DNA from: Paramoeba atlantica
Lineage: Eukaryota; Protista; Discosea
DNA: 64,000 nt
Direction of reading: 5' to 3'
NCBI GenBank assembly: GCA_977017575.1
Contig: CDRNVI010000169.1
Coordinates: 1-64,000 of the forward strand
Shown: positions 1 through 64,000 of the stretch, piece after piece
Numbering within the stretch: position 1 is the first letter of the stretch
How the letters are laid out: each line of letters opens with the position of its first letter
The notes under the pieces: generated by a model
What the model was told of the DNA's origin: nothing
Databases searched by the model: none
What the model saw: the letters and a program-made list of their open reading frames with translations, nothing else
Translations under genes and position numbers: made by a program

Positions 1-350
1 TAACTTTACAAGTACGCTCACTGACTTTTCTGTGTTTTCAAAAAATCAATTTTTTTCCTTCGATAAAAAAAGAGAGAAAAAGAGTAAAATTAAATTACAA
101 AACGAACCTTTCAGATCAAAGGAAGCAGTTTTAGGATCAACTTTTTTAATAAATATTTCAACAACCACTCGTTTCTCTGTTTGATACCAATCATGTCGAT
201 ACTTCTTTGTTACAACAGCGGATGTTGTTTCAGTGGCCGGAGGAGAGGTAGTAGGAGAGGGGGTTGTTGAGGGAGAAGGTTCTTCTTTTGGTGTGAGAGA
301 AGCTGAAATGACTTCTTTTTCTTTTTCTACTTCTACTTTTTCTTTCTCTG

Positions 351-381
<31 letters not shown>

Positions 382-1069
382 CTCTTCTTGAAGTTCTGCA
401 TCACATTTTCGGATCCAGGTCTAGGAAAACTTGTTGAGGAATCGAACAAGGAAAAGAAAGAGTATTAGTTCCAACCTGAATTTGAGAAGAAGGATTTGAA
501 GTGGTTTGTTGAGCTTTCAGAAAAGCTTCTTTTGCAGCCTTTTAAAAAAACAAGATTTAATCAAAGAACAAAACCAAAAAAAAAAGAGGCTGCAAAAGAA
601 AATAAGAGTACTTCATATTCTTCCAATGCAAAACAAGCCATTCCCTTTCTTTGGTATGCAATGGCGCTTGTTGGGTCCTTGGCAATAGCTGTTGAAGCAT
701 CACCCACCGCCTCTAATCAAATCTTGTGAGATACTGTTTGATTGTCATCGAAAGGATGTTGTGACAGGCTGTCGAGGTTGTGGGGGGGGGAGGTTTGAGA
801 TGTTCAAAAAAGAAAAGAAACCAGTAAAATTTTTAAGTTTGAAATGAGTAAAAGATCGTTTGGTAAAATAATCAGGAGGGCAATCCTCTCCTGCAAGCTC
901 AATTGCTTCGAAGAAAACAATTTCAAAAAAAAAGTCCACAAAAAAGTCAAAGAAAAACTTGCGTTTGGAAAGAGAAATAATTGAAACCTTTTGAATAATG
1001 ACTCAAAGCATCTTCAAAACATTCATCAACAAAAAGACTGTTGGCTGTTGAAAAACTTTCCATTGCCAT
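1..1069 (-). CDS. SGT1: SGT1 co-chaperone (TPR + CS domain), multi-exon, 3' part runs off the window
   Basis: Spliced translation MAMESFSTANSLFVDECFEDALSHYSK|AIELAG...EAVGDASTAIAKDPTSAIAYQRKGMACFALEEYE|AAKEAF...|TWIRKCDAEL...KKYRHDWYQTEKRVVVEIFIKK matches the SGT1 TPR domain and the CS-domain RHxWYQT motif. Introns are GT-AG. Confidence 0.9.
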
Positions 1070-1398
1070 ATTTCCAAAAGATGTTCACAAAACACACAAA
1101 AGAACAGAAACAAAAATTGTTCGCCAAACAGAATTCGAGACATTTTTCCGAGAATCGGAAAACTCGTTTCACAAACTTTTTTGGGTCTCAAAAAAAAAAG
1201 AAAAGAATCTGATCTCCTGAGTTCCTGAGTTCCTGAAAACAAAAAAGCCCCCTCATCCAAAAAATATTTGTCCCTCTTTTTTCTTTGTCTTGAATTTTTT
1301 TTTGATTTTTTTCTTTTCCTTTTCTTGTTCTTTTTCTGGTTTGGGAATTTTCTCGGACAAGAGAAAACCGCGTGAACGGTGTTTTTCATATTTTTCTG

Positions 1399-2193
1399 AT
1401 GGGAACAACCCTCGCTCGATATCAATCTCCCATCCTTGACAAATTGAGACCAGCGTATTGGCTTGGAGCTCTTCATGGTCTCAATTATGCTTGTGTAGAC
1501 TGGACAACACCAATCCCTCTCAGAGAAGTGATCAGTTTTTTAGAAAGTGAACTCCCGAATTATGGTTTCCGAGTCGTCGAAAGTTCACCCAATAACGCTT
1601 CGTTTCCATTTCAGCATCAGATCCGAGCTTATTACTTAACTCCTGGTTTAAAATGGCTGGATGTGATCGAAATTGATTTTCTTGAATCATCTTCTCGGGA
1701 AAGTTCATTTGAAGGGGGGAGCTGGCCGCAACACCAACACCCTTCCAAAAACACAACATACGCTCGAGCTCTTTCAGTCTCTACTTCAGTAGTCCCTGCT
1801 TCAATCCCTCTTGCCCCACTTTTTGCAGTTCTCTTAGCTTGGCTCCCTTTCTTTGATCACGGGGCGAATCTCCGCCATTTGTCAGATATTGAAGAGCTCC
1901 TCGCTTCCACTTCAACTGCTTCTGCCCCTCTCCAGCGTACTTTAGTTCATCCAGGAGCAAAACTTACTCTTCTTTCCACTTCAGTTGTAACCATTGTCTT
2001 CTTAATGACTCTTTGTCTTACATTCCTCAATATTTTTACGAACCCTCACCCCGTTCTCAATATTATTGTCACTGTCTTTTGTTCTATTTTAACTGTTTTG
2101 ACGTTTTTAACCTATTTTAACGCTTTGATGGTGTGTATGCAAGAGAAAAATGAAGGCTCGAGCAGAACATATACGACTTATGATATGTATTGA
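1399..2193 (+). CDS. DUF1499-like protein with C-terminal two-TM hairpin, intronless
   Basis: Open ORF. YYLTPGLKWLDVIEIDF and FFDHGANLRHL resemble the DUF1499 D-x-E-F and D-x-G-x-N motifs. Two hydrophobic segments lie near the C-terminus. Confidence 0.45.
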   Translation: MGTTLARYQSPILDKLRPAYWLGALHGLNYACVDWTTPIPLREVISFLESELPNYGFRVVESSPNNASFPFQHQIRAYYLTPGLKWLDVIEIDFLESSSRESSFEGGSWPQHQHPSKNTTYARALSVSTSVVPASIPLAPLFAVLLAWLPFFDHGANLRHLSDIEELLASTSTASAPLQRTLVHPGAKLTLLSTSVVTIVFLMTLCLTFLNIFTNPHPVLNIIVTVFCSILTVLTFLTYFNALMVCMQEKNEGSSRTYTTYDMY

Positions 2194-2349
2194 CGAAAGA
2201 GAATATTTAAAACCTCACAAAAAAAAAAAGAGAATACAAAAGATGAGAAAAAAAAAAATTATCTCAAACATATAAATTTTATTTTTGTTCAATTCCCTTC
2301 TTCTCTTTTTCCCCCTCCTCTCACTCTCCTATTTTCCTCCTCCCCTTCA

Positions 2350-5300
2350 CTACATAGGAGGAGGAGGGTCTTTTTTTGGAGGAGGTGGTCTCGCCATACC
2401 ACCTCGAGCAAGAGGGCTAACAGGTCGGGGGGGACCCCCTCTCATTACTCCACCTCTCACCATTCCCCCACCTCCTCCTCTCACCATTCCTCCCACCCCT
2501 CTCCCAGCTCCTGGGGGTGGACGCGCATTTCCACGAGGGCTCGTTGGGCCACCTCTCCCTCTGAATGGCGCACCTCCTGGTAATGGCACACCTCCTAGTG
2601 GTTGTGCACCTCCTGGGGGTGGTGCAGCTCCTGGTGGCGGTGCAACTCCTGGGGGTGGTGCAGCTCCTGGTCCTCCACCTCTTGACCGGGGTGATCCTGC
2701 TGGTGGAGGTACGCTCCCTGGAGGTGGAATGCTTCCAGGGAGGGGTGCTGCCAGTGGTGGTGGTCCACCTCTTCGTGGGGATCCTGCTGGTGGTGATGTT
2801 GGTGATGAGAATGGTGGTGGTACACCTCGTGGTGATCCTGTTGAACCTGCTACCGGTCCTGGAAGTGGGCCTCCTAATAGTGGAGGAACTGAAGCAGGAG
2901 GAGGAGGGAGAACAGCAGCCATTGGGGATACTGATCCAACCTTAGCTCCTCCCCGAGGAGGTGGTGGGGCCACAGCTCTTGCATAAGCCCCGGCAACATC
3001 GTTCTTTTGATCCATGGAATTAGCCCTGGATAATGGGACTGGTGTGGGAGGAAAACCTCCTGTTGAAAGGGAGAGTTGAGGAGAAAAGCCAGGACGTGCC
3101 CCCTATTTGAAATTCATTTTTGGATGAGAGAAAAAGGAAATTTAAGTTCGTTCATGATGAAAAATTGTTGTTCAAAAAAGAAAAGAAAGAAAACCAGTTG
3201 TGGTCCTCCTCCTCGACGAGAACCAAGAGAAACACTCCCACGAGTCGGTTTTGCGCTTGCAAAACTTGTTGTTGCTGCTTTAAACGTATGCCCAGAAGAT
3301 TGCGCAAATGAAGATGAAGGAGATTGTGCAGATGGTGATGGCGATGATGACGGTGAAGGAGGAGAAAATTTTGAAGGAACAGCTAAGTAGGTCCGTGGGC
3401 CGTCAGGGATTGTGTGTGCTTGCTGGAGATAGGCTGGGACAGTCGTAGGATTACGAGTCAGAGCCAAAACAGATCCGTATTCTCGAGTAAATCGTCTTTG
3501 GAGGGTGTAGGCTTGTGAATGTGTTACAAAAGAACGACCTCTATCACTTAAGTGCCAGGAAAATGATTCGCTGTGCGTGATGATGACGATGAGAGGCAGA
3601 AGAGAAAGAGAGAAAATTGGAGAAAAAAAAAGTCAAGAGAAAAAACCTGCTGCAATCATCGACAGCGGTTGTAGTAGCAGGTGTCAATTCAAACGACCCA
3701 AAATCAATCTTCCCTCCCATCCTGAAGCTCATGTGTAAAAATCAAAAAGGAAAAAAAGAGAGGAAAAAATAACAGCAAGGAACAAGGAAAAAATAACAGC
3801 AAGGAACAAGAAAAAAAAAAAAGACGAACGTGAGAAAAGACTGGGTGAGAGAAGCAAGCACATTCATAACATCAGGAGATCCCAAATTACGAAAAATTGG
3901 TGCAAAACTTGACATGGACTTACTCAAAAATTCAGGAGATACGCCTCTCATTTGAGACAACAACTCTTTCATCAAAATTAAAATGTGCTTCTTGTACTCC
4001 CTGAAGGTATTTTGTCAATGAAAAAAGGAAGAAAAAAAAAGCATTCATTAAAAAAAAATACAAAACTGATCGCTATCAACATAGAAATCTCTCAGCAAAC
4101 CAAACACAAGAAAATCTCTTCCAGGCAAAAAAGAAGAAATAATTCCATCTGCAAAACTTTTCACAAATTCATCAACAAGTGGGACCTTCCCTTCTTCTGA
4201 AGCAAGGTCTTTTTGGAGAATTCTTGCAACAGAGTTGTGTCCTGAGCCTTGGCAAAGAGCTGCCACTATCGCTGCCTGTTGGGTTGATTGTGAGGAGAAA
4301 GAAAAAGATAAAGAAACAATTAAAGAAAAGGAAAAGAAGATGGTAAAATAAAAAACAAACTCTTCTACGCAAATCTCTGAGAGTTTTGGGGTTGACTTTG
4401 CTTTGCATTGACGCAATTGTCGCTACCTCTCTGGTGTTAATTTATTTTTTAGAAAAGTACTCAAAAAGAAATACTCAAAAAAACAATCACAACATTTCCT
4501 CCAACTATCGGGTACAAATACAGAAAAAAGAACGTACTTTACAAAATAGGGAGCATAAGCAGCAACAGAAAGAGCACTATAGTGTTCTTTACCATGCAGA
4601 ATTGGATGAATAGGAGACGCCAAAATTACATCCAATAATTCTCTCGCAACTTGTTCTGTTACGGGTGAAGATAACCCCTTAAAAAAACGGTTGTTAATCA
4701 TATAAAATGAAAATAAAAAGAAAAAGAAATCAAAAACCTTAACAACCAAAGGGAGAACACCACTGAAACGAGGGAACCAAGAAGATGAATCATCAGGAAC
4801 TGTAGCCTCCAAAGATTTCACTCTCTTTTTTGCTCTTTCATTTGTCAACCCAAATTTGTTCAAAACAGACTATTTATGTTTTTTTTAGAAAGGAACAAAA
4901 AAGAAATCAACAAAAAGAGTTGATTCCAACAGTTTTTCAAAAAAAAACAAGAAAAAGAAAAGAAAAGAAAAACCTTTAACAAAACATAACCACAAAACAG
5001 TTCATGCTCAATCTCAGTATACAAAACGGCGACACTACACCAAAACAGCTCAGGATAAGCATCAATTCCCTCTTGTCCAGGCTTGCTTCCTCCATCGTCA
5101 TAAAAGAGCCCCAAAACTGTTATATATCCAAAATAATAGCAAAAGAGGGAGAGAGAATCAGAGATGGAAAAGAAGGAAAGGGAAGAAAAGAAGAAGGAAA
5201 AGAAGGAAAAGATGAAAGAAAAGAAGAAAGAAAAAACCTTCTCGAATAGCCAACATAACCTCAATAGAAACAGTATAATCAATATCAGAACGATTTGCAA

Positions 5301-8300
5301 TGTGATTATACCAAATGCCCAACAAACAAGCGACATTTTCCCCTCTCACTTCTTTTACTAAAGCTCGAAATAATTGCAAACATCGATTGATTAAGTGATA
5401 GTTTCTATTGTGAAGATTAGATTCTGTCTTGTTTCGTTCGAGGGGCTGTCACACTTATCATACACAGAAAATAAAAGAGAGGAGGGGGGAGGGAAGGGAA
5501 AATAATAAATTAATAAATTAATAAATAAACAAAAAAAATAACCCAGTGGAAAGTCCACTCGAAAAAATAAGACTATCAATCGCAACTCGTAAAGGAAAAT
5601 CAGGTCCAACCGTCCCAGACAAAATCGAAGTTATTTTTTGAATAAAAGCTCCCAATTTTTCCCCACTTTTTAAGACCATTTGTTTTTTGGAAGCATCTTC
5701 CCATTCCCAATATGCTTTTTCTCCATTGCTCTGCATGAAAAATGATTTGTTAGAAACCCACACAATCCAATGAAATCAAAAATTAAAAATAAAAATTAAA
5801 TAAAATTAAAAATAAAAAATTAAAAATAAAAAATAAAAAATAAAAAATAAAAAATAAAAAAATAAAAAAAATAAAAAAATAAAAAAATAAAAAAATAAAA
5901 AAATAAAAAAATAAAAAAATAAAAAAATAAAAAAATAAAAAAATAAAAAAATAAAAAAATAAAAAAAAATAAAAAATAAAAAAAAATAAAAAAAAATAAA
6001 AAAATAAAAAAATAAAAAAAAATAAAAAAAATAAAAAAATAAAAAAATAAAAAAATAAAAAAATAAAAAAAAAATAAAATCAAACATGCTTATTCAAAAT
6101 ACGAATCACATCCCAAATCTCCTCCTCAGCAACCCGATGAGTCAAAGAAACCCACTGCACAAGACCAGCAACCATCCTCCCAGCAGCCTGCCACACAGAC
6201 CGATTCTTCTCATCCATTAAAATAACCGCACAAACAAGAACACGTGGCAACACTTTATGGAACGAGTTGGGTGACTCTGTTGTTAAATCAACCAAAAGGC
6301 GGAGTGCTGTGTGTTGTCGAGAGAGAGGTTGGAGAGTTTTTGCTGCAGGGAGGACTTCTTCGAATTCCCATTTGTCTGTTATGTCTACCTTTTTCTTTTT
6401 TTTTTGTTTTGTTTGTTTGTTTGTTTGGTGAGAAAGGATAAGGATTTGAGAGGAAAGGAAAAAAGAAGAAAGAAGAAAAGTGTGAAAAGGGAAGTGAGAA
6501 AAGAGAAATAATTGATTCGAGAAATTGAAAGAAATTGAAACCTCTTCTTCTTCTTGTGCTGGTTGAGCCTCCTCCTTTGAAAAGAAAAAGAGTTATTTTT
6601 TTTTTTGGTCTTTCTTCTTGTTTTCTGTATCTTTTATTTTTCTCTCTTCTTCACTTCTTACAAAAAATACTAATCAACAAACCTTTTCCTTTTCTTTTTC
6701 TTTTTCCTTTTCTTTATCTTTTTCCTTTTCCCTTTCCCTCATTGTTTTATTGCCACCACGAGGTGTGGTCTGAAAAAAAAAAAGGATATTAGAATGCCGC
6801 AAAAATAACAAACTATTCAAAACAAAAATAAAAAACGAATAAAAACGAATAAAAACGAATAAAAACGAATAAAAACGAATATAAAAACGAATAAAAAGGA
6901 ATATAAATAAAATAAATAAATAAATAAAAAATCGTACAGGGCCCGCCGTCTCCTTCCTCTGGGGCTCCCGAGCAGACAACAAAGGAGCTTTCTGCAAAGC
7001 AAACCCCCAATCAACAACCTCCTTCCCTCCCTGAGCCTCATGAGAGAACTCAGTATCAGTCAACAACGCCACCAACACATCCACTGTGTCCTGTGGTACG
7101 TGTCTCACTGCCTCTACACATCCGTTTCGGACCACATCGAAGATTTCTGAGAAAAGATTGTTAGAGGAGGGAGGGAAGGGGATGAGAAGAGAGGAGAGAG
7201 AGGAGAGAGAGGAGAGAGAGGAGAGAGGAGAGAAACGAGATGTTAAAAGGACAAAAACCTGGAGAACGATCACGAGTCGCAACGAAAACAGCATAATCAA
7301 TTAAAAACTTCAAATTATCAAAACCTGATGTTGCTGCACTCACCCAAAGTCCTTCTGTTTCTGTTTTTGGGGGTTAAGAAAGAAAGAATAAAGAAAATGC
7401 CAAAAAGAAAAAGAACAAAGAGAAAAGAGAAACCTTTTGGATATAAAGAAGAAAATTTAACACTCATAACTAAGAGATTCTCAACAATTTCGTGGCTGTC
7501 TTTTTCATCCATTGCATTTAATTGGAAATTTGCGATCCACGGCACCATCAATCTACTCAAAGATTAAAGAGAGAAAAACAAGTGAAAAAAAAAAATAGAA
7601 AAAGGAAAAGAGATATTTTGAGAAAAAGAGAAAGGAAGGGACCTGAGAATTGAATCTTTGTTCGCAATAGGAACTTCCTTCAATTTTTGAAAAGCTATTC
7701 TCCACACTTGTAAAGTCACACCTAATGCATTTGATGATTTTTTTTTCAAATAAAAAATTAAAAGTTGAAAAGAAAAGAAAACATGTCCAAAAAAAACACA
7801 CCCAAAAAATTGTTACAAAAAAAAAAGACAAAAATAAAAAAACACACACAAATAAAAACCAAAAAAAAACACACACACACACAAAAAAAAAAAAGAAAGA
7901 AAACCTTGATAATCTTTGGCAAATTGTGTGGAAATTTGGAGCTGAAAGGCTTTATAGGAACTTGATGTTTTTGAATTTACTCCTGCTATGTAATGCCGAG
8001 ATAAGATTTGTGCATTTGACATTGCCCTGATTGCTAAGAGCGCCTGTGGAGAGTGAGAGAAAGAAAGAGAATGAAAAGGAAAAAACGATGAACAAAGAAA
8101 AAGAAACAAAAATGAATGAATGAACAAAAAAAAAAGATGTTTTTTTAATCACTGGCGAGTGATTTTATAAAATGAATAAATCAGTTTTAAAACCTGTTCA
8201 CGATGTTCGCTGTGAGCATGACCAAGTTTGTACAAAACCAAAGGAAAAAGAATATGAAGGGGAAGATCTTTCTCCATGTTCTTTTTCATCTATTTTATTT

Positions 8301-10672
8301 TTATCAGAAAAAATACAAGATTAAGAAATAAGGACCAACAAAATAGGAAACAGGAAACAAGAAACAAGAAAACAAATGAACAAATGGACAAAATAAAATA
8401 AATAACAAAAAAGCAACAAAGCAAAAAAGCAAAACAAAAAAAAAGAGAAAAAAAGAAAAAAAGAAAAAAAAGAAAGAAAAAAACCTCAAAAAAACGAAGA
8501 AGAATACGAAAATGACCAAGAGCAACACTGGCACGCTCATCATAAATTTTACCAAGACAAGCAATAACAATTTCACTCAAATCTTTGGCTGTCAAATGTC
8601 GAAATAAATCTGTTGATAATCGAAATGTCACCGAAATGTATTCGTCTTTTCCCTGTTTTTGATTTTGTTTTATTAGAAAGTGATTTTTTCAGTTTGCTTT
8701 TTTTTTTGTTAAATTTCTATTTTCTTTTTCTTATTTTCAAAAAAGAAATAAATACAAAAAAAAAAGAAATAAATACAAAAAACAATAAAAAAACAACAAC
8801 AAAAACAACAACAAAAACAAAAACAAAAACAATAATAAAAAAACCTCATGAAGTAAAGAAGGAAGAATGGCCAAAAAAGGAGCAACATAAGATTCTGGGG
8901 TGGTCTCAAGACGAAGAAGAGGCACCAAAGCATTAAACGCAGCGCTCACAACAATCTCTTTCAATTCTTCTGGTGACTTTTTATAGAAAAGTGATCAGAA
9001 AGAGAGAGAGGAGAGGGAGAGAGGAGAGGGAGAGAGGAGAGGGAGAGAGGAGAGGGAGAGGAGAGAGAGGAAGAAGTGAAAAGGATAGAGAAGGGAGGAG
9101 GGGAAAAGAAAATGGAAAAAAATGGAAAAAAAAAACCTTTTGGGTATCAGCCTTGTGGTGAACTTCTTTTCGAGCATTGAAAGCAACAAGATCTATTTTT
9201 GAAAAAAAAGAATGAAAAAAAAGAAAAAGAAAAAGAGAAAAAGAAGAAAAAGAAAAAAGAAAATCGGGAAGAAAAAAGAACAAACCACTTCCAAGGATCT
9301 CTTTTCCTTTTGGGCTAAAGAAAGTAGCGTCGAGTAAAAATACAAAGCAGGCTTCGTGTACCTATTCCCCCATGAGAAAAGGGAAGAATAAAAAGAAAAG
9401 AGAAAGAAAAGAAAGAAAAGAAAGAAAAAAAAACACAAGAGAAAGAACAACAAAAAAAAAAAAACAAAGAATAAAAAAAAAAAATTATTTTCTAAAAACA
9501 ACAATCCAAAAAAAAAAAAAAAAAAAAAACCTCAGTGCCCAAAATAGTCTGAGTATCAAAACCAATGGGAGCTAATTTAGCCATAGCATTAATCTCAGTC
9601 GCCAAATCTTCCATCAAACAACATAAATTATATCTTGTTCGATATGCTAGATATAAATCTTCGTTTGGTGATAATTTGAGTGTTTCTGGTACTGCGAATC
9701 TGTGTTGTTGTTTGTTTTTTTTTGTTGGGGGTGAGAAGAAAAAGAATAGAAAAAGGAAAGAAAAAGAAAAGAAAGAAGGAGAAAGAAGGAGAAAGAAGGA
9801 GAAAGAAGAAGAAAGAAGAAGAAAAAAAAACTTGCGAAGATGGGCCAAAATCTTTTCCCTAGTGCCTTTAAAGGCAGAAGCCAACAAAACTTTTTTGCCA
9901 ATCATATTATGAGACAACACTCTCCACACATATGACAACACATAAGTTGTAAACTGATGATCTGGTGTCTTTTTCAAACCTATTCCCCCACTCTCAAAAA
10001 AAAAAGAAAAGAAAAGAAAAGAGAAAGAAAAAAAAAAAATAAAGAAAAAAAAAATAAAGAAAAAAAAATAAAGAAAAAAAAATAAAAAATAAAGAAAAAA
10101 AAATAAAGAAAAAAAAAATGAAAAGAAATAAAGGACCAATTCTCTTAGCAAGACTAGCAGGAGACTCAGTCAACTCAACAAGATGATCAACAGCAGCCAA
10201 AAACATTCCCTTTGGAAGAAAAGAGACAGCCGTCTCTGCCATTAACCTAATATCCCCCAAAAAAAAAAAAACCACATTAATAAATAAAACCAAAAAAGGA
10301 AAAATCGTTTTGTGACACAAAACACAAAAAATCGAATCTCCCACACATCCACAAAAAACAACCAAAAAAAACATCTTCATCCCCCCTCAAAAAAAAAAAG
10401 AAAAAAAAAGAAAAAAAAAGAAAAAAAAAAGAAAAGAAAAGAAAAAAAAAAAAGAAAAGAAAAAAAAAAAAGAAAAGAAAAAATAAAATAAATATAACCT
10501 GACAAATTTAACCTCACTAAACAAACAACCCCACAAAAAGTCCATCAATTTGGCTTTATTTCCTTCTTCTTCTTCATCATCTATCACCCCAGAAGTAGAA
10601 ACCATGGCACAAAGATAAGATGACCAAATGGCTCTCAGAACTTTATCTTCTGTTGTTTTTTCTGGTCCTGTT

Positions 10673-10707
<35 letters not shown>

Positions 10708-13700
10708 TTATTGCAAAATGATTTTGGGATCTTGGTTTGAATTGGAAGAGGGAAAGAGGAAAAAAGAAAGAGGGAGAGGAAATGGAGGATAAATACCTTT
10801 GGCAGATTCAATTTGAGGAAAAGTTGAAATACAGAACTTCAACAACCGTGGAAAGGACTCTGTAATGAGAGAGTAAGGAAAAAGGAAAAAGAAACAAAAA
10901 AAAAGAAAACAAAACATCACAACAACAAGAAAATGACAAACACAAAAACCAAAATAATCACAAAAAAAAAAGAAAAAAGAAAGAAAAAAGAAAAAAAAAA
11001 AGAAAAAAAAAAAGAAAAAAAAAAGAACCACTAAAAGTAAGAGAATTGCGATCAACAGCAGCAGAGAAAAACTCTCCAACAAAACGGCTCCACAAACGAG
11101 GATCCGCACAATTTAAAGTAAATTCATAAATTGCGCTATTTGAACTATCCAGTTCAGGTGTTTCTTCTTGTTTTCCTGGTTCCTTTGCTTCTCCCGCACT
11201 GTTTTTGTGGAAAAAATAAAAGAAATCAAAAGAAAGAAAATTAAAGAGCAAAGAGAAGCGGAAAAGAAAGAGGAAAAGAAAAGAAAAACCTGGAACTGTG
11301 AGCAGTAACCAACATAGCACGATCCTCTTCCGCCTTCTTTAAAATAGTATCTTGGTCCTCATCCATCACACACATCAACCAGCCAGAAGAAGATTCAGAA
11401 CTTTCTTCTTCCCCTGAGACCATGGCAATTGTTTTGGCTAATTTGTAAAGCCTTCCAAAACAACGAATTGATGCCAACCGAACCCCTACATCTCTGTTCA
11501 TAGAATAAAGGGGAAAGAAAAGAAGATAAAAAAGGGAAATGAGAATAAAAGAGAAAGAAAGAGATGAAAGAGCAACAAACGCATGACAAAGAAGAGGGAC
11601 AACGAGAGGCTCAAAAGTTGATGGTTTGAATTCCAGAGGAGAGTCCACTGTCAAGATTTGTTAATTCCTCTCTTAATTTTTTTTTCTTCTCTTTTTCTTC
11701 TTTTCTTTTTTTTTCCTTTTGGAATCATTGCAAAAAAAAAAAAAAACTGTGGTTCTCTCCTGATAAAAGAGCTTTGCGTGCTTTACGGTTTCCAGCCTGA
11801 TTCGTTCAATAAGCAACTCAGATTTTTTTTCTTTCTCCTTCTTTCTTTCACCTTTTTTCTTTTTCTCCTGAAAACAATAATAATAATAAAAAAAGGTGAC
11901 CTTATCCTCATCAATCCAAAGAGATATCATCTCAGAAGCACAGTTCAAAATCGAGGCTTGATACTTTGGCTTAGATAAGGGAGCATCACTCGCCAATTGT
12001 AACAATGATCGGATTCCCAGAACACGCAACTCTTTTTTTTTTTTTGAAAAAAGGGGTTAAACTTAAATTCATTATTTCTTCTTCTTTCTTTCTTTTCTTC
12101 ATTTTGATCGATTTATTTTGAAGGTAAAAAGTTGATTGATTCTTTTCTTCATTCTCTCTCTTCTTCCTTCTCTCAAAAAACGAAAAATAATAATACCAGG
12201 GTAATTCTGAATCGCTGATACGAGGGTCTTTTGAGCTTCTTTTCTCAACAGGGGATGAGAGTGTTCACTATATTTCGCCAACATACCAAACCATATCTCA
12301 CGATCCATATGAACTGGTACACATAACCGACAACCATACATCAACACTGACATGACATGACAGAGTTGTGAGTCAACCCCCTGTTTGATCTTATTGTCAG
12401 AATCTCTTTTCTCTCAAAAAGATAGAGAGTGAGGAATTAAAAAAAAAAAAATGAAAACAAAAAACCTTTCCCTCACTTGCAGAGAGGGCTTGGCGATATT
12501 GGTCAAGAGCACCAGATAAAATTTGATTAAATTTGCTGACTCGAAGAACCGCATTGGTCACCCACGCTGGCATTTGCAAAAAAGGCTTTGTCATTTCTTT
12601 TCTCTGTTGATAGAGTGAGTTTTTTAAAGACAAAAGAGCACACCCAATCCACACCCAACAAATTGGGCCCAAATTCATGGTCCAAAAAAACAATATCAAT
12701 GAATACCTGGACAGCAACAAACTCAAACTCATCAGGAGCGGCGGGAGGAGCCCCCACAATCGGACCAATATTTTCCATTCCAAAAGAATCACGTGGCCCA
12801 GTAAATTCTCCTTCTCCTCCTTCAGGGACACGATCCCAAACTTTCAAAAAAGACAAGATACCCATCATCAGACAATCAACTGATGTTTGTCCCTCTGAAC
12901 ATGGGAGGACAATATCTGTCAAAATAGCTGGATCTCCAGTTACAAGAACCGAGACAATGTCTTGCAAGAAAAATATTAAAAATTATTTTAAATAATGAAT
13001 TAAAAGAAAGAAAAAGAAATTCAATGCAACTGAAATTTCAGAGAAAATAAAAAACCTGCAACAATATCAATAGCAGAGGGGTGAGAAGAGATTTTTTCTT
13101 TTTGTAAAACAAGAGAAGACCCAAGAGGAACCAAGATAACAGTCTTAATATCATCACTCGACATCGTCTTTGCGATTGCAACACAAACACGAAATATCCC
13201 TTCAAGAGCGAGGCATCGTGTTGAGGACGCTTTCACTATCAAGAAAAAAAAACATTACATTCATAAAATAATCTTCATCAAAACAAAGCTCAAAACAAGT
13301 CGCACTCCCCCACATTTCAATTTTCAACAAACAAAGAAGAGAACTAACAAACTAAACTACAAGAGAGACAAACCAGATGAGAATAATTGAGAAAGACTTT
13401 GGACTAAATTTTGTTTAAATTTGTCAACAGAAGAGGGTCCACCTCCTTTAATTCGAGCTGCAGCTATCACAGCCAATAAAAACCCTGATTCCATCGATTT
13501 GTGTTTTTTGTGCTGTATTTTTTCGGTTTAATTTTAAGTTTTTTTTCATTCCCCATCCTCCCTCTATCTTCCTTTCTTTCCACTTAGAGACTGATTGAAG
13601 TTAAAAAGAACAAAAAGAAACCTGGGCCATCATCTTTTCTTGGAAATCAGCCAAAATTGAATCCCAACGAGGAGCACAGGATGGCTCAACAGTCTCTGAC

Positions 13701-15510
13701 AAAACACCCGACAACCAACCAGCGATAGTCAGGAAGACATGTTCTCTCTGTGTGTTGTTTTAATTGAAGAAGAGAAAAGGAGAAAGAAAGTGGGAGAGTT
13801 CTGAACTCACCTGTTTGTTGTTTTTTCCACAAATGCTTTTCAAATTGGTTGAAAGCGTCTCGAAAGCTTTTGATGCGTGATTAAAGCCTTCTACTGATGC
13901 CACTGACAAATTTAAATACCGGACTAGTTTTTTTTTTAGTTTCCAAAAAAAAATGAGCAAATCGAAAAAAGAACAAAAAGAATAGAGGGAAGAGAAGAAG
14001 AAGAAAGAGGAGAGAATAAAAACCAGAATTGAATAGATTCAACATCATATCAACATCTTTGAGGTTGGGGGGTTGAAGAGCTGTTTCAATAAAAGTTTGA
14101 AAAATGACTTGTCTTCTCCCATGTGCTGCCAATTTTCCTATTTGTTTTTGAATTGAATGAGAGATTATTCAAAGAGTGAAAGAAAAGAGGAGAAAAAACA
14201 GAGGAAACAGAAAAGAAGAATAGATTTACCAAGGACTTGTCCCCAAGTTGAACGAACTCTTCGATCAAGATCTTGATCTGTTGATGACTTGCTGCTTTTC
14301 TTGTGAGCAAATCAAAAAGAAACGAGCAGAAAAGAGAGAGAATGTAGAGAGCATAAAGGAAGAGGAGAGATGATCTTAAGGATGGGAGATAAAAAAAGAC
14401 CTGGGAGGGGGGGGAGTGATATTAAACTGAAAAGCAGATTCTTCAATAGGGCGAGTCACATCTAATTGGGCTAAAGAATCGTCCTTTAATCTCTCTTGAA
14501 AGAGGTACAGCAAGGATTCTGATGAGTATTTTTCAGTATCTCAACAATCCGAAATTATAACAAGAGAAAAATAGCAAGCACAACAATAGGCTCAAGGAAA
14601 TTATGAATCAATAAAAAGAAACCAGCTGTGATATAGTGAGCCACTAACATCCGACGAAGTTGCATGAGAGTCGAATCATCCTCGTGTTGTATTCCTGCTT
14701 TTTTCCCTTTGCTTCCCAATACCCTCAGAGCACAATACCCCTGTGTGAAAAAAAAAAAATCAAAAATTAAAACGCTAAAGGAAGAAGAAGAAGAGAGAGA
14801 AAAGAGAGGAGAGAAAGGCAGACCTGAATACCGTTGGTAACACCCCAATCCAAAATTGCTTTCGAAAATGAAGCAAGAACTTGAAAATGAACCGCAGCAC
14901 GAGTCAGAGTCTCCAAAATGGCAATAAACTCAGGAGGGGTGTGGGAAGTAACATGTCCAATGTGATCTAATGATTTGGTGGAGACATATTCGATTGCAGC
15001 TCCAGCTCTTTTTGAGTACTCCAGGCACAATTTTTTGAGAACAAAATCTTCTGGTGAGCTGTGTGATGTGATGTGATGTGTGTCGTAAGAAGGAAAGGAG
15101 AAGAAAGAGAGAGAAGTCAGAAAAGGGGGAGATGGAGGGAGAGGGGAAAAAAAAACCTAAAGTGGGAAGAAAAGTTTGGGACATTGTGAGGGTAAGACCA
15201 AGGAGAAGGCAGGATAGAAGCCCCATTGGGTTTTGCTGGGACAAAAGTTTTTCCAACTGCGTTGCCAGACAAGTACTCTTTTTGAGAGAAAGGAGGTTTA
15301 GACGAAAGGTGGGTGAAAGGAGAGGGTGAAAAAGAGAGGAAAAAAAAAAAGGAGAAAAAGGAAAATATGAGGACCAAAGACTTCATCTTCGTCTTCATCT
15401 TGGGATTCTTCATCTTGAGAAGCATCTGTCTCACGAGGAAAGAGAGCATCCCATTCTTCTTCCTCTCCAAGGACAACATCAGACTCATTATCGCTCTCAC
15501 TGGAGCTCAT
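2350..15510 (-). CDS. Furry/Tao3/Mor2-like HEAT-repeat scaffold, ~30 exons, with Pro/Gly/Arg-rich C-terminal tail
   Basis: Exon chain from MSSSESDNESD (15510) to the stop at 2350. LETLTRAAVHFQVLASFSKAILDW, LRRMLVAHYI, RCLALEGIFRVCV and DCLMMGILSFLKV align by eye with the FRY segments SIAEHCLPSILRTLFDW, RRDLAIDFI, RVALESLYRLLW and ERMNIGLRAFLVI. I checked several 3' splice junctions and they are in frame; not every junction was checked. Confidence 0.7.
5780..6078. repeat. (A5-7 T)n microsatellite, ~300 bp, intronic
   Basis: Directly visible tandem AAAAAAT units inside a Furry-like intron whose 3' end carries a CTAAC branch site and CAG. Confidence 0.95.
6828..6895. repeat. (AAAAACGAAT)n 10-bp tandem repeat, intronic
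   Basis: About 6 near-perfect copies visible. Confidence 0.85.
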
Positions 15511-15903
15511 CTTATTTTTTTTTTTTGAAAGTTTTCAAGAGGTTAAAAGAAACACAAAGAAAAGGAAATTTTAGTCAATTTCTTTTTGTGTTTGTGAAGA
15601 CAAGGAAAAAGATCCTTCTTGAAGGAATAATTCAAAGTGATTGCCTCCTTGGTCCCTGCTTGTCCCCAAAAAAACGTCCGCTTATGAAATGATTTTCCAC
15701 ACTAAAAAAAAATTTGTTTGCGGAGAAATGTTATTTTTCAAAACGGTGAAAAAAAAGGAATTTTTTCGGTTTGAGTGATTTTTTTTTAGGGAGCTAAAAT
15801 AGAAATTTTTTTGGGTTTTTTGTTCAAAAATCAAAGTTCATTTTTCAGGCGAGAGAAACAGAACTCTTCTTCTTCTGAGAGAAGAAGAAAAAGAGAAGAG
15901 GGG

Positions 15904-17381
15904 ATGGCTTCAGAAAAATTGGAGACAGGAAAGAGAATGTGGGCCTTCAACACCGCCACTTGGGATATGTCCCCTGAAGAATATGAGGTTGGGATTTTGT
16001 TTTTCTTCCAACCCCTTGTCATTTTTGTTTTTTCATTTTTGTTGTTGGGATAGTTAGGGCAATCTCTTGTTCTTCCTGAGGAAAAAGAGAGAATTAATCG
16101 GTTTATTTTTAAGAAAGATCGAAAATCTGCTTTAGCTGGAAGGTTTTTTTTTCTTTCTTGTTGTGAAATGACTTTCAATTCATCAATCTCAAAAATGATA
16201 TCAGATTGTTGATTCGAAGGTTGTTAAATGAGGTCATGGACATTCCTTACAAAGAGATTCCTCTTCAAAGGACAACAGAGAAGAAGCCTTGCTTGGATTT
16301 TTCAAAATTAAGTGAAGATCAACAATCTTTTTTTCCTTTTTTTAACTTCAATCTCTCACATCATGGTAAATTCTTTTCTCACTCTTTTAAACAAAACTTT
16401 TTTTCTTCTCTTTCCCCTCTTCTATTTTTTTTTCTCCCTCTTTATTAACTCCTTTCTCGCAACAGGAAATTGGGTGGTCTTGGTATCTGATCCTGAATAC
16501 TTGATTGGAGTTGATGTAATGCAAACTGAAATCAGTGGTCGGAACAAAGAGGTTCAGGTTAGTCTGAGAGAAAAAGAGTTTGTTTTTGAAAGGAGAGAGA
16601 GAAAAAATGAAAAAAAGAAAAGAAAATTTTTTTTTTGGAAAAACTGAGAAATCAATGTCAGCCATTTTTCCACACAATGAGAAATTGTTTTACGAAATAT
16701 GAATGGATGCAAATCTATCAAACCCATCATTATTCCCCTGAAGATTGGTCGAAGGTTTCTTTCTTTTTCACTTTTTCCTTCTGAATATTTTTTTTCTCAT
16801 TTCACAATGTGTCATAAAGGAAAAAATTAGTAAAACTGATGAGTTCCCAACCATTCCTTCATATGAAAGAGAGAACTTAACCTATTTTATGAAATTTTGG
16901 ACATTAAAAGAGTCATATATTAAAGGTGTTGGAATTGGTTTAGGGATGGAACTTCAGGATTTCTTTTTTCGTCAGAGAAGAGTTGGCCCTCCTCCGCTCT
17001 TGTTGAAGGATTTTGATGCTGATTTGAGTCATTCTGATGCAGAGGTTTGTGTTCACAAATAAGAAAGAGGAGAGGAAATGAGTGATGTATTTTTGAAAAA
17101 AAATAATTAAACAAGTTGGCCAATAGGTTTGTGTTCGTGGGACATGGTTAAGTGAATGGGTGTTCAAAGAAATGGCATTAGATGACGATCACATGATTGC
17201 CATTGGTTATGGCCCACCTCATGATTCTCTTCCTTCCTTTTCATCAACTGTACCTTCTATCTCTTTGGAAAAACGGCCAACTCCATCTCATCATTCTTTT
17301 TGTTTCAATTCGCTTGAAGAACAAAACACTGTGTTTACAAGACTCTCCTTTCAGGATTTGATCCCAAAAGATTTTTCTTGA
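15904..17381 (+). CDS. Sfp-type 4'-phosphopantetheinyl transferase (AASDHPPT/Lys5-like), multi-exon
   Basis: Motifs KDRKSALAGRLLIR, FNFNLSHHGNWV, IGVDVM, FTKYEW, FWTLKESYIKGVGIG. Introns are GT-AG. Confidence 0.92.
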
Positions 17382-17693
17382 AAAATTGAAGGAGTTTCAC
17401 TCGGCTTGAGAAATGGAAAATGTTTTTGACTCAAAAAGATGTTATCCAGCCAAACCACTTAGCCTTTTTCAAATTAGAAGTTGGTGGTGTGCCGAAATCC
17501 CAAGAACTTAAAATCAACTCCTCTTTGTGTGTCGAAACAAAAAAAAATGAAACACAAAATGAAAAACGAAAAAAAAAATGTTTCATTCCAGGAATCCTTG
17601 AAGCTGAATCTGACGGTTTTGTGTTTTTTTTTTTTGTTTTTTTTTGTCGAGTGGCATCATTCTTCTCCCCAAGAAATAGAAAGAAAAACAACA

Positions 17694-19335
17694 ATGGTCC
17701 GTTCTGGTTCGTTGAATTATCGTCCAAGGAAGAAAGCAATCGCAAAAAGTAAGGGGGCAGCGACTAAAGTTGAAAAAAAAATTTCTTCATCAAGCAAAAA
17801 AGATCTTTCTTCCTTCGTTGAAAGTGCGGAAGAAAATGTCAGAGTCACCCGCAGTTTAATCAGCGGAAAGAGGGAAGAAAGAGAGAGAATGGAGAGAAGG
17901 GAAAGAGAGGATAGAGAACAAAGAGAACAAAGGGAAAAAGAAGAAAAAGAAGAAAAAAAAGAAAAAAAACAACCAAAAAGAAAAAGGAAAGAAGACCAAG
18001 TAGAGGAAGAAGAAAGGGAAGAAGAAGAAGAAAAGGAGGAAGAAGAAGAAGAAAAGGAAGAAGAAGTCAAGGAAAAAATTTCATCAGGAAAAAAAAGAAC
18101 TCGTCAGGGAGTGAAAGCACAAGGTCTTGTCTTCAAAAAGAGAAAAAAAGGTCCTGTGGCTCCTCCCCCCTCTTCAAAATCAACACCAAAATCAACACCA
18201 AAATCAACACCAAAATCAACACCGAAATCAACACCGAAATCAACACCGAAATCAACACCAAAATCAACACCAAAATCTTCCTCTTCCTCTTCCTCCTCTT
18301 CTTCCTCTTCCTCCTCTTCTTCTTCTTCTTCCTCTTCCTCTTCTTCTTCTTCCTCATCAACTGCTCGACCATCGATCGAAAAATTGTTGAAAGGACAATC
18401 GGATCTGACCCAACAAAAATTTCGAGTCGTCTCGGAATCACTCCGCAGTTTCGTTGATGATTATGCAAAAGAGAAGAAGAAAGGAACCAATTCCAAGTCG
18501 CACTCATTAGTTGTATCTTACTTGAAGGAGTTTGTGGCTGGTTTTGAACTCGATTTTCTCATGTTTCAAATCAAAGAAGATCAATTGATAGCTCGCAGAA
18601 AAGCTTTCATTGCCAATGAACACAAGCGACTGGTCTTTATCCGAAGGAAGGAAATTGACCAAATTCGTGAAGCGACCAGCCGGTTTGATGTTTTTTCTCT
18701 TCTTTCCTCTTTGTCTTTGTCGTAGCCAGCCAGTTTTTGATCCTCCAATTTTTTGATTCTGAAAATCACCCGTTTTTTTTTTTACTTTAGGCTCTCGCAA
18801 CAAGTTGAAGACTGGGATGAATTGAGAGATTCACAAATGGAAGTGCTTGCCGAAATGAAGGGTTCTGATTCGGGTATCCAATGTTTTAATGACTACAGAT
18901 CGATTTTGAATCCCCAAGATTTCCGTTACATTGAATCAAATAAGTTGATTTCCTCCCAGCCCAAACCTCCAAGCACTTTCGATGTTATTCGTGGTGATTC
19001 TGAGAAATCAGATGCTGAAAAAGCTCTGGAATCGCTTCGTGTGAAGGTTTGATTTGGGAGACCTTTTTGTTTTCTTTCTTTTTTTCCTTTCATTTTTTCT
19101 TTCTTTCTTTTTTTCCTGACATTTTTTTTTTTTTTTCGTTTTTGTTTTTTGCTAAAAACCAATAACACAGATGAGAAAGTTGAACGGAGTTGTCAATGTT
19201 TTGCAAGCCTTTAATTTCCAAGCCACCACCCTTTGTTCTTCTGAGTCAGAAGCTCTCCATGACATCTCCTTTGCACCTTACAAAGGCATTGAGGATCCAA
19301 AGAAATTAGTGAAAGCTCTGGAAGTGAATGAGTGA
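17694..19335 (+). CDS. Acidic/Ser-rich protein with C-terminal coiled coil; possible kinetochore Dsn1/Mis13-like protein (3 exons)
   Basis: Long disordered N-terminus with (STPK)8 and poly-Ser. The C-terminal pattern IDQIREATSRLSQQVEDWDEL ... MRKLNGVVNVL ... DPKKLVKAL resembles Mis13/Dsn1. The family assignment is inference. Confidence 0.45.
18180..18275 (+). repeat. 12-bp coding repeat x8 (TCAACACCRAAA) encoding STPK
   Basis: Directly visible. Confidence 0.95.
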
Positions 19336-19660
19336 AAAGGAAGATCATCAAATTGAATCAAATTAATTTTTTGTTGAATAAAATGGTGTTTTATTTGTGA
19401 ATAATTTCAGGAAGAACCAATTTCATTTTTCAGTTGTCAGTTGTACCACAATTTTTTAAGAAGAAATTAGAGCCCTAAATTTAGAGTTCCGAGGTGAAGA
19501 AGCGTTTTCGACAAGCCCAGTCTGGTACGCTCTCTTCTTCCATCCCCGTCTCTCTCTCTTGCTCTTTTCTCTTCTTTTTATTCTTGAAGGGGAGAAAGTT
19601 TGTGAAGAACGAGGAATTATCTTTTTTGTTGAGAAGGCCCCAAAAATTGCAACAGAAAAG

Positions 19661-21889
19661 ATGAAGAGAAGGGTTCTGCAGTTGCTTTTTTTGTTCGCCA
19701 TCTTCAGTTTTGTTCGGACTGAAAATGATGACCCTTTGTATGATTTGATTGGTTGGAATCTTCACTCTATCTCTGGGTCTGAAGGTTCCTTTTTTTGTTT
19801 CTTTCAAGAAAAACACTCTTCTTTTTCTTTTTCAATTTTCTGTGATTTGGGTCATTTTTTTTTCTTTTCTTTTTTCTGGAAAATCAAATCTTTTTCTTTT
19901 CTTTTTTGTGGGGAGAGAACAGAAGAGAGAATGATTTTGGAACTTAAAAATAGGTCATTTGGAAGTTGAACCCGTTTGGGAGAGATTTACAGGGCGTGGA
20001 GTAACGATTGGGTATTCAGGGTCAATGCCTGATCTTCAACATAATGAACTGAGAGGAAAGCTTGATGAGAAGGTTCTCTCTTTCAAACCATGCCCACTTG
20101 CACTCTTCTCTCTTTCTCCTCCTCTCTTTCTCTCTTTCTCATGATGTAAAACAAATATATCGCTCAAGAGAAGATAAATCCTTTTTTTTTTTCTTAGATG
20201 AGTGTATTCAATGAGGATGAGACAGCGGAAGAATATCGAACAGAAATTATCAGTGTTGCAGTTGGAACAGCAGATAATCATGTTTGTTCTCGAGGTGTTG
20301 CCCCAGATGCAATGTTTGGAATTTTTGATTCTACTTATCAGGTGATTGTCAATTTTTTTTTGATTTATTTTTCTCTTTTTTCTTGCAAGTAAAGAGATTC
20401 AACACCTAACTATTTTTCAGAGTGCATATGGTCTAGCCTGGTTGAAGAAATATTTGCCAAAGCGAGCGAATGTTTATGTTGTTGATTATGGTGGCCCTGA
20501 TGATCCTATCAAACACACAAGATGTATTTTTTTCTTTTCTATTCTTTTTTTAGAGAAAAGAAATTCGAAAAACAAGATTGTGATTGTGAACTCTATTTTT
20601 TTTTTGCCAGGCGTTGAGTGTTGGGAGACAATCAAGCAACTTTCTGATTTGGGTTCTGTGGTTCTGACGATGTCAGGTCCTCCTTTTCTTCTCATTAGCA
20701 GAAAAAATCTTTTTCTTATTTAAGAACCATAGGAGAAGGAGGGATGCGTGATAATTGCAATTACGATAATTATGCAAACTCCCCTGATGCCATTACAGTG
20801 GGTTATCATTCAAAGGATAATCTCATTTCTTCAAAAGCTGAATTTTGTGCAAATACTGTACAGCTAATTTCCCTCCCATTCCTTTATTCCCTTTTTTAAA
20901 TACATTTTTCTTTTTCTAAGATGATTTTTGTTTTAGTTGGTCTCAGCACCTGGTGGGGATGAAGAAACGAGTACATTCCTTCCTTCTGCTTCGGCTGCTC
21001 CTAGCACTTGTGCTGTTGTTTCCGGCGCGAGATATGCCACATCAAGTGCTGGTTCGTTTTTTTTTTTGTTGAAATGTTTTTTTCTTCCTATTTGTTCTTT
21101 CCACCAGACACTGAACTTTGTTTTTTTTTCAAAAATAATCTTAAAAAGCTGGTGTGGTTGCTCTTATTCTTGAAGCTACACGATTTATGGCAACTCCTCG
21201 AGATATCGCGCATATTTTAGTTGAGTCAGCTTATCAACCTTCAAATTTAGAGTGGCAACGAAATGGAGGTGGTCGTCTTTATCATCCAACGGTTTTTTCT
21301 TTTTTCTCAGAATGATTCAATTGTTGTGGATTATTTTTGTTTTACAGGAATTCTTTTTGTTCTAACTTTTTTTTTAAAAAATCTCTTGGACAGGCTGGTT
21401 TTGGAATGATCAATGCTACAGCTGCTATTGAACTCCTTCCAAAATGGAGATTTGTTTGGGATAGTCAGGTAATATTCTTTTTCTTTTTCAGTTGTTATTT
21501 GTTCTTTCAACTTTTCTGTTCCTTCAAAGAATCTTTGTTCTCAAGCTCTTTCGTTTTAATTATTTCTGACTCAATAAATAGAAATTTGAAAGATTTATGA
21601 AAGAACCAACCGATTTGAATGATCTTTCTCGTGTTGTACTCACTTTTGATTTTCAAGAGAGAGGCACTGTCTGGGGTTTTGTTTTTTCTCATTTTCTCAA
21701 TTTTGTGAAATTTTGTTTTGGGTCAAAAATCTGACAGATGATTTGTTCCTTAATTAGTTGAAAGAATAACTGTAAATATTTCACTTGTTCATGACTCCCC
21801 CGCTGATTTATCTGTCTCTTTGTTCTCTCCTTATGGTACTGAAAGTGTCTTTGCTACTCCTCGTCGTGGCCAAGTTGTTGAAGACAGGG

Positions 21890-21921
<32 letters not shown>

Positions 21922-24174
21922 TTTTCCTACCCTCTCCTCATTCCTTTCTATCTTATCTTTTAATATCTTTTTTAAAATTAATAAATTGATGACAGATTTT
22001 GGTCTCGACTGAGTTTATTGCTCCTTTTAATGCCACTCCTGTCAATCAAAGTTCTTTTTCTCCTTTTCTTCTTTTTTGCTTTCTTCTAAAAAAACTAATA
22101 ATTGTTAATTGGGAAATAGATGCGCGTTTTGAGATAAACGAACCCAATATCTTGGTTCGATATTACACAAAAAAAGTTTCTTCGACTTGTTGTTTCTCTT
22201 ATGATTGTGATCTTACTCTTAGCCGAAAGAGGTTTTATTTTATCTCCTTTTTCTTTCTCTTCTCATTTTTAATTTATCTCATATTTTGTTTTCCTTCTCA
22301 ATTTTTCATCCTTTCAAAAACAATACCAGCCAAACTGGTAATGAGAAATTAGTGTTATTGTTGCCTTACACAAGTCAGTGCGAACCGTCTGACTTTCTAT
22401 TTAATGCAATTTTTAACACTGTTTATGCGAGACCCGATTATGTTTTTCTTGGTTACTCTTCTTTATTTCTTTTCTTTTTTTTTTTTTTTTGAGTTTTGTT
22501 GTTTGTTGTTTGAAGAAGGAAGGAGTAATATGCTGCTGGCAAAAAGAAAAAAACAATTGTGATGTAGTGGCCACTTTTGATTTTCTTTGTTAAAATAACG
22601 AAATTTAATACTTCAACAGAAACTCCAGATAATTTTGATCCGTACAAAGGTCAAAACTTTGATGTCATCAGTGGGAGTGTTCCTGTTTTTTCTGCAACTG
22701 GAACTCAATTTCAGTAATTATTTTTTTCTTCATCATTTTTCAGTCTTTTAGTTGTTTTTTTTTTTTTTTCGAATCTGATCGAAATCTAATCTACTCAACC
22801 AAACAGGCGACTAAGCGAATTCTCAAGTGTAGTGGATGAAATGTCATTTTATCCTCACTACCAGAAACCTCTCTTGGCTTTTGATATTTGGCAATTCTCA
22901 ACAACCCGCCATTGGGACGAAAACCTCCATGGTTACTCTTTCCCCTTTCTCTTTTATTTATATTCTTCTTCTTTGAAAGAAACTTTTATTAGAGAAATAA
23001 ATCTTCTTTTTCTCATGTTTTTTATTATTATTTGCAGGACAATGGCGATTGATAATCACAGATGAAATGGTTGGGGGTTCTGGATACATTGAATCTGCTG
23101 TGTTGACTGCTTCTGCCCATGAACCCCGTCTCCCATCTCCTTCTCCTTCTCCTTCTCCTTCTCCAACCCCGACCCCCACACCGACTCCCACACCATCCCC
23201 AACTCCCACTCCCACTCCAAGTCCCAGCCCATCCCCAACACCAACTCCAACACCGACTCCAACACCAACTCCAACCCCAGTCCCCTTTCCAACCCCAACA
23301 CCACCCCCAAGTCCGACACCAACTCCAACACCCACACCTACCCCTTCTCCATCTCCGACTCCGACACCCTTCCCAACTCCAACACCCTCCCCTACTCCAA
23401 CTCCAACTCCAACCCCTACCCCAACTTCAGTTCCATTCCCAACTCCCACACCAACCCCCACCCCTACTTCATCTCCAACACCAACACCAACCCCCACCCC
23501 AACTCCACCTCCAACTCCAACCCCAACTCCAACTCCAACACCAACTAACCCTCCTCGCAATTGTTGTCTCTTTCTCAATCAGGCAGATTATGTCACCCAA
23601 GAGTGTTTCAGTGCTGATTTTGAATGTGAAGATTTTCCAGTCCCTGGGTGGATATTCTTGCATCAATTCCTCCTCTATGATGAAGAGTGCCGCCATCTCT
23701 GTCACCCTCCAACTCCGTCACCAACCCCAAGTCCCTCTCCAACACCAACACCGACCCCAACTTCAACCCCAACCCCATCTCCCACCCCTCTTCCAGTTCC
23801 AACCCCAACCCCAACACCCACTCCCACTCCTTTGCCTCAAGAGTATTCTTGTTGTTGGTATATCAGTGAGAGTAGTTTCCAGTCGAAAGCGTGTCTTCAT
23901 ATGATCACGGATTGTGTTGACAATCTAGGTTTGTTATTATGATTGTTATTGTAATTGTGATTGTGATTGTGATTGTGCTGTTTGTTTTTTGAAAATAATC
24001 TCCCAAGAGGAGAGAAGATTGATGATTGATTTGGTTGATTTGCAAAATTGAGAAGAAAAAAAAAGAGAATTTGATTTTTGACTCATGATTTTTGTAGGTG
24101 GATTTTCTTTGGTTTCCGAATTCAAAACATACTATCCAAGTGAATGTGAGCAATTCTGCAACAAGAGCAGTTAG
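19661..24174 (+). CDS. Secreted kexin/furin-like (S8B) protein with substituted catalytic residues, split P-domain, (PT)n stalk and two 6-Cys modules
   Basis: Signal peptide [20 protein letters not shown] followed by [60 protein letters not shown], and P-domain segments [12 protein letters not shown] and [20 protein letters not shown]. Confidence 0.85.
23133..23832 (+). repeat. (Pro-Thr/Pro-Ser)n mucin/extensin-like coding repeats, two blocks separated by a Cys module
   Basis: CCA ACH-type hexamer repeats at ~23133-23545 and ~23703-23832. Confidence 0.95.
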
Positions 24175-24667
24175 CTCAAAAATTGAGATTTTGAAAAAAA
24201 TGAAGAATACGAAAAAGAGGAGATGCAACCATGTTCATAAAATTTTGATAATTTGAGAATTTCCTTTATCAATTTTTTTCTGATGAGAAGAATTTTTTTT
24301 TTTTTGAGATTTTTCTTTGTTTGACAAAACGTGTCACCTGTTTTTTGTTGAAAAGACTAAGGACATAGGGAGAGAGGTCTTTTTGTTTTTATGACGAAAA
24401 AATAATAAAATCATTTTCCGATTATTATCCTTTTTTACTAAAAGAACAAAAAGGTTTCTCAACGGTCTTGTTGGAGTGTCCCAATTTTTCTTTTTTGTTT
24501 TTTCTCTTTTCTTCTCTTTAGAAAAATTGGAAATCAGCTGACGAGCTCGCAGTTCTTCATCGAAAAAGAACATACCGATCTCTCGCTTCCTTCTCTCTTC
24601 TCTAATCCATTCAAACAACCTTTTTTTTGTTGCGAGTTTTTCTCTACGATTTTGACCGAATAACAAG

Positions 24668-26014
24668 ATGCGTGAAATTATCTCTCTTCATATTGGACAA
24701 GCTGGTGTCCAACTCGGTGACTCTTGTTGGGAGTTGTTTTGTCTTGAACATGGAATCAATCCAGATGGATCTGTGACCAAAAAGAAGGCTTCAAACTCGT
24801 TCACTACATTTTTCAATGAAGTTGGATCTGGAAAGTATGTTCCTCGTTCGGTTTTTGTCGATTTGGAACCTTCTGTGATTGACGAGATCAGGACTGGTCC
24901 TTATCGCAAGTTGTTTCATCCTGACCAATTGATTTCTGGAAAGGAAGATGCTGCCAACAATTACGCTCGTGGACACTACACTGTCGGAAAGGAACTTGTT
25001 GACAAAACATTTGATCGAGTGCGAAAAGTTGTTGAACAATGTCAAAACTTGCAAGGTTTTATGGTGTTCCATTCAGTTGGTGGTGGAACTGGATCTGGTT
25101 TTGGTTCTCTTCTTTTAGAACGACTTTCTCTTGAATACTCAAAGAAGACAAAGCTTGATTTCTGTATTTACCCTTCTCCTGAAATGGCAACAAGTGTTGT
25201 TGAACCATACAACAGTGTTTTGGCCACCCACGCTCTCTTGGAACACACAGATGTTGCGTTTGTGCTTGATAATGAGGCAGTTTATGATATTTGTCGCCAA
25301 TCTCTCAAAGTTCAAAAACCTACTTATCAAAACTTGAATCGATTGATTGCTCAAGTGATTTCTTCAGTGACTGCTTCTCTCCGTTTTGAGGGGGTGTTGA
25401 ATGTGGATATCAATGAGTTTCAAGTGAACTTGGTTCCTTATCCTCGTATTCATTTCTTGATGTGTTCTTATGCTCCAATTCATGCCGCTGAACAAGCTTA
25501 TCACGAAGCATATGCCGTCTCTGATTTGACTTCTGCGTTGTTTGAACCTGCAAACATGTTTGCTCGTTGTGAACCTCGAAAGGGAAAATATATGGCTGTT
25601 TGCATTATGTATCGTGGTGATGTTGTTCCAAAGGATGTCACCAGTTCGATTCAAGCCATGAAAACGAAACGTGATATCCACTTTGTTGATTGGTGTCCCA
25701 CTGGATTCAAGAGTGGTATCAATGGACAGGCTCCTATTTCTGTTCCTGGAGGAGATTTGGCTCCAGTTCCTCGTGCTGCAGTGATGTTGTCCAATACAAC
25801 AGCTGTTGGTGATCTTTTCCGTCGTATGGACGAAAAGTTTGATATGATGTATGCGAAGCGAGCTTTTGTTCATTGGTATGTTGGAGAAGGAATGGAAGAG
25901 GGAGAGTTTGCTGAAGCTCGTGAGGATCTCCTTGCTTTGGAAAAGGACTATGAAGAAGTTGGAGCGGACACTGATGTTTCTGTTGCTGATGCGTCTGCTG
26001 TTGATGAGTTTTAA
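24668..26014 (+). CDS. TUBA: Alpha-tubulin (divergent), intronless
   Basis: [22 protein letters not shown] signature, [16 protein letters not shown]. 448 aa. Confidence 0.99.
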
Positions 26015-26147
26015 GCACTTTTTTTTGTTTGTCTGTGATTGACTCTCTTGGTTGAAAAAGAATAAATTTTCATCAAAAAAAAAGGAACTTTCCTTTTATC
26101 AGTATGTTTTCGAGTTTGCATCATTTGGCTTCTTGCAAAGATACAAC

Positions 26148-27246
26148 ATGAATGTCAAAAACTCTTGGGATGCCAGTGTTTTGGGTGATTCAGCGAATTT
26201 TGTTGAAAAGAACCAACAACTCTTGCAGAACTTTTTTTTTTTTGGTTTTTGTTTTTTGGTTCGGTTGAGTTTTGACCTGTGAACTTTTCTCTTTTTATTT
26301 GACTCTCCTCTCTTCTCTCTCTCTGGGTAAAGGGAAAAGAAAAAGAACTGCCAACAACAAATATTTTGGGGGTGATTGGGAACCACTTGAGTTCATTGGA
26401 CCAAAAAAGCGATTGCGAAAGAACGACGACGATGAAAAGAACGACGACGACGAAAAGAACGACGACGATGAAAAGAGTGAAAAGAAAAGCCAACAACACA
26501 AAAAAAAGACGAACAAGACAACAGCGTCAGCGAGAACGACAAACAAGAAGAGGAAATCCCCTTCCATCAACCAAGAACAACAAAAAAAGAAAAAACAGGT
26601 GAAGGAAGTGGGAGGAGATGGGGTGGTAATGATACAAGAAGGTGGTGGCCAGCAGCAGCAGCAAGGTGGGAGGGGGTTAAAAGAAGTCGTTGAAACAACA
26701 ACAAGAAGAGAAGATCCCATTGTGTGTTGTCATTTTGTGGATGCATCTACAACTCAGACTGCTGCTGGATTGCCACAATCTTCAACAATTCACATTTCGT
26801 TGTCTTGGTTTGTTAACTTCTGTGTTGTTTCGAAATTTGAGGAAAGGTTAAGGTGGTCATGGAAGAATAAGAGACGTGCAATCACAGGGAGTTTTCCTCT
26901 GCCTTCTGAGGTGTTTGACTTCTTTTTTCAATCTGTTGGGACTTCTTTTGAGAATGAGAAAAGAATCAAGAAAATAATTACAAAGGTGGAAGACCTCGAA
27001 AAATTGGATCAGAAGTTTGGATCTTCAACTCGATGGCGCAAATGTGATTTTCCTTTGGAAAATGGAGTGGAAGATGGGAAGAATGCGATTGTTCTTCAAT
27101 ATCTTCAACCTTGTGGTATGTGTTGGCCACCAATTATGATGAAGGCAGAATCCCCACTTGAAATTTTCTATGACAAGAAGACATTGTCCATGAAGTTTTC
27201 TGCGTCAGTACAAGGAACGAACTCAACTGATGCTGTTCGTTACTGA
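26148..27246 (+). CDS. Hypothetical protein (basic/acidic low-complexity N-terminus, globular C-terminal ~170 aa)
   Basis: 324-codon ORF 26272-27246, plus a plausible short first exon from ATG 26148 joined by a phase-1 GT-AG intron. Contains (KNDDDE)3. No family recognised. Confidence 0.6.
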
Positions 27247-27793
27247 GTCAGAATGCTGCTGTGTGGGGGGGTGGGTGGGTGAGAGGGAGAAAAGAAAGAG
27301 GTTTTTGAGATCAAATAAATAAAAAAATGAGAATATTGAAGAGTTAAATTTAAAAATTGTCTTGTCTTCAAAAAAAAAAAAAAGAAATATTTTTAATATT
27401 TAAAAAAGAAAAAGAAAAAGAAAAAGAAAAAATAAATATAAAGAATAAAAAGAAATAAGAAAAAAAAAGAAATTTTGGAAGAAACACTTTTATTTTGAAA
27501 ATAAAAAATTGATCTTAATCAAGATTCATCCTCTGCCCATCAGAAAAAATCTCTTCTTTTTTTAATCCTTTAGCTTTCAAGAAGGGGTGTTGGAGAAGAA
27601 AAATCCCAATCCATCTCACAATCCCTGATCAAATTTTAGTTCCAACAGACACTTTCCAAACGAGATTGAAGTTTCACAAAAAAAAAAATTGGTTCTCAAA
27701 AAGAAAAAAAAGGGAAAAAAGAATATTTCCAAATAAAGACTCTTCCAGTCCAAACAAAGAGAGCGACATCAGCACCAGCGTTTTCGCTGCTAT

Positions 27794-27817
27794 GGAATTG
27801 CTGGAAAAACACTTTTA
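27794..27817 (+). repeat. Left terminal inverted repeat
   Basis: 24/24 match to the reverse complement of 29801-29824. Confidence 0.95.
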
Positions 27818-27880
27818 GACCTGAGAATTAAATATTTGAAGAAGCAAAGAATCAAAATAAAAATCAAATTAAAAATTATT

Positions 27881-28747
27881 TTATTTAGCAGGTTTAATAG
27901 GATCAAGAGAGACAATCACATGATCATCATCTTTCTCAAAGGGAATCACAATTGTGACCCAATGAGCATCAGATGTGTTTACTTTTACTTTCTCTCAGTC
28001 TTGGTTAATTGGATAAGGGGAATGAACAAAAATTTCACATTTTTTCTCCTGAAGAGAATACTCATTTGCTTGGATCTTAGTGATGTTAGAAATTTCTTGA
28101 AGGTATGACACACTTGGGGGGGCAGATGTAAGTGCAATAGTGAGGCCATTTGTCTCAAGTTTTTCGATTGCAATTTTGGAATTGAGGAAACGAGAAAAAA
28201 TCAGAATCCAATCCTCTTTTGTCTCGTGGGTGAAGAAGAGACCTCCATCAGAAAGACAAGATCTAACACTTCTCTCAACAACCTCCTCAAGAACAATAAC
28301 CTCCTCCTCATCCCCCTCTTCCTCATCATCCAAGTTTTGAGGTGTATAACCAATGGCCACCTGCTCCGATGCATCTTTCCCTCAAGAAAGAAATTTTAGT
28401 AAATCCAAAAACTAAACTGAAATTGAAAAATAAAACAAACATTTTTCAGGGCGCTTAATACTTGGGTCATTTGGTGGGGTAAGCTTTGCAAGGCCATTAA
28501 GACGAATATAATCAATGCGATTGCTCACACTTTTGCCATTAACATCCTCACCAAGGCTGTGATCAAGTCTGAGCTGGGAAGCAATCTCAGCTGGGGACAA
28601 TCCTTTGTTATAGAGCCTTGCAAGGTCAGCTGTGTACCTGGAAAGAACACTCCCTCTCCGCTTGGATTCCTTTGTGGGAAAGGCTTCCTCTTCCTCCTTT
28701 GTCTTCGTTCTTTTTCTCTTTCCACCACGCAGGTTCGACGAACGCAA
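27881..28747 (-). pseudogene. Transposon accessory gene: NLS + HTH + acidic linker + HSP20/alpha-crystallin-like domain. No ATG (TTG at 28747) and one in-frame TGA (27995-27997)
   Basis: Exon 1 KRKRTK...LARLYNKGLSPAEIASQL...GKSVSNRIDYIR; 60-nt GT-AG intron 28381-28440; exon 2 ...HETKEDWILIF...NGLTIAL...SPYPINQD*EKVKV...HWVTIVIPFEK to TAA at 27881. Confidence 0.65.
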
Positions 28748-28816
28748 AAAAAAAACCAAAAACGGCGTTCCGAAAATTTCCTGCACCCTTTTTTTTTTGG
28801 CTATGAAAACACACAC

Positions 28817-28861
28817 AAAAGTTGCAGGAAAACGTCGGTCCGATGTTTTCCTCCAACTTTT
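28817..28861. promoter_or_regulatory. Imperfect ~21-bp-arm palindrome in the transposon's bidirectional promoter, containing TIR-like motifs
   Basis: AAAAGTTGCAGGAAAACGTCG-gtc-CGATGTTTTCCTCCAACTTTT. Its arms resemble the TIR core TTGCTGGAAAAAC. Function is inferred. Confidence 0.55.
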
Positions 28862-28876
28862 TTTTTTTTTTTTTGA

Positions 28877-29782
28877 ATGGCAGCAGAGACTGATGATGAG
28901 TGGATTTCTCTTGGGAAACGTTACACAAAGTCAATCCAAGAAAGAAATTTTCTATCCTCCTTTGGTCTTCAAGAACTTTACCTGTTTTGTGGGATTGGAT
29001 TCGAAGTTTGGACAATTGGCCAAAGGGGTGGGGCGCTTTAAAGCTTCTTGAAACTCTGAATTTTTTGAAAGATCCTGGACCAAACTGGGCATCCCTTTCT
29101 GCACGATTTGAACATGATCCAAAGACAATACAAAAAAGAATTTGGGAAACTCTTAATCTGATTGATCGTGCTCTTCCAGAGGTATTTTTTTTGTTATTTT
29201 TCTGTGTGTCACCCAGTGATTTTCTCACCCTTTTTTAAGTTTGATCTGTCAGATCAATTTGTTGATTGGCCTCACACTGTTCCTTCTGCTATGATTGATA
29301 CTTTTTTTTGTGTGATTGAGGCACCAGAATTGTTAAGACATGAGTACTATAATCCACATTATTATGGACATGGATTAAAGTACCAAGTTGTGATTGCAAT
29401 TGGCTGCCCAAGAATTTGTGCTTTGTCCCTTGGATTCAGAGGCTCTGCTTCTGATGTTGCAATTTGGAAAAAATCTGGGGTTTTGGAACATATGAGAGAT
29501 GATGAAGTCTTTCTTGCTGATAAATTATATCGTGGGGATCCTTCAAAATTCATCACTCCTTGTCCTGGAAAACGAAACGATTTATCTGAGGAGGACAAAG
29601 CCAGAAATTTTTTAATTTATCGAGCAAGACAAACTGTTGAAAGAGTGATTAAGAGAATGAGGATCTTTGGTGTAATTGCCAGTAAAAGTCACTGGCGATA
29701 TTCTCTTGAATTTCATCAGAAGTGTGTCAAAGTAGTTGGAAAACTCACAAATTTTTCTTTTCTTTTCAACCCACTTGGTTAA
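28877..29782 (+). CDS. DDE transposase (HTH_Tnp_4 + DDE_Tnp_4, IS5/Harbinger-like). One intron (29182-29239) and one -1 frameshift near 28945-28970
   Basis: HTH LLETLNFLK...LSARFEHDPKTIQKRIW. Catalytic-type motifs MIDT, GLKYQVVI, GSASD, LADKLYRG, RARQTVERVIKRMR. Confidence 0.9.
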
Positions 29783-29800
29783 AATCATTCATAAAGTGTT

Positions 29801-29824
29801 TAAAAGTGTTTTTCCAGCAATTCC
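29801..29824 (-). repeat. Right terminal inverted repeat
   Basis: TAAAAGTGTTTTTCCAGCAATTCC followed by AT. Confidence 0.95.
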
Positions 29825-29954
29825 ATTGAGCAAAAGGGCTCCACGAAAATTCGAGAAATTCGAGAAATTCGAAAAAAACTGGCCAAAAAAAAAAAGAAAC
29901 CTTTTTCTTTTTGCGTTTGGGAACCACCGGCTCGAATATTTTTCTCAACAAAGA

Positions 29955-30715
29955 ATGGAGTGTGCTTGGGAAGGTTGTGGGGAAAACAAGCATTTGAAAA
30001 AATGTGGAAAATGTAAAGCAGTTTCCTATTGTTGTGTTTCTCATCAAAGATCTCACTGGCCAATACACAAATGGTCCTGCCACTCGTCTTCGTCGTCTTC
30101 CTCTTTGTCTTCCTCTTCCTCTTCGTCGTCGTCTTCCTCTTTGTCTTCCTCTTCCTCTTCGTCGTCGTCTTCCTCTTCATCGTCGTCTTCCTCTTCGTCG
30201 TCGTCTTCCTCTTTGCCTGGTGAAGAACTTTTTTTTTTGGTTTTTGTTTTTTTGGTTTTTGTTTTTTGGTTTTTGTTTTTTTGTTTTTTTGTTTTTTTTT
30301 TTTGAAAATTGATTCAATAATGGAGGAGGAGACCATTTGGGTGAGTGGAGGGCTCTTAAATGAATCTCGGTCTCCTTCAGACCCAAGGAGAACTCTAGAT
30401 GGGGAGTATGTTCTTCTTGAACAAAAATTCAGTTCAAAAAATCACTATGTTCGAAAAGATTCAGAGGGAAATATCACTGGCAACATTTGTTATCATCAAA
30501 TTGGACAGTGTTGGACAATCAACCCTTTCAAAAGTGCGAGTCTTCGATGGAGTTTGAGCCAAATGGAACAAAATCCTGGTTCTCTTGAACCTCCCTTTGG
30601 AGAATGGTTGCAAGAGAAAGCTTATGAGATGGGAACTAGCGACTATCCGGAAGAGAATCAACATACTGTTGTCTTAGACAGAATGGTTTTTTCTTCTTTT
30701 TTCGAAACATTTTGA
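29955..30715 (+). CDS. MYND zinc-finger protein with poly-Ser linker and uncharacterised C-terminal beta-rich domain
   Basis: CAWEGC...KKCGKCKAVSYCCVSHQRSHWPIHKWSC is a MYND finger. A T-rich intron lies at ~30230-30325; its exact junction is uncertain. Confidence 0.75.
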
Positions 30716-31262
30716 ACTTCTTCTTCTCATATAATTATCAATATCGTTAGGGTGCGAATGTCAAACCTGCCAAAAGATCCTTGTAAAACAATATTTTCGC
30801 CAAAATAGTTTTCTCTGTTCCTGATTTTCTGTGAGATGATGGCGCAAATGAGAAAAAAGAAAAGGGAGATTTTTTTTTTTTGGTGTGGTACTCCATTGAA
30901 GATAATAGAGATCCCAGAACAACTCCATTTTCTCAAAAAGATAGAGGGAAGAGAGAGAGAGGGGGTAAATAGAAGTTACAGGATGATATTATTGTTTTGT
31001 GATATTTTGATGAAAACAGAAAACATTCAAAGATTTGAAAGTAAACTTTTTTTTGAGTTTCTTGTTTGCCAATGCAAGAAAAGGAATCATCACCAAAACT
31101 TTGTTTGTGGAAAACCTTTCGTTTTCCGTCACCGTTTTGTGTTTTAAACTCGAACCAATTTCAGAGAAAAAATTTCTTCTCACGCAGAGAAAAACCAGCA
31201 AAGTTTTTCGACTTTTCTTTTTTTTTGTTGTTGAGGAATTGAACTTTCCGTTTAGTTCAGTC

Positions 31263-32435
31263 ATGGGGTGTGGTTCAAGTCACAATGTCGATGAATCTGC
31301 ATACAACAAGAACAAACAAATCAACCGATACTTGAAAGAGAGCAGCCAACTCAACATTTCAGGAAACATCCGCCTTATGATGCTGGGCCACCAACGATGT
31401 GGAAAAACCACTTTTTGTCAACAGTTGAGAGTGTTGTACAGTGAGGAACCATTCTCCAAGGATGAAAAAGAAGTCTATCGTGAACTCATCCACGCCAAAA
31501 TCGTCTCTGCCTTAGCAAGGCTCTGCGGTGAAGTGTTGGACAGCGAGTCCATTGAATTGCAGGAAGAGAGTAAATTGAGGATGACGAATTTCGAAGAGAA
31601 ATATGGCCAGTTAGCCCCGATTGCAACTCTCACCAGATATGCTCTCAAGATGGGGTATGGTCGGACAAGTTCCAGTGATCTTCAAAATCCTCGCCCAACG
31701 TTTTTGATGAATGAGCAGATGATAAAAGATATTCTCTCACTTTGGAAGGATCCAGCCATTCAAGAATCTTGGCAACACACTACACCCAGCAGCTACGAGC
31801 TGACCTCCCCTCTCTTGGGATACTTCATGGACCATTTTCATCGAATCACAATGGTGGAAGAGGATGAGGAGAAAACCATCTCTTACATCCCAACAGCAGA
31901 AGATATTTTACATTGTGGGTTAAACTACCAAATTATTGAACAGTTCATTTTCCAGGTTGGCGACGACACTTTTGACATATACGAGTATGGAGGAGTCAAA
32001 CCAAGAGCACCAGAGCGAGATTTCTTGGAATATATGGCTAATGCAGCTCTTATTCTCTATTTTCTCTCTATGGATACATATGGGAGATATGAATCTGGAA
32101 ACATATTTGCCTCCGAACTCGAGCACCTCGACGAATTTAAAAAGTGCAAACGATTCCACAACATCAAAATCATCATCTTTCTCTCCAAGTGTGATGTTTT
32201 TCGAAAAATCCTCGAAGATAAACCCCTTTCCTCTGTATTTCCCGAGTTTAAGGGGAAGGATACATATGAGGGAGCGATCGAGTTTGTGAAAGAGAAGGTG
32301 AGAGAGAACGCGGGAGAGAGGGTGGCGTTTGTGGTTGAGACGAATTGTATGGATGTTGGGGATGTGAAGTATGGTTTTGAGAGTGTGCTGGGCACTCTAC
32401 GTCGTTTAACCACCATCAAACCTGCTGTTCGTTAG
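31263..32435 (+). CDS. Atypical heterotrimeric G-protein alpha subunit, intronless
   Basis: MGCGSS lipidation N-terminus, P-loop GHQRCGKT, helical domain (LWKDPAIQESW), YEYGG, LSKCD, TNCMD. 390 aa. Confidence 0.9.
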   Translation: MGCGSSHNVDESAYNKNKQINRYLKESSQLNISGNIRLMMLGHQRCGKTTFCQQLRVLYSEEPFSKDEKEVYRELIHAKIVSALARLCGEVLDSESIELQEESKLRMTNFEEKYGQLAPIATLTRYALKMGYGRTSSSDLQNPRPTFLMNEQMIKDILSLWKDPAIQESWQHTTPSSYELTSPLLGYFMDHFHRITMVEEDEEKTISYIPTAEDILHCGLNYQIIEQFIFQVGDDTFDIYEYGGVKPRAPERDFLEYMANAALILYFLSMDTYGRYESGNIFASELEHLDEFKKCKRFHNIKIIIFLSKCDVFRKILEDKPLSSVFPEFKGKDTYEGAIEFVKEKVRENAGERVAFVVETNCMDVGDVKYGFESVLGTLRRLTTIKPAVR

Positions 32436-32844
32436 TACTACATTCTCTCAGAGTGTGAGAAGAAAAATAGAATCTCCCAATCATCTTTTTTCCTTCCAAG
32501 AATCTCCCAATCTTTTTTTTCTTCCAATCTTTTTTTCTTCCAACCATCTTTCTCTTCTGGATTCGTTGTAAAATGGCTCGTTGTAAAATGGCTCATTCAC
32601 TGATTTTGAGGCCTTCTTATTCTTAGTTTCATTTCACCTTTTCTCCTTTCGCCAATTGATACTGTGATGGACTCCAAACAACCCCGGTTGACATCATTTT
32701 TTCATCTCTTGATGAATTTTGATCAAGAGAATTGCAAAACTACCTTCCCTTTTCGAGTTTTTTTGTCGTATTCTTTTTCTTTGTAATAATTATTTGCTGT
32801 CAAAAGTTGATGACAACTTCTTCTGTGTTGGGAAGACCTCTTGG

Positions 32845-33561
32845 ATGAAGGTGGAACTTGTTTTAAATGCTGTTATTGTGGTCATTCTTGGGTTTGGGCT
32901 TTTCTTCATTAGCGATGAGGTTCGCAATTCATTCCGCAGAATTCATGACTTTGCCCAGGGAGAGACAGGATGATGACTCTCGAACAAATCACACAAAGTA
33001 TTCCTGTGTGTGGTCATCCACAAACAACTCATTCCCTCTTTTTTGAGGAATCTCTTGCGATTGTCACATATCTCTTGCGAAAATGTAACAAATGATTGGA
33101 TTGCTTGTGCGGGGATTGATGCTGCTTTGTCGAGTGATTGCCCACCAACAGCGCTGAATGTTTCTGAGACCTTTCCCCTCATAATTGGTGATGAAGTAGT
33201 AACGTATGGTTTGGGGGGGAGGGCAAATGGATGGAAAGGGACCCTCGTTGGTTATCACGAGAAAATTGAAGCCCCAAACTGGAATGTTCATTCTGTTCCT
33301 CATGTGGAAGGAGAAATGCTCTTTTCAGGACACTCCCAACATGGTGGACTTTCTGGAAGTGGAGTATTGAATGGATATGGTTATGTTGGGATGGCACACG
33401 CAATAGCAAGTGATTTTGATGAGAGAGCGAGTTGGGGAGTCGTGATCCCAGCAAAGTTGATTCAACCTTTGAATATGATACACTTTGCAGAAAACAGTAA
33501 CGTGAAATCCTCAAAGAAAGGAATGGGGAGAAAAAGAAACAACTGGGAAAAAATAAAATAA
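32845..33561 (+). pseudogene. Trypsin-like serine protease with N-terminal TM anchor, disrupted by two frameshifts
   Basis: TM segment MKVELVLNAVIVVILGFGLFF, His motif SHISC, Asp motif IDAAL and Ser motif GGLSGSG are spread over three reading frames, with shifts near 32965 and 33065. Confidence 0.6.
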
Positions 33562-33565
33562 TATT

Positions 33566-35104
33566 TTATGAAGGAACAGTTTCATATCGAGGTCCTGAGG
33601 AATTACCAACCGCCCATCTGATTATCAAAGTGACGCCAATTGCGACAGCTATCATATTGAAATGAATTACTTTCTCACCGAAATAGAAAATAGTGAAAAA
33701 GGAAAAGTGAAAGAAAAAAAAAAGACAAACCAAAGGCACTCAAAACCACAACAATCCAAAGATATTTTGATGTGAATGTGCCTTTTGTTTTCACTGGATC
33801 GATCTCCTGATTTGGCACTCTCTGTTCATAATTTTTTTGTTTAAAAAATAATAATCATAGAATAATAATAATAATAATAAAAGATTTTCAAAAGAAAAGA
33901 AAGAAAGAAAAAAAAAAGAAAAAAAAGAGATACAGCATTTAAAATGGATTCCCAAAACGAGGCTGTCCCCCCATTGAAATAAGGTCTATCATTGTTATTT
34001 TTAATCAATAAACTCTTTTCCTCAACTCCAAAATAACTCAAATATCTGAGTTTTATGCCCCAATCCATGAGCTTTTCCCCTCTCCTTCCTTTCTCTCTTT
34101 CTTTTTCTCAATCCAAAAAACAAACAAACCCAAAAATAACATCTGGCCGATCTTCAAGACCATAACTAGTCACAGATGCCAAAAAGTACTGGGGACTCTG
34201 ACCAATCCGTGTTTTCTCTTCCATGAATGGTCCTCCTGACGATCCTTGTGTTGCATCACCTTGATATTTCAACAAAAAAATTAAGGGAGAGAAAGGAAAG
34301 AAGAAGAAGAAGAAGAAAAAAGATAGGTTTCTCCATAACAACAAAAAAAAGAGGAAGCGAAGAAGAAATAAAAAACATACAGCTAATCCCAACAGGTGAT
34401 GGATCCGGAAAAGTAGTTTGATCTCTTGCGCACATATTACTGTAAATTTATTCTCATTGTCAATTTACGAAAACCTAAGAAGAGAGAAGAGAGAAAAGAG
34501 AAAAGGGAAAAGGGAAAAGGGAAAAGAGAAAAGGGAAAAGAAGTGACCTGATACAAATATGAGCATATTTACCATTGAAAGGATCTACGGCAGGGTATCC
34601 CACAGACTGATACTCTGTCTATTTTTCCTCTTTCAAAAAAGAAAAAGAAAGAAAAAGAAATAAAGAAAATTACAAACAGTTGAGGGTGATAAATCAACAA
34701 CCAAAGGGAGAGAAGATTTCACCGCACTGAAATTGAAATTTCAAATTTCAGATTCATTAACAAAAAGAATTTAACCAAAAAAAAAAGAAAGAGTTTGTGG
34801 CAAATAAAGTGGGGTCAATTTTTGATAAATTTCTTTTTAAAAAAGAATTGAATTTGTCTTTCTGAAAAAAAGAAGGAGAAAAAGTCTGAAATAAACCTTT
34901 GCACATCTTTTGTGAGTCCCAAGACTCCATAATCATAAGACCTTGCTATTTTCAAAATATTAATCAAGAGAAAATTCGGCAAAACATATAATTCAATAAG
35001 AACATTTTACAAACACAGAGAACACAAATCATCAATTAAACAAATCAAAACAAATCAAAACAGATCAAAACAAATCAAAACAAATTCAAACAACTTCACA
35101 AAGT

Positions 35105-35135
<31 letters not shown>

Positions 35136-36803
35136 ATGAAAACAATTAGAATCAAAACAAAACCCCTACGATCGGATAGGTCGATCCACTTATCAGGAAC
35201 AAAAATCTCATTAGCAGTAAATTGACCATATGGTGAATTTCCATCGTAGTAACCGGGAGAAAAAAGAACCTCAAAAAAAAAGAATTTTAATAAAGAAGAA
35301 TATTAATAAAGAATATTAATAAAGAATATTAAGAAAGAATATTAAGAAAGAATATTAAGAAAGAATTTTTAAAAAGAATTTAAAAAAGAATTTGGATAAA
35401 GAATGTAAAAAAGAATTTGAATAAAGAATTTTTAAAAAAGAAAGAGAAGTTAAATGGAACAGAGAAGGTCTATAAAAAAAATGAAACAAGAACAGATAAA
35501 AGGAAGAGAGAGAGAGAAAAAAAAAAAGAGAATACTTTGGAAGAATAAGTTTCAGTTGCTTGTTCATATAAACAATGGCCAGCTGTCCAAATATACCTAT
35601 TTTTTTTTATTTTTTAAAAAAAAGTTTAAGACTTTTGAATGTTGATTGAGAAAGAAATAACAAGAAGGGAAAAGAATAAAAGAGAGAAAAAAATTGTAAT
35701 CAAAGAGAGAAACGAAACTTGGTTTGAACGATCGAAGCTGAGCAAGTAAAAGCAGTCTTTCCCATAAAAAAAAACAATTTCCCCACTATTTTTTAAAAAA
35801 AGATTCATGAAAAAAAGATACAACTAAAATACAAAATGAAAAGAAAATGAAAAAAAGGTGCAAAAGTTGCAAAAAAAAAAGAGTATTTTTGATTTTGAAA
35901 AAAACAGATATTTTGAAAATTGAGAAAAAGAAAGAAAGGAAAGAGAAAAGACCTGCCCTTCCAGGATAATTTGTGTACCATGAACGAGATTTGTTTGTTT
36001 CATAAAGTCCAGTGCAACTCTCCTCCTTTTAAACAATAAATAAATAAATAAATAAATACAACAGAAAAGAAAAAGCTTTCAACATAAAATAATATTTATT
36101 TTTATGAGAAATTATTGACAAATTGTCTTTTAAAAAAGAAGACGAAGAGGTTCACTGGAGAAAAAAAAAAAAGAAGAAAAGAGAAAAAGAAAGAGAGGAA
36201 TGTTGGTTACTAAAATTACAAGAAAAAAACAAACAAACAAACAAACAACCGAATCATAAAACAATAAAAGAAAATAAGAAAAAAAAAACAATAATGAAAT
36301 AAATAAGGAAATAAGAAAAAAAAAATACATCAGAAGTCGAAGAAGTTGAAGCCGTGTTTTGATCAGATGAGATTTGAGAAGAAGAAGAAGAAGAAGAAGA
36401 AGAAGAAGAATAAATTGGGAAAGGCATTGGTTTTGCCGCTTCCATTCTCTCTTTTGTCCAAAACCTATTTTTCCAAAGATTTTAAAAAAAGAAAGAGAGA
36501 AGAGAGAGGGAAGTTCTTGGAGTCAAAACAAGAAGGAGAGAAAAGGAGAGAGAAAAGAGAGAGAAGAGAGAGAAAAAAAAACTTGATGAGAGAATCAGAA
36601 TCAAGAGAAGAATCGAAAAAAAGATCTTTCCGAACAAAATTGACTTTCTCTTTTGAAAAAACACCTTCTTCTTCTTCTTCTCTCTCTTCTCTCTTTTGTT
36701 CTCCCCCGACGCATATCAAAAGAACAAAAAACATCAAAAGGACAAAAAGAAATGGGAAAGAAGAAGAAGAAGACCCATTCGAACCATTCTTCTTCCCCAA
36801 CAT
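33566..36803 (-). CDS. Bacterial-type (actinobacterial/V8-like) trypsin-fold serine protease with signal peptide and C-terminal TM, intron-rich
   Basis: Exons give FWTKERMEAAKPMP, FTCSASIV, WTAGHCL (His), PGYYDGNSPYG, YDYGVL (Asp), SVGYPA, GDATQGSSGGP (Ser), PYFNG, and a TM YLWIVVVLSAF|AVAIGVTLII, ending at TAA 33566. Confidence 0.85.
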
Positions 36804-37112
36804 GTTACTTGCGCCCCCCTTTTTCAAAAATTGTTCTCTTTTTTCTCTTTCTTTCTCTCTCTTTTCTCTCTCTTTTTCCCACTTTTTTTTCCAAATTTTT
36901 TAGTTTTTTTTAAACCAATAAAAAATGAACACGTGTGAAAAATCAAATCCGTCATCCGCTCTTGAAAGAAATTTCATTTTTTTATTGTTTTTTCGGTTGG
37001 AAAAAGTTTTTTGTTTCAAAAAACAAAATCCGATTTTGATTTATCGATATCATTTTTTAATTTTATCAATTTTTTGGATTTCTTTTTTGTTTCTGGGAAA
37101 GAGGGCTCATCT

Positions 37113-39444
37113 ATGGCGTCGGAAGAGAATATTCCTTCCTTTTCTCGTGAGGAGAGCCAAGCTGTCCAAGCCTTCTTTTCAAGTGCTCGTAATGGACAGA
37201 TGGAAGGCGTTTTCGGTTTTTTTCTTTCTCTTTTTCTTTTTGCAAACAACAAAAGAGGAGAATGAATAATGTTGTTTTGTTTTTTTTTGAAAAAAAATAG
37301 CTTCTTTGTCCCAAGGTGTGGATCCAAACTCCAAGTTTATATTTTTTCACAAAATACCTTCTGGGTGTGGCACTTTAATTTGTTCAAATTATTTTCTTTC
37401 TCTTCTTCCAGGGATGCGTCAGGAAAAACAGCTCTCCACCACATCGCATCTGTGGATCCTCGTGTGAAAAAGGTTTACATTCTTTCTTCTCAATTCATTT
37501 GAGATTGAAACAAAAAATATAGAAAAAAGATTGGGAAATGGTTTATAACGAAACCAAAACAATAGAATTTTAATGAAGGACTGATTCCTCTTCTTTGTCA
37601 TCACGGAGCGAATGTCAACCTCCCTGATACAAAGGTCCAATGAATCTTGCAAATTTTTTTTTTGATTTTTTGACCCTCTTTGAAAAAAAAAAAATGATGA
37701 AAATAGGACAATCGCCCTATCCATCTCGCAGCACTTCGATCCAATTTATCTCTTGTAACCCAATTACTTCGGTTGTGTGATTGTTTCGTTTTTTTTCTTT
37801 TTGGAAATTACTCTTTGAAGAAAAGAAAAACTTCTTGCTCAACAACTTTTTGTCAATTTATAATAGACTTGGTGCTGAAGTAGATGTTGTAAACTTCAAA
37901 GGCATGACTCCACTTCACATATCTGCCGGTTACATTTTTCACAATTTTTTTTTTTGAAAAGTTAAAAGCAGAAACTGATTTTTATTTAACAGAAACAAAC
38001 CAAGCCGAAATCACCAGGGTCCTTCTTGATCATGGTGCTTCAATTAACTTACAAGTTTTCTCCTCCTTTAAACTCCTCTCTTTTCTCTCTTCTTCATCTG
38101 CAGCAGTGTTGTGTGCCGGAGAAACTTTGTTCTGAAAAGACTTTTTTTTATTGTTCTGACTCTCTCTCTCTTTCAAAATATGATCTAGAATAAAGTGAAT
38201 CCAGAAGGATGGGCTCCGATTCATTTTGCTTGTGCTGATGAGGTTGAATGTTTCGTCAATAAGAGAACATTTTTCTGGAAAAAAAAAATTGGAAAACTGA
38301 AAAAATCATATTTCAGGGATTAGAATGTGTTGAGTTGTTGATTGAAAGAGGCGCGAACCTTGCTCTCACTGATGAGGATGGAAACACACCCCTTCATCTT
38401 GCTTGTACTCAATCAAGGTTTCTTTTTCTTTTGAAATTAAGGAATTTCTGGCAATTTTTTTTTTCCTTTGTTTCTTTTTTTTTTGAGCTTTCTCCTAATT
38501 TTTCTCGTGACAGTGACAAAAACTGCGAGATATTACAAATTCTTCTTGAGAATGGTGCTGATATCTCTATTTCAAATACAAAAAGAGGAAGAACAGCCCT
38601 CCACATTGCTGTAAGCTCTGGTTTTCGTCAGGTTAAATTGAAAAAGAAAGAAACACACACACTATCTTCACAAAAGAGAGAAAAAAATCTTCTCTCAAAT
38701 GAAAGCTGATTTCTCTTTCTTTTTTGAAGGCAGTCGAAATTCTCTTAAAGGCTGGTGCTGAAACTGAAAAAGGTTCGAAAAAATGGAGTGCGAAGAAAAC
38801 CCAATTGATTGAATTTTAATTGTCAAAAATAGGTGACAGTGAGGGAAATACAGCTCTCCTTCTTGCTGTTCGAGATGGACACTGGTAAATTTCTGGCTTT
38901 TTTTTTTTCAGTTTTTTGCACCTCCTTAACATCATGCACCTTACCATACCCCCCCCTCTTTCTTTTTGATTGCAAACAGTTCCATAGTATCAATTTTGTT
39001 AAAGTATGGTGCGAAATGGGAAACAACAAATCGGAGAGGGGTGAGTTCTCACGATTTAGCTCAAAGTGACGAGAGGATGGTGCGCTTAAGAGCTGATCCA
39101 AGTGGTTTGTTTTTTGCTTCTGGGGTTTGAAATTTTAAAATTTGTTGATATTTTTTCTCCAACACCAGCAAATTGGCGTGGTGATCCAAAACATCGTGCG
39201 CGATGGGTTTATGTGGTACAACAAAAAGATTTTTTTTTTTTGTTTTGAATTGTGTTTGGTTTTTGATTTTTTTTTTTCTTGGCAGTCCTTTGGCGCTGCT
39301 GTGACCCTGGGGATTGTGGCGATAGGAGCAGGTGTGTTTTTGACAAAAAAAGAAAAGATGAAAAGGAACAAGAAAAATCTTTATTCTTTCTCACTTCTTT
39401 CTCGCTTCTTTCGTCAGGAATTTACTTTCGACAAAAGAATCTGA
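37113..39444 (+). CDS. Ankyrin-repeat protein with C-terminal hydrophobic anchor, multi-exon
   Basis: Repeats GKTALHH, GMTPLHI, GNTPLHLA, GRTALHIA, GNTALLLA. Tail FGAAVTLGIVAIGAGVFLTKK. Confidence 0.85.
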
Positions 39445-39604
39445 ATTGAAAATCATTCGCTTTTTCCGAGAAGCGCGAAAAAAAATTGAACCTGAAAAAC
39501 ATCGGTTGAGGGTTTTTTGACTCAATCCAAAACTGCAAAAAGAGCTTAAAAAAAAGATCCCCAAAAAAGAAAAGAATTTAGAATTTTTTCGAACTCGTTT
39601 TTAG

Positions 39605-39760
39605 ACCGTCCCAGAGAAAAAGGGACGAAAGAGCTTCCTTATTTGGTGCGTGACTCGGCCACGTCGAGGGGAGGAACTCGAATGGTGAAACGGCATGTGC
39701 GACGGTGTCGTCGTCATGGGGAGGGAACAACGGTTGCCCCTCCCCGTTCAACTTAGGATG
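39605..39760. other. GC-rich hairpin cluster between two convergent genes; candidate structured ncRNA
   Basis: Four local hairpins (CGTCCC/GGGACG, TCGAG/CTCGA, GCGACG/CGTCGT, GGGGAGGG/CCCTCCCC) in otherwise AT-rich intergenic DNA. No family recognised. Confidence 0.3.
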
Positions 39761-39881
39761 GTATTTGACTGTATGGCAACAACAACAAATAGAAAAGTGG
39801 GAAAAAACAATAAAGGAATTGTTTTAATCTGAAATTTTAAAGTTTTATTTTACAATCTTTTTTTGTTTTGTGTTTTTTTTT

Positions 39882-41078
39882 TTAAGCTTCCTGCCGAATG
39901 CTCTGTTGAAGGAGGGAATGGAGCGGGGGTAAGGAGGCTCGAAGAAGAGAATCAGAAGCTTCTGGGGATTGTGATGTTCGTCGTTGTTGTTCAAGAGCTT
40001 TTTGGAGTTGTTGGGCTTTTTCTTGTTGTTGTTGTTGTTGTTGTTGGGGTTTTTCTTGTTGTTGTTGTTGCTTCTGTTGTTGTTCTTGTTGTTCTTGCAA
40101 ATGAACGGAGAGGGCGGAGAGGTGAGCCAAGGAAGGACCAGGCGCCGCTGATGGAAGGGGAGCGAAAAAAGGCGAGGAGGAAGATGGTGATGAAAATTGA
40201 GAAGAATAATCGCAAAAAAGTTGTTGTTGTTGTTGTTGTTTGGCGAACTGTTGTTGTTGAGGAGGGGAATATAAGGAGGGGGTCGCCATCATCATGGATG
40301 ATGAGTGGTGATGGTTTCGATGGAGATCAGTCACACCGCTCAAGTGGTGGGGATAATTTCGAGCAAAACACATTTCGTTGGCAGCAGAAGGAATAAAAGC
40401 AGCGGCTGGGGAAACAGAATCTTTTCGGGGAGGGACAATGGTAAAAGTGGATGAGGAGGTTGGGGTTGGGGTTGTGGCAAGCTTTGGGGGAGGAGGGGAA
40501 CCAAAAGTTTTCTCGTTTCCTTTGATGGGGGGAGTAAGAGAATAGCGAGCCGTGGAGGGAAGAGGAAGAGCAGAAGCAGAAGAAGGGCGAGGAGGGTTGC
40601 GAGAACAACCGGCCGCCGGATGACCGAGAGAAACACGCGCGGCGGCTTGTTCTTCATTGACAATTTGTTGGAGAAGTTTTAAGGTTCGTTTCCATTCCTC
40701 AAGATTAGAGCACTGGCCCCGTCGAAGAATCGCAGCAGGAGCATCCCTTCGTCGCCGGGACTCGAACCATTTCTTCACTTGAGAGGAGGTCATTCGAAGC
40801 AAGTTAGCAATTTTTTCAGCCATCTCGTGGTTTAAGTACTCGGAATAGTTCGTAAAGACCCATTCAAGTGCGCGGACTTGGTTTTCTTGGTGAATTACGC
40901 GACCCTTGTAGGCTCCGCGAATCTTTCGGTTCCTCAGCCAGCCACGGATTTGAAGTTTCGTCAAACCGGTTTCTTGTTGAAGAGCGAGCGTATCCTCAGG
41001 CTTAAGGGTCTCTCCATCCCAAGTCTTGAAGTATTTCTCTAATCTTTCGCGTTGCGCAGCATCAAACCAGTTTCCCAT
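39882..41078 (-). CDS. Tandem double-homeodomain transcription factor with Gln/Ser/Pro-rich tail, intronless
   Basis: HD1 FDAAQRERLEKYF...LQQETGLTKLQIRGWLRNRK; HD2 QENQVRALEWVF...IANLLRMTSSQVKKWFESRRRR. Confidence 0.88.
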   Translation of the reverse strand: MGNWFDAAQRERLEKYFKTWDGETLKPEDTLALQQETGLTKLQIRGWLRNRKIRGAYKGRVIHQENQVRALEWVFTNYSEYLNHEMAEKIANLLRMTSSQVKKWFESRRRRDAPAAILRRGQCSNLEEWKRTLKLLQQIVNEEQAAARVSLGHPAAGCSRNPPRPSSASALPLPSTARYSLTPPIKGNEKTFGSPPPPKLATTPTPTSSSTFTIVPPRKDSVSPAAAFIPSAANEMCFARNYPHHLSGVTDLHRNHHHSSSMMMATPSLYSPPQQQQFAKQQQQQQLFCDYSSQFSSPSSSSPFFAPLPSAAPGPSLAHLSALSVHLQEQQEQQQKQQQQQEKPQQQQQQQQEKAQQLQKALEQQRRTSQSPEASDSLLRASLPPLHSLLQQSIRQEA

Positions 41079-42550
41079 TTTTTTTTTTTTTTTCGTTTTG
41101 AAAAACAACTGTGTATGTTGTGTCCCCTCGTGGTGGTTGGTACAGCGAAAATTTTAAAAAATTGGAAAAGCAAAAACAAACGCAGACGAAGACGTCAAGG
41201 TGTCCACATCACGAAGTTTTATGCGACAGACCGGGCAGGAGAATTTCTCAAATTTCTCAACCCGCAAGAAATTTTAGGCGAACGAGGACCATTTCACGGG
41301 TGAAATATGGACCTAAGGTGCCATTTTTTTAGCTGTAAAAAATAAAACCCTATTCTGGCCGAGATATTTTTCCAAATATAGATTTTCAAGGCCCTTTATT
41401 TTAAGGATACGCGTTTTTCAGCTAAAAAGTGAGACGCGTCTCTTTCAAAAAAGTATTGTTACCTTGCTGCTCGTCTTTTTGTATGTGTGGTCCATCCAAT
41501 TTTATTACCAAAAATTCCCTTACTCCTTTCTAAACAAGTCGTATCCCCTCTTTTAATACGTTGAGGGAATGTCCAAAGAAAGTTCCATTTTAAAATAAGG
41601 TCGAAGAATACAGAAAAATGTGACAAACGACAGTTCTTTGAACCCTGGTTTGACAAAGAATCTTATAAGAAAGAGCCTTGTCGACAAGGCGAAAGGACAT
41701 CCGTCATCCACTTGCTGCCCCCTTTTCGAAAGGACGTTAAGGAAAACAAAAATAGCGGGAACTCTTTCTGTTGTTGTTGGAGAAAGAGGTTTTCTTTGGA
41801 ATCAGAATAAAAATATTTTGGTTTTTGAACATTTCAAATCTCTTCTTTTCTTTTCCCTTTCATTCATTTATTTGGATCAATTCTTTTCTTTCTTTTATTT
41901 TTTTTTCTTTTTTTTTTTCGTTTTTTTTTTTTACTTTTCTTTTTCCTTTCTCCTCCTTTATCCTTTGGTTTTTTTTTTTTCGCCTTTTCTCCTTGTTGTG
42001 TGACATCCCCTTTTTCTCGCAATTCTTTCAGATAAGAAATATTCACACTTTTCTTCGAGATTCCCAAACCAACGAACGAACTTTCGTTTTGCTCTTTCTT
42101 TGAAAACTCCTTTTCGAAGAGTCATTGCGTCACGCCATTCCCGGAACGAAAAAGAATTCCAACATATCGCGTGACACACGTCTTCTGTCCAGGACGAAGT
42201 CACACTTGTTTGTCCCCCAGAAACTCCAAGGACCCCAAAACAAAGTATTCACCTTTGATGCACCTTCCTACACAAGAGAATTCTCTCTGTCTTATCTTTT
42301 GGGGAAATACGTTATCTCTCTTTCCTCTCTCCTCTCTCCTCTCTCCTCTCTCTTCGAAGACCAATTTCAAAAAAAAAACAATGTTTATTTTTTCTTTCTC
42401 AAATGATTTTTAATTTATTCTCACAAGATTTTTTGATTTTACAACACAGAAAATGTCAACTGATGACAACTCCACGAAACTACTTCAACGAGAGTTTTTG
42501 GTTGTTTCGCAGATTTTCGATGAAGAAGACTCTTTGTTCCCTCTCTCTTT

Positions 42551-45207
42551 TCAAAAGAGGTCTTCAAGAGCCACCCTCGAATTCAATGGGACTTGCTCCG
42601 AATCCCCTTCTTCTTCTTCCTCTTCCTCCTCCCCCCATTCTTCTTCCCCTTTTTTGAAAAGGACATCAATCATGAGACGAGTTGGGAGAGCCAAATACAC
42701 ATTCCTTTGTGGTTGAGAAATACTTTCTTCTTCTTTTCCTTCGCTCTTCTTCTCTTCACCAAGAAGAGGAACCAATGAAGAAGATAAGAGAGTCTCCTCC
42801 GACTGATCATCATCATCATCATCACCATCATCACCCAAAACAGGAGGACCATCACCATCACCATCATTACCATCATCACCCAAAACAGGAGGCACAACAT
42901 CATTATCCAAAAGAGGAGGGGAACTGCTGAGAGATGTCGAAGGAGAAGATGGTGGTGACTTTGGCGCAGGGGGGTATTGAATAGCAGAGACCACTTTCAA
43001 AACTTTGAAGTAATGTTGCATCATCATTTGTTGGTGCTGATGTTCTCCTGACGCCATCTAATGAAAATAAGAAAAATAAAAAAAAAAAAGAGATTGTTTT
43101 AGATTTGTATTTTCTGAAGACAAAATTAAATCAAAAAAAAAAAACTCTTTCTTTTTTTGGTGTCACTTTTTTTCCCTTTTTTTTTTCTTTTTTCTCTCTC
43201 TTTTTCTTTTCCAAAATGGTATTTTTGAAGGAGTGTTTGTTTGTTTGTTTGTTTGTTGTGATAGACTTTTGAAACAAAACAAAAAAAAAGATTAACAAAA
43301 AAAAAAAAAAAACCTGTTCAAGAACTCGCTGAGAAGCTTCAATCCAGGCCGCGTGATTTTCACTTCCTTCTCCAAACGAATGAAACCAAAAAAGACCTTC
43401 TTTTGCTCGATAAGGTGCAATCAGAAAAAAAATCGCCCCAATAAAAAGTAATACAAGGCCTTCATGAAATACAGCTCCCAAAAATTCAAGATACCACGGG
43501 AGGAAGTAAGGAGATATCTTTGAAACAAAGAGGAGGAAAAAGTACCCAGCAATTAAAACTCGAATCCTCTTGAAAACATCCAATTTAATTTGAAGTGATT
43601 TGAGAGTCCAAACCCAGACATCTCGATCTTCCTCCTGAATCTGATCCTCAACTGCTTCTACCCACAGAATCCGAAACTTTAAACATTCAATGTTTTGACT
43701 GATATTGGAAAAGATATTTGGGAGAAGGAAAATATATAAGACTAACAGTGATGTAATAATGTCGTAAAACGAAAAGAAAAGGAGTGATGAAAGAAGAGCA
43801 ACGAGGGAAGAAGAAAGGGCACGGACTTCGTTCGAGTTCAATTCAGCAAGAATACACCAACCATGAGCCAATAATAACAAAGCACAAAAGAGAATACATT
43901 CTGAGACCGCATACGAAAGATTTTCAACGACACGAACTGTTGATTCTCGGTCTCCGTCCTCAGTATACCACTGCCAATATAACCAAGTTATATACACAAC
44001 AATTGTTTTTGAAATCGCAACCAACAAAAAAAGATCGTGAATTCGCTGATATTGATGAGTATAAAGCATTGTCTCTTCCAAAGTCAATATTTCTCTTGGC
44101 GGAATCTGATTTTCAAAAGAAAGTTTTGCAAAATAGGATTGGAACACAAGTACACCCATTATCAACACTAACAAGATCCACAATACTAGAATCACTGGAT
44201 AAACCCACAGCAAAGGCTGTTCTGACAATGAAAGTTGAGAGTCCGGATTGAGAAGAGTATAATTTAGGTGAATTGATTTCGTAAACTGACAAGAGGAATA
44301 TTGACACTTTTGACAGTTCAAAAGCCCAAGGTGATAACGACCGGTCCTATGGATTGTGTGGTTTAGAAGTTCACGATCCAAGAAGGAATGTGCGGTCAGT
44401 TCACAGATCTGTCATTTTTGAAAAAAAAAAAAATAATCTCAATTAAAAATGGGTAGGAGGGGGAGGGGGAGGGGGAGGTAATAGTTTTACGTTTTTAGAA
44501 CAAATAAAATGAAAGAAAAAAAAAAGGTCATTGAATTAAAAAAAAAAATTAAATAATTCCAAAAAATGAAACCCGTTTTGCTGGTGGTGGTTCAAGAAAC
44601 GGATAATAATATGTATCATAGTAAAGTGAATAAGTCTCATCTCCGTGTTGACAATAAGTGTCAACAAGATCGGTTGATTTGGTCAGTTTCTCCCACTCTT
44701 CGCTTTTACAAAAGAAGAAACCAAGATTGCTGTGAAAAAAAAAAAATATTTAGAGACTCTTTTTTTTTCATTTCATTTTAAAGTGTGAACTTCTTCCCTC
44801 TCTTTTGAAAGAGAGAGAGTTTGTCTTGCCAGGGGAGAAAACAATTTTTTTTGGACATAACAAAAACACATACCTTCCATCAGCCCTTACCCCACCATTC
44901 TGGCACTCCACCCGAAAAGAACCACCCTCTTCAAAAACAAATTTCTCAATTTGTGTAATTTTTCCAAGCGAAGCAGGATACAACACATCACGGTTCGTCT
45001 CTTTCAACCCACTTGATTTTTGTGTGAAGAACAACATCCCTTTTTTGTTTTTTGTTTTTTGAGTGGTTTTTCAAGCAAAACACATCACACAAAACAATCG
45101 GAAATCACACATTCAAAACAATAAAAAGAGATAAAGAAAGAACCAATAAGGAGAATTGTTTTCAATTCTTGACAAAAACAAAAACTCCGCCGCCGCCTCT
45201 CCTTCAT
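42551..45207 (-). CDS. GOST-family seven-TM protein (GPR107/108/TMEM87-like)
   Basis: Lumenal domain (RYHLGLLNC), then YTLLNPDSQLSLSEQPL immediately before TM1 and about 7 hydrophobic helices including LLAHGWCI. The start codon is approximate. Confidence 0.8.
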
Positions 45208-45475
45208 TGTGGTATGTGTGATACAAGAGAGAGAAAGAAAAAGAAGTTTTAAACAGAAAAAAGATCGGAATGAAAAAGAAAATATTTTTTCTTGGCCAAA
45301 AAAAGAAACCCAAAATTTTTCGCGAAATTCAACTTCCTTTTTTGGAACTTCGCTGAAAACACTTTTTCTTTTTTCTTTATTTTTCATTTTTTTTTTATTA
45401 TTTTTCATTTCTCCCACGACCCTCTCTTGTTGTAGAGTGAACAGTGTGGCATTAACCCTCTCCCTCTTCAACCAA

Positions 45476-45682
45476 ATAACTTCTTGGCTTCTTGGCTTAG
45501 ATCATTTGTAGTATCTGTTCTTATTAGCTTAATAACTAATAGTGATTTCCATGTGTTATCACGCGTTATTGATCTAATATCTTGTGGGTGTTTCTCTGGA
45601 GCCAGCAAGAGGCTTGCTTCTTGCCCAGAGAAAAGAGATCACCTGGCTTACCACGCCCTGCCATGTGTTGTCCGGTCTCCCC
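45476..45682 (+). ncRNA. U2: U2 spliceosomal snRNA
   Basis: ATAACTTCTTGGCTTCTTGGCTTAGATCATTTGTAGTATCTGTTCTTATTAGCTTAATA matches the U2 5' end, including the branch-site recognition GTAGTA. Stem III (TTTCTCTGG...GCAAGAGG-CTTG-CTTCTTGC...CCAGAGAAA) and a 3' stem-loop IV are present. Confidence 0.95.
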
Positions 45683-46057
45683 CTTTCTTTGGCATTTCTT
45701 TTTTTTTTTGGTCGAAAACAAATTGTTTTTTGTTCGAGAACAACAACACGAAAATGAAAAAAAGAAAAGAAGCAAAATAATCACAATTCTTAATTCATTG
45801 TTGAAAGAGGGGGTGTTGGAAGAAGGGTGGAAAGAAGGGGAAATTGGGTCAAGAGAAAAATTAAGAAAGAGAGGCGGATTTCAAGCTTCTCTTTTTAGAT
45901 CTCAACTAAAAACGAATTTGGAGTCCAATGAAAGAGGGGGAGAGTTCGAAGAAGGGAGATAAAAGGAAGAAAAAGAGTGGCTTAAACAGATTGCAAAGGT
46001 AAGAGGTACGAAGAGAGGAGGGGGGGAGATCGGATTAATCAAAAGAAGAAGAAAAAA

Positions 46058-49000
46058 TCATTCTTCCTCCATTGATTGCTGCTCTTGGATTAAATGAGCT
46101 TGTTCCAGAATCACTGGAGGCACTTCACTGTTAAAATAAAAATGTTAAGAAATTGACCAAGTGGGAAGGGGAAGATTGAGAAAAGAGGGGAAAAAAAAAA
46201 GAGGAAAAGAAGAAACAAAAATACCTCATTTCAAAATCTTCATGGACATAAGATGCAGGGAAGTAACCGACAATACCATTGGACATCCCGTGCCACCAAT
46301 CAGGATCATTGAAATCAAACACAACAATGAACTCATCTTCATCAAATGAAAGCTCACCCTGGTGGTGGTAGATCAAGTCAACAAAAAAATTCATCGTTTT
46401 TTTTTTCAAAAAAAAACAAAGGAAGGAAGAAAAAAACCTCTGCATCAGCAGTAGAATCATATAAAGTTTTTACAACCTTAACAGTTGTCAAAGGTTTCCT
46501 CTCACCTCCTCCACCAGAAGCTTGTAGTTGTTGTTGCTGTGGAGAAGGCTCTGGTTCCATCTCTTCATCTCTTGCAGGGGGAGGGGGAGGGGGAGGAGAG
46601 GCAGCTCTTTCTTCGACTACAATTCGAACTGGTGGTTTTTCGGAAGGTGGAGCTGGAGCTGCTTCTCGATCTGAAGCAGGAACAGGGGGAGCTGGAGCTG
46701 CTTCTCGTTCTGAAACAGGAACAGGGGGAGGTGGGGCTGCTTGTCGTTCTGAAACAGGAACAGGGGGAGCTGGGGCTGATTCTCGATCTGAAACAGGGAC
46801 AGGGGGAGCTGGAGCAGCACTCCTTTGTGGTTCTGGAGGAGGTGAAGCCGCTGCAGAGCCTCGATCTCCGCCTGTGAAAAAAAGAAGAAAATTCCATGGA
46901 AAAATGAGTATCCAAATACAAAAATCAAAGAAAAGGAAAATGGAGAAATTAGAAGAAGGAGAAGGGGGTGAAAGATAGGATGAAAATCAATGTGAAGAAA
47001 GTGTTAACCTGGAGGAGGAGGGGGAGCAACTGAGGGAGAAGAGGAAGAAGGAGAAGGAGAAAGAGAAGAAGGAGAAGAAGAAGAAGGGGGAGGAGGAGGA
47101 GCGTCGCCAGAGGGTGGCGGGGGAGGAGGAGCTCCTGCGTCGGGGTTGACAGTGGCGTTTGGAAGCATATTTGTTGGAAAACCCATGTTTGCTAAATCGT
47201 CCCTGTTTTTCTTTTGAAAGTTCTCGGGTTCTCCAATGACAAAATTATCTGCTTTTTGCTTTTTTTTAACTGCAAAACCTTTGAGGATTGACTTCTTTTT
47301 CCTAAAGGAATATTTGAAGAAAGAAACAAAGAATTAGTCTTTGCAAAAAACTAATAAAAGTTTGCGATAATATCAAAACAAAAGAAAAAGATAAATAAAA
47401 GACGAAATATGAGACTTAAATTCTTTTGGCTTTGAAGGTGGGAGACTCTTTGCTTCTTTTCTCTCTTGTGAGCTATTTTCCAGTGATTCCATCATCTCTT
47501 GAGTTGAGACTGGCGTTGGTGGTGGTCTTGGTGGAGGAACCTAAAATCCATAAAATCAGGAGAGAAGACAAAAGAGAAGACAAGAGAAGACAAGAAAGAG
47601 GAGAAGAAGGAAAAAAGAGGAGTCTGAACTTCTCTCTGTTATGCATGAAAGAAAGGCAAGAAGAAGAAAAGTGAAGAAAGAAAAATCTTTAGGACCTCTT
47701 GAGAAGTAACACCACCCCAATTAGCTCCCTTGAGATCATAATCAGCCTTTAAAGTATCCAATTTGAGAAAATGAAGATCATCTTTTCGCCATTTCAAATT
47801 TTTCAGTTTTCGTGGAAACTCTTGTATCGCAGCTACTTTCTCTGTGTTCTCATTTAATGATGCCAAATTTCCCTCTGCTATTTTTTTGAAGGCATCTTGT
47901 GTTGATGCTGCACATCTCGCCAACTACAAATTACTTTCATCAGAATGGAAAAAATATGGAAAAATAGGGGAAAATATTGAAAAAGTTCTTTTCAAAACCA
48001 AAGAAAGGAAGAAAAGAAGAAGAGTCACCTGTAAAAAGCGCATTTGTGTCAAGAAATAAAGCTCAGCCACCATTTCATATCGATGTTCCTATTTTTTTTT
48101 CCTTTAACCTTTTTTTTCCAATCCAATATCACACAGCCACAAAAAAAAAAACTGTTCAGTCTCAAACAACTTCAGAACACATCTCATACAAAAAAAATAA
48201 TTATTCAATTCTTTTTTTTTAAAAAAAAAAACCTCAATTGCACCACATTTATCATTAATCGCTTTACCCATTTTTTGAATTCGAGAAGAGTCACCCTTTT
48301 TCTTCTCTTTATCTCCAAAGTGCTTTAATTTGTCGATGGCCCAATCATACCTTGTGTTCATATCATCTAAATCATTCTCTAAAAAAAGGATATCTTCTTC
48401 AAACAGTTTCGCCTATTTGAAAAGAATTTCTTTTTAGAAAAAAAAATCATTTTAAAATCAATGGGATCTATGTTTTTCCCAACAAGGAATGGTGTCCCAT
48501 GAATTAAGAAAAAATAATTCCAGAAGGGAAGATTTTTTTTCTCCTTTTCATTTCCAAAAAAAAATCAAAAAAAAAATAATAACCTCAGATTGGAAAGAAG
48601 AGAAAACATTTGATTTGAGCTGATCCGCTTGCTCTTTTAGGATTGTGGACATTTTTTTCTGTCTTTCTGCCAAGATGGCCAAACCTTCACAGACTGGGTT
48701 GTCTCCAACTGGGCTATTGTTTTGTTTGTTTTTTTAGTATTTTGTCATGAGTAAGAAAGAGAAATAGTTATGTGTTGTGTGATGTGTTCAAAGAACACTG
48801 TTTTATGATTCTAAAATTTTGATGAATGAATGAGGGAAAAGAAACCTTGGATCTAAATAGGATAAAGATTGAGGTAAACCCTTTGATTCATTCGCAACTG
48901 ACTGTTGTCACCAAGTTTGTCAAAAACAAAAAGGATGGAGAAAAAGAAGAGAGAGAGAGAGAAAAAAAGGAACTTGGTAATTGTCAGCAGCTTTCGAAAG

Positions 49001-49311
49001 AGCATTTGCAAGAGCCATCCCACTTTTGGAAGTTCTTTGTAAATCATGTTGATATGCGGTCATTGCCTGTTGTATCTTTTCAGCATTCCAATTCAAATTG
49101 AAAATTATTGTTGAGTGGTCACAATTCTTTTTCAAACTACGGGGCTCTTTTTCCCGCCCTCTTCTCTTTTTTGTTCACAAAAAAATAAAAAGGAAAAGAA
49201 AAAGAAAAAGACCTTCATAACTAAATGCAAATCACCAGTTTGTTTTCTGTAACGTTTGAATTCATTGTCCACTCGATTACGGGCAGTGTGGACACTTCCC
49301 GGAATAGACAT
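46058..49311 (-). CDS. BAR-like coiled-coil + Pro-rich + SH3 adaptor protein, multi-exon
   Basis: N-terminal helical exons; degenerate CRIB-like VIGEPENFQK; polyproline; SH3 VKTLYDSTADAE|GELSFDEDEFIVVFDFNDPDWWHG...GYFPASYV; stop TGA at 46058. Confidence 0.8.
46648..46818 (-). repeat. 39-bp coding repeat x~4 (APAPPVPVSERxA)
   Basis: Directly visible tandem units. Confidence 0.85.
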
Positions 49312-49719
49312 AGCAGAAATGAACCAAAACACAAACAACACAAAACAAAAAAAAAAAAAAAACAAAAAGAAAAAGGCAAAGAAAACACGCAAAAAACAAA
49401 AAAAAACAACACAAAAAAAAGAGGGTCAAAAAACCGATTTTAAACGGGAAAAAAAATTGGTGTCCCAATGGACACCATCTTCGGAAGAAAAGCCAAAAAT
49501 GGGCGATTTTTGCACTTCAATTTTTTCGTTCGAATTTTGGGGCCCATTTTTTTGAACCACAAAAAAAAAGAGACTCTTTTGTTTTTGTGTGTTGATTGAG
49601 GAGAGAGGATCGGTGAACACTCAGTTTCTCATTTGTCTTTTATTTTTTCACCCCCACCCACCCACCCACCCACCCCTTTTTCAGTTTCAGTTTCAGTTTT
49701 TCAAAAAAGAAAAGAAACT

Positions 49720-52298
49720 ATGAGCTATAGTGAGTCTGTGTTTCGCAATAAGATTGTTGAGGCGCTTGAGAAAGTGAAGACAATCTTAGATAATACCAAA
49801 TCTCCCAATTTGGCGAAGAATGTGCATCACCGGTATGATGACAAATACTTGTTGGCTGAATTTCTAACCAACCTCGGAAATGCAAGTATCATTACTGTCT
49901 TGACCACTCTCGGACTCAAGGGTGATCATCTGGAAACCCTCTATGGATGGTGTATGAGTTCTCGTGCGGTTTCTCTTCGTTTGTATGCTGAAGAACGATG
50001 CTCATTTGTGAAAACTGTAAAGAGGACAGAAGAAGGGAAAACAAAACATGTCACATCGATCAGCACTCCTATTGGTGGTGGAAAGATCACCTCAGGAACT
50101 GTACACAAAATTACAGAACATTTTTGGAAGTTTGATTTTGAATACCGTCTCATTGCCTACCCTGGAACCAGTGTTGATGAAGGTATTGTCTTTAATGAAA
50201 GAAAAGGAAGCTATGAAATTATGACTTCCGTCAAATCTTCACCTCGAGAAGAGGCTCTCATTCGTCCTCACGTCGATTTCAACATCACATGGCTCCTTCA
50301 GCGAATGAATGAAAAACTGCAGTCCAATTTCTCGATTGATCGGTCAAATCCAAAGTGCCACACACCTCGCCGAAACTCTGATATTTTTTCAGCCCTGGAT
50401 TTCTTTGGTCGTTTTTCATCTTGGTGTTCACAAGTTCAAACGTATTTTAAGAAGGTGCTTTTTCCAATCCAGACCGGTCATTCTTTGGATTTAGGAAGCA
50501 TTAATTGTGACGGTATTTTTATCCCTGTGCTCCCATTTTTTGAAGGAAAAAATGAAGAAGAAGAAGAGGAAAGTTCTCCTTCAGATGCGAAAGCAATTGA
50601 AGATAAAAGTGAAGGAAAAAAAGAAGAAGAATCTTCCTCTTCCTCTTCCTCTTCCTCTTCCTCCTCTTCTTCCTCTGTCGCCTCCCCTGCTTCTGTTGTC
50701 TTGGTGAGTGGAGAATCAGAAGTTCTCCCACTTTCTTATATTGGGCCCTTTTTTGGAGAACAACAACGCGGATTTGAAGAAAAATTTTCCAATTTTGCGA
50801 AAGCATTCCCAAATAGCAACATCATTACCCCTCAAGAGGCCAGACTCTGTGTGTCAGTTTTGTATGGAATGGAGTTGGCAAAGAGTTACCACTCTGGTGT
50901 TGATTTTATTGAACAAATGTTACGTGAGCAATTAATTGCTGCAATCGGGAAAGTGGTGACACCAGTTGACTTTTCCAATTACATGAGATTTCATTATCGA
51001 AAGTTGTTTCGTTCAGATTTTTTGCCAAAACCATTTTGTTATGCAATTCGTCGCCCCGACCATTCACCTGAAGGTCCTTTTTTTTTTTTATTCACCCTTG
51101 TTACTTATCTCTCTCTCTCTCTCTCCTTCTCCCTTTCTCTTCCCTGATGAGCGATTCTTTTGATACTTACATCGGTATAATTTTAAGGTGTCCTTTCGAT
51201 TGAGGAACAAGAAGGGGGAGAGATGGCTGATCCTGTTGTGACGATTACAAGTATCAAACCTGCTAATAGGTCTGTATTCTGTGTTTCTTCTTTCTCTCTC
51301 TCTCTCTCTTTTCTCTTTGAGGCTGTGTCTCTCCTCCTCCCCTCTATTCACTCTCTCTTTTGATTACCAGTCCAATGGAGTTTTCGATTGATGCTGCCAC
51401 AAAAGTAAGATTTTATGGTGATAGATACCTTCACTCATTTGTTTCCCATCAATTTTCAGGTTCCTCATTCTTTTGGAGCCAAAAGAGGAATCCCTCCAGC
51501 AATTTTTTTTTTATTTTTCTTTTGAAGTGCAAAAACTGACTCTTTTTTGGATTAATTGCAGGTTACACATCAAGCAAACTCAATCTTGTAGCAACAACAC
51601 GTCAATTTTGTGGTTACATTTTGGTTGTTGGTAGAATTATTTCTGCAACTGAATTTGAGCCGAAAGATGCTATTATCCTCCAGGTTTATTTTTTTAAAAA
51701 AGAAGTTCATTTTGTTTGGTGTGGTTGTTGTCTGTTTTGAGGCTTACACACACTTTAAAATAGAATAAAGATGAGTTGAAAATCCCATTGAACATGGAAA
51801 AGATTCCGACTCCTCAACAGTTTAAAGACGCCATTGAAAGTCTTTCTCCCGAACAACAACGTTTTTGCAAGGTTTTTTTCTTCATTCTTTTCTCACTCAT
51901 TTTATATTTTCTTCTTTTTTTCTAACGCGAAAGATCACAGGCATTCAGAAGCATGCAATTGGAGCACACTTTGTTAGGAATTTGTGTGATTCAGATTAAA
52001 CCACAATTGGAGCGCCTGCTGAACCTCCCTGATGACAGTCTCACCAAAGAAATTGAATTAACACAACAACTTATCTCGCTCTTTATTAAGTACCAGATCC
52101 CCTCCGATCTCTTATCTTACGACGGGGAGGAAGATTTATCCGTGCCTGAAAAGTTGAAGGTTGTCGAAGATTATGTAGAGAAGATGAACCAAATGGTCGC
52201 GCGCTCGAAGGAGAAGGAGTTGGGTGTTGCTCTCGACAGACAGTCTTATCGAAAGGCTGATCCTTCTTTCATCCCCACAACTGTCATTACAACAACAA

Positions 52299-52333
<35 letters not shown>

Positions 52334-53176
52334 AGATTTGGTTTCTTCAGCAAACATGTTTCTTCAGTTGGTGGTGCGGCTGGAGGTGGGGGTGGTGGCC
52401 CCGCTGGTGGTGATGCACCCTCTCCTCCTTCTCGACAAACCACACCAGATTCAGTTGCCGATCCTCTTCGCTTCAGTCAATTTGATGATGTAATATTTTC
52501 CCCTCTTTTGTTTAAAATTCTTTTTCTTTTTCGCCTTCTCGTCCTCTCTCTCCCTTCTTTTCTTTTGGGGAAAAACTGACGCCATTATTCTCTCATGTAG
52601 GAGGAGCAGCAAGGGGGTGTGGTCAAGGTTGGAGAAATTATTGATTACACACAGATTCCAATCGAACTTGATCATAAATTTGGGAAGTTGGGACGCGAAA
52701 ATACATTGAAGCCCTCAATCATCCACCTTCATAATACGTGGACCAAAACCCGCCAAGCAAGCCTCCTTTCCCAACCCACCACCAGGTCTGATTTTTTCTT
52801 TTCTTTTTTTTCTTTCTTTTTGTGTCTTTTCTCTTACTTTCTCTCTTACTTTCTTTTTGGGCAATATAGTCTCGTCAGAGAAGAGGAACAAAGAACGGAA
52901 AGAAATGAAGCATTTGATCTCTTGGACGCTCTGACCAAAAGCGGAGAGCTTTCAATTCGAAGTGCATCTTTACACGTTGTAATTGCGTCGACTCATTGTT
53001 TTGATAAAACTTTGATTGATACAATTGTTCAAGATAACGTCAATCCAATTGAAAAGGTAGAGAAGTCTTCTTTAATGATTGCTAGCACAATCCACGATCT
53101 TCCCATCGCTGAGTTGGTGAATGAGAGCCAGATTGAGAGACTGAGGACTCATTCCGCTATCAGTTTTGAAGAGTGA
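49720..53176 (+). CDS. Large hypothetical protein, multi-exon, no recognised domain
   Basis: Long first exon and consistent GT-AG splicing through [29 protein letters not shown]|[18 protein letters not shown] and [15 protein letters not shown], ending at TGA 53176. Confidence 0.85.
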
Positions 53177-53522
53177 TGTGTTGTTATGTGCGTTGGTTGA
53201 TTGTCACGGAGGAGAGAGAGAGAGAGAGAAGAGAGAGAAGAGAGAGAGAGAAGAGAGGGAGAGAGTTTCAATAAATTACAAGTTTACATAAAAAATAGAG
53301 AGAGAGAGATTGAATGAAATGATTTTGGCTTTTATTTTCTTTTTTGAAAATTTTGTACAACTTTTCTCACCGTTATCTCACGCAACAAATCAAAAAGGGA
53401 AGGGAGGGAGGGATTGATTGAGAGGAAGGAAGGAAGGATGAAAGTGAAGAGGATTGGAGAAAAGAGAAAAGAGAATAGAAGAGAGGGAATCTTGATCCAA
53501 TAATAATAATTCAACTGACACT

Positions 53523-55478
53523 TTAACAACAATTGTCACAACAAGCACAACAAGAAGCAAAGCAACAAAAATAATATTTACGACATTTGGCACATTTCAA
53601 TTTCTTTGCTTCTTTGTGAAAATCTTGTGCGTTTTCCTTGAGAAAGAAACAAAAGTCAATTTTTTTTTCTTTTAAAACCCCCAAAAAAATTCGAAAAGAA
53701 ATGACAAACTTCAAGTTGTTGTGTATTTTGTTGAAGAGTTTCAAGTTTTTCTCCTCTTTCGACCGCTTTTTCTATTTTGCCAAACATTAAAAAAATAGCA
53801 AGAAAAAGAAAAAGAGAAAAGAGAGGGAAAAAAGAGAAAGAGAAAAGAGAAAGAAAAGAGAAAAGATACGAAGATTCTTCGCCATAATTTCTTTGACTTC
53901 TTCAACTTCCAGCAAAACTCCTCTTAATTTATCAGCATCTTTGTTTGTCAAAAAGAATTCCTAAAAAAAAGAGAGAGAACCACATTTTAAAGGGAGAAAG
54001 AGGAAAAAAAGAATTGAGCAAAAGAGGAAAGGGGCAAAGAGAAAGAAAAGAGAGAGAGAAAGAGATCAAGGAAAGAGAGAACAGGAAGAAACAAAAGAAA
54101 GGAGAAAAAAAAAAGGAGAAAAAAGAAAAGAAAAAAGAAAAGAAAAAAGAAAAGAAAAAAGAAAAAGAAAAAAGAAAAAGAAAAGAAAAAAAAAAAAACA
54201 AGTTCAGTTCTCATAAATTTGCGATATTTGCCTCGATTAAGTTTTTGACCACCATGCACATATTTTGTAAAAAAATCTTTTCGGATGTGTTCCAAGTATC
54301 TTGTTTTTTTTTTTTGATTAATATAATTCAAAGAGAGAAGAAAGAAAGAATAAATAAGAAATCAATTTAAGAAGAATAAATTTGTTCCTTTTCTCTTTTT
54401 CATTTTCTTTCCCCTCTCCTCTCTCTCTCTCTTTCCTCTCTCTCTCTCTTCCTCTTCAAAAAAAAAATCAAAGAGAACGCCATCAAAATACGAAGTTGAA
54501 CTTGTTCATCAGCACCAATAATAAAACAGAAGCCTTCTCCAGCCAAATAAGCAAATCTTAACCTAATGTTTCAGTGAGAATTAATGAAAGAAAGAAAAGA
54601 AAAAGAAGAGAGAAAAAAAAAACACTGTATTAAAGGAAATAGATAAAAGGAAAAGAAGAAAAAAGAAAAGGAAAAAAAAGAAAAAAAGAGAAAGACAAAA
54701 AAAGAGAAAGAGAAAAAAGAAAAGAAGAAAAGAAAAAAAAAGAAAAAAAGAGGAAAAAGAAAGAAAAAAGGAAAAAAAGAGAAAAAGAGAAAAAAGAAAA
54801 AAGAGGAAAAAAGAAAAGAGAAAAAGAAAAAACGTTTGAAAATTGCCAAAGACACCTTTTTTGGCACGCCCTTCCATTGGCACTTGTTCTGCGATTAATG
54901 ATACCACCTAATTTTTTGTTTATTATTTTTTTTTATTTTTTTATTTTTTTATTTTTTTATTTTATTATTTTAATATTTTGTTATTTCTTCTTTCTGAAAT
55001 ATTTATTTCTGATTTCTTATTTCTTATTTCTTATTTTAATCTTAATTTTTAATTTAATTTTTGGGTTTGAGTTTTGTTTTTTGGCACATCCTTTCAGAAT
55101 GGTACTTGTTCTGCAAGTTAAATGATATTTCTTTCTTTTTATTTTTTCTTCTTCCTCTTATTTGATTATTATTTACTTATTGTCATTGTTTCTTATGATT
55201 TTATTGTATTATATTTTTGTTTTTTAGTTTTGTTTTTTGAATCTTCTTTTCTTTGTTCCTAATCTCTTTCTTTTCTCTTCTCTTTCTTCTAATCTTCAAA
55301 AAATAGAACAAAAAAGAATAAACCTTTGCAATTTCTTCTGATGCCTTTTCAGACTCCACAAGAACATCATCATCCTGATTTGAAATGAGTTTTCTCTTCT
55401 CCTCATTCTTTCTTTTTTCCCTCTCTCTCTTCAAACCTGAATCACTGCCGCATATCCATATGAATCTCTGACTGCCAT
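53523..55478 (-). CDS. VAMP7-like longin R-SNARE; C-terminus frame ambiguous
   Basis: Longin exons (LRFAYLAGEGFCFIIGADE, YLEHIRKDF). SNARE motif DKLRGVLLEVEEVKEIMAKNL|QKAVERGEKLETL...FHKEAKKLK with the zero-layer R. Confidence 0.85.
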
Positions 55479-55745
55479 TTTCTCAAAAAAATTGAAAGAA
55501 CAAAAAGAAAAGAAGAGAGAGAGAGAGAAGAAAGAAAGAACAAAACTCAAAAAAACAAACAAAGGGCGAAAAACAAAAAATAAAAAAAAACCACAAACAA
55601 AAAAACAATCTAAAAAATAGCGCCCCATTTTAAGAAATTATATTTCTAAATTTAGAGACTTAAAATTTAGAGAACTAAAAATCTCCATTCTTTTTCTTTT
55701 TCTTTTTCTTTTTCTTTCACTCTTTTTTGTTTTCGAGAGAGAGAA

Positions 55746-58700
55746 ATGAAAGTTTTTTGTTTGGCGTTGGTGTTGTTGGTTGGTTTGGCTGTTTGTGGCC
55801 CTTCCACTTCTCTCTTTTTGAAAAAGTTGCGACAGCGAATGGACCAAATTCGTTTTGATCAAGAGGTTTTTTCTTTTTTGAATTTTTGAGTTGAGAATTT
55901 TTTTGATTTCTTTTCCTTTTTTTTTTTTCATTTTTTAATTCTCATTCGATATTTCATCAAAAAAATCTCAAACAAAATAAAAAAATTCATAAACAAAAAA
56001 CAAAAAAACAAAACAAAACAAAAAAATAGGATGTAGAAGAAGCAGGAGAGACATACTCTTATACCCAGAGACGTGATCATTTTAATACTCTTGATGAAGC
56101 TATTTTTAAACAAGTTTTTCTTTTTTTCTTTCTTTTTTCTTTTTTTCTTTTTTTCTTTTTTTCTTTTTTTCTTTTTTTCTTTTTTCTTTCTTTTTTCTTT
56201 TTCTTTTTTCTCTTTACTATTGACTAAGAACGGGAACACAGCGGTATTTCATCAATGACACTTTTTATCAAAAAGAGGGTCCAGTCTTCTTCATGTTGGG
56301 ACAAGAGGTAATCTCATTCTCTTCTTCTTTTTCTTCTTTTCTTTTTCTTTTTCTTTTTTCTCTTTTTCTCTTTTTCTCTTTTTCTCTTTTTCTCTTTTTC
56401 TTTCTCTTTTTCTCTTTTTTTCTTTTTCTTTTCTTTTTCTTTTATTAATTCAAGAAAAAATAGGGTCCTTCTTCTCCCAACGATGTCTCTCGAGGATTAC
56501 CAATTTATCTTGCAGAGAAGTTTGGAGCTTTGGTTGTTGAGGTTCTTTTCTCTCTCTCTCTCTCTCTTCTTTCTCTCTTCTCTCCTTTTTTTTCTCCTCT
56601 CTCTTTTCTCTTTTTTCTCTCTTCCTTATTATTTTGTTTGTTGGTTGTTCAGCCCCTCTCTTTCTTTTCCTTTCTTTTCCTTTCCTTTCCTTTCCTCTTC
56701 TCTTTTGAACCAATGAATAGCTGGAACATCGATATTATGGACCCGGGGAAAGTGTCCCTGTCGACAATTTGACCACACCAAACATGAGATGGCTTTCAAG
56801 TTCCCAGGTTCATTTTCTTTTCTTTTTTCTTTCTGTTTTTCTGTTTTTCTGATTGTTATGATTTTTATGATTTTTATGATTATTTATGATTATTTATGAT
56901 TATTTATGATTATTTATGATTATTTATGAGTTTTATTATTGATCTTTCGTTTTGATTTTATCTTTGAATTTTGGTTGAATTGTTTTATTTTATTTTAATT
57001 ATTATTATTCATTATTATTAATGATTTGTTATTTTTTTTTTATGAAAGGCTCTTGAGGATTTTGCTCACTTCCGTATTGACTTTGCTGATCTTCATCCTG
57101 AATACAACATGGAGGTATCCTCTTCCTTTCCCTTCTTTCCCTTCTTTCCCTCTTCTCTTTCCTTTTTCTCTTCTTCCCTTTCTTCCCTTTTTCCTTTTTT
57201 TTTTCTGAGAATTTTATTCGAATTTTTTGTTTTTCATTTTTCATTTTCTTTTATTGAACAGAGAGATACAAAGTGGATTATTTTTGGATGCAGTTATGCT
57301 GGTGAGTTTTTGTCCATTTTTTTTTCTTTTGCTTTTTCTCTTTTGATTGTTTTCTCTCATTATTTTGATTTTCTTTTTTTTTTCTTTTCCTATTTCTTTG
57401 TGTTAAAAAAAAAATAAATAGGTGCAATGTCCTCTTGGTTGAGAATGAAGTACCCTCATTTGTTTTTGTCTGCGATTGGTGGATCTGGCCCTGTTGAAGC
57501 TGAAGTTTGTTTTTCAACTCTTTTCCTTCTTTTTTTCTTTCCTTGTCTCCTTTTCCCCTCTTTCCTCTTTTGTTTTGACTCATTTTTTGTTAGGTTGATT
57601 TTGTTCAATATGACCAAACAGTCACATATTCATTAAACTTGAATTCAGAAGAGTGCCACATGCAATCCCAACAAGCGATGGCTGATGTCTCTCTTTAATT
57701 TTTTAATTTTCTTTCTTCTTTCTTATTTTTTTGTTCATCTTCTCCAAATAGGCTGGAACAATGTCTCAAGATTCTTCCAACTGGCCTCAATTGGAAGCGA
57801 TGTTCAACACATGCACTCCTATTACAAATCCTCTTGACTTTGTTGATACTGTTTATAACCCACTTGCTTTCTCCGTTCAGGTTTGTTGGAAGAGAAGACT
57901 TTCAAGTTGTTGTTCTCTAAAATCTTTTCTTTTTTGGTTCAGTGTTTGTTTTGTGTTTAGTGTTTTTATTATAAATAATTTTTCTTTTGCAGTACAATTT
58001 GGCAGTAACAGGATATCCTCGAGATGGGCTTTGTGAGACAATGACAAATACATCTAATACTCCTCTTGAGAACTTGGCGATGGCCAACGCGAATCCCAAA
58101 TTTGGTAATGCTCCTGGGTGTCTTGTTATTGACATTTACAATGGTTTGTTTTTTTTTTTTTTTTTTTGAATTTAGATTCTTTTGAGAAAAAGAAAGAAAT
58201 AAAAGGAGGGGAAAAAAGGAAAAGAATAAAAAAAGAAGAGTTGATGATTATCTTTTTATTGATATTTGGTCCTTTCAGGACCTGATGGGTTGTTGAATAT
58301 TTCGACTTCAGTTGAATTTCGTAAATGGTTTTGGCAGGTTTCTTTCATTGAACTTTCTTTTCTTTCTTGTTTTAGATCTTATAAAAAATTCTCTCTTCTC
58401 TCTTCTATTTTGTGCCCTTTCTTTCTCTAGACATGTTCGGAATTTGGTTATTACCAAACTGCCGCGGAACCACCAAGAAACACCCTTTCTACCGTCATTA
58501 ATGTCACTTATTTCTTGGATATGTGCGCAAAGACGGTTTTTTTTTTTTTTGTGAAGAAGAAGTGTGAATCAAGAGAAAGAAAGAGAAAGAAAAAAAGAGG
58601 TGCTTATTCTCCTCTTTTTAGTTTGATGATGCCTTCAGTGATCACCAAATTCGCCAAAACATCAACAACACCAATGACAGGTTTTTCATTTTTTTTTCTC

Positions 58701-59167
58701 TCCCAGATTGTTGTTGAATCAGCAACAATGAAAAAAAAAAAGGGAGGAAATATCTTTCTGTTTTTGTGAATGTTATGAACATATCTGTTTTTTCAATTTT
58801 TTTTTTTCTAAAAAATCTAATTCCTTTTTTTATGTTAGATATGGGGCGAAACACCCTCAACCAACAAATGTTTTGTATCCAAATGGTTATGAGGACCCTT
58901 GGAGCACTCTTGGTATTGAAAGAATCTTGGAACCAACTGATATGCCTGTTTTGTACAGGTTTGACACTCCTCCTTTTTGTTTCTCTTTTCTCTCTCTCTC
59001 TTCTCTCTTCTCCTTTTTTTTTTTACTTTCCGCTCAACAAAAAAAACAGAGGAGAAGGCCACTGTGCACCATTTGAGTCTCCATTGGATACCGACACTCC
59101 CTCTGTGAAAGAAGGTCGTGCTATCATTGAACAATGGCTTCGTTATTTGCTCCCTGAGCACGCTTAA
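55746..59167 (+). CDS. Serine carboxypeptidase family S28 (PRCP/PRSS16-like), secreted, multi-exon
   Basis: QRRDHF, QRYFIND, LEHRYYG, IFGCSYAG (Ser), WLRMKYPHL, NGYEDPW (Asp), GHC (His). The signal peptide needs one extra T at ~55758-55761. Confidence 0.92.
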
Positions 59168-59350
59168 GAGCTTTCTTTGTTTGTTCTTTTGTTCTTTTGA
59201 TGATATTGAAAATTTTTTCTCTTGTTCTGGTTGAAGGAGAGAATAAAAGTTTCTTTTTTGGTGACTTTTTTTTCAATCAACATTTTAAGTTTTTTGTTCT
59301 TGGAAAGGTATTGGTTTCAAGATAGATTAATTTTTCTTGATCAAAGTAGT

Positions 59351-60235
59351 TTAAAATTTGCTGTTTTGATGGCGTTCAAAAATAGAAAGAAATAATTCAT
59401 CAGAAACAAAAAGGTCATGAACGGAACCAGGATTCCAAAAAGCTGGAAAAGTTCCTCGTTTTAAAGTTGGTGGTGGTCTTGCTTCTTGTTCATTTTTCCC
59501 TTCTTTTTTCTGTCGCTCTTTTTCTTTGGCAATCTCAAGAGCACAAGTAAAGAGAGATCTATTGAATGGGTAAACTGAAGGGTTATCCAGAACTTGACGA
59601 ACATCCATCCATTCACAAAAAGAGATTTCTCTTTCACAGGGTGTTAATTGGACACTCAAAGCTTCAAGAATTAAGACGCAATACAAATCACTTTTTCCGA
59701 AGTGAGCATCTTGACGATCTCTCATAACCAACATTCTCGCAGACGCAACATCACATACGACTCCAGTCTCTTCTCTTACTTCTCTTACTGCCCCAGCTGC
59801 GATGGATTCTTTTTGGTCGACGAGACCGCCAGGAATTTTGAATCTAATTTTTGTTTCAACCTTTTCACTAACCACAAGAAGTTTGTAACAATCTTCAGGA
59901 TGAAAGACAAGTCCCCCAGCACCGATATGGTGTGTTGTGTCTGATGGTAAAGAACTTGGGAGATCTTGTGGGAGCCATCGAGTCAGAACTGCTTCTCTTT
60001 CATCAGCATGATGAAAAGAAAATCCATTTGATAATAAAATGGGAAAGAGTTGTGCGTGTTGAAGAGGGAGAAGATGAATCCAAACTCCTCGAACACCTGC
60101 TTCAAACCACTCTTTCAAACTCAGAGTCAGAACGTTTTCGAATTCCTTCCCATCAGTAAATGGTACATGTTCCACAATCACCCCACCATAACGATCTTTT
60201 TTCCAAGAAAGAAGAGAGGGTGATTGTTCTGCCAT
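59351..60235 (-). CDS. Nudix hydrolase, NUDT6/plant NUDT2-like, intronless
   Basis: DRYGGV, RGVWI, GFSFHHA, LTRWLP, and Nudix box GGLVDQKESIAAGAVREVREETG. Confidence 0.93.
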   Translation of the reverse strand: MAEQSPSLLSWKKDRYGGVIVEHVPFTDGKEFENVLTLSLKEWFEAGVRGVWIHLLPLQHAQLFPILLSNGFSFHHADEREAVLTRWLPQDLPSSLPSDTTHHIGAGGLVFHPEDCYKLLVVSEKVETKIRFKIPGGLVDQKESIAAGAVREVREETGVVCDVASARMLVMRDRQDAHFGKSDLYCVLILEALSVQLTPCEREISFCEWMDVRQVLDNPSVYPFNRSLFTCALEIAKEKERQKKEGKNEQEARPPPTLKRGTFPAFWNPGSVHDLFVSDELFLSIFERHQNSKF

Positions 60236-60395
60236 TGTTGCTTTTTCGAGACAAGGGCTGGCGAAAAAGAAAAAGAAAAAGAAAGTTTTAGGTGTCCTAT
60301 TTTAGGTGTCCCTTTTGTATTCAAAAGAATGCGGAAGAAAACAATTTCTCAAGAAATTGGGGAATGGAGAAAACAATTTTTTTTTCAAAAAAAAC

Positions 60396-62004
60396 TTATT
60401 TTGGATCTAAAAGAAGAACACTGCAACAAGTCAATGCACCATCAACTTTTCCAAGTTCTGTATTTGTGCATTGATAGATCTCTCTCCCTTCTTTTGTGTA
60501 GTGTTCTAAGAGCACCCTATTTTCGTTTTAAGAAGACGAAACACAATGGGAAAAAAGAAGAAGAAAGAAGAAAGAGAGAAAGGAAAAAGAAGGGGAAGGA
60601 ACCCGATGGATTTTGGAAACTCTTTTTGAGCTCTTATTATCATGGAATCATTGATTAAAACAACATTGGCAGCATAATCATCTTCAACTTGAAAAAAAGT
60701 GTATCCTCTCTCTTTGCAAATCTATTATTTTGAGAATAAGAAAAAGGAAAAAATAAGATGAAAACCAAAGAATAAACATATTGTTGAATAACATCAAATA
60801 AAACAAAATAGCCTCAGAGGAAATTTCAAAACAAATTTCAATTAACCTCAATGGAAATTCTTCACAAAATTAAAAAAACAACAGCAAACAACAACAAACA
60901 AAAACAAAAACAAAAACCGGTTCCATAAATTGCTTGGCTTTCTGAGCAGCATGAGAAGAACCAATAATAATTTCATTATCAAATCCCTCAGAAAGAAATG
61001 ATTTTAAATGAAGACCAGCTGTCACAGGGATTCCGTGGATTCTTCTCTCAGGAAAAGTTTCTTGTAGAAAATCAACCGCCTTTTTTTGAGAGAGAGAGAG
61101 GGAGGAGGAGGAGGAGGAGAAGTGAAAAAAAAAAAGGAGGAGGAGGATGGAAATTGAAAAATGATCAATAAAAGAAAGGTGAAAAAAAAAGAAAGAATGA
61201 AAAAAGAACTTTTTGATTTGATCGAGAAGATAAACCGACAAAAATATCAGCTCCGCCTCCCATTTGGAGGACATCTCCGCCATCTAAATGAGCGCCTTCT
61301 GGCATTTCTTTTGTCTATTTTGAAAGGAATGAATGAAAAAGATGTCAGAGAAGAGAAAAGAAGAGAAATGAAAAAAGAAAGAAACGAAGAAAGAAAAAAC
61401 AAAAAAGAAAAAAGAAAAAACAAACAGAATATCCCTCCTTTTGAAAGAAAGGAGAAATCTTTTGAACTTCAGGAGCACGAGAAAGTTGAGACATATTACA
61501 AAGAACAATAATTTTTCCTCCAACAGCAACAACTGGATCTTCGACAAAGACTGAATCTGCATGTTCGTTTGATACTTCTGCCTTTTATTTTTTTGTTTTT
61601 TGTTTTTTGTTTTTTGTTTTTTGTTTTTTGTTTTTTGTTTTTTGTTTTTTTTTGGGGGGTCGAGAGAGAAAAAACACAAAGAAAAGGAAGGAGAAAAAAG
61701 AAAAATGTGGTTGTTAGAAATGTGATTGTGTCTTGAGATTAGTTTTGAATTTAAAATAGAAAAACTAATCTTGGAAAAGATAAAAAAGAATTTTGAGACA
61801 AAAGCAAAAGAAAACCTTTAAAACTTCAACACCAATCTTCTTCAAAACTTGATAATAACATTCATGTTCTCGATTCGCTTCCTCCAAATCAACTTTGGGA
61901 GCGTCAGCATCCATTCTCAACGCTTCAGCAGGCAACTTTTCAGAGATTTTATCAGCCATTACAGCTCTCTTTACTCTTTCTCTTGTCTCTTGAGGAGAAG
62001 CCAT
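60396..62004 (-). CDS. DDAH: Dimethylarginine dimethylaminohydrolase (DDAH), multi-exon
   Basis: DSVFVED, LDGGDVL, VGLSSRSN, LHLKS (His), ELGKVDGALTCCSVL (Cys). Confidence 0.92.
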
Positions 62005-62566
62005 TTTGTTTCTCAAAGACTAAGTTTTTCAAACAACACAAAACCCAAAGTTTGGGAAAAGGAAAGTTCGAAACAACAACGAGACTCCCAAAAAAAAAAG
62101 TCGACTTTTCTTTGGAGGGTCGAAAAAAAAGGTCGACTTTTTTCAAGAGGATTCATTCTTTTCATTTTCAACTGGGAACTGAAATTGGCCATCACCTTGA
62201 TCAATTGATCCTTTTCTTCCACCGATTGAGAGTTAAGAATTAAACTGAATGGGTTGATAAAATGCATCAACAACAAGTCTTTTAATCAACTTTAATTGTT
62301 TTTGGGGTGCTTTTCCTCATTTGTCAAGTCAAAGAGAAAGAAAAGAATGGTTCTTTTCAGAAAACATCCAGCTTCGAAAATAAATATAACCCCACGAAAC
62401 AGGGTTTGTTGATCAGAACGAAAACTATGGTCCATATCATCTGGTCGCATGCCTGATTGTGACCCTGAATGAAAAACCAATTTCTATCATTCTTTTTTTT
62501 TTGAAAGCCAACCCAACCTTACTTTCACTTTTCAGTCTTTTAAAGAAAATGGAACCTCTGCTTTGG

Positions 62567-63268
62567 CTAGCGAGCTCTTTTGATCATTAAAAGGTCGACT
62601 TTTCTCGCCCTCGTGGGATCATAAATTTGTTGGCTAATTGTCTCAAATGCTTCAAAAACTCTTTCTCCGTTCAATGCACTTGTCTCAAAAAAAGGAATAC
62701 TCCATTCCCTTGCCAAAGCTAATCCCTCTTCAAGAGAGACTGTTCTCTTTGGTAAATCACATTTGTTTCCGACCAAAATAACCTCACTTCTTTTCTTTTC
62801 CTTGCTCTTCCCACCACAACAGAATTCCAAATGTTTTTTCGCTTCGTCGAAAGAATCACTTGAATTGATGGAGTAGACTATCACAAAACCCTCAGAATAA
62901 AAATTTTTCTTGGGAGGTGAATCTGATCATTTTCAAAAATTGATTACTCTGAGAAGAATTTTGAGGAAACAGAAAAAAATGTGATACAATCTTGAACCTC
63001 CAAGATCAGGCTCCCTACCCCAAAACTGAACATTTTCCGAGTAGCTGAATCCTGTTTCAAAACAATTCATTTGTTGAATAATAGAAGCGAAAACATCCAA
63101 CATTATTTTGTCAAACCATTGAACCACAATGAGGTTCGGGGCTGTCGTACAGGAGACGACTTCTCAAACAGGATTTTCCACATCCTGGCATTCCCAACAT
63201 CATAACACTTGCACTGATATACCTACCTCCCTCTATCTCGATCTCTTTCTTTGAACTGCGAGACCCCA
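62567..63268 (-). CDS. Atypical Ras-superfamily small GTPase with an apparent 1-nt frameshift at ~63140
   Basis: MGSRSSKK start, P-loop GMPGCGKS, FVIVYSINSSDSF, LVGNKCDL, FFETSAL. The G3 motif is degenerate and there is no CAAX. Confidence 0.75.
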
Positions 63269-64000
63269 TAACAAGAGCGAGAAAACTCTGAAACTGCTGC
63301 AGTGAAAGCGAAAGCAAAAACTTTCAAAAGACAAAAAAAAAAAAGAAAAATCAAAAAGCGACTTTCTCCACCATTTTTTCCCCTCTCAGGGTCCAATTTG
63401 ACTCAACAAAATAAAATTTTTACATAATTTACTCACAAAAACGAAATCGTTCTCATCTCATCTCATCTTACGAGAACAGAACAAAGACTGTTCTTGGATT
63501 CTCCTCAAGCCATTATGTCTCAGACAAAAGATCGTGATTGGATGGGAAGGAAGCGGGAGTGGGGGGGGGTTATTGATTTTGTGGTGCCCGAAACCTCGCA
63601 GAAGACAATAGAGAAAAATCAATCGAGAACTTTTTCCACCAAAACCTCTCATTTCAAGCCTTTTTTTTGTTTCTCTTTTGAAGTGATCGTCGCCAGTGTT
63701 TCAAGAGAAACAGATGGAGGAAGAGAGGGAGAGGGAGCTGCTGAAAAAGGAGATCGCCTTGCTGGAAAGAGAATTGCATCAGAGAGAAGGGTGGAAAGAG
63801 AGAAGAGAGAAGAATCAAACCTGAGGGAGTTCTTTGTCGATCTGACTGGAATCTCGAGACGTTTGGACTAAAGAAAAAGTCTTAGAGTTAAAAAAAAAAT
63901 GGAGAGAGATGGGAAGGTGTGAAGGGGTTCTTGAAAATCAGACCTTGGTTTGCTTTTATTGGATTCAACCAAAACTTTTGTTAAGTCCTATAATATCTTG

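What the first reader, a model, noticed from the sequence alone, without database searches (positions are those of the whole stretch)
27792..29826. Complete two-gene ISL2EU/Pangu-like DNA transposon with perfect TIRs and AT target duplication
Seen directly: 24/24 identical TIRs beginning GG, flanking AT dinucleotides, an intron-containing DDE transposase with D-D-E intact, and a head-to-head second gene. Established knowledge: AT TSDs mark the ISL2EU/Pangu branches of PHIS, whereas PIF/Harbinger elements use TAA/TTA. The known partners are YqaJ nuclease (ISL2EU) or Myb/SANT (Harbinger), and neither is seen here. Identical TIRs suggest a recent insertion, and the element may be an undescribed family in an amoeboid protist.
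Basis: partly seen in the sequence, partly recalled or inferred. Interest (0 to 1): 0.8.

Follow-up and report, generated by a model that had tools for sequence, protein, structure and literature searches.

The report
Compact two-gene PHIS transposon, decayed copy
A 2-kb cut-and-paste DNA transposon of the Harbinger/ISL2EU (PHIS) kind is really there with perfect ends, but both genes of this copy are broken as assembled; its helper gene encodes an unusual DNA-binding protein with a small-heat-shock-like domain, and related elements from other protists carry the same gene.

Summary
The element is real. It spans 2,035 bp (27792-29826) and has perfect 24-bp TIRs starting with GG and AT on both sides. 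Three other insertions in a metagenome assembly end at exactly the same bases. It carries a DDE_Tnp_4 transposase gene with one intron (D-D-E intact) and, head to head, a two-exon partner gene.

It is not a complete copy. The window copy lacks 4 bp (CTTC after 28966), which frameshifts the transposase at about codon 31. The partner gene has a CGA-to-TGA stop inside a conserved domain and CTG where a relative has ATG. No copy of this family that I recovered is intact.

The AT/GG ends fit ISL2EU. However, the transposase is only about 283 aa and has no THAP domain, and the partner is not YqaJ. No Myb/SANT domain is detectable either. The partner has a basic tail, a three-helix HTH and an HSP20/CS-like beta-sandwich. 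At least three families carry it, and one has two near-identical intact copies. Pangu makes ANT duplications, not AT.

No empty site was found, so AT as a target duplication is inferred. A transposase tree against named PHIS groups could not be built.

Verdict: a new variant of a known kind, of moderate interest. First-stage notes of this scan list other Harbinger-like two-ORF families elsewhere in this genome.

The parts
27792..27793 (.). Left flanking AT (putative 2-bp target-site duplication)
   Evidence: AT lies next to the TIR at all 12 ends seen in three families. No empty site was found, so its status as a duplication is inferred.
27794..27817 (+). Left terminal inverted repeat, 24 bp, starts GG
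   Evidence: Exact match to the right TIR; 0 matches expected by chance. The homology boundary with other copies is at 27792.
27881..28380 (-). Partner gene exon 2: acidic linker plus HSP20/CS-like beta-sandwich domain, with a premature in-frame TGA at 27995-27997
   Evidence: BLASTP to the intact relative P0160 gives E=4e-8. The 37 codons after the TGA align colinearly at E=9e-5. Two copies have CAA and three have TGA at this codon, which points to an ancestral CGA. The fold assignment comes from the P0160 model.
28381..28440 (-). Partner gene intron: 60 nt, GT..AG, phase 1, splits a Trp codon
   Evidence: Three families have the intron at the same position and phase.
28441..28732 (-). Partner gene exon 1: basic (NLS-like) tail plus three-helix HTH; it begins with CTG where relative L002 has ATG
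   Evidence: BLASTP to the L005 partner gives E=1e-8. The AF2 model shows three helices at residues 35-45, 50-61 and 69-82. There is no in-frame ATG.
28733..28876 (.). Divergent intergenic (promoter) region holding an inverted pair of TIR-like motifs TGCAGGAAA at 28777-28785(-) and 28823-28831(+)
   Evidence: Inverted repeat I3. Four of the five TGCWGGAAA matches in the 64-kb window lie in this element.
28877..29181 (+). Transposase exon 1 (N-terminal HTH-type domain), frameshifted by loss of CTTC after 28966
   Evidence: L003 and L001a have the 4 bp. Relatives L002, P0009, P0016 and P0028 match the frame that includes the 4 bp.
29182..29239 (+). Transposase intron: 58 nt, GT..AG, phase 0
   Evidence: Read directly from the sequence. 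The junction is colinear with the intronless P0009, and L002 has an intron at the same site.
29240..29782 (+). Transposase exon 2: DDE catalytic domain (D20, D94, E134 of the exon) and stop codon
   Evidence: Pfam DDE_Tnp_4 at E=3.6e-23. The spacing fits the PHIS core signature except for the K-D spacing.
29801..29824 (-). Right terminal inverted repeat, 24 bp
29825..29826 (.). Right flanking AT (putative target-site duplication)

Best explanation
This is a full-length but coding-defective copy of a compact (about 2.0 kb) cut-and-paste DNA transposon of the PHIS superfamily (PIF/Harbinger-ISL2EU-Spy).

In its working form, the family makes two proteins from a divergent promoter.
- The first is a transposase of about 283 aa. 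It has an N-terminal HTH-type domain and a DDE_Tnp_4 RNase-H-like catalytic domain. It cuts at the GG-starting TIRs and inserts at AT dinucleotides, probably duplicating the AT (inferred).
- The second is a partner of about 262 aa. It has a basic NLS-like tail, a three-helix HTH and an HSP20/CS-like beta-sandwich.

By analogy with the Myb-like partner of Harbinger elements, I infer that the partner binds element DNA and recruits or escorts the transposase, with the beta-sandwich serving as the protein-contact module.

As assembled, the window copy cannot supply either protein. The transposase has a 4-bp frameshift. The partner has a CGA-to-TGA stop inside the beta-sandwich and CTG at the start position. 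Its termini are intact, so it could move only if an intact copy supplied the proteins in trans.

Shown: the element's boundaries, its multiple copies, the domains, the lesions, and conservation of the two-gene layout. Inferred: AT as a duplication, the partner's role, and mobilisation in trans.
For: TIRs and boundaries:
- The TIRs are exact and unique in the window.
- Independent copies at other loci (L001a at 96% identity, L004, and the fragment L001b) end at exactly the same bases, with AT outside.

Transposase:
- DDE_Tnp_4 hit at E=3.6e-23.
- A profile search found a small family: 937 proteins at E<=1e-3 among 1.84 billion. The full-length members among the best 150 are about 280-340 aa (none exceeds 341 aa), and the eight checked with Pfam show only DDE_Tnp_4/DDE_Tnp_1.

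Conserved two-gene layout:
- L005 and L006 are two insertions, 99.86% identical over 2.18 kb, with different flanks and both genes intact.
- L010 is a 2.88-kb relative with 44-bp TIRs.
- The contig carrying P0002 has the same ORF pattern.
- The partner intron has the same position and phase in three families.

Partner domains:
- The C-terminal domain model has pLDDT 73 (core 80-93) and pTM 0.63.
- All leading PDB and AFDB matches are sHSP alpha-crystallin or CS domains: VIA Z up to 8.3 with 77-100 residues aligned, and Foldseek probabilities of 0.9-1.0.
- The N-terminal domain model is a three-helix HTH.

Lesions:
-.
Against: - No empty site was found, so AT could be the first two bases of the element rather than a duplication.
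- The lesions rest on assemblies only. The two assemblies of this locus disagree at 14 positions inside the element, mostly at CpG, which could be consensus error at methylated sites.
- Fold-match statistics are middling: Foldseek E is about 0.05 against PDB, and Z of about 8 is near the tool's stated background level.
- The model is of a relative that shares 22-26% identity with the window protein.
- Nothing tests what the partner actually does.
Confidence: 0.75

Rival explanations
1. The copy is in fact intact and recently inserted. The frameshift and stop would then be assembly or consensus errors in a methylated repeat.
For: - The two assemblies of the same locus differ only inside the element. 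Where one has a lesion, the other has the intact state: CTTC is present in L003, and the three CGA codons that read TGA in L003 are CGA in the window.
- The flanks differ only by single-base homopolymer indels, typical of error-prone long reads.
- No listed run held the four sampled words that span the 4-bp deletion (weak evidence).
Against: - The partner-gene TGA is shared by the window, L003 and a copy at another locus, L004.
- CTG at the partner start is shared by all three copies that cover it.
- A 4-bp non-homopolymer deletion is not a typical consensus error.
- Each assembly has private changes, as real alleles would.
Confidence: 0.15
2. AT is the outermost part of the TIR, and the element inserts without any target duplication, as Spy elements do, or with an unrecognised one.
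For: - AT is palindromic, so it fits either reading.
- It is invariant at 12 of 12 ends in three families, whereas the next bases differ: GG, GG and CC in L010. Terminal bases of transposons are usually the most conserved.
- No empty site was found.
Against: - All described PHIS groups except Spy make duplications. ISL2EU is reported with AT duplications, GG-starting TIRs and an A|AT|T target.
- Here the base before the left AT is A at 4 of 6 sites and the base after the right AT is T at 3 of 4 (counting the window and L005 families; L010's single-base flanks, T and G, not included), which fits that target.
- The flanks are not AAA/TTT, as Spy would require.
Confidence: 0.27
3. It is an ordinary ISL2EU-group member that has been shortened.
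For: AT flanks and GG-starting TIRs.
Against: - No THAP domain and no YqaJ gene are present in the window element. The intact relative L005 and the other full-length transposases checked also show no THAP domain, and L005's partner has no Pfam (YqaJ) match.
- Intact relatives are 2.2-2.9 kb, against about 4.8 kb for ISL2EU.
- None of the best 150 transposase relatives exceeds 341 aa.
- ISL2EU was reported only from animals.
Confidence: 0.1
4. The partner's HTH is a highly diverged Myb/SANT-type repeat. The element would then be a Harbinger/Nuwa-type two-gene element that has changed its target site.
For: - My own reading of the alignment sees a Myb-like spacing: an aromatic residue, acidic residues and L in helix 1; an 'EIA..L' motif in helix 2; and 'R..Y' in helix 3.
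- A trihelix factor and two Myb-related plant factors (ARR20, PCL1) appear among weak fold matches.
- Its transposase, an HTH plus DDE with no zinc finger, is of the Harbinger type.
Against: - No Myb or SANT Pfam hit appears even at E<=1.
- The best fold matches are generic HTHs (small terminase, GcrA, Lrp, NarL), all with E>0.3.
- The three regularly spaced tryptophans are absent.
Confidence: 0.2

Closest known systems
ISL2EU group of the PHIS superfamily (Repbase; Han et al. 2015, PMC4482050)
   Same: - DDE transposase of the IS5/Harbinger type.
- AT next to the termini.
- TIRs starting with GG.
- Flanks partly fit the A|AT|T target.
- Two genes.
   Different: - ISL2EU transposases carry a THAP zinc finger, and the second gene encodes a YqaJ exonuclease. 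Neither is present here.
- ISL2EU elements average 4.8 kb and were reported only from animals.
- This family is 2.0-2.9 kb and occurs in protist and environmental DNA.
- Phylogenetic placement was not tested.
PIF/Harbinger (canonical)
   Same: - Two-gene logic: an HTH+DDE transposase without a zinc finger, plus a separate DNA-binding partner.
- GG-type termini.
- Preference for AT-rich targets.
   Different: - Harbinger makes 3-bp TWA duplications. Here the 3-bp flanks are not direct repeats (TAT/ATT, AAT/ATA).
- The partner has no recognisable Myb/SANT domain and carries an extra HSP20/CS-like domain.
- The transposase is shorter, at about 283 aa.
Pangu (= Harbinger2 in Repbase)
   Same: - Transposase with only a DDE domain.
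- In one section of PMC4482050 the second ORF is described as having no known motif.
- TIRs start with AG or GG.
   Different: Pangu makes 3-bp ANT duplications, confirmed by empty sites. The flanks here do not fit that.
Spy
   Same: PHIS transposase with an N-terminal HTH and no zinc finger; small elements.
   Different: Spy has a single gene, makes no duplication, and inserts between AAA and TTT. Here there are two genes and the flanks are not AAA/TTT.
PHISTA (fungal PHIS with TA duplications; Kojima 2025, PMC12730594)
   Same: A PHIS lineage with a 2-bp duplication and a non-Myb extra protein, which shows that such variants exist.
   Different: PHISTA makes TA rather than AT duplications, is found in Pucciniales fungi, and often carries TET/JBP.

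Membership tests
PHIS superfamily | DDE transposase alignable with the IS5/Harbinger catalytic core (DDE_Tnp_4; signature D..K..D..D..P..R(3)E) | tested here: met
   Pfam DDE_Tnp_4 at E=3.6e-23. D20, K47, D72, D94, P107, R130 and E134 of exon 2 have spacings 26/24/21/12/22/3. The published signature is D(19-29)K(29)D(18-40)D(11-19)P(18-28)R(3)E. Only the K-D spacing differs (24 against 29).
PHIS superfamily | TIR-bounded cut-and-paste element present in multiple copies | tested here: met
   Perfect 24-bp TIRs. Four insertion loci share identical boundaries.
ISL2EU | 2-bp AT target-site duplication | tested here: inconclusive
   AT lies at 12 of 12 ends in three related families. No empty site was found in the held DNA or in the metagenome scan.
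ISL2EU | TIR starts with GG | tested here: met
   GGAATTGC... in the window family and GGGG... in L005/L006. The L010 relative starts with CC.
ISL2EU | THAP zinc finger in the transposase | tested here: not met
   Pfam shows only DDE_Tnp_4/DDE_Tnp_1 in the window pieces and in eight full-length relatives of 279-341 aa.
ISL2EU | Second ORF with a YqaJ exonuclease domain | tested here: not met
   The partner exons and the intact relative P0160 have no Pfam hit. The predicted fold is an HTH plus an HSP20/CS-like sandwich.
ISL2EU | Transposase groups with the ISL2EU clade in a tree | not testable with these tools
   No labelled Repbase or ISfinder reference sequences could be obtained.
PIF/Harbinger | 3-bp TWA target-site duplication | tested here: not met
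   The three bases outside GG..CC are TAT/ATT (window) and AAT/ATA (L001a), which are not direct repeats.
PIF/Harbinger | [quoted passage not shown] | tested here: inconclusive
   No Pfam Myb/SANT hit. The model is a three-helix HTH with only generic matches.
Pangu | 3-bp ANT target-site duplication | tested here: not met
   Same flanks as for the PIF/Harbinger TWA row above. Definition from PMC4482050.
Spy | Single gene, no duplication, insertion between AAA and TTT | tested here: not met
   There are two genes. The flanks are gct/tga, tta/att, aca and ata. Definition from PMC4122938.
HSP20/alpha-crystallin - CS (p23-like) fold, partner C-terminal domain | Seven- to eight-stranded beta-sandwich superposable on ACD/CS domains | tested here: met
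   The model of relative P0160 has core pLDDT 80-93. All top 50 VIA matches are sHSP or CS domains, with Z 6.4-8.3 and 73-104 residues aligned. AFDB hits named 'SHSP domain' have probabilities of 0.92-1.0. This is a match of fold only: Pfam HSP20 gives no sequence hit.

The most novel reading that the evidence does not exclude
These elements define an undescribed PHIS lineage in free-living protists. It would have ISL2EU-like AT/GG ends, a minimal transposase of about 280-340 aa, and a new class of partner protein in which a three-helix HTH is fused to an HSP20/CS-like beta-sandwich. This partner would take the place of the Myb-like (Harbinger) or YqaJ (ISL2EU) partner. The intact L005/L006-type copies would be recently active.

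A more speculative extension: the alpha-crystallin-like domain may link the element to chromatin or anti-silencing machinery. In Arabidopsis, alpha-crystallin-domain proteins sit with Harbinger-derived HDP1/HDP2 in the IDM complex.
Probability: 0.35. Interest if true: 0.6.

Novelty: new variant of a known kind. Interest (0 to 1): 0.45.

Why it matters
PHIS groups are defined by their target duplication and by the accessory gene they carry. A lineage that combines ISL2EU-type ends with a Harbinger-type transposase and a third kind of partner would add a data point on how accessory proteins are swapped in two-component transposons. It would also extend AT-type PHIS elements beyond animals.

The intact environmental relatives are small (2.2 kb, two short genes), which would make them convenient for testing what a non-Myb partner does.

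The window copy itself is an ordinary decayed copy. Its decay pattern adds to the evidence that this genome mutates its repeats by C-to-T changes.

Tried and rejected
- **Read evidence.** Splicing, the frameshift and empty alleles could therefore not be checked in reads.
- **Deletion junction in runs.** I asked which runs hold the 62 bases around the 4-bp deletion. None was listed, from only 4 sampled words, so this is uninformative.
- **Relatives in JGI metagenome contigs.** The transposase profile found none.
- **Empty-site pattern.** A search for the L005 insertion's empty site found none.
- **Paralogous empty sites.** I compared all flanks with all held DNA and found none.
- **Language-model atlas.** Both partner exons gave only weak, unspecific hits of 0.65-0.78.
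- **NCBIfam.** Only weak IS5-family hits appeared, so no subgroup could be assigned.
- **L008 partner homology.** I tested whether the 104-aa ORF next to the more distant P0066-type transposase (L008) is a homologue of the partner. It is not (hhalign E=0.22), so I do not claim the partner for that family. That ORF had been included as one row of the alignment used for the fold model.
- **Organism identity.** It could not be established.
- **MITE derivatives.** There are no further TIR matches in the window.
- **Literature.** No paper in the searched library joined ISL2EU with amoebae.
Full report
**Observation**

A 24-bp inverted repeat starting with GG lies at 27794-27817 and 29801-29824. These are the only two matches in the 64-kb window even with three mismatches allowed, and none is expected by chance. 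The repeat finder extends the arms to 29 nt at 97% once the flanking AT is included. AT lies directly outside each arm. Between the arms are a plus-strand gene whose second exon hits Pfam DDE_Tnp_4 at E=3.6e-23 and a minus-strand gene placed head to head with it.

Protein look-ups led to contigs of one ENA metagenome assembly that hold further copies.
- L001 carries a copy that is 96% identical over exactly 27792-29826.
- L001 also carries a 266-bp end fragment.
- L004 carries a copy cut by the contig end.
- L003 is the same locus as the window, with identical flanks.

In every case the similarity stops at the AT.

**This copy is not complete**

The transposase is frameshifted.
- The ATG frame from 28877 stops at 29039-29041, and the conserved N-terminal domain continues in another frame.
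- L003 and L001a both have four extra bases (CTTC) after 28966, which join the two frames.
- The joined frame aligns with the N-terminal domains of four relatives: L002, P0009, P0016 and P0028.
- So the window copy has a 4-bp deletion that frameshifts the transposase near codon 31.

The catalytic exon itself is open. D20, D94 and E134 are in place, and the spacing fits the published PHIS core signature apart from one interval. The 58-nt intron (29182-29239) is supported by a gap-free alignment of the spliced product with the intronless P0009 and by an intron at the same place in L002.

The partner gene has two defects.
- An in-frame TGA lies at 27995-27997. Two copies read CAA there, so the ancestral codon was probably CGA.
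- The 37 codons after the TGA align colinearly with the last strand region of the intact relative, at E=9e-5.
- The gene has no in-frame ATG. CTG (28730-28732, minus strand) sits where L002 begins with ATG, and all three copies that cover the site share it.

L003 has CTTC but three CGA-to-TGA stops in the transposase. L001a has a mutated start, a stop and a frameshift. No copy of this family that I recovered is intact.

One caution applies. These lesions rest on assemblies. 

**What the family looks like when intact**

A profile of the catalytic domain, searched against 1.84 billion representative proteins, found a small family: 937 proteins at E<=1e-3 and 19 at E<=1e-30.
- Its full-length members are about 280-340 aa. 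In the eight I checked, the DDE domain sits at the C-terminus and there is no other Pfam domain.
- Nearly all come from metagenomes. One is a complete transcript from the amoeba Lithocolla globosa.
- L005 and L006, from two JGI samples, are two insertions of one 2.18-kb element. They are 99.86% identical, have different flanks, and have both genes intact. Their ends read flank-AT-GGGG...CCCC-AT-flank.
- L010 is a whole 2.88-kb relative with 44-bp TIRs that again follow an AT, although its TIR starts with CC.

All of these share the head-to-head layout. The partner gene's intron has the same position and phase in three families, splitting a Trp codon. The two-gene unit is therefore conserved and, in at least one organism, probably active.

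**The partner protein**

Pfam finds nothing in the partner.

N-terminal part:
- It has a basic tail followed by a conserved stretch of about 55 residues. The window and L005 versions match at E=1e-8.
- AlphaFold models this stretch as three helices.
- Fold matches are generic HTH domains with poor E-values. I call it an HTH and leave open whether it is a very diverged Myb-like repeat.

C-terminal part:
- I modelled it from the intact relative P0160 with a shallow alignment. Mean pLDDT is 73, core pLDDT is 80-93, and pTM is 0.63.
- The model superposes on small-heat-shock alpha-crystallin domains and on CS/p23 domains. All 50 leading VIA matches are of this fold, with Z up to 8.3. Foldseek gives probabilities of 0.9-1.0 but weak E-values.
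- This agrees with an earlier first-stage note on the same stretch (s1-370006).
- The window protein matches P0160 at E=4e-8.

**Mechanism**

The transposase's role is standard for the superfamily.

The partner's role is inferred by analogy. In Harbinger elements, a separate DNA-binding protein is needed alongside the transposase (established knowledge; a plant domesticated pair, HDP1 and HDP2, still interacts, PMC5339849). Here the basic tail, the HTH and a protein-contact sandwich would suit the same job.

One small supporting detail: a TIR-like motif, TGCWGGAAA, occurs five times in the window. Four of these are in the element: one in each TIR and an inverted pair in the 145-bp divergent promoter region. 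This suggests one protein binds both the ends and the promoter. It is suggestive only, and the L005 family shows different intergenic repeats.

**Classification**

Han et al. (PMC4482050) give the following definitions.
- ISL2EU: AT duplications, an A|AT|T target, GG-starting TIRs, a THAP-HTH-DDE transposase, a YqaJ second gene, about 4.8 kb, animals only.
- PIF/Harbinger: TWA duplications and a Myb/SANT partner.
- Spy: no duplication.

The ends here fit ISL2EU. AT is present at 12 of 12 ends, and the neighbouring bases partly fit A|AT|T. The coding content does not fit ISL2EU. Three-base flanks are not direct repeats, which excludes TWA and ANT.

AT is palindromic and I found no empty site. 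I therefore cannot exclude that AT is the tip of the element, and I give that reading about one chance in four.

Kojima's PHISTA lineage (TA duplications, non-Myb third protein; PMC12730594) shows that such mixed variants are already known within PHIS.

**Age of the insertion**

Identical TIRs do not show a recent insertion. The insertion is shared by two assemblies. Over 5.7 kb these differ by 14 substitutions and 3 non-homopolymer indels inside the element, but by no substitution in 3.7 kb of flank. The window and L001a copies differ by 64 transitions against 3 transversions, almost all C-to-T in L001a, with CpG hit most often. Other first-stage notes report the same transition-only decay of repeats elsewhere in this genome.

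**Verdict**

This is a real, structurally full-length but coding-defective copy of a compact PHIS element whose partner protein is of a kind not described for the superfamily. I rate it a new variant of a known kind, of moderate interest. First-stage notes of this scan list several other Harbinger-like two-ORF families in the same genome; I did not check them.

Noticed in passing
window 27658-33358 compared with L003 (same locus, another assembly): All 14 substitutions (13 transitions, 11 at CpG) and all 3 non-homopolymer indels between the two assemblies lie inside the 2,035-bp element. The 3.7 kb of flanks differ only by seven one-base homopolymer indels. Either the transposon decays by C-to-T changes much faster than its surroundings, or these are methylation-linked consensus errors.
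   Followed up: partly
window 27792-29826 compared with L001:2544-4587: There are 64 transitions against 3 transversions, and 58 of the transitions are C-to-T or G-to-A in the L001 copy. By context, 33% of CpG sites were hit, against 7% of CpA, 6.6% of CpC and 2.9% of CpT. This points to methylation-driven or RIP-like hypermutation of repeats. CpG observed/expected is 0.40 in the window copy, 0.14 in the L001 copy and about 0.7 in the flanks.
   Followed up: partly
window 28777-28785 (-) and 28823-28831 (+): An inverted pair of TGCAGGAAA motifs in the divergent promoter region resembles the TIR core TGCTGGAAA. Four of the five matches in the window lie in the element.
   Followed up: partly
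window 29948-30090 (+): The element sits about 120 bp upstream of the start codon of a gene that opens with a MYND-type zinc-finger motif and continues into a long poly-serine tract. The insertion is therefore in that gene's promoter or 5' leader.
   Followed up: no
L004:2110-3983: A Ty1/copia-type retrotransposon fragment (RVT_2, SH3_retrovirus) lies next to another copy of the element in the same organism's assembly.
   Followed up: no
L005:1208-1425 and L010:1026-1760: The divergent intergenic regions of two related families hold runs of a short repeat of the form GTAATAA(C/G)C. The window family lacks these. They may be binding sites.
   Followed up: no
I did not send them to any search afterwards. 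A low-complexity 80-nt inverted repeat reported at 27389-27468 / 30230-30309 overlaps them and was left unexamined.
   Followed up: no

Follow-up and report, generated by a model that had tools for sequence, protein, structure and literature searches.

A compact two-gene PHIS transposon of Paramoeba atlantica with a partner gene predicted to join an HTH-like domain to an HSP20-like beta-sandwich

The gene on the minus strand at 27881-28747 of the 64,000-nucleotide stretch of Paramoeba atlantica DNA that we analysed (hereafter the window) is the partner gene inside a DNA transposon of the PHIS superfamily. At a probability of about 0.72, we regard it as the accessory gene of a compact two-gene PHIS transposon, encoding a partner protein that would combine an HTH-like with an HSP20-like domain and act by a mechanism like that of the Harbinger partner. 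The window copy is a pseudogene, worn by C>T and G>A transitions, and cannot make the partner protein. Its relatives form a previously unnamed protein family, absent from Pfam, whose members run from a basic N-terminus through an HTH-like domain and an acidic linker to an HSP20-like sandwich. The textbook example of DNA binding and catalysis divided between two proteins is the two-gene PHIS transposon, whose partner protein hosts have repeatedly domesticated as a regulator (NAIF1, HDP2, MSANTD, ALP). Full-text literature searches returned no transposon partner described as carrying an ACD or CS domain, nor a helper that combines HTH-like and HSP20-like domains; such a helper widens the known repertoire of transposition helpers.

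Counting the AT dinucleotide on each side, the whole element measures 2,035 bp and spans 27792..29826. Its terminal inverted repeats (TIRs) are 27 nt long and start with GG. One lies at 27794..27820 on the plus strand, on the side of the partner gene (GGAATTGCTGGAAAAACACTTTTAGAC, with AT before it), and the other at 29798..29824 on the minus strand, on the side of the transposase, with AT after it; they enclose the partner gene and a divergent transposase gene. The 24-nt core of the repeat has two matches within the window, against zero expected by chance. A second assembly, ENA ERZ24900291, from the same or a very closely related organism, contains three related places, and a word-index search with the C-terminal piece of the window gene matched only near-identical copies at these three. 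The first (L001) is an independent insertion, and its similarity to the window runs exactly from 27792 to 29826. The second (L002) is the same locus as in the window, adjoining the same G-alpha gene, while the third (L003) is a further insertion, interrupted by a contig end, that has its right end in common with the window element. Complete relatives on four contigs are 1,989-2,082 bp long and have the ends ATGG...CCAT. Thus TIRs bound both genes and independent insertions have identical ends, which are the marks of a two-gene PHIS element.

AT is found at both flanks in each of the seven insertions or elements that were read, next to TIRs beginning GG. The three-base flanks differ (AAT/ATA in the window, TAT/ATT in L001) and agree in AT alone, and we therefore reject both an ANT duplication of the Pangu type and a TWA duplication of the Harbinger type. 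According to the PHIS survey, Pangu elements have a three-base 5'-ANT-3' duplication and a partner without known motifs, partners being otherwise of the Myb/SANT or YqaJ type. The ends of the window element instead fit those of ISL2EU, which has a 5'-AT-3' TSD and TIRs starting GG (PMC4482050), with AT as a putative duplication; AT flanks and GG-starting TIRs are what the two have in common. The described ISL2EU elements belong to animals, have a mean length of 4.8 kb and encode a THAP-containing transposase and a YqaJ exonuclease partner (PMC4482050), whereas the window element is ~2.0 kb long and has a 283-aa transposase, the pieces of which have no Pfam match to THAP, and an HTH plus ACD-like partner, which has no Pfam match to YqaJ.

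The transposase gene lies on the plus strand. Exon 1 (28877..29181) encodes an N-terminal helical region and carries a 4-bp deletion near 28969/28970 that causes a frameshift; the four extra bases present in L001 and L002 restore a single frame of 103 codons. A GT..AG intron of 58 nt and phase 0 follows (29182..29239), and the matches in relatives are separated likewise. Exon 2 (29240..29782) encodes the DDE_Tnp_4 catalytic domain (PF13359, E 5.6e-23 in a Pfam scan), contains the motifs IDTF, LADKLY and VERV, and is 38-57% identical to its counterparts in eight metagenome contigs (L005-L012). On all eight, which are the contigs with DNA upstream of the partner gene, both transposase exons lie upstream of that gene on the opposite strand, at 35-57% identity to the window transposase. 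Precomputed DDE_Tnp_4 calls concur for four of them (L005, L009, L011, L012). The earlier note on this DNA had taken the protein to be transposon-encoded and had named homologues without linkage to transposases as the observation that would count against it; what we observe is linkage to a DDE_Tnp_4 gene on every one of these contigs.

The partner gene consists of two exons on the minus strand. Exon 1 (28441..28747) opens with TTG where its relatives have their start Met, and encodes a basic cluster (GGKRKRTKTK, KESKRRG) and a predicted HTH-like domain of three helices, SRYTADLARLYNKGLSPAEIASQL...NRIDYIRLNGLAKL, at 28478..28639. Exon 2 (27881..28380) encodes the acidic linker, the predicted HSP20-like domain and a C-terminal tail, and closes with a TAA stop at 27881-27883. 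Between them we place a GT..AG intron of 60 nt and phase 1 (28381..28440), absent from the earlier note, which splits a Trp codon into T at 28441 and GG at 28380-28379, the product reading ...RPEK-W-KDASEQ... This model is preferred because six relatives (P0007, P0018, P0030, P0031, P0012, P0028) have T-rich sequence at the same spot, read through by gene callers, and because the intron-less P0009, at locus L004, has a W at the splice position (...PRTW-RGAAA...). The exon encoding the helical domain lies upstream of the one encoding the C-terminal domain at every locus examined. The predicted sandwich, a C-terminal helix-and-seven-strand unit, maps to 27938..28300 by homology to residues 138-262 of P0009 (E 6e-6), and is crossed by an in-frame TGA at 27995..27997. 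The 37 aa behind this TGA align to WLVxxIPF, the best-conserved motif of the family, so that reading through the stop recovers a true continuation of the domain, as the earlier note had done. That note's reading of the strand also holds: translation of the minus strand from 28747 to 27881 gives, in order, a basic N-terminus, LARLYNKGLSPAEIASQL...KSVSNRIDYIR, the acidic linker and a series of strands.

Relatives were sought with the two exons, and with the pieces on either side of the TGA, as separate queries. An exhaustive protein search with 27998-28300 (minus strand) returned 16 representatives at E<=1e-3, which, besides the near-identical P0002, are 27-37% identical to the query; two profile searches enlarged the family to ~30 metagenomic relatives at 25-70% identity. 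Both C-terminal pieces of the window gene, before and after the TGA, align to the family. The five full-length members (P0009, P0030, P0007, P0018, P0031) have a common plan of basic N-terminus, helical domain, acidic linker and, last, a ~125-aa C-terminal domain. Among three relatives, pN is 0.26-0.31 and pS, which is saturated, 0.69-0.74; as pN lies far below pS, we conclude that the partner is under purifying selection. None of 31 family members has a Pfam match at E<=1. In Pfam scans of the separate pieces, exon 1 gave only DUF6115 (E 0.02-0.035) and one copy GIY-YIG (E 0.057); both were taken as chance matches.

Pfam scans of the C-terminal window piece at E<=1 and at E<=10 returned nothing, a PDB sequence search with it gave no meaningful match, the family profile, run against the PDB sequences to E<=10, picked up no sHSP, and the sequence-feature search of the ESM Atlas was uninformative (best score 0.79). 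The fold was approached through P0009, an intact relative ~30% identical to the window protein, which was modelled with AlphaFold2 from an alignment of 31 rows. The model has a mean pLDDT of 82.9, with both domains above 93 and disordered linkers; the truncated domain piece of the window protein, folded alone from its single sequence, reached a pLDDT of 36. In P0009 the C-terminal domain comprises a helix (138-155), four strands, a second helix (201-211), which occupies the loop that joins strands four and five, and three further strands, and it ends in a short tail with alternating hydrophobic residues. Every strand listed in the earlier note coincides with a strand of this model.

Three structural comparisons of the model lead to the same superfamily. 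Foldseek against the PDB placed sHSP/alpha-crystallin or p23 structures in 45 of the 46 top rows (best E 1.2e-3), with TM scores by target of up to 0.69 and an rmsd of 3.3 Å. VIA-align, run independently of Foldseek on 48,161 representatives, gave as its best match the ACD of Hsp20.1 (Z 9.1, 2.5 Å over 75 of 87 residues), followed by MjHSP16.5 (Z 8.9), the CS domains of Sgt1 and Shq1 (both Z 8.2) and p23 (Z 6.8-6.9). When the top Foldseek chains were examined again with VIA, 38 had Z>=8, and all 27 of those listed were ACD or CS domains; the alphaB-crystallin ACD superposes on the domain over 85 of 87 residues at 3.2 Å. In the shape search of the ESM Atlas, all five nearest rows shown (one per family set) were 100% PF00011. 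We stress that in VIA-align values of Z 7-8 are common for models without true relatives and that Z 8-9 is barely above this level. The HSP20-like (ACD/CS) fold is nonetheless supported by the model, because one superfamily tops three independent lists and because the alignments cover the whole of their targets. The earlier note's assignment of the domain as an ACD, made from a pattern of strands, is thus upheld at the level of the predicted fold, which on P0009 came out as a beta-sandwich of the ACD/CS type where that note had anticipated an ACD; since Pfam and the family profile are negative, the domain is to be described as having an HSP20-like fold and not as a member of the Pfam HSP20 family.

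A competing explanation of these results is that the domain has no relation to alpha-crystallin and CS, being an analogous or simply generic beta-sandwich that serves as an unspecific scaffold, or an artefact of AlphaFold. The failure of every sequence and profile search to give an HSP20 or CS signal would agree with this, as would the low residue identity to the structural matches (8-18%), the modest Z values and the two extra helices of P0009, one within a loop (201-211) and one before the sandwich (138-155). We nevertheless think it unlikely: three algorithms, each with its own library, put the same superfamily on top with no Ig, FN3, C2 or other sandwich, the low rmsd values quoted above extend over nearly whole targets, and pLDDT exceeds 93 throughout the domain.

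Within the superfamily, the ACD and CS assignments are tied, the Z values for the model being alike. The seven-strand sandwich superposes on the sHSP ACDs (PF00011) of Hsp20.1 from S. solfataricus, MjHSP16.5, Hsp26 and alphaA- and alphaB-crystallin with Z 7.6-9.4. The conserved WLVxxIPF, a last strand followed by Pro, is placed, as we take it, like the GVLxIxxPK strand of the ACD, and the helix between the fourth and fifth strands presumably stands where non-metazoan sHSPs have their beta6 dimerisation loop. The tail pattern of the family (VIVSL, VIAEL, LQIEM) recalls the IxI tail of sHSPs, which we note as a lead only. The family differs from the sHSPs in having no match to their profile, in the DNA-binding-type domain to which the sandwich is fused and in being encoded by a transposon. 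CS/p23 domains (PF04969; Sgt1, Shq1, p23, NudC, PIH1D1), which have the same superfamily fold, match with Z 8.0-8.8 and give the lowest rmsd of all (2.3-2.9 Å over 75-81 residues). The CS domain is a compact sandwich of seven strands that lacks the long beta6 loop; in the window family the loop presumed to correspond holds a helix. There is no Pfam match to CS in the family, and the nearest ESM Atlas clusters shown are all HSP20, not CS-only. Both kinds of domain generally mediate dimerisation or protein contact, and the adaptor function that CS domains have between proteins would suit the role proposed below.

In the P0009 model the N-terminal domain has three helices (18-45, 50-61 and 70-82; pLDDT 94-97), in keeping with the HTH that the earlier note had read from the window sequence. 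It resembles HTH DNA-binding domains with VIA Z values of 5.9-7.0, weak for so small a helical fold, the matches including Tn3 resolvase (1.4 Å over 46 residues), the phage small terminase, GcrA, DeoR and the Mos1 transposase. The Myb domain of TRF1 is one among many three-helix domains that match (Z 6.1), and Pfam gave no Myb/SANT match in the partner or in family members. The loop between the helices of the helix-loop-helix has eight residues, more than a classical HTH has there. The model supports an HTH-like domain, for which DNA binding would be the expected function.

Separately, the N-domain profile matches, weakly and repeatedly, the N-terminal domain of eukaryotic uS15/RPS13 (E 0.011-0.2), and 9g25_J, a chain of a pre-ribosomal particle, superposes on residues 31-80 of the domain (Z 7.5, 1.2 Å over 49 residues).

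The closest known system is that of the Harbinger partner (Harbinger3_DR ORF1 and the domesticated NAIF1 and HDP2), which is likewise encoded by a second gene beside a DDE_Tnp_4-type transposase and likewise has a small helical domain of DNA-binding type together with basic clusters. It differs in having a Myb/SANT trihelix, where the window family has no Myb/SANT match and helices nearer to a simple HTH and to the uS15 N-terminal domain; the window family in turn adds an HSP20-like beta-sandwich, which is not reported in Harbinger partners. PMC9392472, citing Sinzelle 2008, describes the Myb-like partner of Harbinger as binding both the transposon ends and the N-terminus of the transposase and as importing the transposase into the nucleus, and describes transposition as requiring both genes. 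By analogy, the basic cluster would carry the window-family partner into the nucleus, the HTH-like domain would bind the ends of the element, and the beta-sandwich would dimerise the partner, hold the 283-aa transposase, or both, so that the transposase held by the partner would be imported and assembled on the ends. We consider a Harbinger-style division of labour of this kind the most economical and the most likely reading, in which DNA binding, import, transposase contact and dimerisation are all functions that the partner would be expected to have. The family is conserved, under selection and compact, with elements of ~2 kb, and it uses a predicted HSP20-like sandwich rather than Myb alone; with a transposase of 283 aa, a partner of ~270 aa and TIRs of 27 nt, it would make a small and tractable system for the study of how a partner and a transposase recognise one another.

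A more specific form of this reading is conceivable, and we put it forward tentatively, as a conjecture that we would not expect to hold in full. It supposes that this PHIS lineage has swapped the Myb-type helper for a fusion of a DNA-binding domain with an sHSP/p23-type domain, and that the fusion acts as a chaperone-like clamp, dimerising on the ends and holding or assembling the transposase, possibly by way of host Hsp90. If true, no earlier cut-and-paste transposon would have an accessory factor with a chaperone fold, and the pairing of Harbinger-type and ACD proteins in the IDM complex of plants would gain an independent precedent.

How the element has fared in this genome is apparent from the window copy and the three copies in the other assembly. 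Substitutions inside the element among these four copies number 92, of which 88 are transitions and 4 transversions; of the transitions counted, roughly half fall at CpG. At the position of the in-frame TGA, L001 has CAA and the other three copies TGA, while relatives in the family alignment have ordinary residues. TGA and CAA are each one CpG transition away from CGA, and we therefore regard the TGA as a decay scar of an ancestral Arg codon that carries no signal for recoding. Exon 1 of the window copy contains no in-frame ATG; the TTG at 28745-28747 stands where the aligned relatives (P0009, P0030, P0007, P0018, P0031) carry Met, and it is present in all three copies that cover the start of exon 1. 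The window copy of the partner gene has in addition a 3-bp deletion, and the L002 transposase has three stops of the type CGA>TGA. Among the copies read from this genome, none is intact. The window copy is accordingly functionless; it is of value because it leads to the family and because it exemplifies a transition-only decay that is confined to a repeat.

This decay bears on a second alternative, close to what the earlier note had suggested, in which the partner serves anti-silencing, or acts on chromatin, as a module that, like IDM2/IDM3, recruits acetyltransferase or demethylation machinery, and in which the element would preserve the ancestral state of the HDP1/HDP2-IDM association. The destruction of the copies by C>T transitions, of which half lie at CpG, indicates that the element faces a cytosine-directed attack, and the Arabidopsis IDM complex likewise unites Harbinger-type transposase and partner proteins with proteins of ACD fold, the Harbinger-derived HDP1 and HDP2 co-purifying with IDM2 and IDM3 (PMC5339849). 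In that complex, however, IDM2 and IDM3 are proteins of the host in their own right and form a bridge from MBD7 to IDM1, and HDP1/HDP2 reportedly do not interact directly with IDM2, IDM3 or MBD7 (PMC5339849), which makes the parallel a loose one. The ACD proteins of the plant complex are encoded by the host, whereas the ACD-like domain here lies within the transposon's own partner protein; the likeness is one of analogy only. Moreover, the family is seen only within ~2-kb elements, adjoining the transposase, as would be expected of a transposition factor, and the decayed copies show no sign of having been protected. We therefore hold an anti-silencing role to be improbable and retain that of an accessory factor for transposition.

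The proposal that the window gene is functional after all, its TGA read through or recoded and its translation started at a non-AUG codon, can appeal to a frame that stays open and conserved beyond the TGA and to a TTG exactly at the relatives' Met position, but we dismiss it as highly implausible, given that the TGA/CAA pair across copies reflects the decay of CGA, that the transposase beside it is frameshifted in the window and broken by stops in the other assembly, that a 448-aa tubulin ORF and a 466-aa ORF containing the G-alpha gene run unbroken through the window under the standard code, so that TGA is no sense codon there, and that nearly all substitutions are transitions, whatever the codon position.

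Comparing window 27658-32356 with the same locus in another assembly (L002:1-4702), we observed 14 substitutions, every one of them within the element (2,035 bp), whereas the 2.67 kb of flanking sequence is free of differences. Thirteen of the 14 are transitions, and derived T/A states are present in the window version and the L002 version alike. This pattern points to repeat-targeted cytosine deamination after insertion, of a methylation- or RIP-like kind, or to conversion between copies.

Both element genes keep their intron positions (partner, window 28381-28440; transposase, window 29182-29239) in the related elements of the metagenome contigs L005-L012, although these relatives are only 25-57% identical. 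In the window and in these contigs the introns are T-rich and contain no stop codons; therefore automatic gene callers run through them, leaving poly-Phe/Leu/Ser inserts in the deposited proteins. In P0003, the deposited protein of the independent insertion L001 (L001:4001-4429), a TGA within the intron is rendered as Trp, and P0003 is flagged as not translating to the query. Evidently the L001 contig was annotated under a different genetic code; the intronic Trp is an annotation artefact and lends no support to recoding.

The three-helix domain of the partner (window 28478-28639, -; residues 34-88 of P0009, the full-length relative modelled by AlphaFold2) was compared by both profile and structure. 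The N-terminal domain of the eukaryotic ribosomal protein uS15/RPS13 gave repeated weak profile matches (E 0.011-0.2) over aligned residues 34-82, and the top structural match was residues 31-80 of chain J in 9g25, a pre-ribosomal particle (Z 7.5, rmsd 1.2 Å, 22% identity). In one full-length relative, P0030 from contig L011, a basic N-terminal arm immediately ahead of the helical domain carries an AT-hook-like motif, KRGRPPGR (residues 20-32).

The 130-bp spacer separating the divergent element genes holds a 33-nt imperfect inverted repeat (window 28759-28849, 73% complementary) bordered by long A/T runs; the repeat may belong to a bidirectional promoter serving both genes. Just beyond the TIR on the transposase side, an ORF (29950-30300, +) shows a MYND-type zinc-finger pattern (CAWEGCGENKHLKKCGKCKAVSYCCVSHQRSHWPIHKWSC), after which comes a long stretch of serines. 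An intron-less α-tubulin gene (24668-26014, +; Pfam Tubulin, E 2e-64) encodes a C-terminus ending in DEF and an N-terminus that appears unusually divergent.
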